Shown here: positions 1-11,003 of the stretch, one piece after another | Numbering within the stretch: position 1 is the first letter of the stretch | Layout: every line of letters starts with the position of its first letter | From: a virus | Lineage: Duplodnaviria > Heunggongvirae > Uroviricota > Caudoviricetes | IMG/VR virus record: IMGVR_UViG_2698536418_000025 | Direction: 5' to 3' (one strand) | DNA length: 11,003 nt | Notes under the pieces: model-generated | What the model was told of the DNA's origin: nothing | The model's database searches: none | Seen by the model: the letters and a program-made list of their open reading frames with translations, nothing else | Made by a program: the position numbers and the translations under genes

Positions 1-105
1 TTACTCTAATGCATCAGCAGGCCATGTTCCATTTACTTCATAAGTGTTTTTTAAATTAACAGCATAAAAAGCATTTTCCGAAGGGGAATAAATATATTGA
101 TTCAT
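1..105 (-). pseudogene. Short ORF (34 aa) resembling the N-terminus of a tail-fibre assembly chaperone; probably a truncated remnant
   Basis: Hand translation of the reverse strand 105->1 gives MNQYIYSPSENAFYAVNLKNTYEVNGTWPADALE followed by TAA at 3..1. The ATG (105-103) lies 1 nt after the TAA of the upstream fibre ORF, with AGGAAG about 5 nt upstream, as in coupled fibre/chaperone pairs. The F-Y...G-W-P-A-D-A-L-E pattern is typical of Tfa N-termini, but full-length Tfa proteins are about 150-200 aa. Confidence 0.35.
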
Positions 106-106
106 A

Positions 107-1267
107 TTATCTTCCTATTGCGATAATCATAGTTCCATACAAACCATTTCCGGTTGATACTTTTAAGGTTACTGATGTCCTTGTTGTCGTGTACCCCATA
201 AGTTTAAAGGTCGGAGCAGCGGTTAATGAGCCATCTGACCATAAGGCACTAACAGCCAGTGCGCCTGAAGGAAATGCAATAGGGAAATTACCTGTAGTTC
301 CGTTAGTGTCCGCCCCATAAACATTCATCGAAAACATTTGGACAATATGACCACTTGGTAACTGAAACCAGTTTTTGCCAGATGGAAATGCAGACATATC
401 TGGTATCTGATTTTCCCCTGTTCCCACATTCCGTTTTGCCGCTTCTCCCAAACCAAGGTAATCAAGAACTCCCTGAGTGCTGGTTTTACCAAGAATGGCA
501 CGTCCAACACTTGTCAACGCGGTTAACGCGGCACGATCTGCCCCTGTAAAATATGGGAGTTTATCTGCTGATGTAGCAAGCTCCGCCAGCGCCGTCAGGG
601 TGGCATCCTTCGGTTGCTTACCCGCAAGCGCGTTAGTCATGGTGGTCGCAAAATTCGGGTCATTGCCCAGCGCCGCAGCCAGTTCGTTCAGCGTGTTCAG
701 TGCATCAGGTGACGAATCTACAAGTGCGGCAATCGCGGCCATAACGAAAGCCGTGCTTGCGATCTGGGTACTATTAGTTCCCTGTGGCGCTGTTGGTGTT
801 GTTGGCGTTCCGGTCAGTGCCGGGCTGTTTAATGGTGCTTTCTTGTTCGTTTCATCCATTACCACCTTAACAGCTTTTGGTGTCGCTGCCAGCGTTTCAG
901 ACGTGCTGTTCGTGGCGCTACTGAGCTGAACAATCCCTTTTTGTATAGTGGTGGCGTTCTGGGCGGTATATTTCCCGTTAGCCAGGTCATATGCAGCCTT
1001 AACCGCTTTCGGTGTTGCGGCCAGTGTTTCTGATTCACTGTTAATTGCACTGCTTAACTGAGTAAAACCTTTTGCGGTCAGCGAGGCGTCCGGGTGACGT
1101 CGTGACTGTTCGTGCTCTGAGATTTTATCATCCACATATTTGCGGGTTGCCAGAACCACAGACGGGTCGATTTTCAGCGTGATAGCTTCGGTGTTCGTGA
1201 CAACCAGAATCATGCGGATAGTCTGGGTGCGTCCACTGCCTTCCTGCAACTGCGGTTTGATTCCCAT
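107..1267 (-). CDS. P2 gpH-like tail fibre protein, N-terminally truncated, with conserved shaft repeats and a distinct C-terminal receptor-binding domain
   Basis: The 386-aa ORF carries the repeated fibre motif SLTAKGFTQLSSAxNSxSETLAATPKAVK (twice), then VMDETNKKAPLNSPALTG, and a C-terminal domain ending ...GNGLYGTMIIAIGR. The reading frame is closed by TAA at 1307-1309, only 14 codons upstream of the first ATG, so the roughly 100-aa N-terminal region seen in full-length H-type fibres (as recalled) is absent. Confidence 0.8.
   Translation of the reverse strand: MGIKPQLQEGSGRTQTIRMILVVTNTEAITLKIDPSVVLATRKYVDDKISEHEQSRRHPDASLTAKGFTQLSSAINSESETLAATPKAVKAAYDLANGKYTAQNATTIQKGIVQLSSATNSTSETLAATPKAVKVVMDETNKKAPLNSPALTGTPTTPTAPQGTNSTQIASTAFVMAAIAALVDSSPDALNTLNELAAALGNDPNFATTMTNALAGKQPKDATLTALAELATSADKLPYFTGADRAALTALTSVGRAILGKTSTQGVLDYLGLGEAAKRNVGTGENQIPDMSAFPSGKNWFQLPSGHIVQMFSMNVYGADTNGTTGNFPIAFPSGALAVSALWSDGSLTAAPTFKLMGYTTTRTSVTLKVSTGNGLYGTMIIAIGR
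443..468. other. 26-bp Hin/Gin/Cin-type recombinase crossover site (site 1) inside the fibre gene at the shaft/variable junction
   Basis: TTCTCCCAAACCAAGGTAATCAAGAA has 12-bp imperfect inverted half-sites around a central AA, resembling hix (TTCTTGAAAACCAAGGTTTTTGATAA) and gix. It encodes LDYLGLGE in the fibre reading frame. Confidence 0.6.
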
Positions 1268-1476
1268 GAGTTTAAATCCATCGAACGGCAGATAGCATAA
1301 CCCGCCTTATGTATACCAGGTTCATCCAGACAGGAATATGCAGGGATACCGACACCAATGGCAAGATATTCATTTGAAGTAGAAATATATTCCCGAGTTT
1401 TACCATCATAGTTATAGACGGTAATATTCCCCGCCTTCGTGGCAATAAGCTCGCTATTTAATACGGCGTTATCCAT
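1210..1476 (-). pseudogene. Tail-fibre assembly chaperone (Tfa) N-terminal fragment, truncated and overlapping the start of the downstream fibre ORF
   Basis: The 88-aa ORF contains TVYNYDGKTREYISTSNEYLAIGVGIPAYSCLD, a typical Tfa N-terminal motif. It starts in a TAATG overlap with the stop of the preceding fibre cassette. Tfa-like similarity ends near residue 70 and the frame runs into the fibre ORF in another frame. Confidence 0.6.
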
Positions 1477-1997
1477 TATGCAGCCCTCACGATATAGTTA
1501 AATGCAATATTTCGTGGACGGGTTTCACTCCCGCCAGTATTACCGATACTCCCTCGTGAATGAAGTGTCGGTGATGGGATCAGACTCCCTCCTGTATTTG
1601 TGGCATCAAGTCCACGTCCTTGTGTGTATGTCTTTTTGAAAATCGTAGCCAGTTCCCATTCATCTTTTGTGTCGTAACCATCATTGGCAACAACAATATG
1701 GCGGTGTTTTTCCAGCATCCCTGTCTGAATGCTCAATAAAACACGTCCTGCATCAATACCGCGCCCGTCATCCCAGCCACGAATAAACTCACCACGTAAA
1801 TCAGGTAATTTATTTGTCGGATAAGCCTTTGCCAGTTCCGGGTATTCTTCAGCAGAAAAAGCCGCACCGTTGCATTTCAGCCAGCCTGTTGGCGGTGTGG
1901 CTGAAGGCCATGGAACAGGCACACCAACAGGTAATGCAGAGCCTTCTCCCAAACCAACGTTTAAGAAAATGCAGAGATTACGGCTAACTGGCATCAT
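1476..1997 (-). CDS. Tail-fibre variable C-terminal cassette (Mu S / P2 H type receptor-binding domain), apparently promoterless
   Basis: The 173-aa ORF has the motif PVGVPVPWPSATPPTGWLKCNGAAFSAEEYPELAKAYPTNKLPDLRGEFIRGWDDGRGID typical of Mu S / P2 H C-termini. Crossover site 2 lies in codons 10-18, and there is no fibre shaft region upstream. Confidence 0.7.
   Translation of the reverse strand: MMPVSRNLCIFLNVGLGEGSALPVGVPVPWPSATPPTGWLKCNGAAFSAEEYPELAKAYPTNKLPDLRGEFIRGWDDGRGIDAGRVLLSIQTGMLEKHRHIVVANDGYDTKDEWELATIFKKTYTQGRGLDATNTGGSLIPSPTLHSRGSIGNTGGSETRPRNIAFNYIVRAA
1944..1969. other. 26-bp Hin/Gin/Cin-type recombinase crossover site (site 2), 55 bp upstream of the invertase start codon
   Basis: TTCTCCCAAACCAACGTTTAAGAAAA shares its first 14 bp exactly with site 1 in the same orientation. 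It encodes FLNVGLGE in the cassette reading frame. Confidence 0.65.
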
Positions 1998-2024
1998 CCC
2001 CGGTTTTTATTCAGGGGATCCATC

Positions 2025-2624
2025 ATGCTTATTGGCTATGTCCGCGTATCAACAAATGACCAGAATACAGAATTGCAGCGTAACGCGCTGGAGTGCGCAG
2101 GATGTGAACTGATTTTTGAAGATAAAATCAGCGGAACGAAATCAGCCAGACCGGGATTGAAAAAACTGCTCAGAACGCTATCAGAAGGAGATACGCTGGT
2201 TGTCTGGAAGCTGGACAGACTGGGCAGAAGTATGAAACACCTGATCACGCTTATTGAGGAATTGCGGGAAAAAGGTGTTAATTTCCGTAGTCTGACGGAC
2301 AGCATTGACACATCAACACCCATGGGGCGTTTCTTTTTTCACGTCATGGGAGCTTTAGCCGAAATGGAACGTGAATTAATTGTAGAGCGTACACTGGCCG
2401 GGCTGGCAGCAGCACGCGCACAAGGACGCATTGGCGGACGTCGCCCGAAGTTGACAAAAGAACAACACGAGCAAATAGCGAGGCTGATTAAAAACGGTCA
2501 TGACAGGAAACAACTGGCGATCATTTACGACATCGGCATATCGACGATTTATCGTTATCACCCTGTAGGCGATATACAGGCTGAAGAAACAATCAGGCAG
2601 ATTCAGGAAAATGAAAACCGCTAA
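2025..2624 (+). CDS. Serine-recombinase DNA invertase (Gin/Pin/Cin/Hin family)
   Basis: The 199-aa ORF begins MLIGYVRVSTNDQNTELQRNAL with the catalytic Ser in the VRVST motif, and contains GDTLVVWKLDRLGRS, SLTDSIDTSTPMGRFFFHVMGALAEMERELIVERT and a C-terminal helix-turn-helix region. It closely resembles Gin/Pin as recalled. Confidence 0.95.
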   Translation: MLIGYVRVSTNDQNTELQRNALECAGCELIFEDKISGTKSARPGLKKLLRTLSEGDTLVVWKLDRLGRSMKHLITLIEELREKGVNFRSLTDSIDTSTPMGRFFFHVMGALAEMERELIVERTLAGLAAARAQGRIGGRRPKLTKEQHEQIARLIKNGHDRKQLAIIYDIGISTIYRYHPVGDIQAEETIRQIQENENR

Positions 2625-2643
2625 TCTGACCATTAGCGGTTTT
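2614..2643. terminator. Bidirectional intrinsic terminator between the convergent invertase and U genes
   Basis: A perfect 12-bp inverted repeat, AAAACCGCTAAT (2614-2625) and ATTAGCGGTTTT (2632-2643), surrounds a 6-nt loop. A/T runs flank the stem on both strands, and the stem overlaps the invertase stop codon (2622-2624). Confidence 0.55.
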
Positions 2644-2650
2644 GCGTTAA

Positions 2651-3145
2651 TCAAAACAGCCCTTTAACGGAGCTGGCCGCGCTGTTAAGGGATGATGTGA
2701 CCTTATCTTTGAAGCCGGACAGCATATCACTGAACGATGAGGATTGCAGGCGCTCCCGCAAATCCTCATCACAGCGTTCAAGAGTCAGTGAAAATTCTAT
2801 CTTTTTCGCCTTACCGTAGCGATCAAACTCGGAGCGGGTCGTATTCGTTTCAGTCAGTACATACATGCCGTAAATCTGTCCGACGCCATCAATCAGAGGC
2901 CAGGGGCGTCCTGTATACGCCTGCGTGGTCAGCAGCGACAGCGACACTTCGCCACCTGTGATTTCAGGATAAAGCACACCAGAAAGCACGATGCGATCAT
3001 CGCCTGCCCCGATATACTGCCAGCTTGCTGAACGGTTAACGCGTTCATTTTTCACATGCCGCCAGCTTTTATTTTGCTGTAACTGCTGATGCGGCAATGT
3101 GCGCAGCTCAAAAACAAACATGCCGTAGATCATCATCATGGCCAT
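2651..3145 (-). CDS. U: P2 gpU-family tail protein
   Basis: The 164-aa ORF lies immediately downstream of the tape-measure gene in the P2 gene order; size and sequence pattern (...TGGEVSLSLL...GRPWPLIDGVGQIYGMYVLTE...) match gpU as recalled. Confidence 0.8.
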   Translation of the reverse strand: MAMMMIYGMFVFELRTLPHQQLQQNKSWRHVKNERVNRSASWQYIGAGDDRIVLSGVLYPEITGGEVSLSLLTTQAYTGRPWPLIDGVGQIYGMYVLTETNTTRSEFDRYGKAKKIEFSLTLERCDEDLRERLQSSSFSDMLSGFKDKVTSSLNSAASSVKGLF

Positions 3146-3151
3146 GACTCC

Positions 3152-5995
3152 TCAATCTTTATCGTAAAAACTGCCACGTCCGGCACGGTCGCGTCGTTCC
3201 AATTCTGCCCTGACCATTTCACCGACCAGTTTCGCCAGTTCGCGGGGATTCTGCGTAACAACGTTATGCAGATGAACATGAATTTCACCGCCAAATCCGG
3301 AGACAACAGGCTCCCGGTTACGGGAAGTTGCAGGAACTGATGCCACTGGCGATCGTATGGCCTCCGCCACCGGGCGGGAGCTGGCCGCAACAACAGGGAC
3401 CAGCGCCGGAGGCAGAGGAGTCGGGACCACGGGTGTGATGTTGATTGCGGAAGCAGGCTTACTGACCTGCGCAATCTTCCGCTCCTGCCACTCCCCACGA
3501 ACAGCAAGTGCGCGGGGCAGGTTCTTAAAGACAATATCGCCGGGGCCAATGCGTTTTTTCGTCTCATCAACCAGCTTACCTGTGTTATCAGCAATTTTGC
3601 TGAGTCTGCGTAGCGTACCGGTATTGCTGTCTGTGAGCGGTTTGTTGTCTTTGGGTTTATCACCTCCGGTGCCATTGCCATTTTCCACAGGCTTCGGCGG
3701 ATTGATTTTCGCCAGGTCCCCCTGAAGCAAGGCAACCTTGTCCTGAAGAATGGCCGCACGCTGTGCGTCTTCGATTTTCTTGCGCGCCCTTTCCGCTTCA
3801 TCCGGAAGGACGCCAAGTTTTTCAAGTATCCACGCCAGCGTATCCAGTAGCATTTTTGCAGGCGTCAGAACAAGTTGTAACGCACCGCCAAGAACGTTAC
3901 CGAATATCTCGCCAGCACTGGTACATTTATCCAGCGTTTCCTTGCTGGACTCCATCGGTGACAGCAGCGATTTAAACCAGTTAAACACCTGGCTGATCCC
4001 GCTTCCGATTGCGTCAAAAACAGGACCAAACCGTTCAAAGGTTTCGCGCAACGGGGCCAGCCTTTCCATAATCCCGCTGAACACCCCGGCAAAAAATGCC
4101 CTGATGGGATCCCAGTATTTCCAGATAAGAACGGCAGCTCCGGCAAGCGCAGCCACGATAAGACCAACCGGACTGAACAGCGCCCCGATAGCACCCCCCA
4201 GCAAAGAAACGGAACCCGTCACCATTCCCCATAGTGCTGGCAGGAGCCTGACAGCATTCATTGATCCGGTCAGGAGGGAAAAACCAAGACGCAGTTTTGC
4301 CAGTGGGCCAGCAAGCACACCAAGAGCAAGCGACAACGAGCCTACGGTTGCAGTCACTGCCAGCAGCGCACCGCCTGCAATCAGTAGCTGGCGCGTCAGT
4401 ACAGGATGGGCCTGCGCCAGTGCCGTCACCTTTGAGACCACCCGCGTTAGCCACTGCGTGACAGAACGCAGCGGACCGTCAATCAGATCTGCAATGCGGA
4501 TGCGCAACCCTTCCCATGCACTGCCGAGTGATTTCAGATCGCCGTCAAGGTTGTTGGCCATAACCTTTGCCGTGCGCTCAGCCTCACCGCGCGCGCCTTC
4601 AAGTTCTTTTCTCAGTTTAGGTAAGGAGCCGTCACCTGCCGCATCAACGAGGGCCATAAATGATGTGAAAGCCTCTTCTCCGGCAATGTCCTTAAAGAAC
4701 GATACCCGGTCAACTTCCCCGTATTTGCGGGTGGCTTTATAAAGGTCGGCCAGCAAATCCTCCATCGGGCGCATTTTGCCGTTCGCATCAGAGACGGACA
4801 CGCCCAGCTCTTTCAGAGCTTCTGCCGCCGCCTTTGGCGGTGATGCCAGACGAGCCAGGCTGGCACGCATTGCCGTCCCGGCATCACTTCCCCTGATACC
4901 CATATTCGCCAGTACGCCCGCCATCGCTGCGGCCTGCTCCAGCGATATTCCCAGCTTGCCCGCCACCGGACCTGCATATTTCATGGTTTCACCCAGTGCG
5001 CGAAGGTCAGTGTTGGTACGGGTAAACGCTGCGGTAAGTGTGTCACCGACCCGGTCCATCTGGTCAGCAGAAAGGCCGAACTGCGTCAGGATATTTGAGC
5101 CAATATCCGCCGTCTCGCCGAGATCCATACCGCCAGCCGTTGCCATGCTCAGCACGCCGGGAAGCGCAGCCTGAATGGCCTGCGGAGTAAAACCAGCCAT
5201 TGCAAGAAATGCCTGCCCACTGGCGGCATCGCCTGCGGTGAACTGCGTTTCAGAGCCAAGTTTTAACGCCTGCTCACGCAGCGCCTTAAACTGCGGGCTG
5301 TTTTTGTCGATTCGCGTCAGTGCCTGAACGCGGGACATCTCTTTCCCGAACCCGATCGCAGGCTGCAAAAAACGCCCGGCAGCATAGCCGCCCGCAGCTG
5401 CCGCACCAATTGCCAGCGCACCACCTGTTTTCAGTTTTCCCGCTGTTTCCTGTGCGCGCGAATACCGCTCACGCGCCCGCGTTACACGCGCAAGCGCCTG
5501 CCGTTCGCGTTCAAGCTGGTTGTTGTACTGTTCGGTGCGTCTGATGGCCTGCTGGATGGTGTTATCGCTGCCTGTCAGGGAAATGCCGTGGCGTTTCAGC
5601 TCTCCGCCAAGCTCCCGCATTTTCTGAATTTCCCGTGTGCGCGATTCATTCAGGCGTTCAAGCCGGGTGCTTAACTGCTGCATCAGCTTTTGTTGTTTTT
5701 CGCTGAGCACTGTACCCGTGCGTTGTAACTGATTAAGGGCGTTAAGCTGGCGTCGTGCTTTCACGATACCCGCATCCGCTTTACTGACAGCGTCGCGGGC
5801 GCGCTCAAATGAACGCGCCTGACGCTCGAGATTTTTGATCGCCCCCTGCGTTCGCTGGATGGAGTCACCAAACTGCCCCATCAGGCGGCGTGCGTTTTCT
5901 GCAGGTCGGGTCAGCCTGTCAACGGCGCTGAAAGCGACCCGGATATCAAGAGTCTTCATTGTCTGCATTCCCGCTGCGAAGTGCCGCCCGCTCAC
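3152..5995 (-). CDS. T: Tail tape-measure protein (P2 gpT family)
   Basis: The 947-aa ORF has a coiled-coil-rich N-terminal region, Gly/Ala-rich hydrophobic segments, and sits between E/E' and U. The track start at 5995 is GTG; in-frame ATGs at 5966-5968 and 5957-5959 (the latter with GGGA 9 nt upstream) are alternative starts. Confidence 0.9.
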   Translation of the reverse strand: MSGRHFAAGMQTMKTLDIRVAFSAVDRLTRPAENARRLMGQFGDSIQRTQGAIKNLERQARSFERARDAVSKADAGIVKARRQLNALNQLQRTGTVLSEKQQKLMQQLSTRLERLNESRTREIQKMRELGGELKRHGISLTGSDNTIQQAIRRTEQYNNQLERERQALARVTRARERYSRAQETAGKLKTGGALAIGAAAAGGYAAGRFLQPAIGFGKEMSRVQALTRIDKNSPQFKALREQALKLGSETQFTAGDAASGQAFLAMAGFTPQAIQAALPGVLSMATAGGMDLGETADIGSNILTQFGLSADQMDRVGDTLTAAFTRTNTDLRALGETMKYAGPVAGKLGISLEQAAAMAGVLANMGIRGSDAGTAMRASLARLASPPKAAAEALKELGVSVSDANGKMRPMEDLLADLYKATRKYGEVDRVSFFKDIAGEEAFTSFMALVDAAGDGSLPKLRKELEGARGEAERTAKVMANNLDGDLKSLGSAWEGLRIRIADLIDGPLRSVTQWLTRVVSKVTALAQAHPVLTRQLLIAGGALLAVTATVGSLSLALGVLAGPLAKLRLGFSLLTGSMNAVRLLPALWGMVTGSVSLLGGAIGALFSPVGLIVAALAGAAVLIWKYWDPIRAFFAGVFSGIMERLAPLRETFERFGPVFDAIGSGISQVFNWFKSLLSPMESSKETLDKCTSAGEIFGNVLGGALQLVLTPAKMLLDTLAWILEKLGVLPDEAERARKKIEDAQRAAILQDKVALLQGDLAKINPPKPVENGNGTGGDKPKDNKPLTDSNTGTLRRLSKIADNTGKLVDETKKRIGPGDIVFKNLPRALAVRGEWQERKIAQVSKPASAINITPVVPTPLPPALVPVVAASSRPVAEAIRSPVASVPATSRNREPVVSGFGGEIHVHLHNVVTQNPRELAKLVGEMVRAELERRDRAGRGSFYDKD

Positions 5996-6475
5996 GCCAG
6001 CTAACCACTTCGCCGGGCGTCATCATGAAGATTTCGGCGGGCGACCAGTTAAAAATAACGGCAATATCTGCCACAAAGTCTTCTATGTGCTCAAAGCACA
6101 CAACCGTGATCAGGCTTCCGTCGCCTGTTCGTTCTTCCCGCCAGAGTCCGCACCGCTCAAAAAATTTACGGCAACCACACATAACTGAATAAAGTCACGG
6201 GATGCCATTTTTTTGATCGTCACTTCATCCAGTCGCGGTGATGTCACGCGTGACAGCAGCGTAAACATGGATTCCGCTTTCAGATTCAGCACATCAGACA
6301 GCGACAAATCTCGCAGAGATCCAGCCTGCTCAATAGCCCCGGTGATCTCCACATACGTGATTTTTTCGCCGCCTCGCTCAATTGGTTGGGTAAGTTTTAC
6401 GCCACGCTCACTGGTTTCTTTCACAGTGTCAGCAACTACCGTGTTTTCGGTATCGATGTTTTTCGTCTCTTTCAT
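5946..6475 (-). CDS. E': Tail assembly chaperone E+E' (-1 programmed frameshift product)
   Basis: The E frame (6110-6475) and the E' frame (5946-6182) overlap at a slippery T-TTT-TTG heptamer, with E' in the -1 frame. This is the arrangement upstream of tape-measure genes in P2-like and lambda-like tails. Confidence 0.7.
6110..6475 (-). CDS. E: Tail assembly chaperone gpE
   Basis: The 121-aa ORF between the tube and tape-measure genes has AAGGAG upstream of its ATG and ends ...VAVNFLSGADSGGKNEQATEA. Confidence 0.85.
   Translation of the reverse strand: MKETKNIDTENTVVADTVKETSERGVKLTQPIERGGEKITYVEITGAIEQAGSLRDLSLSDVLNLKAESMFTLLSRVTSPRLDEVTIKKMASRDFIQLCVVAVNFLSGADSGGKNEQATEA
6158..6164 (-). 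other. Slippery heptamer TTTTTTG for the E/E' -1 translational frameshift
   Basis: Plus-strand caaaaaa at 6158-6164 is TTTTTTG on the minus strand. The E frame reads AAT-TTT-TTG (N-F-L) and the E' frame reads TTT-TTT-GAG (F-F-E). Confidence 0.7.
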
Positions 6476-6529
6476 CAGGAAACTCCTTTCAGTCAGAGGC
6501 GGCGCACTGCGCCGCCTGCATATTACTTA

Positions 6530-7042
6530 TCAGCCAAGCCCAAGCGCGGAACGGATGCGATCAGGCACGATGTCCTTGCCGTCCTTCCGGTAGATGTGGT
6601 TCAGCAGGTCGATTTCCCACAGCGGACGATCGTTAACGCTCAGCTTGTAGTAGGTGTTTTTGACAGCGTAAGTGTGTGATGTGGCTTCGCCCTGTTTGGC
6701 TTCCCCCATATCAATTTCCGTCACACGCCCGCGCATCTCGATTTCATACAGATCACTTTCTGCATCGGTGTAGTATTCACCCGCAAAACGCAGCAACGTG
6801 CCGTCAATCGTGCCGCCATATTTAAGGAACAGCTCACGAACTGCGCCCCCCATGACAAAACTCGCATCAAGCGCAGAATCATCAAGACCGAGGTCGATAC
6901 TCACCGCCCCCATCATGCCACCGCCACGATAGCTTTCAGTTTTGCGCGTCAGTTTAGGTGGAGTGACGGACGTCACCTTACCCACTTCGTTTTCACCATT
7001 CACAAACAGCGTAAAAAAGCGAAGATGTTTTGGTACAGCCAT
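6530..7042 (-). CDS. FII: Tail tube protein (P2 gpFII family)
   Basis: The 170-aa ORF has PPKLTRKTESYRGGGMMGA...DLGLDDSALDA...RFAG..Y, matching the P2 FII pattern as recalled. Its start overlaps the sheath gene stop (ATGA-type coupling at 7042). Confidence 0.9.
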   Translation of the reverse strand: MAVPKHLRFFTLFVNGENEVGKVTSVTPPKLTRKTESYRGGGMMGAVSIDLGLDDSALDASFVMGGAVRELFLKYGGTIDGTLLRFAGEYYTDAESDLYEIEMRGRVTEIDMGEAKQGEATSHTYAVKNTYYKLSVNDRPLWEIDLLNHIYRKDGKDIVPDRIRSALGLG

Positions 7043-8226
7043 CAGACACCTCCCAACACCGCAAATGCGGGATCAAAGTATTCATCAGTAAACGTCTGGT
7101 AAAGCTCCATATCTTCCAGCGGAGGAACGGGCGTATATTTGTAGCGAATACGCACACGCCCCTGACGTAAATCCGTGGTGCTGTTATCCACCACGTCATA
7201 CCAGCACGACGCGCCAATCAGTTTCCCGGCAGTAACCAGTGAATCCAGTTTTGCCCTGATGGCACTGATAACATCCTTCACGTTCGCAGGCGTCAGTGGA
7301 CTGTCGATGGTTTCAAACTGCGCTTCCGCAATTGAATCAGCCAGCACCTGTGCGGTTCGGGTATACACCTCAAAGATGTAGGCGTTCGTTTCCGGTGTGC
7401 GGTTGCCCCAGAAGCGGAACCCGTTGCGACGAATAATGGTCGTGATTTCTTTGTTGTTGAGGCTGTTGGCATCACTGTCTTCGGCCTGCAACGACCAGAA
7501 CACATGCCTGGACATTCCCAGCACATTTTTAACCGGAACGTTGGACAGCGATTTGTGCCAGCCCTGCTCATGGTCAATGTACGCACGAAGGCCGCACGCA
7601 TAGGCAGGCGCGGGGAACGTTTCGTTTTTGCCACTTTTCGGGTTGTAGGCGATGAAGTCCGGCCATAAGAGCATCACCTCACGTTCGTTGAATTTCTGGC
7701 GGTAGGTAATCGCCTCAGCCATCGTGTTACAGCCGTGACATGAGGCATACACAAACGCGCGCAGCTTACCCGCAATCACGCACAGGGATTTTGTCACCGC
7801 CTCCGTGTCCAGCTCCGGCGCGGCCAGAATACGCGGACGGTATCCGATGCTTTCATCCTGTTCTGCAACAAGCAGCGCATACATCCCCGTATAGCTGCCG
7901 TCATCCTCAGAACCACCGATAACCAGTTGATCCTGCGTCTTTCCGTCTTCTTCTTTGTGTTCAGCCACGCGAACGACGATCACCTTTGTGCTCACCTGGT
8001 CTGCGATGGCCTTAAGCGCACGATAAAGCGTCCCCGTTGTTCCGCATTTTCCCAGCACGTCATTGACGCGGGTCAGCAGTGTGGGCTTGTTCAGCGGGAA
8101 CAGCTTCGCGTCCGCATCATCCGCCGTTGCCACGATACCGATAACGCTGGAATCAACATCGTTAATCGCTGTTACCAGGTCGGTATTTTCCGTAACACGG
8201 GCACCATGAAAACGAGTTTCACTCAT
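7042..8226 (-). CDS. FI: Tail sheath protein (P2 gpFI family)
   Basis: The 394-aa ORF has the conserved sheath motifs FPLNKP, AIADQ, KLRAF, YRQKF, WPDF, EQGWHKSLSNV, IRRNGFRFWGNRT, YTRTAQV and TPVPPLE. AGGGGG lies 7 nt upstream of the ATG. Confidence 0.92.
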   Translation of the reverse strand: MSETRFHGARVTENTDLVTAINDVDSSVIGIVATADDADAKLFPLNKPTLLTRVNDVLGKCGTTGTLYRALKAIADQVSTKVIVVRVAEHKEEDGKTQDQLVIGGSEDDGSYTGMYALLVAEQDESIGYRPRILAAPELDTEAVTKSLCVIAGKLRAFVYASCHGCNTMAEAITYRQKFNEREVMLLWPDFIAYNPKSGKNETFPAPAYACGLRAYIDHEQGWHKSLSNVPVKNVLGMSRHVFWSLQAEDSDANSLNNKEITTIIRRNGFRFWGNRTPETNAYIFEVYTRTAQVLADSIAEAQFETIDSPLTPANVKDVISAIRAKLDSLVTAGKLIGASCWYDVVDNSTTDLRQGRVRIRYKYTPVPPLEDMELYQTFTDEYFDPAFAVLGGV

Positions 8227-8383
8227 AGCTTCACCCCCTTGTATCCGTTAAATGATTCGGCAACAATCATCACCCACCACGCGCGTAATCTCACCCCTGC
8301 GCCATTCTCCCGCCACGGCGACAACAAAAAGCAGTAACCCCCTCCGCACGCACATGCGACCATGCCGCACAGGGAGGGAACAG

Positions 8384-9493
8384 ATGACCGACACCACCAT
8401 GCAATTGCTCAGTCAGAGCACAGACCCCGTAAAAATGCCGGATTTTGATATTCTCGCGGAGGGTAAAACGCTGTCCGGCGTGGCGGAGCGCCTGATGAGC
8501 CTGTCGCTGACCGACAACCGGGGATTTGAGGCAGACCAGATCGCCATCACGCTGGATGATGCGGATGGTCAGTTGCAGCTACCGCCACGGGGCGCGCGCC
8601 TGACGGTTCTCATTGGCTGGAAAGGAGAACCGCTGACAGAAAAAGGCACTTACATTGTTGATGAAATTGCTCATGAAGGACCGCCCGACAGGCTGACTGT
8701 TTCAGCCAGAAGCGCAGATTTTCGGGATGAATTTAACGTTAAACGTGAGGTGTCCTGGCATGATGTGACCGTTGAGCGCGTGGTATCCGCCATCGCTCAT
8801 CGGTACGGTCTGAAACCGCAAATCAGCGAAATGCTGATGGATATTGAAATCGACCACGCCGACCAGACCGAAGAAAGCGACATGTCCTTCCTTACACGCA
8901 TGGCGGAAATGCTGGGCGCAATCACCACGGTAAAAAGCGGTAATCTGTTATTCATCATGCCCGGCGGTGGCGTGAATGCACAGGGCCAGCCGTTGCCCTC
9001 GTTCGCCATCACACGCAGCAGCGGCGATCGCCATCAGTTCCGCATTGCTGACCGCGAAGCGTATACGGGGGTACGCGCTTACTGGCTTGATCTTAATTAC
9101 GGGAAAAAGAAAAAAGTCAGCGTGAAACGCCGCAAACCGCCAAAACCCAAAAAGGAGAAAAGCAGCAGCCGTGAAGGTGATTATATGGAAGGTGCGGCAG
9201 GCAATGTGTTTGTGTTACGCAAGACTTACCAGAACGAGCAGGCAGCAAGGCGTGCAGCGGCGGCAAAGTGGCAGCAACTACAACGCGGAGCCGCATCATT
9301 CTCCATCACGCTGGCGCGTGGACGTGCAGAACTCTACCCTGAAATGCATGGCACGGTGACAGGCTTCAAAAGTGACATCGACAATCAGGACTGGATTATT
9401 GCAAAAGCCGAGCACACCATTGATAACAGCGGCTTTACCACGCAGCTTGAGCTTGAAGCCAAAATCCCGGAATGGATAGCGGAAACAGAATGA
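8384..9493 (+). CDS. D: P2 gpD-family tail protein (late control D)
   Basis: The ORF is about 370 aa from the ATG at 8384, which has a strong AGGGAGGG Shine-Dalgarno 5 nt upstream. The track ORF begins in frame at 8252 but that start has no visible SD. Size and position next to ogr fit gpD. Confidence 0.8.
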   Translation: MTDTTMQLLSQSTDPVKMPDFDILAEGKTLSGVAERLMSLSLTDNRGFEADQIAITLDDADGQLQLPPRGARLTVLIGWKGEPLTEKGTYIVDEIAHEGPPDRLTVSARSADFRDEFNVKREVSWHDVTVERVVSAIAHRYGLKPQISEMLMDIEIDHADQTEESDMSFLTRMAEMLGAITTVKSGNLLFIMPGGGVNAQGQPLPSFAITRSSGDRHQFRIADREAYTGVRAYWLDLNYGKKKKVSVKRRKPPKPKKEKSSSREGDYMEGAAGNVFVLRKTYQNEQAARRAAAAKWQQLQRGAASFSITLARGRAELYPEMHGTVTGFKSDIDNQDWIIAKAEHTIDNSGFTTQLELEAKIPEWIAETE

Positions 9494-9581
9494 GCAATTT
9501 AGATGCCCTTACTCAGACCTAAGTCAGTATATTTATTGCGCACACTAAGCTCATTAAGACAATTCACTCTACATTAATTTC

Positions 9582-9609
9582 TTGAACACAACCCAATAAA
9601 CGATAAAAT
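9582..9609 (+). promoter_or_regulatory. Candidate sigma70 promoter for the cargo gene
   Basis: TTGAAC (9582-9587), a 16-bp spacer, then TAAAAT (9604-9609), about 37 bp upstream of the ATG at 9646, in an AT-rich intergenic region. This is a motif match only. Confidence 0.3.
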
Positions 9610-9645
9610 TTTCATGGTATTTCTTCCCCATAATAAGAGAACTGT

Positions 9646-10251
9646 ATGAGCAATAACTGGATATATGTTGGTGCTAATATTAATGATCACCAATGGTCAA
9701 AAGTAGGAAAAACAACTCGCGGTCTGCAGAATAGACATGTCTCATCCCAGAACCCAGGGTTCTTTATTTACACTGCTTATAACATCATAGACGGTGATGT
9801 TCATGAGATTGAGTCTAATCTTTTGGTATATCTTGAGTCTCAACCTGGTGTTAAGCGTATACGTCACCTTAGCACCGGCAGTAAAAGTGAGTGTTTTTCT
9901 GTGCACCCTGAAGAAGTTGCCTGTTTAGTGGAATCATTTATCAATAATCACTATCCCTCATGTGTAACTCACGAGTTTTTATTTGACGGAATAAGCCGCT
10001 ATCAATGCCCTAAAGATTTGTATAACAATTTTAATCGACATCAGAAGCCTGATGAAAAGTTACCATCATGGTGTGAAGAGCCTTCGACACATCTTCCAAA
10101 TAATTTGAATATGTCTTCCGAAAAGTACTTTACAAGTAATCAGGTAGAACATGAAGCCGATTTAGGGAATGGATATTTTGTTGATTACCTCACAGGACTA
10201 CAGGGATATAGGGATGAAGATGGAAACGAAATTTATGATGAACCTAAATAA
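9646..10251 (+). CDS. Hypothetical cargo protein with an N-terminal GIY-YIG-like (T5orf172/MUG113-type) domain and an uncharacterised Cys-containing, acidic C-terminal half
   Basis: The 201-aa ORF has AAGAGA 5 nt upstream of the ATG. Its N-terminus has IYV (aa 6-8), KVGKTTRGLQNR (aa 19-30), HEIE (aa 53-56) and SECF (aa 81-84), arranged like the GIY / (K)IG-T / R / E pattern of T5orf172-type GIY-YIG domains. It is strongly AT-rich and sits between D and ogr. Confidence 0.6.
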   Translation: MSNNWIYVGANINDHQWSKVGKTTRGLQNRHVSSQNPGFFIYTAYNIIDGDVHEIESNLLVYLESQPGVKRIRHLSTGSKSECFSVHPEEVACLVESFINNHYPSCVTHEFLFDGISRYQCPKDLYNNFNRHQKPDEKLPSWCEEPSTHLPNNLNMSSEKYFTSNQVEHEADLGNGYFVDYLTGLQGYRDEDGNEIYDEPK

Positions 10252-10411
10252 GATAACAAATCATTAGATGGTAACTTATTGAATACAATGCATTTTTATA
10301 GTTAATTCTGAAGAGAAAACAATTCCATTTACCATTCAAAGCGGACTAACGGTTGGAGTCTGAGTCAGTACAACTTAGAATAGCGGCAGCATCACGTTAA
10401 GGGAGGTCGCT

Positions 10412-10672
10412 ATGTTCCGTTGTCCGCTTTGTGGCGCATCTGCCCGTATCCGCACCAGTCGTCCGGAAAATGATTCAAACACAGTGCGGCAAAAATATTA
10501 CCAGTGTAACAATCTGGAATGCGGCGTATGCTTCTCAACACTGGAAGCTTTCCATAAATTCACATCGAAACACGCTCCCGGCGTTCACTCTTCAGAGGGC
10601 ATCCCGTGGAATGAGCTGCCAGCTTCGCACAGGGGAAACAACCAGATGAGTTTGCCTTTACCTCAGAATTAA
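10412..10672 (+). CDS. ogr: Ogr/Delta-family zinc-finger late-gene transcriptional activator
   Basis: The 86-aa ORF begins MFRCPLCGASARIRTSR and has a second Cys pair in YYQCNNLECGVCF, giving a C-X2-C...C-X4-C zinc finger as in P2 Ogr. A strong AAGGGAGG Shine-Dalgarno lies 5 nt upstream. Confidence 0.85.
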   Translation: MFRCPLCGASARIRTSRPENDSNTVRQKYYQCNNLECGVCFSTLEAFHKFTSKHAPGVHSSEGIPWNELPASHRGNNQMSLPLPQN

Positions 10673-10732
10673 CAGGCAGAATTGCCGGAGTAACAAAAAA
10701 GCGATAGATTACGCGCGGGTGCCTTTCGGCTG

Positions 10733-10996
10733 ATGGTCGGAGGGAATACCCGAAGGCCAGATGTGGAAAGGCCCCGGAAAACATTTCTGTTTAACCGAGG
10801 CCCTAACCGCATTACCTTGACAAGTGAAAGGTTAGCGCCTCTCCGGAAAAGGAGCAAGTGCTATGTCGCAAAAATCGCTTACGGCCATCACGTTCTGCGT
10901 GACGGCAATCCTCATCATCTGGATGCTGCACGGTTCGCTGTGCGAAATACGGATGAGCTTCTGGGGAGCGGAGTTTGCGGCGTTCTTACAGTGTAA
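10733..10996 (+). CDS. Mok-like overlapping reading frame of the hok locus (start uncertain)
   Basis: The 87-aa ORF is in a different frame from hok, overlaps nearly all of it, and ends 7 nt before the hok stop, the geometry of mok in hok/sok loci. It has no recognisable sequence motif of its own. Confidence 0.3.
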   Translation: MVGGNTRRPDVERPRKTFLFNRGPNRITLTSERLAPLRKRSKCYVAKIAYGHHVLRDGNPHHLDAARFAVRNTDELLGSGVCGVLTV

Positions 10997-11003
10997 GCAG
11001 TAA
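10863..11003 (+). CDS. hok: Hok/Gef-family type I toxin (small membrane peptide)
   Basis: Hand translation gives MSQKSLTAITFCVTAILIIWMLHGSLCEIRMSFWGAEFAAFLQCKQ (46 aa): an N-terminal hydrophobic helix followed by SLCEIR and E-x-AAF motifs matching Hok family toxins (Hok R1 has ...SLCEIRYRDGHREVAAFMA). AAGGAG lies 8 nt upstream of the ATG. Confidence 0.75.
   Translation: MSQKSLTAITFCVTAILIIWMLHGSLCEIRMSFWGAEFAAFLQCKQ

Follow-up and report, generated by a model that had tools for sequence, protein, structure and literature searches.

The closest described systems are the G segment of phage Mu with its invertase Gin and, likewise, the C segment of P1 with Cin and the P segment of e14 with Pin. 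Each pairs a serine invertase of ~190 aa, whose gene starts beside one of the crossover sites, with 26-bp sites located inside a fiber gene at the constant/variable junction. The alternative fiber C-termini stand in opposite orientations, each with its own assembly chaperone. In Gin, Cin, and Hin systems, the 5' portion of the invertase gene itself contains a cis-acting, Fis-dependent recombinational enhancer. Directly repeated sites are nearly refractory to enzymes of the Gin/Hin class, giving at most a rare deletion. Crossover sites can occur in both relative orientations in Min of p15B and in the R64 shufflon, the latter driven by a tyrosine recombinase. Gin/Pin-type tail-fiber switching is already well documented in P2-like prophages. 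For instance, an invertase lies beside tail genes in P88, pro483, and the Xuanwuvirus P884B11, and the P2-like prophages of EPEC E2348/69 include both two-site and three-site invertible tail-fiber loci (PMC4272514).

Here, we analyze a stretch of 11,003 nucleotides (the window) that is the reverse complement of the start of CYCB01000022.1 (L015), a draft contig of E. coli assembly GCA_001283405.1. The system is of the known kind described above and shares its phage type and module with the P2-like invertible loci of E. coli. It departs from the Mu, P1, and e14 switches in that, within the window, it has crossover sites in direct orientation, two truncated chaperone genes, and a fiber gene (H) lacking its N-terminus; moreover, the host phage is P2-like, with a sheath-to-gpU operon opposite in orientation to H. 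Unlike working P2-like invertible loci, this copy is disrupted by an insertion sequence (IS), appears rearranged, and is probably not a working member. On a modest balance of evidence, we favor reading it as an ordinary two-site Gin/Pin-type tail-fiber switch of a P2-like (P88-type) prophage that has been rearranged and disabled. The features discussed below are as follows.

1–4, minus strand: ISCro1 (IS66 family), outermost bases of its left inverted repeat; the source contig and sisters continue into the IS
5–12, no strand: one copy of an 8-bp target-site duplication, GCATTAGA on the coding strand
1–105, minus strand: tfa (tfaA), truncated assembly gene partnering the Gp53-like tip, from translation
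107–442, minus strand: receptor-binding tip 1, Gp53-like_C (PF21882, residues 303–386 of a 386-aa ORF)
443–468, no strand: crossover site 1, with TTCTCCCAAACC as the inner half-site, AA as the core, and GGTAATCAAGAA as the outer half-site on the shaft side
469–1259, minus strand: H shaft, constant part from codon 110 onward; 100% identical to L014 (from 8847) and to JP538 H
1260, no strand: junction base, A in the window and N in the deposit; single-N join of two assembled pieces
1261–1476, minus strand: tfa' (tfaB), 5' part of 72 codons, cut at the join, from alignments
1476–1943, minus strand: receptor-binding tip 2, Collar domain (PF07484)
1944–1969, no strand: crossover site 2, with TTCTCCCAAACC as the inner half-site, AA as the core, and CGTTTAAGAAAA as the outer half-site on the invertase side
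2025–2624, plus strand: Gin/Pin-family serine DNA invertase, 199 aa, Resolvase and HTH_7 domains

Invertase, fiber gene, and alternative tips

The invertase matches PF00239 (E = 6e-52) and PF02796, as expected of a small serine recombinase, and its residues 1–184 align with the Mu Gin structures 4m6f and 3uj3 (E = 1.5e-91). The identical protein is found in many E. coli prophages.

Full-length H has 493 aa in sister assemblies. Codons 1 to ~110, which make up the baseplate-attachment domain, are missing from the window, and the PF12571 match in the shaft covers profile positions 111–150 of 150 only. Tip 1 is joined in frame to the shaft through site 1 and shares 99.3% identity with the cassette that is silent in E. 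coli JP538. Tip 2 is a silent, promoterless cassette starting at site 2; in JP538, which is in the other flip state, H (537 aa) ends with this same segment. The initial annotation described the two receptor-binding domains as unrelated and as encoding two alternative specificities. Both statements are correct: one tip is Gp53-like_C, the other Collar, and a BLASTP comparison between them gives E = 0.41. These are the only cassettes seen in the window and its relatives, and in the window the minus strand carries the two tips as well as the two truncated tfa genes, i.e., the cassettes do not face each other. Searched against NCBIfam, none of the four ORFs scored above a family's curated cutoff.

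The truncated tfa product has 34 aa, comprising 33 native codons and one IS-derived codon followed by a stop; its intact homologue in relatives has 147 aa (PF02413). Intact tfa' encodes 200 aa (PF28596 and PF02413) in L014 and other relatives.

Crossover sites

Two 26-bp sites sharing 14 bp on one strand had been annotated, and we find them at 443–468 and 1944–1969. Each is built from two imperfect 12-bp inverted half-sites around a 2-bp core. Relative to the Gin/Hin-type 26-bp consensus TTNTCNNAAACCNNGGTTTNNGANAA, site 1 has three mismatches and site 2 has one. A search of the window for the shared 14-mer (TTCTCCCAAACC plus AA, up to two mismatches) returned these two sites only (0.10 expected by chance), and a consensus scan of the 11-kb window with up to three mismatches gave no third match (0.01 expected by chance). 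The site 1 26-mer is identical at the H shaft/tip junction of P88-type relatives with 99–100% identity; the P2-order relative L023 has an outer half-site different from that of site 1. Six of the seven intact relatives share the site 2 26-mer exactly, UTAK-1 (L002) differing at two bases; the invertase gene starts 55 bp downstream of site 2, here and in the relatives. The crossover point is in the L/V codon of a (L/V)GLGE motif. Both sites were originally placed at a shaft/variable junction and read as an L-G-L-G-E hinge; this describes site 1 (...DYLGLGE), but site 2 encodes NVGLGE and heads a silent, shaft-less cassette beside the invertase.

The half-site TTCTCCCAAACC and the non-palindromic AA core read the same way round on the plus strand at both sites. 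The direct orientation reported earlier is therefore borne out for the window as written, instead of the inverted one typical of Gin/Hin/Cin/Pin switches; its corollary, that Gin/Hin enzymes do not invert direct repeats, is established knowledge. Window position 1260, an N in the deposit, lies between the two sites; thus, their relative orientation depends on a scaffold join and not on continuous sequence.

Comparison with intact relatives

Seven intact relatives, six of which encode the identical invertase, have exactly two sites each, always inverted; the loci scanned measured 10–20 kb each and extended 6–10 kb on either side. Their order is H shaft, site, tip A, tfaA, tfaB, tip B, opposite-orientation site, and invertase, so the two tips, with their own chaperone genes, face each other. 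Both flip states are represented, including among the relatives with the identical invertase, with H ending in either Collar or Gp53-like_C. Two draft contigs (L011 and L012) break at a crossover site. A flip of such a switch would exchange the Gp53-like tip for the Collar tip together with its assembly chaperone.

Aligned to the intact prophage of JP538, window segments 5–459, 442–1259, 1260–1957, and 1943–9805 each match at 99.3–100%. These pieces are rearranged in order and orientation, and outside this block the window is colinear with JP538, at 99.9–100% identity. The sister assemblies CYBY and CYCC are 100% identical to the window over shared pieces; in both, H is intact (493 aa), has the same single upstream site, and precedes the same tfa-ISCro1 junction.

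To account for direct repeats, the initial annotation had offered either inverted partners outside the window, in a Min- or shufflon-like system, or a scrambled locus. In the former case, the window would hold two of at least three sites, generated, e.g., by a tandem duplication of Collar-site-shaft followed by inversions, and a third, inverted site with a full-length H would lie beyond it. Three-site P2-like prophage shufflons do exist in E. coli E2348/69 (PMC4272514), the H N-terminus missing from the window must be elsewhere, and a duplication with two inversions can formally yield the order b'-S-e-d-S-a'. However, we consider a multi-site system very unlikely. p15B Min and R64 have many sites and cassettes, whereas two of each are present here, in the window and in all relatives examined. 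Three or more sites of mixed orientation were seen neither in the 11-kb window nor in any 10–20-kb relative locus, both of which hold two, and each of the seven intact relatives, six of which share the invertase exactly, shows two sites and two cassettes over 6–10 kb to either side. The 100%-identical sisters carry one intact H and one upstream site. Furthermore, if shaft and Collar were duplicated, their copies would be collapsed in the assembly and the contig would be broken at the two sites too, yet it has one N; only one contig of GCA_001283405.1 carries the 34-aa tfa::IS gene; and the 1259/1260 junction is not at a crossover site. The scrambled-locus alternative fares better, being supported by colinearity with JP538 save for a rearranged block with breakpoints off the crossover sites. 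The direct orientation is somewhat more probably than not a secondary rearrangement, less probably a scaffolding error, and very improbably part of a designed multi-site system.

ISCro1 insertion and the proposed inversion

Bases 1–4 of the window, rejected as a SNP or a divergent tfa allele, are the end of ISCro1, whose reverse complement, GTAA, supplies the stop codon of the truncated tfa. L015 and the sister contigs L014 and L016 continue past the window edge as GTAACCGGCTCATTTAAACCG... Only 4 bp of ISCro1 fall within the window, and the remainder was read in L014, which carries the full 2.7-kb element with tnpA, tnpB, and DDE_Tnp_IS66 genes, 100% identical to annotated ISCro1 copies (IRL, GTAACCGG...; IRR, GTAAGCGA...). 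The insertion resembles other IS66 insertions in its GTAA-starting terminal repeats, 8-bp target duplication, and tnpA-tnpB-tnpC genes, the gene set being read in L014. There, the same 8 bp found at 5–12 flank the other side of ISCro1, as ...TCTAATGC/GTAAGCGACTCG. The exact 34-aa tfa product was found in three sister assemblies and one Logan contig, and no others.

The rearrangement we favor can be rationalized into two steps. (i) Insertion: ISCro1 entered tfaA, as the 8-bp duplication on both sides of the element shows. (ii) Inversion: a block consisting of the H shaft from codon 110, site 1, the Gp53 tip, the tfaA 5' end, ISCro1, and both tfa 3' ends would have been inverted relative to the ancestral state kept in the sisters, as the single-N contig join suggests. 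Such an inversion would place H-shaft codon 110 against tfaB codon 72 and turn site 1 into a direct repeat of site 2, leaving H split and both tfa genes truncated. By derivation, starting from the ancestral order, a single inversion of e' S b IS c is enough to give the exact structure of the window, down to the IS end at 1–4. Judging from Gin/Hin biology, the invertase would be left without anything useful to invert, with at most a rare 1.5-kb deletion. If real, the rearrangement illustrates on a small scale how a phase-variable switch can be locked by IS activity together with illegitimate inversion. A decayed copy is to be expected in a domesticated or dying prophage, and the case carries little biological weight.

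ISCro1 by itself does not explain the 1259/1260 join. Of the two breakpoints, 4/5 is the ISCro1 end and 1259/1260 the N of the source record. Neither is at a crossover site, and homology, microhomology, a shared 2-bp core, and crossover-like sequence are all absent between them; this counts against the inversion, which would have to be put down to illegitimate recombination. Action of the invertase at pseudo-sites was rejected as the source of the join because no 2-bp core or microhomology is shared. The nearest CAAACC in H is 6 bp off the breakpoint, and the surrounding 26 bp mismatch the consensus at 8 of 18 specified positions.

The inversion predicts a reciprocal junction in which H codons 1–109 and a stop are followed by the tfaB 3' part. 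When 10 fusion ORFs predicted for this junction were looked up as exact sequences, none was present, a search too weak to count against the inversion. The exact 109-aa H N-terminal peptide is on 13 contigs; the four accessions listed are all from other assemblies, with records titled 'phage tail protein, partial' or 'phage tail protein'. With H residues 1–109 as a homology query, unrelated truncations came up, namely a frameshifted long-read contig and an independent H-to-sheath deletion.

The single-N junction

Compared base by base, the window and L015 differ at one position, L015 8846 (window 1260), which is the only N at the locus in deposited CYCB01000022.1. The junction decisive for the rearrangement is thus an N in the deposit, and the methodological lesson is that the window silently carries a base there, exactly where the apparent anomaly is made. 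The 1259/1260 junction had 0 matches in 5,426 complete E. coli genomes, GTDB representatives, and JGI metagenomes, whether or not the N was treated as a wildcard. The chimeric 386-aa and 88-aa ORFs had no match when looked up, because the N gives an X in deposited translations.

The contig broke exactly at 1259/1260. A clonal, simple inversion would not cause such a break, which therefore points to a branch in the assembly graph, i.e., a mixed culture, an extra copy, or an error.

A scaffolding or assembly artifact would have joined the 1.26-kb piece in the wrong orientation or place, the sites being really inverted. The true order would then be intact H, site, Gp53 tip, tfa::ISCro1, tfa', Collar tip, inverted site, and invertase, and the ambiguity would arise from the invertible segment, the multicopy IS, and tail-fiber modules common to other prophages. 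We regard this account as possible but doubtful. It agrees with a join written as a single N (A in the window), with a junction seen nowhere else in the collections above, with breakpoints lacking microhomology or a site, and with the intact H of the 100%-identity sisters. In addition, the 109-aa H fragment on 13 other contigs, some 'partial', suggests that E. coli contigs may often end here. Yet H codon 110 was read through in both sisters, and tfaB codon 72 in CYBY, by the same pipeline; the ends of the CYCB pieces therefore indicate a real structural difference. These ends have no IS or repeat overhang, unlike IS-bounded ends, which carry 106–110 bp of IS. No natural module arrangement would be expected to bring shaft codon 110 within insert length of tfa' codon 72 in the required orientation, and mixed flip states should yield only outward-facing pairs. 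Finally, a comparable single-N join in L014, between the IS and the tape-measure gene, is corroborated by two flanking bases and by a second IS-right-end junction at the contig end, which suggests that single-N joins from this pipeline mark truly abutting pieces.

Draft assemblies are least trustworthy at invertible segments, IS copies, and shared tail-fiber modules.

A possible IS-mediated inversion and other arrangements

An IS-bounded inversion is present in a sister assembly. In CYBY, the tfa 5' end is linked through ISCro1 to the middle of the tape-measure gene (window ~5232/5233), with a second IS end after the tfa 3' end; in the window, the IS sits within the proposed inverted block and not at its borders. 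By analogy, an intramolecular transposition of ISCro1 into H codon 110 could have inverted the segment from the shaft through the site and tip to the tfa 5' end, leaving a second IS copy between shaft and tfa' that the scaffolder then skipped. CYBY provides the same kind of event on the other side, and the shaft piece ends ..TTTG, compatible with one base of the IS end (GTAA). Even so, this two-step scenario is hardly probable, as the ends at 1259/1260 carry none of the 106–110 bp of IS found at IS-bounded contig ends, the missing 700 bp (tfa and tfa' 3' ends) needs a further deletion, and a single N is not how a 2.7-kb gap would be recorded.

Least probable of all is a culture that held both arrangements, in which a 4.6-kb block (H codon 110 to tfa' codon 72) inverts appreciably at non-canonical sites. 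If true, it would imply a second, unrecognized recombination activity, or an off-target Gin-type invertase, inside the tail-fiber module.

An inversion of the sheath-to-gpU operon (2651–8226) as part of the scrambling was rejected, since the operon has the same order in the intact relatives and in P88-type phages.

Organization of the Tail Region

The window was identified as the tail region of a P2-like prophage. All features left of the serine invertase lie on the minus strand and are listed last, right to left from site 2 to the tail-fibre assembly gene tfa.

Features of the window (coordinates, strand, description)
2025-2624, +, serine invertase
2651-3145, -, gpU
3152-5995, -, tape measure
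6110-6475, -, gpE
6530-7042, -, tube
7042-8226, -, sheath
8252-9493, +, gpD
9646-10251, +, AT-rich 201-aa ORF between gpD and ogr, hypothetical in the JP538 annotation
10412-10672, +, ogr-like gene
10863-11003 (window's end), +, Hok/Gef-family toxin gene (PF01848)
1476-1943, -, Collar-domain fibre tip (domain search)
1261-1476, -, first 72 codons of tfa' (tail-fibre assembly, 200 aa in full)
469-1259, -, shaft of the tail-fibre gene H from codon 110
107-442, -, Gp53-like_C fibre tip (domain search)
1-105, -, second tfa gene, 34 codons

The sheath-tube-E-tape measure-gpU block (2651-8226) is oriented opposite to gpD/ogr (8252-10672) and H, unlike classical P2. The same opposite-running order is found in intact relatives, as well as in P88-type phages, with the 3' end of the invertase abutting that of gpU, while other carriers of the same Collar cassette (L023, L024) retain the P2 order. 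The orientation of this operon is a lineage feature, outside the scrambling described below.

Crossover Sites of a Canonical Two-Site Inversion System

Both crossover sites are real. Their 26-mers read TTCTCCCAAACC-AA-GGTAATCAAGAA and TTCTCCCAAACC-AA-CGTTTAAGAAAA, and sites 1 (443-468) and 2 (1944-1969) are the sole matches in the window to the shared 14-mer (chance expectation 0.10) and to the Gin/Hin-type consensus (0.01). As the window is written, they are direct repeats, as the initial annotation had it, because both the half-site they share and their non-palindromic AA core point the same way. The codon that precedes GLGE on the minus strand contains the crossover. Site 1 translates as D-Y-L-G-L-G-E, continuous with the shaft, and thus lies at a shaft/variable junction as proposed, whereas site 2, for which the same had been claimed, translates as N-V-G-L-G-E and heads a shaft-less silent cassette. 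Comparison of the Gp53-like_C and Collar tips bore out that the two receptor-binding domains are unrelated.

The invertase, which has Resolvase and HTH_7 domains, is closely homologous to Mu Gin (match to PDB 4m6f and 3uj3 over residues 1-184, E about 1e-91), and the identical 199-aa protein is present in many E. coli prophages. Intact prophages carrying it share the order H, site, tip A and tfaA, facing tfaB and tip B, site, invertase; beyond the invertase, all of them have gpU back to sheath on the opposite strand, then gpD. When seven intact loci were scanned, each proved to have exactly two sites, in inverted orientation; the genuine multi-site system that had been entertained for the window is most improbable. 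Six loci share the invertase (UTAK-1 and five that encode the identical protein), and in these the shaft-side 26-mer equals that of the window; L023, the seventh locus, which has the P2 order, differs in the outer half-site. On the invertase side, six of the seven have the identical 26-mer, and UTAK-1 differs at two bases. Genomes whose flanks are 99-100% identical show both flip states: a Collar-ended H with a silent Gp53 tip (L003, L006, L007, L008, L010) and a Gp53-like_C-ended H with a silent Collar tip (L004, L005, L009). L011 and L012 are draft contigs that end at a site, the expected outcome for a mixed culture. Experiments have demonstrated two-site and three-site invertible tail-fibre loci in P2-like E. 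coli prophages (PMC4272514); the underlying inversion system is therefore of a well-known kind.

In UTAK-1 (L002 3674-4766), H is a pseudogene cut after about 234 codons, and the cassette pair downstream of it is otherwise canonical; the tail-fibre module appears to decay commonly.

Breakpoints Away from the Crossover Sites

By blastn against JP538 (L001), the closest complete genome, the window falls into four colinear pieces.

Colinear pieces of the window in JP538 (window; JP538; orientation; identity)
5-459; 8300-7846; reversed; 99.3%
442-1259; 9684-10501; forward; 100%
1260-1957; 9001-9698; forward; 99.9%
1943-9805; 7863-1; reversed; 99.99%

Two of these boundaries coincide with the crossover sites and reflect the ordinary flip state. 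The others, 4/5 and 1259/1260, lie away from the sites and show no microhomology; the 1259/1260 junction is absent from complete E. coli genomes.

The boundary at 4/5 is an insertion. Exact look-up of the 34-aa tfa stub identified the source as contig CYCB01000022.1 of GCA_001283405.1 (L015), reversed, which extends 110 bp past the window and then ends. Beyond window base 5 lies the left end of ISCro1, an IS66-family element, whose tip, window bases 1-4, supplies the stop codon of the stub. The element (ends GTAACCGG... and GTAAGCGA...; 8-bp target duplication GCATTAGA; genes tnpA, tnpB and DDE) is 100% identical to annotated copies. The window was evidently trimmed at gene boundaries, hence a breakpoint at its very edge. 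Two sister assemblies, CYBY01000004.1 (L014) and CYCC01000004.1, are 100% identical across shared pieces; in both, H is intact (493 aa), and the same tfa::ISCro1 junction comes after it.

A Mu-like prophage (L017 10080-10131, Logan ERR1512448) has a near-identical tfa 5' end broken after GCATTAGA, the same position as window 1-12. The interruption is by the IRR end GTAAGCGACTCGTCAGAACCG, a sequence that also forms the right end of ISCro1 in L014; the interrupting element is thus of the IS66 family and lies in opposite orientation. This suggests that the tfa sequence is a preferred IS66-family target.

The junction at 1259/1260 is a single-N join, not continuous sequence. Compared base by base, the window and its source locus differ only at L015 8846 (window 1260), where an N was deposited and the window has A; what turns site 1 relative to site 2 is therefore a join of two separately assembled pieces. 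The A masks this scaffold join and yields two apparent chimeric ORFs (1210-1476 and 107-1267); exact look-up of the 386-aa and 88-aa products found neither, because the N puts an X in the deposited translations.

In an unrelated P2-like prophage (L019 10330-10345, GCA_028633155.1), a deletion runs from H to the sheath gene; its breakpoint in H, after ..TACAAACCG, is 7 bp away from that of the window. The exact 109-aa N-terminal H fragment occurs in 13 other contigs, in part labelled 'partial', and those entries may be contigs ending at that point. Mosaic joints or breaks may recur at the boundary after the H N-terminal domain.

Origin of the Direct Orientation

The initial annotation was right to offer a scrambled locus as an alternative: the scrambling combines an IS insertion with a second change, which is either a block inversion or a scaffold misjoin. 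The H-forward sister order is H(1-109) // H(110-) - site - Gp53 tip - tfa 5' - ISCro1 - tfa 3' / tfa' 3' // tfa' 5' - Collar tip - site - invertase. A single inversion of the block between the double slashes, from H(110-) to tfa' 3', would give the exact window order, IS tip included.

CYBY01000004.1 (L014 10106-12803, 17448-17598) has an ISCro1-bounded inversion that interrupts the tape-measure gene at about window 5232/5233, where the middle of that gene now meets the tfa 5' end, and that flips gpU-invertase-site-Collar-tfa'. It likewise leaves its two sites in direct orientation, and its join, which also holds a single N, is corroborated by flanking bases and a second IS junction. We lean towards a real rearrangement in the window because this analogous join is corroborated, because the same pipeline read through both positions in the sisters, because the contig ends that meet at 1259/1260 carry no repeat overhang, and because no natural arrangement or flip-state mixture gives properly oriented read pairs between the ends. 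A scaffolding error is quite possible: the junction is unsequenced and unique, the region holds an invertible segment, a multicopy IS and modules common to other prophages, and a clonal simple inversion should not break a contig. That the join conceals an IS copy is very unlikely.

If the arrangement is real, the prophage could make no fibre from this locus, because H breaks off after codon 109 and the two chaperone genes are truncated. Productive synapsis by Gin/Hin-type enzymes needs inverted sites on one supercoiled molecule and a Fis-bound enhancer; between direct repeats inversion does not occur, and deletion is rare at most. A real rearrangement would therefore have locked the switch.

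At the far end of the window, the 201-aa ORF (9646-10251), with no Pfam or PADLOC match, may be phage cargo, and the Hok/Gef gene lies at the prophage edge, adjoining ihfA-pheT in JP538.

Follow-up and report, generated by a model that had tools for sequence, protein, structure and literature searches.

A Gin/Pin-family tail-fibre inversion switch that has probably flipped and then decayed in a P88-like prophage of Escherichia coli

DNA-inversion host-range switches are textbook modules, already annotated and seen to flip in the phage group considered here, and an inversion module in the P2-type tail region is the standard, already known architecture of P88-like prophages. In an intact system, the constant N-terminal part of the fibre gene H would end in a 26-bp site, a second, inverted site would lie about 80 bp upstream of the invertase gene, and at least two alternative fibre C-termini with their chaperones would be held between the sites. 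A hallmark of the family is an enhancer in cis, located in the 5' portion of the invertase gene and carrying two Fis sites spaced by about 48 bp. Invertase dimers bound to the sites would synapse on this Fis-bound enhancer, whereupon cutting at the central AA dinucleotide and a rotation of 180 degrees would flip the segment and fuse H to a different receptor-binding tip. Sequencing and PCR have demonstrated inversion, together with coexisting variants, in the P2-like prophages carried by EPEC E2348/69 (Goldberg et al., 2014; PMC4272514), and one related locus compared here (L009) carries three sites with a spacing difference of 439 bp, which fits the ~400 bp reported for E2348/69 (PMC4272514). 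Further examples include the Pectobacterium tailocin carotovoricin Er, which has an invertible fibre, and Fin, the invertase of the Salmonella P2-like prophage Fels-2 (both cited in PMC4272514 and PMC7953296). The window, that is, the whole stretch of 11,003 nt that was analysed, contains the following features.

1-4, no strand: last 4 nt (TTAC, where E. coli JP538 has AATA) of an IS66-family (ISCro1-like) element lying left of the window
1-105, minus strand: remnant of the tail-fibre assembly (chaperone) gene tfa2, truncated to 33 codons plus a hybrid codon, the stop coming from the IS end
5-12, no strand: 8-bp target-site duplication TCTAATGC of the IS insertion, from the flanks of the window and of a sister contig (L010) placed on JP538
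107-442, minus strand: gp53-like fibre C-terminal variable part (Pfam Gp53-like_C), fused in frame to the fibre constant region
443-468, plus strand: crossover site A, TTCTCCCAAACC AA GGTAATCAAGAA, with an outer half of the type normally joined to the fibre constant region
469-1259, minus strand: part of the fibre (gpH) constant region, starting at codon 110 and lying in reverse of its usual orientation
1259-1260, no strand: blunt junction of fibre codon 110 with tfa1 codon 72, without microhomology when the parent sequences are compared
1260-1476, minus strand: truncated chaperone gene tfa1 (tfaE-like), N-terminal 72 codons, equivalent to JP538 (locus L001) 11300 down to 11084
1476-1943, minus strand: silent Collar-type fibre C-terminal cassette (Pfam Collar; C-terminal part of PHROG 523)
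1944-1969, plus strand: invertase-proximal crossover site B, TTCTCCCAAACC AA CGTTTAAGAAAA, 26 bp, 55 bp from the invertase ATG
2025-2624, plus strand: intact serine DNA invertase of the Gin/Pin/Cin/Hin subclass, 199 aa (Pfam and structure-level alignment)
2049-2120, no strand: probable Fis-bound recombinational enhancer, predicted, with blocks at 2049-2072 and 2097-2120, 48 nt apart
2614-2643, no strand: terminator-like hairpin with a 12-bp stem, between the convergent invertase and gpU genes
2651-3145, minus strand: tail gene gpU, first of the flanking FI-FII-E-T-U tail block (Pfam Phage_P2_GpU; synteny with P88, JP538 and E2348/69)

The locus closely resembles the modules of P88-like prophages, including those of EPEC E2348/69, with which it shares the gene order of H, tfa, an inverted tfa with cassettes, the invertase, gpU-T-E-FII-FI on the opposite strand, and gpD with ogr, at 94.8% DNA identity over 7.5 kb and 96.5% identity to the E2348/69 invertase. 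However, in the P88-like and E2348/69 loci H is intact and has an oppositely oriented site, whereas in the window H is truncated and inverted, the chaperone genes are broken and an IS lies at the edge. The e14 P region with PinE is likewise close, sharing 25 of 26 site positions, the AA core, a site-to-invertase distance of 80-81 nt, a Collar-type silent cassette (stfE/tfaE, 81-85% DNA identity) and an enzyme 82% identical, although e14 is lambdoid rather than P2-type and its sites are inverted rather than direct. The Mu G/Gin and P1 C/Cin systems have in common with the window the enzyme subclass (73% identity to Gin, 75% to Cin), the 26-bp site design and the swapping of fibre C-termini and chaperones, but differ from it in phage type and core dinucleotide (TC in Mu), and P1 cin lies on the other side of its segment. 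By description, carotovoricin Er and Fels-2 Fin are comparable in that the fibre specificity of a P2-type contractile tail is switched by a DNA invertase; carotovoricin, however, is a headless tailocin, whereas the relatives of the window element are complete phages.

On gene order and identity, the host element is a P88-like (Xuanwuvirus) P2-type prophage of E. coli. Positions 2014-9503 are 94.8% identical to P88, and the annotated P88-like order of invertase, gpU-T-E-FII-FI on the opposite strand and gpD-ogr recurs in P88, JP538, UTAK-1, Br_178 and E2348/69. The original prediction had left open whether the tail belonged to a phage or to a tailocin; an R-type tailocin of the carotovoricin kind, a tail cluster that lacks genes for capsid, packaging and replication, is disfavoured, as the close relatives are complete prophages (JP538 carries terminase, capsid and lysis genes beside the same module), while the window itself spans tail genes only.

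The invertase ORF matches the Pfam profiles Resolvase (residues 3-135, E 6e-52) and HTH_7 (138-180, E 1e-12), aligns over its whole length with 3UJ3 and 4M6F, structures of Mu Gin (E ~1e-91), carries Ser9 within VRVSTNDQ, and is 100% identical to a protein of E. coli JP538. It thus combines an N-terminal catalytic resolvase domain, the serine nucleophile (position 9/10 in the family) and a C-terminal DNA-binding HTH in 199 aa, the family size being ~190 aa. The residues specific to Fis-dependent invertases that contact Fis and the enhancer are, in Hin, K47, R48, K51, Q151, R154 and L155 (McLean et al., 2013; PMC3798978). Their equivalents in the window invertase, read from the translation with the Gin alignment offset, are K46, K47 and R50 together with EQIARL, which contains the motif Q-x-x-R-L, giving basic residues at Hin positions 47, 48 and 51 and counterparts of Q151, R154 and L155. 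By these features the enzyme belongs with the Fis/enhancer-dependent DNA invertases, within the Gin/Hin/Cin/Pin small serine recombinases, and the Gin/Pin-type gene named in the original prediction is borne out by the Pfam domains, the Gin alignment and the identities. Such a fully intact invertase ORF would be unexpected were the switch long dead, an observation that speaks against decay. A simple scan of the 55-bp spacer found no sigma-70 promoter for the gene, and Rfam gave no RNA family within the window. A shufflon, in which the tyrosine recombinase Rci acts on sfx repeats, was rejected because the window recombinase is of the serine type; the resemblance is limited to the multi-cassette logic of some related loci.

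A Fis-bound enhancer is probably present inside the 5' end of this gene. When synonymous variation was scanned across 28 non-redundant invertase genes, the two lowest windows of the gene were nt 25-48 and nt 73-96 (0.188 each, vs a mean of 0.399), and the most conserved 15-mer in the first 540 nt analysed was nt 27-41. The region test gave P = 0.04, a weak value for sequences related by descent. A strict degenerate Fis motif matched at gene nt 71-85 only, that is, in the second conserved block, and the enhancer claim therefore rests on conservation.

Sites A and B are both 26 bp long and imperfectly palindromic with a 2-bp core. The pix site next to pinE in e14 reads TTCTCCCAAACC AA CGTTTATGAAAA, so that site B is identical to it at 25 of 26 positions, and the arrangement of half-sites and core in site B is that of Mu gix and P1 cix. 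A half-site weight matrix gave site B 27.5 bits and site A 24.8 bits; in a background of 25.7 kb from the relative JP538, the highest score of any 26-mer other than a site was 9.4. Across 89 related loci the core was AA in 196 of 198 sites, and in essentially every related locus with upstream sequence and detected sites a plus-strand site starts 79-81 nt before the invertase start. The claim of a 26-bp hix/gix-like site 55 bp from the invertase is upheld by the pix match and the matrix score. An inverted partner had also been anticipated, upstream and outside the window; a second full site does exist, but it lies within the window, and A and B are both on the plus strand as 1,501-bp direct repeats. 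The right half of site A is found on the strand opposite to the invertase-proximal site in 18 of the 20 sites that carry it, the sites of JP538 are inverted, and 61 related loci have sites in both orientations. The direct orientation is accordingly a defect of the window copy and leaves the enzyme's family assignment untouched. All that can be seen in the window matches what the original prediction would have taken as a fossil switch, namely a site with no inverted partner.

The ORF at 1476-1997 (minus strand) is similar to tail-fibre families in their C-terminal part only (Pfam Collar; positions 468-638 of 673 in PHROG 523), and site B falls at its codons ~13-19 (NVGLGEG). These matches around the site agree with the earlier claim that it lies within a promoterless fibre C-terminal cassette; a look-up with the ORF of this Collar-type cassette brought up nothing but an unrelated prophage (L007). 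The gp53-like domain occupies residues 303-386 of a 386-aa ORF, and the alignment of the H fragment ORF begins at profile position 111 of both PF12571 and PHROG 7032. The tfa1 remnant corresponds to residues 1-78 only of the tail fibre assembly families PHROG 105/7290, and the left edge of the window covers part of an annotated 444-bp tfa gene of JP538 (11658-12101). Relatives possess an intact constant fibre N-terminus and alternative C-termini with working chaperones; the window does not, since its H fragment is inverted and lacks ~110 N-terminal residues, and tfa1 and tfa2 are reduced to 72 and 33 codons, respectively. To the left of the window there could be a complete H gene that has an inverted site, which would count against a decayed locus.

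That the switch once worked is indicated by comparison with JP538, to which the window is 99.99% identical over 9 kb. Four blocks, at identities of 99.6-100%, relate the two: window 5-456 to JP538 12001-12452 (plus), 442-1259 to 10617-9800 (minus), 1260-1960 to 11300-10600 (minus) and 1943-11003 to 12438-21498 (plus). Flanks are exchanged reciprocally between window and JP538 exactly within the shared TTCTCCCAAACCAA, which pins the exchange to 14 bp common to the sites, and because the exchange falls exactly at both sites the switch has flipped recently. On this comparative, not experimental, evidence, an inversion between the two sites has occurred in this lineage. In JP538 the Collar-type sequence is the expressed end, fused to the fibre constant region, and the silent cassette adjoining the invertase is 99.6% identical to the gp53-like part of the window; relative to JP538, therefore, H now carries the gp53-like tip, while the tip of Collar type sits beside the invertase. 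The pair forms a clean natural before-and-after example of inversion. Related loci with site strand patterns of -+++++, -----+ and --++++ represent different shuffled states.

At the left edge, an IS66-family element has, judging from the junction, cut the chaperone gene tfa2. The sister contig is 100% identical to window 1260-5232 and has the same IS end and 8-bp duplication: its IS terminates in GAGTCGCTTAC beside the same target and encodes the IS66 proteins TnpA, TnpB and TnpC, and in E. coli genomes the element is annotated as belonging to the ISCro1 family. From JP538 12001 the flank of the window runs upward, and from 12008 that of the sister contig runs downward, reading GCATTAGA (reverse complement). 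An 8-bp duplication is typical of IS66. The junction between IS and tfa2 was absent from IMG/VR and complete E. coli genomes, and the first 24 nt of the window had no exact match in GTDB representatives, JGI metagenomes or IMG/VR.

The second lesion is the blunt junction, where CTGCGGTTTG (to 1259) is followed by ATTCCCATGAG (from 1260). Searches of 5,426 complete E. coli genomes, the GTDB representatives, the JGI metagenomes, IMG/VR and 89 fetched loci did not find it; look-ups with the chimeric ORF products spanning the rearrangement gave no match, and the predicted reciprocal junction of CCCGGAAACGTA with ATGTGCCAGACC was not found in IMG/VR. Action of the invertase at quasi-sites was rejected as its cause, as no core dinucleotide is shared; around the breakpoints, the 26-mers most like a site reach -2.6 and -11.4 bits, vs 25-27 for real sites, and lie off-centre from the breakpoints.

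These data favour a model, to which we assign a probability of about 0.72, in which the feature represents the end nearest the invertase of a tail-fibre inversion switch of the Gin/Pin family, one that flipped, then decayed, and no longer inverts. The lineage of the window did flip, bringing the gp53-like tip to H and the Collar-type tip beside the invertase. Probably after the flip, an IS66-family element cut tfa2, and an illegitimate, non-site-specific rearrangement turned the H fragment from codon 110 and joined it to tfa1 codon 72. Such a rearrangement would leave the sites as 1,501-bp direct repeats and no complete fibre gene in view, so that inversion would no longer be possible, and the switch in the window is, as read from its sequence, most likely locked or decayed. 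The host-range switch module of the original prediction hence stands as regards its layout, which it shares with Mu G, P1 C and, above all, e14 P, and its past inversion relative to JP538, but not as a working copy; with the fibre gene truncated and inverted and both chaperone genes broken, a present-day phase-variable receptor specificity is unlikely. As an insertion element and a rearrangement seem to have broken the copy, it is an ordinary case, not a new one, and of small importance beyond correct annotation, although it illustrates how a switch may decay when inverted sites become direct repeats through the insertion of an IS and an illegitimate rearrangement.

Alternatively, the switch may be functional, the window showing only the silent cassettes of a multi-cassette array, with a complete H and an inverted partner beyond the IS and the inverted H fragment serving as an extended silent cassette. 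Arrays with up to eight same-strand sites do exist (L008, L044 and L046), one locus (L045) has an inverted ~570-nt H-like fragment among its silent cassettes together with a distal site of opposite orientation, and the invertase of the window is intact. However, the near-identical JP538 has just two cassettes and two sites, all of which are accounted for in the window, and both visible chaperone genes are truncated. Further, the H fragment is 100% identical over 818 nt (window 442-1259) to the single H gene of JP538 (10617 down to 9800), which makes it that very gene in a new place and not an old copy that has diverged. We consider a functional array unlikely.

Since no other sequence has the junction at 1259/1260, the possibility that it is an artefact of assembly or of chimeric reads must also be weighed. 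The arrangement left of 1260 would then stem from a culture containing both orientations, the real genome running from H with the gp53 tip through tfa2 interrupted by the IS, tfa1 and the Collar tip to the invertase. Many draft contigs of this prophage family end <2 kb from the invertase, which shows that assemblers struggle at this locus, and the sister contig is continuous from tfa1 to tfa2 at the junction point, as an artefact would lead one to expect. However, the parent sequences share nothing at the junction that might mislead a graph assembler, which makes a de Bruijn-graph mis-join unlikely; the window differs from the sister contig elsewhere (its tape-measure gene is intact at 5232), and the two are therefore separate genomes; and L045, from an unrelated lineage, has a similar, real-looking structure. 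An artefact is thus quite unlikely, and decay after a flip remains the preferred reading.

It could also be proposed that the invertase has been kept to act in trans on sites elsewhere, such as e14-type P segments or those of other prophages, for example by generating chimeric fibres that block phage adsorption as with PinQ. PinQ, from one cryptic prophage, flips the P segment of e14 and has an inhibitory effect on phage T2 (PMC12529663), and this precedent, the near-identity of site B to e14 pix, the similarity of the enzyme to PinE and an intact invertase within a decayed locus are all compatible with the proposal. The decay nevertheless looks recent, given the 100% identity to intact relatives, and an intact invertase therefore requires no selective explanation; trans action is very unlikely as the reason for its retention. 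Within a broken locus, an invertase that is itself intact might still work in trans on e14-type sites elsewhere, which is relevant to recent reports of recombinase-driven phage defence.

Finally, the 1,501 bp between the direct sites (443 to 1943) are an exact circular permutation, opened at the crossover site, of contiguous JP538 9800-11300, the arrangement that would result if the invertase had integrated a small one-site circle at the proximal site. It is nevertheless highly improbable that they entered in this way, or that Gin-type invertases, besides inverting fibre cassettes, occasionally capture or excise them as circles in an integron-like manner. A similar inverted H fragment lies inside the array of the independent lineage L045.

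The Gin/Pin-type fibre switch is a real, already known module of P88-like prophages, and what the window carries is most likely a locked version of it that decayed recently. Listed ORFs, searched against Pfam and PHROG and compared with annotated genomes, show the window to be the tail end of such a P88-like (Xuanwuvirus) P2-type prophage, with the following features:

1-105, minus strand: tfa2 fragment, 34 codons (fibre-assembly gene)
107-1267, minus strand: fibre ORF, 386 aa, in which a gp53-like C-terminus follows the gpH constant region (about residue 110 onward)
1260-1476, minus strand: first 72 codons of tfa1, the second assembly gene
1476-1997, minus strand: Collar-type fibre C-terminal cassette
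2025-2624, plus strand: recombinase, 199 aa
2651-8226, minus strand: gpU, tape measure, E, FII and FI
right of FI, plus strand: gpD, a 201-aa ORF, ogr and hok

P88 matches window 2014-9503 at 94.8% identity, and the prophage of E. coli JP538, in which terminase, capsid, lysis and baseplate genes are also present, matches 1943-11003 at 99.99%. The original prediction of a Gin/Pin-type serine invertase is borne out by the recombinase at 2025-2624, which carries Resolvase and HTH_7 domains (Pfam), can be aligned end to end with the sequences of the Mu Gin crystal structures (E ~1e-91) and keeps the catalytic Ser9. In global alignments it shares 73% of residues with Gin, 75% with P1 Cin, 82% with e14 PinE, 96.5% with the invertase of an EPEC E2348/69 P2-like prophage and 100% with the JP538 protein, and it conserves residues specific to enhancer-dependent invertases (basic at Hin 47, 48 and 51, together with Q151, R154 and L155; PMC3798978). 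The predicted 26-bp hix/gix-like crossover site is likewise present at 1944-1969 (site B, TTCTCCCAAACC AA CGTTTAAGAAAA), with the invertase ATG 55 bp beyond its end; a single position separates it from the pix site next to pinE in e14, and its half-sites and core are arranged as in Mu gix and P1 cix. A half-site weight matrix derived from 61 different related sites gives it 27.5 bits, and the highest score of any 26-mer other than a site in 25.7 kb of JP538 is 9.4. The proposed embedding of the site in a fibre C-terminal cassette also holds, as site B encodes NVGLGEG close to where the Collar-type ORF begins, an ORF that matches the C-terminal part of fibre families only (Pfam, PHROG); the observation is therefore right on all points. 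Gin, Hin and Cin require an enhancer, bound by Fis and situated within the invertase gene at its 5' end (PMC3798978). When synonymous variation was profiled along 28 non-redundant invertase genes (Mu, P1, e14 and P88 included), the two lowest windows anywhere in the gene were nt 25-48 and nt 73-96 (0.188 each versus a gene mean of 0.399), 48 nt apart, and nt 27-41 was the most conserved 15-mer among the first 540 nt analysed; a region-wide test was weak (P = 0.04, on sequences related by descent). These blocks fit candidate Fis sites at window 2049-2072 and 2097-2120, although a degenerate Fis motif matches in the second only, and the evidence for the suggested enhancer is indirect.

Crossover sites were mapped in 80 IMG/VR loci with related invertases and in several annotated genomes. 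The invertase-strand site starts 79-81 nt before the start codon in all loci with upstream sequence and detected sites, and the core is AA in 196 of 198 mapped sites. Both site orientations are present in 61 loci, and many loci carry arrays of three to eight sites in patterns (e.g., -+++++, --++++, -----+) that are shuffled states of one kind of array. Coexisting inversion variants have been sequenced in both P2-like prophages of EPEC E2348/69, and the four variants of the prophage with three inverted repeats were PCR-validated (Goldberg et al., 2014; PMC4272514). The E2348/69 locus mapped here has three sites in a -++ pattern, which allows two inversions; the 439 bp by which these differ is close to the difference of ~400 bp in that study (PMC4272514). 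As a 2024 preprint describes a fibre hotspot of P2-like phages in which DNA invertases have inverted neighbours, and as the P88 annotation already carries "DNA invertase", the architecture is known, annotated and, through the E2348/69 data, experimentally supported.

Evidence that the switch has operated comes from JP538, against whose prophage locus BLAST divides the window's left 2 kb into these four blocks:

window 5-456: JP538 12001-12452, plus
window 442-1259: JP538 10617->9800, minus
window 1260-1960: JP538 11300->10600, minus
window 1943-11003: JP538 12438-21498, plus

The block edges at 442-456 and 1943-1960 coincide exactly with site A (443-468, TTCTCCCAAACC AA GGTAATCAAGAA), which repeats the 14-nt half-site plus core of site B, and with site B itself. 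In JP538 the Collar tip is joined to the constant region of the fibre gene H, and it is the gp53-like tip that is silent, next to the invertase, whereas in the window the gp53-like tip is on the H region and the Collar tip is beside the invertase. The outer half-sites have kept their own flanks (GGTAATCAAGAA that of H, CGTTTAAGAAAA that of the invertase), and the partner switch falls in the shared inner half TTCTCCCAAACC AA. Because this tip exchange matches the product of one invertase-mediated inversion, the lineage of the window has flipped since its split from JP538. The predicted phase-variable switch stands as regards a past inversion, but is unlikely to operate in the present copy: the partner site, overlooked in the original prediction, lies inside the window, at 443-468, and on the same strand as site B, so that the two form 1,501-bp direct repeats. 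A site with the H-type outer half is opposite in strand to the invertase-proximal site in 18 of the 20 sites with that half, the exceptions being the window and one internal site of L045, a locus of an unrelated lineage (~81% identity). Sites in this arrangement are recombined inefficiently by wild-type invertases of the class; Fis-independent Hin mutants perform direct-repeat deletion as readily as inversion, "in contrast with" the wild-type reaction (PMC4817059).

Two further lesions, like this arrangement, distinguish the window from its relatives. At the blunt junction 1259|1260, H codon 110 in inverted orientation is joined to tfa1 codon 72, and the parental sequences share not one base. 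Crossover-site action at this junction was rejected, its sequence being unlike any crossover site on weight-matrix scoring. At the left end, window 1-4 (TTAC) differ from JP538. A sister contig (L010; IMG/VR 2690316161_000021), 100% identical to window 1260-5232, starts with the terminal bases of an IS66-family element (...GAGTCGCTTAC), directly followed by GCATTAGA, which is window 5-12 in reverse complement; the flanks of the two have exactly 8 bp of JP538 in common (12001-12008). An 8-bp target duplication is expected for IS66, and the IS end and flank overlap thus indicate that one and the same insertion, which cuts tfa2 short after 33 codons, has its other junction where the window begins. 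L010 holds two inverted copies of the element (ISCro1-like; 1-114 and 4796-7184), one in tfa2 and one in the tape-measure gene at the equivalent of window 5232|5233, a junction that carries an N. The prophage lineage is being broken up by this IS66-family element.

The most economical history that we infer would begin with an ordinary two-cassette switch, which would have inverted to the gp53-expressing state before the IS entered tfa2; a single illegitimate inversion, with breakpoints at JP538 9799|9800 and 11300|11301, would then have left what is in view, namely no complete fibre gene and two broken chaperones. Alternatively, H may be complete further left and have its site there in inverted orientation; in L045, an inverted H fragment coexists with a normal distal site. 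That fragment (2594-3178, ~570 nt of fibre constant region between silent cassettes) adjoins a same-strand site with an H-type outer half, the same odd layout as window 443-1259, and such structures may recur in separate lineages. The junction 1259|1260 could also be an assembly or chimeric-read artefact, being private to the window (it was not found in 5,426 complete E. coli genomes, GTDB representatives, JGI metagenomes, IMG/VR or any fetched locus); however, a graph mis-join would need shared sequence, of which there is none, and there are other differences between the window and L010. A further reading, unlikely though it is, has a small circle integrating at the proximal site: formally, JP538 9800-11300, opened at its site and circularly permuted, gives exactly what lies between the direct repeats.

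Beside the switch, where the invertase and gpU genes converge, a perfect hairpin with a 12-bp stem (AAAACCGCTAAT...ATTAGCGGTTTT; 2611-2645) takes in the stop codon of the invertase; it probably terminates transcription both ways, insulating the silent cassette from tail-operon read-through. Between gpD and ogr, an 867-bp insert of low GC (9504-10370; 35-38% versus 50-60% in its neighbours) is accessory cargo, as it is in JP538 and missing from the UTAK-1 prophage; the 201-aa product of its ORF (9646-10251, plus strand) had no match in Pfam, NCBIfam, PHROGs or PADLOC. A hok/gef-family toxin gene, annotated in JP538, lies at the right end of the window (region 10863-11003), and an Rfam search at the gathering threshold returned no hok/sok RNA. 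Since its stop codon is the window's right end and the left end is an IS-made stop codon, the window boundaries follow gene calls. At least 17 of the 80 IMG/VR draft contigs stop within ~2 kb upstream of the invertase, which fits assemblers breaking at an invertible segment in mixed orientations. Finally, a different, non-P2 prophage beside purL-side host genes (L007) carries at 9898-11900 an identical 173-aa Collar cassette ORF including site B, plus a second pix-like site, with only a partial invertase match nearby (76.8% identity); fibre cassettes are exchanged between phage types together with their sites.

Follow-up and report, generated by a model that had tools for sequence, protein, structure and literature searches.

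About 200 of 229 T5orf172 homing endonucleases carry a CapR, DUF723 or DUF4397 zinc finger (PMC10448857). T5orf172 proteins also include Odn, an anti-satellite nuclease, and CapR of PLE, a repressor (PMC10448857). CMoRE/PD-T4-3 of E. coli, a type IV restriction enzyme of the GIY-YIG kind, acts as a single protein and has an acidic loop that inhibits it (PMC12923530, PDB 9u75). Mobile insertion cassettes (MICs) are transposase-less IS derivatives that carry passenger genes, such as the qnrS2 MIC of Aeromonas plasmids (PMC5444012). P2-like prophages contain defence hotspots, old/tin between gpA and the portal gene and Z/fun (PMC9122126, PMC9519451, PMC13586616), and a third hotspot was named 'tail protein-CI' (bioRxiv 10.1101/2024.10.15.618418). 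A 2026 survey of P2/P4 hotspots found transposable elements to be almost nonexistent there and left open how exchange with other mobile elements takes place (PMC13586616).

The window analysed here is a stretch of 11,003 nucleotides from an IMG/VR virus record (IMGVR_UViG_2698536418_000025). Its host replicon is a P2-like (P88/Xuanwuvirus-like) prophage, and the cassette described below lies within the 42-nt spacer between D and ogr. The left backbone anchor of this cargo site is D (8384-9493, + strand), a 369-aa gpD-like tail/late gene recognised by PF05954 (Phage_GPD) on the product in identical loci, and the right anchor is ogr (10412-10672, + strand), the late-gene activator with an Ogr/Delta zinc finger (PF04606, 52 bits). 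The first-pass annotation had described positions 9494-10411 as an AT-rich insertion with a single 201-aa ORF. Both points held. The G+C content was 36.8% over these 918 nt versus 54.5% in the ±5 kb flanks, the sliding profile fell from 0.53-0.58 in the flanks to 0.33-0.38 in the insert, and the site was empty in most related prophages. The passenger ORF lies at 9646-10251 on the + strand (G+C 37.6%; RefSeq 'hypothetical protein' WP_000069998.1), and the remaining ORFs of the insert were 20-54 aa long in other frames or strands. The inserted unit proper runs from 9504 to 10372, with a 7-bp repeat beside each end and a size of 869 bp. A candidate sigma-70 promoter for the passenger gene, TTGAAC-16-TAAAAT, had also been proposed; the sequence is present within the cassette at 9582-9609 (+ strand, 9/12 consensus match), but the region contained three such matches when 3.3 were expected from shuffles. 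A hok/sok addiction module lies 200 nt downstream in the same prophage, which also encodes a Hin/Gin-type invertase.

In the empty site, seen for example in the prophage at locus L016, D and ogr are 42 nt apart and the junction reads GAGCAACTTAGAATAGCGG. Most related prophages have no insert: the exact insert was found in 8 of 5,426 complete E. coli genomes, and its flanks were present in about 1,200. These results agree with the earlier proposals that cargo varies at the D-ogr junction and that the gene does not belong to the conserved core: many sites were empty, and at least 11 alternative cargoes were seen. The cargoes, at least 11 of them unrelated to one another, share common IS-type ends and occur in both orientations; one that occupies the same E. 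coli site is the PADLOC candidate PDC-S31. Among prophages with differing cargo, the last 60 nt of D were 96% identical and the first 60 nt of ogr 98% identical. When seven cassettes were compared, the mean pairwise identity was 0.96 in D, 0.59 in the left repeat, 0.29 in the interior, 0.62 in the right repeat, 0.85 in the spacer and 0.98 in ogr. Like the known P2 hotspots, the D-ogr locus holds small, AT-rich, rapidly swapped cargo between conserved phage genes; unlike them, it lies in the D-ogr spacer and its cargo units have transposon ends.

These ends had escaped the first-pass annotation. At either end of the insert is a decayed 27-bp inverted repeat that, judged by sequence, is homologous to the ends of ISSod13-like IS481-family elements, and a 7-bp direct repeat flanks the whole. 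The left terminal repeat (TGCCCTTACTCAGACCTAAGTCAGTAT, 9504-9530, + strand) matched the IS consensus TGTATTAGCTCAGACCTGATCTGACAG at 10/15 outer and 14/27 total nucleotides, and the right one (10346-10372, - strand; reverse complement TGTACTGACTCAGACTCCAACCGTTAG) at 12/15 and 17/27. In other D-ogr cassettes the counterparts of the left repeat at the same position were better kept (12-14/15), and nearly every end scored at this site matched the consensus at 10-14 of the 15 outer nucleotides; the null for this 15-nt score had a mean of 3.9, and a score of at least 10 had a probability of about 1e-3 per fixed position. Directly outside the repeats are the two copies of the target-site duplication, ATTTAGA at 9497-9503 and ACTTAGA at 10373-10379, which are identical at 6/7 positions. 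ACTTAGA-like heptamers flank the D-ogr cassettes and are present in single copy, as ACTTAGA, in the empty site. The window cassette contains no transposase, its only long ORF being the 201-aa T5orf172-like gene. With repeats this far decayed (14/27 and 17/27) and a one-base difference between its heptamers, the window copy may now be immobile.

Five autonomous elements of about 1.2 kb have the same ends, and in each a single ORF of about 346-361 aa encodes an HTH_29+rve transposase. Two were in IMG/VR viral contigs, two in E. coli genomes and one on the S. oneidensis megaplasmid (ISSod13); their annotation is IS481 family or ISSod13. An intact E. coli copy of an ISSod13-like transposase is found in NZ_CP148401.1 at 986574-987614. 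All five are flanked by perfect 7-bp duplications, and each heptamer is different. One autonomous copy (L057) occupies, in an unrelated context, the same 10-nt target CAACTTAGAA, which points to a target preference. The window cassette resembles ISSod13 and its relatives in its 27-bp repeats, 7-bp duplication and A/T-rich, CTTA-like target, and differs from them in that it has no transposase gene, its ends are decayed and its size is set by the passenger. As in MICs, among which MIC231 of Bacillus cereus is a further example, IS-type terminal repeats and a target duplication surround one or few passengers without a transposase. Unlike the MICs, this cassette has a parent of the IS481 family (7-bp duplication) and resides in a temperate phage, where a single site takes at least 11 unrelated passengers, and its right end has seemingly been recruited to serve ogr as a -35 box.

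Other kinds of end were considered and set aside. A Xer/dif-like or lox-like tyrosine-recombinase site with a 7-bp core was dropped by eye because the heptamers of the autonomous copies differ, indicating that the heptamer is a target duplication. Integron attC sites were likewise dropped by eye, since the architecture was wrong and the cargo occurs in both orientations. The pair GGAGTCTGA...CACGTTAAG was similar to the 38-bp repeats of the Tn3 family but had the wrong length and orientation, and CACGTTAAG is phage backbone. By eye, Ogr-binding TGT-N12-ACA sites did not fit as cassette ends, and crossover sites of the prophage's Hin/Gin-type invertase showed no similarity to them. Of 34 IMG/VR matches to a 17-nt end pattern, about ten were chance matches in coding sequence.

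The passenger is found with like repeats outside the D-ogr site as well. In Shewanella algae (L012) a homologue of the same passenger has both repeats (14/15 and 13/15), and in another P2-like phage (L077) a homologue has the left repeat only (14/15). A de novo inverted-repeat search around the other homologue loci was positive only for Shewanella, and a motif scan added the left repeat of L077, so that the repeats are not universal to the gene family. That most other homologue loci have no repeats is an observation against the cassette reading.

For ogr, a -35 box seems to be provided by the cassette's right end. A putative hybrid promoter (10353-10381, + strand), predicted from consensus matches, combines the -35-like TTGGAG (10353-10358), inside the right terminal repeat, with a 17-nt spacer and a -10-like TAGAAT that spans the target duplication and the backbone. 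In all eight occupied sites with measured spacing, TTGGA(G/A/T) lies exactly 17 nt upstream of a -10-like hexamer, and in one of the occupied sites (L023) this spacing was kept despite an indel. GTTGGA is also present in the right ends of three IMG/VR cassettes, whereas neither the autonomous IS copies nor the Shewanella cassette contain the TTGGA motif.

All D-ogr cassettes could descend from one ancient IS insertion, with the interior swapped by recombination, which counts against the cassette reading. In a rival account, the repeats would be a scar left when an IS481-family element inserted once, long ago, the cassettes would be immobile, cargo would be exchanged through ordinary recombination between phages, and the gene would be a hitch-hiker of no particular function. 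A site-specific GTTGGA change shared by the right ends and absent from autonomous copies is what common descent in place predicts, and the single target heptamer used by all D-ogr cassettes, the decay of the repeats and the difference of 1-2 nt between the two heptamer copies of each cassette fit the same history. However, identity in the repeats (about 0.6) is far below that in the neighbouring backbone (0.85-0.98) and changes abruptly at the heptamers; like repeats accompany homologues of the same passenger in two contexts other than D-ogr (L012 and L077); the autonomous L057 picked the same 10-nt target elsewhere; and the protein is conserved along its length among 38 homologues, which is unexpected of a functionless gene. 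We regard this history as unlikely.

The passenger protein consists of a T5orf172-type GIY-YIG domain (residues 1 to about 104), a conserved extension (105-132), a variable disordered linker (133-158) and a conserved acidic beta-hairpin module (159-201). In I-TevI-type enzymes, too, an N-terminal nuclease is followed by a linker and a small C-terminal module, and this similarity would suit a homing endonuclease. The motifs WIYVGA, SKVGKTTRGLQNRH, HEIE and SECF, named in the first-pass annotation, are all present in the sequence. Membership in the T5orf172/MUG113 branch, which it had proposed, was borne out through the homologues and their profile and not by the protein alone, which matched neither PF10544 nor PF13455, nor any other Pfam, PADLOC, PHROGs or NCBIfam model, at E≤10. 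MUG113 was matched by 20 of the 38 homologues (best 4.8e-4) and T5orf172 by 12 (best 3.6e-5). The family profile retrieved 110 clusters (50% identity) among 1.84 billion proteins, relatives being matched through profile positions of about 3-108, and nine of ten scanned relatives passed the T5orf172 gathering score (36-48 bits, cutoff 20). The tenth, a 1,133-aa protein (P0133) with 12 matched stretches, was discarded as a relative with repeats of the C-terminal module, being collagen-like, of low complexity and without the domain. Among PDB sequences the profile matched microplusin alone, and that spuriously (E 0.72), and a Foldseek comparison with the PDB, one of the checks proposed earlier, was not significant. 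The passenger protein shows the alpha/beta fold of GIY-YIG enzymes.

The 38 sequences share 46-75% identity along the whole length, and Y7, K19, G21, T23, R30, H31, E56, E82 and F84 are invariant. Among the residues previously suggested as catalytic, Y7 and E56 are thus invariant, whereas E54 is not conserved and the conserved arginine is R30 rather than R25. We take Y7, R30, H31 and E56 to correspond to Y6, R27, H31 and E75 of I-TevI. The putative active-site set Y7, K19, R30, H31, E56 and E82 is thus intact in the alignment. As had been noted, the C-terminal half resembles nothing recognisable: no match was found in Pfam, PADLOC, PHROG, NCBIfam or PDB sequences. Its last 43 residues have a conservation of 0.71 and a net charge of -2 to -11 in all 38 homologues; in the window protein the module has a net charge of -8 and a pI of 4.05, and the nuclease domain itself is not basic (pI 6.3). 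Because the module is strongly acidic, it is unlikely to bind DNA. None of the 38 members has a CapR, DUF723 or DUF4397 zinc finger in Pfam, no CxxC pattern is present, and the passenger protein has no recognisable nucleic-acid-binding module and no RepA_N or other targeting domain.

Compared with the described members of the T5orf172/MUG113 branch (PF10544, PF13455; the ICP1 enzymes, Odn and PLE CapR), the passenger is very divergent, below every Pfam threshold, and has an acidic 43-residue module with no known relative in place of the zinc-finger, CapR, DUF723, DUF4397 and RepA_N domains. In comparison with CMoRE/PD-T4-3, it lacks the GIYxY-YIG motif and does not match the PD-T4-3 model. A negatively charged element is autoinhibitory in CMoRE; for the passenger protein such a role is a proposal.

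The gene is rare, with six loci among 185,579 species representatives in addition to the 8 of 5,426 E. coli genomes, and no homologue was found in 50,697 deposited phage genomes. Such rarity is compatible with a specialised defence and with a weakly selected hitch-hiker alike. Homologues occur in prophages and islands. In Serratia the gene lies in the P2-like gpA-portal hotspot, and in another P2-like phage it is located beside a Lit homologue at the sheath gene, which is probably the Z/fun position; among P2-like cargo sites, the gene occupies two kinds and probably a third. In Vibrio integrative islands homologues adjoin type II restriction-modification genes, in Psychrobacter type I restriction-modification genes; a Shewanella homologue has the reverse transcriptase of a type VI retron 1.5 kb away, and another homologue has Tmn at a distance of 2.6 kb. 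Altogether, about 7 of 10 distinct contexts, the D-ogr site included, involve defence genes or phage hotspots. No conserved partner gene, small ORF or non-coding element was found across the homologue loci, and flank homology was observed only among the Morganella, Citrobacter, Serratia and Shewanella copies.

Judged by its context, with restriction-modification, retron, Lit or Tmn genes as neighbours and P2 hotspots as locations, the passenger is probably an anti-phage gene, as first suggested from the insert itself. Observations against this are that no PADLOC-DB v2 model matches the protein (0 families, E≤10), that no Pfam model matches it either, and that its nuclease domain is not basic and is joined to no recognisable nucleic-acid-binding module. 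We consider the chances about even that the insert is an IS481-derived mobile insertion cassette and its passenger a single-gene anti-phage nuclease, both together. On this account, 9504-10372 would be a non-autonomous cassette in which the passenger gene and its own upstream region take the place of the transposase, inserted at an ACTTAGA target that was duplicated on both sides, and it could be mobilised in trans by an IS transposase, for which the repeats beside homologues of the passenger in L012 and L077 are indirect support. Expressed by the lysogen, the protein would act alone as an anti-phage (superinfection-exclusion) nuclease, with CMoRE as a precedent. The acidic tail might hold the protein off host DNA until the block is relieved by an infection cue or a particular nucleic-acid substrate.

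The same protein could serve a purpose other than defence, as an addiction toxin, as a nuclease directed against defences or satellites, or as a DNA-binding regulator that has been domesticated. A toxin-like factor would stabilise the cassette or the prophage, and a nuclease would serve the phage's lytic cycle, as Odn does. The recruitment of T5orf172 domains as an anti-satellite nuclease (Odn) and a repressor (CapR) provides precedents, P2 hotspot cargo is not always defensive (cytolethal distending toxin, partition systems), and this prophage already carries an addiction module in hok/sok. There are contrary observations: the invariant catalytic set counts against a purely DNA-binding regulator, no partner gene or small ORF that could be an antitoxin lies beside the homologues, the RepA_N or other targeting domain of the Odn type is missing, and the neighbourhoods consist mostly of host-protective systems. 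A non-defence role seems doubtful.

It is improbable that the gene is a free-standing homing endonuclease, a selfish T5orf172 nuclease without benefit to host or prophage that would cut cassette-less D-ogr alleles in mixed infection and be copied in by repair, because even though in ICP1-like and T5-like phages the predicted homing endonucleases are mainly T5orf172 genes (PMC10448857) and the ORF stands alone between two conserved genes, the zinc-finger DNA-binding domains usual in such enzymes and any homologue in the deposited phage genomes are missing, the C-terminal module is strongly acidic, the homologues lie in unrelated neighbourhoods and not beside one conserved target gene, and the transposon hallmarks are common to ten other, non-nuclease cargoes at D-ogr. 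The inverted repeats and the 7-bp duplication offer an alternative account of how the cargo arrived, and homing is not needed to explain the insert.

Beyond this locus, the combination of a cassette and an anti-phage passenger may be one case of a broader process. Our more tentative proposal, which we place somewhat short of an even chance with all of its parts, is that IS481-derived transposase-less cassettes are a general vehicle for single-gene and other small anti-phage cargo. Cargo would be shuttled between chromosomal islands of different genera and specific sites in P2-like phages, with ISSod13-like transposases acting in trans. The target sites would include the D-ogr spacer and probably also the region near the sheath or tail-fibre genes (Z/fun-type), and at D-ogr the phage would have co-opted the cassette end into the ogr promoter. 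If true, this would explain how hotspot cargo is swapped though no transposases are found there, and the T5orf172/acidic-tail protein would represent a new single-gene defence family.

The passenger and its homologues form a small uncharacterised family in which an intact T5orf172 nuclease domain is joined to a new acidic module, and they are a compact and cheap candidate for defence screening. What is new at this phage site is that its cargo is housed in transposase-less, IS-derived cassettes, and the D-ogr insert illustrates one route by which phage "hotspots" acquire such cargo. Searches for transposase genes would overlook cassettes of this kind, and a repeat-based search, which is simple to perform, could gauge their share of hotspot turnover. 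A pattern for this search is TGTAYTAGCTCAGAC, which describes cassette repeat pairs 0.5-5 kb apart without a transposase between them.

The window belongs to a P2-like prophage: tail-fibre genes and a Hin/Gin-type invertase come first, next gpU, T, E, FII and FI on the minus strand, and finally the plus-strand genes D, ogr and hok. Among cultured phages, those of P88/Xuanwuvirus type are closest to it in the D-ogr region. The D stop (9493) and the ogr start (10412) are separated by 918 nt with a G+C content of 36.8%, whereas the ±5 kb flanks have 54.5% and the two genes are 42 nt apart in related prophages (L016), confirming the AT-rich single-gene insertion proposed in the first-pass annotation. 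Most of this stretch is occupied by the predicted 201-aa ORF (9646-10251, plus strand), and no other ORF there exceeds 54 aa. The promoter proposed for it (TTGAAC-16-TAAAAT) is present at 9582-9609, although the region contains no more such matches than chance would give. The exact insert was found in 8 of 5,426 complete E. coli genomes, the flanks being carried by about 1,200, and the identical protein was in the D-ogr context every time it was found. Among the matches listed, the prophage adjoins ihfA in eight of nine places and tamB in one. For D itself, RefSeq gives a shortened protein of 266 aa ('VgrG/Pvc8 family') and a small pseudogene in antisense (window 8252-9493; 19294-20094 in L015); other gene calls start it at window 8384 and yield a Phage_GPD protein of 369 aa.

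When occupied and empty sites were aligned, the empty site read TGA-GCA-ACTTAGA-ATAGCGG, and the insert was flanked by the heptamers ATTTAGA (9497-9503) on the left and ACTTAGA (10373-10379) on the right. In seven other E. coli prophages (L017-L023) the site is occupied by unrelated genes, one per prophage, which are all AT-rich and point in either direction; they encode a DUF2971 protein (matching the PADLOC candidate PDC-S31), a DUF3800 protein, a SEC-C-motif protein of 379 aa and four hypothetical proteins of 221, 295, 384 and 487 aa. Three more cargoes were found on IMG/VR contigs (L036, L041 and L051): a 527-aa protein whose only family match was weak (PADLOC NsnA, E = 9e-5), a 655-aa protein and a two-gene unit (932 and 106 aa). 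With its 42-nt empty sites and at least 10 other cargo types in repeat-bounded cassettes, most of them without a known domain, the D-ogr junction is the variable cargo site that had been suspected, a phage target used by at least 11 cargo types including the window insert. All D-ogr cargoes have common ends, TGTATTAGCTCAGAC... on the left and its inverted complement, ...GTCTGAGCTAGTACA, on the right. Mean pairwise identity across seven cassettes was 0.96 in D, 0.59 in the left repeat, 0.29 in the interior, 0.62 in the right repeat, 0.85 in the spacer and 0.98 in ogr. In Shewanella algae (L012), a passenger homologue is likewise enclosed by both repeats (952 bp), and the homologue in another P2-like phage (L077) has the left one; at most other homologue loci a search for the repeats revealed none.

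A search of viral contigs with the end motif recovered the same 27-bp repeats on elements of ~1.2 kb that encode a single HTH_29+rve transposase. BLAST identified these as IS481-family elements, including ISSod13 of Shewanella oneidensis, with about 72% identity for the E. coli copies. Five autonomous copies had perfect 7-bp target duplications, all different (ACTTAGA, TCTTAAT, GCTAAAA, TTTAATG and CATAATA), and one copy, in an unrelated context, lies in the CAACTTAGAA target that is also used at D-ogr. The window ends matched the outer 15 nt of the IS at 10 and 12 positions, and sister cassettes at up to 14, against a chance mean of 3.9. Because of the shared ends, the target duplications and the identity steps at the repeats, we conclude that the insert is a transposase-less IS481-family derivative with a passenger gene; such elements are already known as mobile insertion cassettes, and the derivation of this one from the IS481 family is highly probable.

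The two well-described P2 hotspots are gpA-portal and Z/fun (PMC9122126, PMC9519451). A 2026 survey of thousands of P2/P4 elements states that transposable elements are almost nonexistent there and does not settle the route by which defences pass to and from other mobile elements (PMC13586616). We found no paper that reports ends of IS481 type on cargo of P2 hotspots or that describes the passenger protein family, which is not proof of novelty in either case. The main addition to the first-pass annotation is the IS481-derived nature of the insert and its place among the many cargo types at one target. A near-perfect solo IS481-type end (26/27) was also seen in L059 (1457-1483) and in L032, L034, L043, L052, L055 and L063. 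It lies between a DUF5677 gene and a tail-fibre assembly gene in other P2-like prophages, a Z/fun-type hotspot, with no partner repeat found within 10 kb.

At all eight occupied sites measured (the window and L017-L023), the right repeat contains TTGGA(G/A/T), followed after exactly 17 nt by a TAGAAT-like hexamer that precedes ogr and extends from the duplication into the backbone. An indel in the E. coli prophage L023 shifts both elements but leaves this distance unchanged. The three IMG/VR cassettes likewise have GTTGGA at their right ends; neither the autonomous IS copies nor the Shewanella cassette have the TTGGA motif. From this arrangement we infer a hybrid ogr promoter at window 10353-10381, which may keep ogr expressed after cassette insertion. 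If so, the promoter would explain the conservation of the right end at D-ogr.

The 201-aa protein, named hypothetical protein in RefSeq, gave no match by itself in Pfam, PADLOC, PHROGs or NCBIfam at E<=10, so the anticipated profile match to PF10544 or PF13455 was not obtained for it alone. Among 38 aligned homologues, 20 had a weak MUG113 match and 12 a T5orf172 match, and nine of ten distant relatives scanned from the family profile passed the Pfam T5orf172 gathering score (the tenth, P0133, was rejected as a low-complexity false match). An AlphaFold model built on the alignment was confident over most of residues 1-130, disordered at 133-168 and had four short strands at 170-197; Foldseek against viral models returned T5 Orf172 proteins. 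The invariant residues are Y7, K19, G21, T23, R30, H31, E56, H74, E82 and F84. Read against I-TevI and UvrC, this set includes the Tyr of the first hairpin, the Arg/His pair and, in the helix that follows beta3, the Glu that binds metal, together with the K-x-G-x-T second hairpin typical of T5orf172. R25 and E54, previously proposed as catalytic, are both variable. The matches of the relatives, the model, the Foldseek result and the invariant residues thus support the proposed GIY-YIG fold of T5orf172 type, in which we have very high confidence, and the active site looks intact from the alignment.

The family is small. We found 40 homologues in a collection of 5.8 billion sequences; those with a named source all come from Gammaproteobacteria (E. 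coli, Serratia, Morganella, Citrobacter, Shewanella, Vibrio and Psychrobacter). An exhaustive profile search of 1.84 billion proteins yielded no more than 110 clusters (50% identity). Six loci were found when one genome per species (185,579 species) was scanned, and none of 50,697 deposited phage genomes contained a homologue; distant relatives with 29-31% identity reside on large Klebsiella and Photobacterium plasmids. No conserved partner gene was seen at the homologue loci examined. The Serratia copy occupies the gpA-portal (old/tin) hotspot of a P2-like prophage, and that of L077 adjoins the sheath gene, followed by a Lit homologue. The copies of Vibrio mimicus and V. parahaemolyticus are in integrative islands beside Eco57I-like and BsuBI/PstI-type restriction-modification genes, and that of Psychrobacter adjoins type I restriction-modification genes. 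A type VI retron reverse transcriptase lies 1.5 kb away in Shewanella algae, and Tmn 2.6 kb away on the metagenomic contig L076; the Citrobacter gene is near HigBA, and the neighbourhoods in Morganella (L001) and L078 were uninformative. Because of these defence-type neighbourhoods and the intact active site, a defence role is plausible, and the best-supported reading, held with middling confidence, is that the protein would act as a stand-alone anti-phage nuclease. Another phage-serving or addiction role is improbable; so, to a similar degree, is a functionless hitch-hiker in an old IS scar. The copies in Morganella, Citrobacter, Serratia and Shewanella (L001, L008, L010 and L012) have ~100 nt conserved upstream (…ATCGGATTGCTAATTTTGCA…) and ~70-100 nt downstream, flanks that the E. 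coli copy lacks; they may have a regulatory role or encode a non-coding RNA that moves together with the gene.

Residues 159-201 are conserved like the nuclease core (mean top-residue frequency 0.71 versus 0.44 in the linker) and acidic in all 38 homologues (net charge -2 to -11; -8 in the window protein, pI 4.05). They have no relative in Pfam or PDB, in agreement with the earlier failure to recognize the C-terminal part, and do not resemble a domain for DNA binding. The CapR, DUF723 or DUF4397 zinc fingers that nearly all T5orf172 homing endonucleases carry (PMC10448857) are missing from the passenger, and a selfish homing endonuclease is very unlikely. The passenger belongs to a divergent T5orf172 family that has a new acidic module, and its vehicle is a mobile insertion cassette within a phage.

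Elsewhere in the window, a recombinase-family (Hin/Gin/Cin-like) gene at 2025-2624 has tail-fibre and tail-fibre-assembly segments on both sides in opposite orientations, which suggests that 107-2624 is an invertible host-range segment. A type I toxin-antitoxin locus of hok/sok type (10717-11003) closely follows ogr at the end of the prophage that adjoins the attachment site by ihfA; it has a 46-aa Hok/Gef ORF (10863-11003; PF01848, 29.9 bits) and an Rfam sok match (RF01794, 10717-10876; E = 1.4e-9) whose 49.4 bits fall below the gathering score of 59. In related prophages, IS30 is found in or beside D in many O157:H7 genomes (H76-H82) and in ETEC H10407 (H50); this end of the prophage is therefore a repeated insertion-sequence target.

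What the first reader, a model, noticed from the sequence alone, without database searches (positions are those of the whole stretch)
10673..11003. Hok/Mok-type type I toxin locus immediately downstream of ogr, cut by the window edge
A 46-aa ORF with a transmembrane N-terminus and the Hok signature (SLCEIR...E-x-AAF) is overlapped by a longer out-of-frame ORF ending just before the hok stop, as mok does in hok/sok. A small antisense Sok RNA would be expected on the minus strand over the leader and mok start (about 10700-10870), but I could not pin its promoter by eye. The window ends exactly at the hok stop codon, so the 3' fold-back-inhibition element of the mRNA lies outside. Its position at the ogr-proximal end of a P2-like element raises the question of whether it is prophage cargo (addiction or abortive infection) or flanking host DNA at the attachment junction.
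Basis: partly seen in the sequence, partly recalled or inferred. Interest (0 to 1): 0.55.

Follow-up and report, generated by a model that had tools for sequence, protein, structure and literature searches.

The report
Prophage-borne Hok toxin cassette
The last 330 bases of the window hold a known, widely annotated Hok/Sok-type toxin cassette carried as cargo by a P2-like E. coli prophage; the call is correct but ordinary, except that the overlapping "mok" reading frame is not conserved.

Summary
Window 10863-11003 encodes a 46-aa Hok/Gef peptide (Pfam PF01848 29.9 bits, cut-off 22; PHROG 251 E 1e-22). RefSeq already annotates the identical protein as "Hok/Gef family protein". At least 1158 of 5426 complete E. 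coli genomes carry the ogr-hok unit.

The window is a P88-like (Xuanwuvirus) P2-type prophage between btuC and ihfA. The attR core lies about 265 bp beyond the window end. Relatives integrated at three other sites keep ogr-hok. So hok is phage cargo, not host DNA.

With the 3' flank from an identical genome, the mRNA shows the hok architecture: 15-bp end-pairing (tac/fbi), an alternative tac/ucb hairpin, and a Sok-target hairpin. Compensatory changes across 33 homologues support these. A roughly 57-nt Sok-like antisense RNA is predicted at 10821-10765 (minus strand). Its promoter is only a weak consensus match and no transcript data were available.

The "mok" ORF (10733-10996) is not conserved. 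In 26 of 92 loci no canonical start leads into hok. In 42 of 92 a synonymous hok change puts a stop in that frame. None of 98 loci has a start codon 4-14 nt after the conserved GAGG.

Verdict: already known; low interest.

The parts
10412..10672 (+). ogr (late-gene activator); context gene. Its stop lies 10 nt before the hok promoter -35, with no terminator in between.
   Evidence: Pfam Ogr_Delta 52.3 bits; RefSeq annotation in the identical genome
10682..10710 (+). Candidate hok promoter: -35 TTGCCG (10682-10687), 17-nt spacer, -10 TAGATT (10705-10710). It matches 8 of 12 consensus positions and is inferred, not demonstrated.
   Evidence: Read from the sequence. The -10 hexamer and its 6-7 nt distance to GGGTGCC persist in homologues whose upstream DNA is unrelated (TAGAAT, TAAATT, TACATT, TACAGT). 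The consensus scan at 9 of 12 found nothing.
10717..10731 (+). 5' end of the hok mRNA, tac-like element GGGUGCCUUUCGGCU. It pairs either with the 3' fbi element (outside the window) or with ucb.
   Evidence: The Rfam RF01794 match starts at 10717. The full-length MFE pairs positions 1-15 with 337-352. That helix is 97.6% paired in 33 homologues. RNAalifold and the fold of the truncated RNA pair 1-14 with 47-59.
10763..10775 (+). ucb-like box GUGGAAAGGCCCC. It pairs with tac in the truncated RNA; in the full-length RNA its GGCCCC closes the hairpin that holds GAGG.
10770..10802 (+). Sok-target hairpin (GGCCCCGG...CCGAGGCC). It includes the conserved GAGG (10797-10800) that corresponds to the R1 mok Shine-Dalgarno. 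Two sequence variants of the upper stem and loop exist among homologues.
   Evidence: the R1 GAGG is described in PMC9841398
10803..10827 (+). Most variable stretch of the locus. It is the target of the single-stranded 5' tail of the predicted Sok-like RNA. In the full-length mRNA, 10814-10827 pairs with a 3'-UTR box (L001 6738-6751, outside the window).
   Evidence: Helix 7: 12 pairs, 5 of them with compensatory changes. Pair list.
10765..10821 (-). Predicted Sok-like antisense RNA of about 57 nt: a 5' single-stranded tail of about 17 nt, then a 10+5 bp hairpin (10802 to 10770), then UUUCC. The ends are inferred.
   Evidence: Fold -26.4 kcal/mol, z -5.4. The position is homologous to R1 Sok in the alignment. 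No transcript data.
10829..10857 (-). Candidate Sok-like promoter on the minus strand: -35 TTGCTC (10857 to 10852), 17-nt spacer, -10 TAACCT (10834 to 10829). It matches only 6 of 12 consensus positions and overlaps the hok Shine-Dalgarno.
   Evidence: Sequence. Both hexamers are nearly invariant in 33 homologues, and the -35 reads TTGACT in L008. The position was chosen to correspond to the R1 Sok promoter recalled from memory and located by eye in the R1-like sequence; it was not checked against a source. It was not found by the consensus scan.
10849..10854 (+). hok Shine-Dalgarno AAGGAG, 8 nt before the ATG. It is held in a local hairpin with CUCC (10841-10844).
   Evidence: helix 8, 96.7% paired
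10863..11003 (+). hok coding sequence, 46 aa, Hok/Gef family membrane toxin.
   Evidence: Pfam 29.9 bits against a cut-off of 22; PHROG 251 at 80.6 bits; RefSeq WP_000078916.1 'Hok/Gef family protein'; 16 synonymous against 1 non-synonymous polymorphism among close alleles
10733..10996 (+). It is present in this allele but not conserved, and is probably fortuitous.
   Evidence: no Pfam or PHROG match

Best explanation
This is a hok/sok-type type I toxin-antitoxin cassette carried as a moron by a P88-like (Xuanwuvirus, P2-type) prophage of E. coli. It sits between ogr and the phage attachment site.

Proposed mechanism, with shown and inferred steps marked:
1. A weak constitutive promoter (-10 at 10705-10710) gives an mRNA of about 400 nt starting near 10717. 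This is inferred from sequence and from where homology begins.
2. The full-length mRNA is locked by 15 bp of 5'-3' end pairing (tac 10717-10731 with fbi, 51-66 nt beyond the window). A second long-range helix hides the antisense target, and a local hairpin holds the hok Shine-Dalgarno. These are shown in silico, with covariation support.
3. Slow 3' trimming back to the G+C-rich hairpin just after the stop codon removes both 3' boxes. tac then re-pairs with ucb (10763-10775) and the antisense target opens. The refolding is predicted; the processing is inferred from R1.
4. A short-lived Sok-like RNA from the minus strand (about 10821 to 10765) pairs with the leader and triggers decay or silencing. 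This is inferred.
5. When antisense synthesis stops, the 46-aa Hok peptide is made, inserts in the inner membrane and kills or lyses the cell. Such a stop could follow loss of the prophage, transcription shut-off by an infecting phage, or prophage induction. This is inferred from family membership and from hokW-sokW of prophage Sp5.

Unlike R1, no conserved mok leader frame is available to couple antisense control to hok translation. That link is unresolved.
For: Toxin identity:
- Pfam, PHROG and NCBIfam matches and the conserved residues.
- Purifying selection on the hok frame only.

RNA architecture:
- Rfam RF01794 matches the leader at 49.4 bits, E 9e-9, model positions 1-157.
- The full-length fold is -159.5 kcal/mol, z -6.3, with tac-fbi end pairing.
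- In 33 homologues, 95.1% of cells are paired. 21 pairs show compensatory changes against 8.8 in shuffles (0 of 500 shuffles reach this), and only 4-11 in slid controls.
- RNAalifold and the fold of the truncated RNA switch to tac-ucb.
- The predicted unpaired probability of the antisense target rises from 0.21 to 0.48 on truncation.
- The antisense candidate folds as a tail plus hairpin, z -5.4.

Cargo status:
- The prophage lies between btuC and ihfA, which are adjacent in K-12.
- A 25-bp duplicated core, AAAGAAAAAAGGCCGCAGAGCGGCC, sits at both junctions. attR starts 264 nt beyond the window end.
- ogr-hok is kept in P2-like prophages at ihfA, tRNA-Leu/pgsA, serS and a fourth site and in phage genome records.

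Homology among cassettes in unrelated contexts runs from the -10 box to just past fbi, which is exactly the mRNA unit.

Precedent: hokW-sokW of Sp5 is a working prophage type I TA system (PMC8621323), and hok is enriched in prophages (bioRxiv 10.1101/2025.08.07.668861).
Against: - No transcript, toxicity or stability data exist for this locus.
- Both promoters are weak consensus matches (8 of 12 and 6 of 12) and the scan found none at its threshold.
- The Rfam score is below the gathering score (49.4 against 59).
- The Sok-like RNA has only a UUU tail.
- No conserved mok-like frame exists, and the hok Shine-Dalgarno is predicted to stay mostly paired in both conformers (0.33 against 0.39). How Hok translation is switched on is therefore unexplained.
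- The structure counted was derived from one of the aligned sequences, which inflates the percentage paired.
Confidence: 0.85

Rival explanations
1. It is a classical R1-type hok/mok/sok locus. The 87-codon ORF 10733-10996, or a shorter version starting at GTG 10763 or TTG 10817, is a true mok whose translation is needed for hok translation, and Sok acts by blocking it.
For: The ORF is open in this allele and ends 7 nt before the hok stop, much as mok does in R1. The GAGG that serves as the mok Shine-Dalgarno in R1 is conserved here (PMC9841398). The hok Shine-Dalgarno is predicted to be paired in both conformers, which would fit a need for coupling.
Against: - 26 of 92 loci (18 of 44 distinct leaders in the tally), including all divergent lineages, have no canonical start in that frame upstream of hok.
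- 42 of 92 loci carry a TGA in it, caused by a synonymous hok change.
- 0 of 98 loci (38 distinct 160-nt leaders) have ATG, GTG or TTG 4-14 nt after GAGG. An R1-type plasmid allele has ATG 8 nt after it.
- ATG 10733 has no Shine-Dalgarno and lies in the tac hairpin.
- Polymorphisms are 14 non-synonymous plus 1 stop against 2 synonymous in that frame.
Confidence: 0.1
2. It is a decaying, non-functional relic, like several chromosomal hok loci of E. coli K-12, kept only by hitch-hiking with the prophage.
For: No functional data exist. The promoters are weak by consensus. There is no conserved mok. The prophage copy in strain RM19259 carries an IS1203 insertion elsewhere.
Against: - The hok frame is intact in all 98 loci examined.
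- There are 16 synonymous against 1 non-synonymous polymorphism.
- Compensatory base changes keep long-range helices.
- The cassette has been picked up independently by P2-like and lambdoid/Stx phages and by an island.
Confidence: 0.05
3. It is host chromosomal DNA flanking the prophage at the attachment junction, not part of the element.
For: It is the last gene before the window edge, and many provirus predictions stop there.
Against: K-12 has only 100 bp and no hok between btuC and ihfA. The duplicated att core lies 264 nt further on. The same ogr-hok unit occurs at other integration sites and in phage genome records.
Confidence: 0.01

Closest known systems
hok/sok (parB) of plasmid R1
   Same: Both have a small Hok/Gef membrane toxin with the conserved C, T, LCE and E residues. 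Both have a long structured leader and 5'-3' end pairing (tac/fbi) with an alternative tac/ucb hairpin. Both have a conserved GAGG after the antisense-target hairpin, a G+C-rich 3' hairpin followed by the fbi region, and an antisense RNA with a single-stranded 5' tail plus one hairpin opposite the leader (PMC9841398).
   Different: The protein identity is only 39% over 31 residues, and the peptide is 46 aa rather than 52. There is no start codon after GAGG and no conserved mok frame. The spacer between the target hairpin and the hok Shine-Dalgarno is 7 nt shorter. The cassette is carried by a phage, not a plasmid.
hokW-sokW of Stx2 prophage Sp5 (E. coli O157:H7 Sakai)
   Same: Both are prophage-borne hok/sok-type type I TA systems. 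hokW-sokW has experimental evidence for toxicity, antisense control and a role in lysis after induction (PMC8621323). The databases label this peptide 'MokW-like host killing' (PHROG 251).
   Different: HokW is 51 aa, and its mRNA 5' end (GGGUGCUUGAGGCUAUCUGCC, from the paper's primers) belongs to a different leader type. Stx phages carry a separate copy of the 46-aa type next to lom.
HokA of E. coli K-12 (NCBIfam NF007290)
   Same: It is the best-scoring named equivalog (34 bits, E 2e-8).
   Different: The score is far below the equivalog cut-off of 89 bits, so this is not HokA.
The same cassette in other elements (46-aa Hok clade)
   Same: It shares 74-99% DNA identity over the whole mRNA unit. 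It occurs after lom/J in lambdoid and Stx phages, in the urease island of O157 next to an L31 paralogue, and in Salmonella and E. albertii.
   Different: The flanks, promoter -35 regions, terminators and antisense-target sequences differ, in step with the 3'-UTR box.

Membership tests
Hok/Gef toxin family (Pfam PF01848) | Profile score at or above the curated gathering score | tested here: met
   29.9 bits against a cut-off of 22, E 4e-7; PHROG 251 at 80.6 bits
Hok/Gef toxin family (Pfam PF01848) | Peptide of about 50 aa with one N-terminal transmembrane helix and the conserved residues C16, T18, L30, C31, E32 and E41 (R1 numbering) | tested here: met
   46 aa; hydrophobic residues 5-22; C12, T14, L26, C27, E28 and E37 align to those residues (residue list from bioRxiv 10.1101/2025.08.07.668861)
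Hok/Gef toxin family (Pfam PF01848) | Membrane depolarisation and cell killing when expressed | not testable with these tools
   Needs an inducible expression experiment
hok/sok type I TA locus (R1 paradigm) | mRNA with 5' tac and 3' fbi end pairing that closes the full-length RNA | tested here: met
   15-bp helix in the MFE (z -6.3); 97.6% paired in 33 homologues, with 3'-side changes limited to G-C/G-U and U-A/U-G
hok/sok type I TA locus (R1 paradigm) | Alternative tac/ucb hairpin in the 3'-truncated RNA | tested here: met
   RNAalifold consensus and the MFE of the truncated RNA. The columns are almost invariant, so there is no covariation test.
hok/sok type I TA locus (R1 paradigm) | Short antisense Sok RNA opposite the leader, with its own promoter | tested here: inconclusive
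   Tail-plus-hairpin fold with z -5.4. Hexamers TTGCTC-17-TAACCT are conserved but match only 6 of 12 positions and were missed by the scan. No expression data.
hok/sok type I TA locus (R1 paradigm) | Overlapping mok frame with a start codon just after its GAGG Shine-Dalgarno, translated up to the hok start | tested here: not met
   0 of 98 loci have a canonical start 4-14 nt after GAGG. The frame is closed or has no start in 26 of 92 loci. The R1-type control shows ATG 8 nt after GAGG.
Rfam RF01794 (sok; the model covers the sense strand of the hok leader) | Covariance-model score at or above the gathering score | tested here: not met
   49.4 bits against a cut-off of 59, although E is 9e-9 and the full model length is matched
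HokA equivalog (NCBIfam NF007290) | Score at or above the equivalog cut-off | tested here: not met
   34 bits against a cut-off of 89
P2-like prophage cargo (moron) | Lies inside the att-bounded element and travels with it to other integration sites | tested here: met
   att core duplication and the empty site in K-12; ogr-hok at four integration sites and in phage records

The most novel reading that the evidence does not exclude
The 46-aa Hok clade may be a natural mok-less variant of hok/sok. It keeps tac, ucb, fbi, the antisense-target hairpin and even the former mok Shine-Dalgarno GAGG, but has no leader reading frame. Antisense control would then act on hok without translational coupling, for example by RNase III-mediated decay alone, or through the three-codon GUG mini-frame at 10824-10835 that most alleles keep. 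The cassette also marks the inner edge of a variable cargo slot between ogr and attP of P88-like phages. The two P2 hotspot papers I checked by term search (PMC9122126, PMC13586616) do not mention hok, and PMC9122126 does not mention ogr.
Probability: 0.35. Interest if true: 0.35.

Novelty: already known. Interest (0 to 1): 0.17.

Why it matters
It matters little beyond correct annotation. The peptide is already named Hok/Gef in RefSeq and in phage records. Prophage enrichment of hok has been reported, and a prophage hok/sok system (hokW-sokW) has been characterised.

Two small points could be of use to specialists:
- A very common Hok clade has no conserved mok frame. The latest survey of Hok diversity left Mok unanalysed, so this clade offers a natural test of whether coupling to a leader frame is essential.
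- Provirus predictions routinely cut this cassette at the hok stop. That loses the 3' regulatory elements and about 265 bp of phage DNA up to attR.

Tried and rejected
1. A mok-independent switch. I supposed that refolding after 3' trimming frees the hok Shine-Dalgarno directly. Ensemble calculations give unpaired probabilities of 0.33 (full length), 0.39 (truncated) and 0.33 (antisense-bound), and 0.04-0.29 in six homologues with little change. The idea is not supported.
2. Identity with hokW. I rejected this because the peptide length and the leader both differ.
3. HokA equivalog. The score is below the cut-off.
4. Host-DNA reading. I rejected this.
5. The consensus promoter scan of the locus found no site at its threshold, so both promoters rest on hand-read hexamers and conservation.
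6. A conserved alternative upstream frame. The ATG at 10761 and the GTG at 10824 are widely kept. However, they fall in different frames in different alleles, or are missing in L005 and L008, so neither is universal.
7. The scan of species-representative genomes gave only 6 loci. These were Salmonella (two), E. albertii, and three in unlikely hosts (a Planococcaceae MAG, Vagococcus, and an 857-bp Xanthomonas contig), which are probably contamination.
8. Literature searches for hok together with ogr or with phage P88 found nothing. The two P2 hotspot papers I searched do not mention hok.
9. PADLOC has no model that matches the peptide.

Full report
**What is there**

Window 10863-11003 (+) is a 46-codon ORF whose stop codon is the last triplet of the window. 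The peptide is MSQKSLTAITFCVTAILIIWMLHGSLCEIRMSFWGAEFAAFLQCKQ. It matches Pfam HOK_GEF above the gathering score (29.9 bits against 22) and PHROG 251 "MokW-like host killing" at 80.6 bits. Its best NCBIfam match is the HokA equivalog, but far below its cut-off (34 bits against 89).

Residues 5-22 are an uncharged hydrophobic stretch. In a BLASTP alignment to R1 Hok, six residues line up with the positions conserved in more than 80% of Hok peptides: C12, T14, L26, C27, E28 and E37 (residue list from bioRxiv 10.1101/2025.08.07.668861). The upstream gene, 10412-10672, is ogr (Pfam Ogr_Delta 52.3 bits). The out-of-frame ORF 10733-10996 is present as described.

**Where it comes from**

The last 704 bases are 100% identical to E. 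coli RM19259 and JP538, and 99.9% identical to several O157:H7 strains. 1158 of 5426 complete E. coli genomes carry at least 80% of the ogr-hok query, and RefSeq annotates [quoted passage not shown] under the match. The hok unit alone is found at 80% coverage or more in 1677 genomes. Phage records of the genus Xuanwuvirus (P88, P884B11 and others) hold the same unit at 95-97% identity.

**Cargo or host DNA**

In RM19259 the prophage of about 36 kb lies between btuC and ihfA. In K-12 these two genes are separated by only 100 bp, with no hok. A 25-bp core, AAAGAAAAAAGGCCGCAGAGCGGCC, is present at both junctions; it is the ihfA terminator. The right copy starts at L001 6968, which is 264 nt beyond the window end.

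P2-like prophages integrated next to ihfA, tRNA-Leu/pgsA, serS and a fourth site all keep ogr-hok. The locus is therefore phage cargo.

The window ending exactly at the stop codon is probably an artefact of provirus trimming. 47 of 80 related IMG/VR contigs end at the same base.

**The mRNA**

I used the 3' flank from the identical genome (L001; window coordinate = L001 coordinate + 4299). Rfam RF01794 matches 10717-10876 on the + strand over its full length (49.4 bits, E 9e-9, below the gathering score of 59). The model's consensus carries the hok Shine-Dalgarno and AUG, so it models the sense leader rather than Sok itself.

Homology among cassettes in unrelated contexts begins at a -10 hexamer and ends just after a GGCACCC-type box about 60 nt past the stop. 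The -10 here is TAGATT (10705-10710); elsewhere it is TAGAAT, TAAATT, TACATT or TACAGT.

The 358-nt RNA from 10717 to that box folds at -159.5 kcal/mol (z -6.3). It has three notable helices:
- A 15-bp helix between its first 15 nt and L001 6754-6769 (tac/fbi).
- A second long-range helix between 10814-10827 and L001 6738-6751.
- A local hairpin that holds the Shine-Dalgarno AAGGAG.

Counted on 33 distinct homologues, 95.1% of cells are paired. 21 pairs show changes on both sides, against 8.8 in shuffles (0 of 500 shuffles reach this) and 4-11 in slid controls. The second long-range helix alone has five such pairs. One caveat is that the structure was derived from one of the aligned sequences.

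RNAalifold on the same alignment, and the MFE of an RNA cut just after the G+C-rich 3' hairpin, pair the 5' end with 10763-10775 instead (tac/ucb). The predicted accessibility of the antisense target rises from 0.21 to 0.48 on truncation. This is the R1 architecture as summarised in PMC9841398.

**The antisense RNA**

On the minus strand, TTGCTC (10857-10852), a 17-nt spacer and TAACCT (10834-10829) occupy a position I chose to correspond to the R1 Sok promoter. That promoter I recalled from memory and located by eye in the R1-like sequence; I did not check it against a source. The hexamers are nearly invariant, and the -35 reads TTGACT in one homologue.

A transcript from about 10821 to 10765 would have a free 5' tail of about 17 nt and a strong hairpin (-26.4 kcal/mol, z -5.4). 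The tail lies opposite the most variable part of the locus, and that part covaries with the 3'-UTR box.

This evidence is suggestive only. The hexamers match 6 of 12 consensus positions, they overlap the hok Shine-Dalgarno, and the scan found no promoter at its threshold. No transcript data were available.

**The mok question**

- Among 92 loci (44 distinct leaders in the tally), 26 have no ATG, GTG or TTG in the +2 frame upstream of hok after the last stop. Where starts exist, they sit at different places.
- 42 of 92 loci have a TGA in that frame, created by a synonymous TGC to TGT change in hok codon 27.
- Among close alleles the polymorphisms are 16 synonymous to 1 non-synonymous in the hok frame. 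In the +2 frame they are 2 synonymous, 14 non-synonymous and 1 stop.
- Homologues in Salmonella and E. albertii behave the same way.
- The GAGG that serves as the mok Shine-Dalgarno in R1 is conserved (10797-10800). However, none of 98 loci (38 distinct 160-nt leaders) has a canonical start 4-14 nt after it. An R1-type plasmid allele, analysed the same way, has ATG 8 nt after GAGG.

The 87-codon ORF in this window is therefore most likely fortuitous.

I tested the idea that refolding frees the hok Shine-Dalgarno directly. The ensemble calculation does not support it (0.33 against 0.39 unpaired). How hok translation is activated in this clade remains open.

**Relation to known systems**

It works like hok/sok of R1 and is a member of the Hok/Gef family. 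It is not hokW of prophage Sp5, which is 51 aa with a different leader (PMC8621323), and it is not HokA.

The same 46-aa cassette also sits after lom/J in lambdoid and Stx phages and in the O157 urease island. Hok enrichment in prophages and thousands of IMG/VR copies have been reported. That survey explicitly left Mok aside (bioRxiv 10.1101/2025.08.07.668861).

**Function**

I commit to a type I toxin-antitoxin moron. Its likeliest benefits are prophage retention or exclusion of other phages, or help with lysis on induction as shown for hokW-sokW. None of these is tested here.

**Verdict**

The mok part of the interpretation does not hold. The cargo question is settled in favour of cargo.

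Noticed in passing
[not shown]
   Followed up: partly
window 395-1259, with the recombinase ORF at 2025-2624: This segment of tail-fibre and assembly genes is inverted relative to the otherwise near-identical prophage of strain RM19259. It lies next to a gene that RefSeq calls 'recombinase family protein'. It looks like a Gin/Cin-type invertible host-range switch caught in the other orientation.
   Followed up: partly
beyond the window end: L001 6827-6967; also L005 2932-4100, L010 1930-2800, L012 1880-3300, L002 3750-4379: The slot between the hok terminator and attR/attP holds different genes in different P88-like phages. It is nearly empty here. Elsewhere it holds a Com regulator plus a DNA methyltransferase, a 93-aa hypothetical protein, zinc-ribbon proteins, or an 80-aa hypothetical protein in P88. 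It is a variable cargo slot. Of the two P2 hotspot papers I searched, neither mentions hok and one does not mention ogr.
   Followed up: partly
window 10717-10876 (+): The Rfam family RF01794, named 'sok antitoxin', matches the sense strand of the hok leader. Its consensus includes the hok Shine-Dalgarno and AUG. A hit to it therefore marks the hok 5' UTR, not the antisense RNA's own strand.
   Followed up: no
L015-L094 (IMG/VR loci): 47 of 80 related viral contigs end exactly at the hok stop codon, as this window does. Provirus boundary calling seems to cut at the last called gene. That loses the hok 3' UTR and about 265 bp of phage DNA up to attR.
   Followed up: yes
L001 6912-7000 (-), across attR: There is a partial match to the enterobacterial sRNA family STnc540 (36.6 bits against a gathering score of 38, cut at the search edge). 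It spans the att core and the phage end. This suggests the phage integrates into, and rebuilds, the 3' end of an ihfA-proximal sRNA or terminator.
   Followed up: no
L014 (R1-type plasmid allele), 57 nt upstream of hok: In this IncFII plasmid copy, which encodes a Hok identical to the 52-aa sequence I recalled from memory as R1 Hok and used as the query, the ATG 8 nt after GAGG is in frame with hok rather than out of frame. Even among R1-type loci the frame of the leader ORF is not fixed; only its start is.
   Followed up: no
L004 8370-9961 (RM19259 prophage early region): An IS1203 (IS3-family) element splits a DNA-binding protein gene next to the integrase and repressor region. This prophage copy may be defective for regulation or induction.
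   Followed up: no
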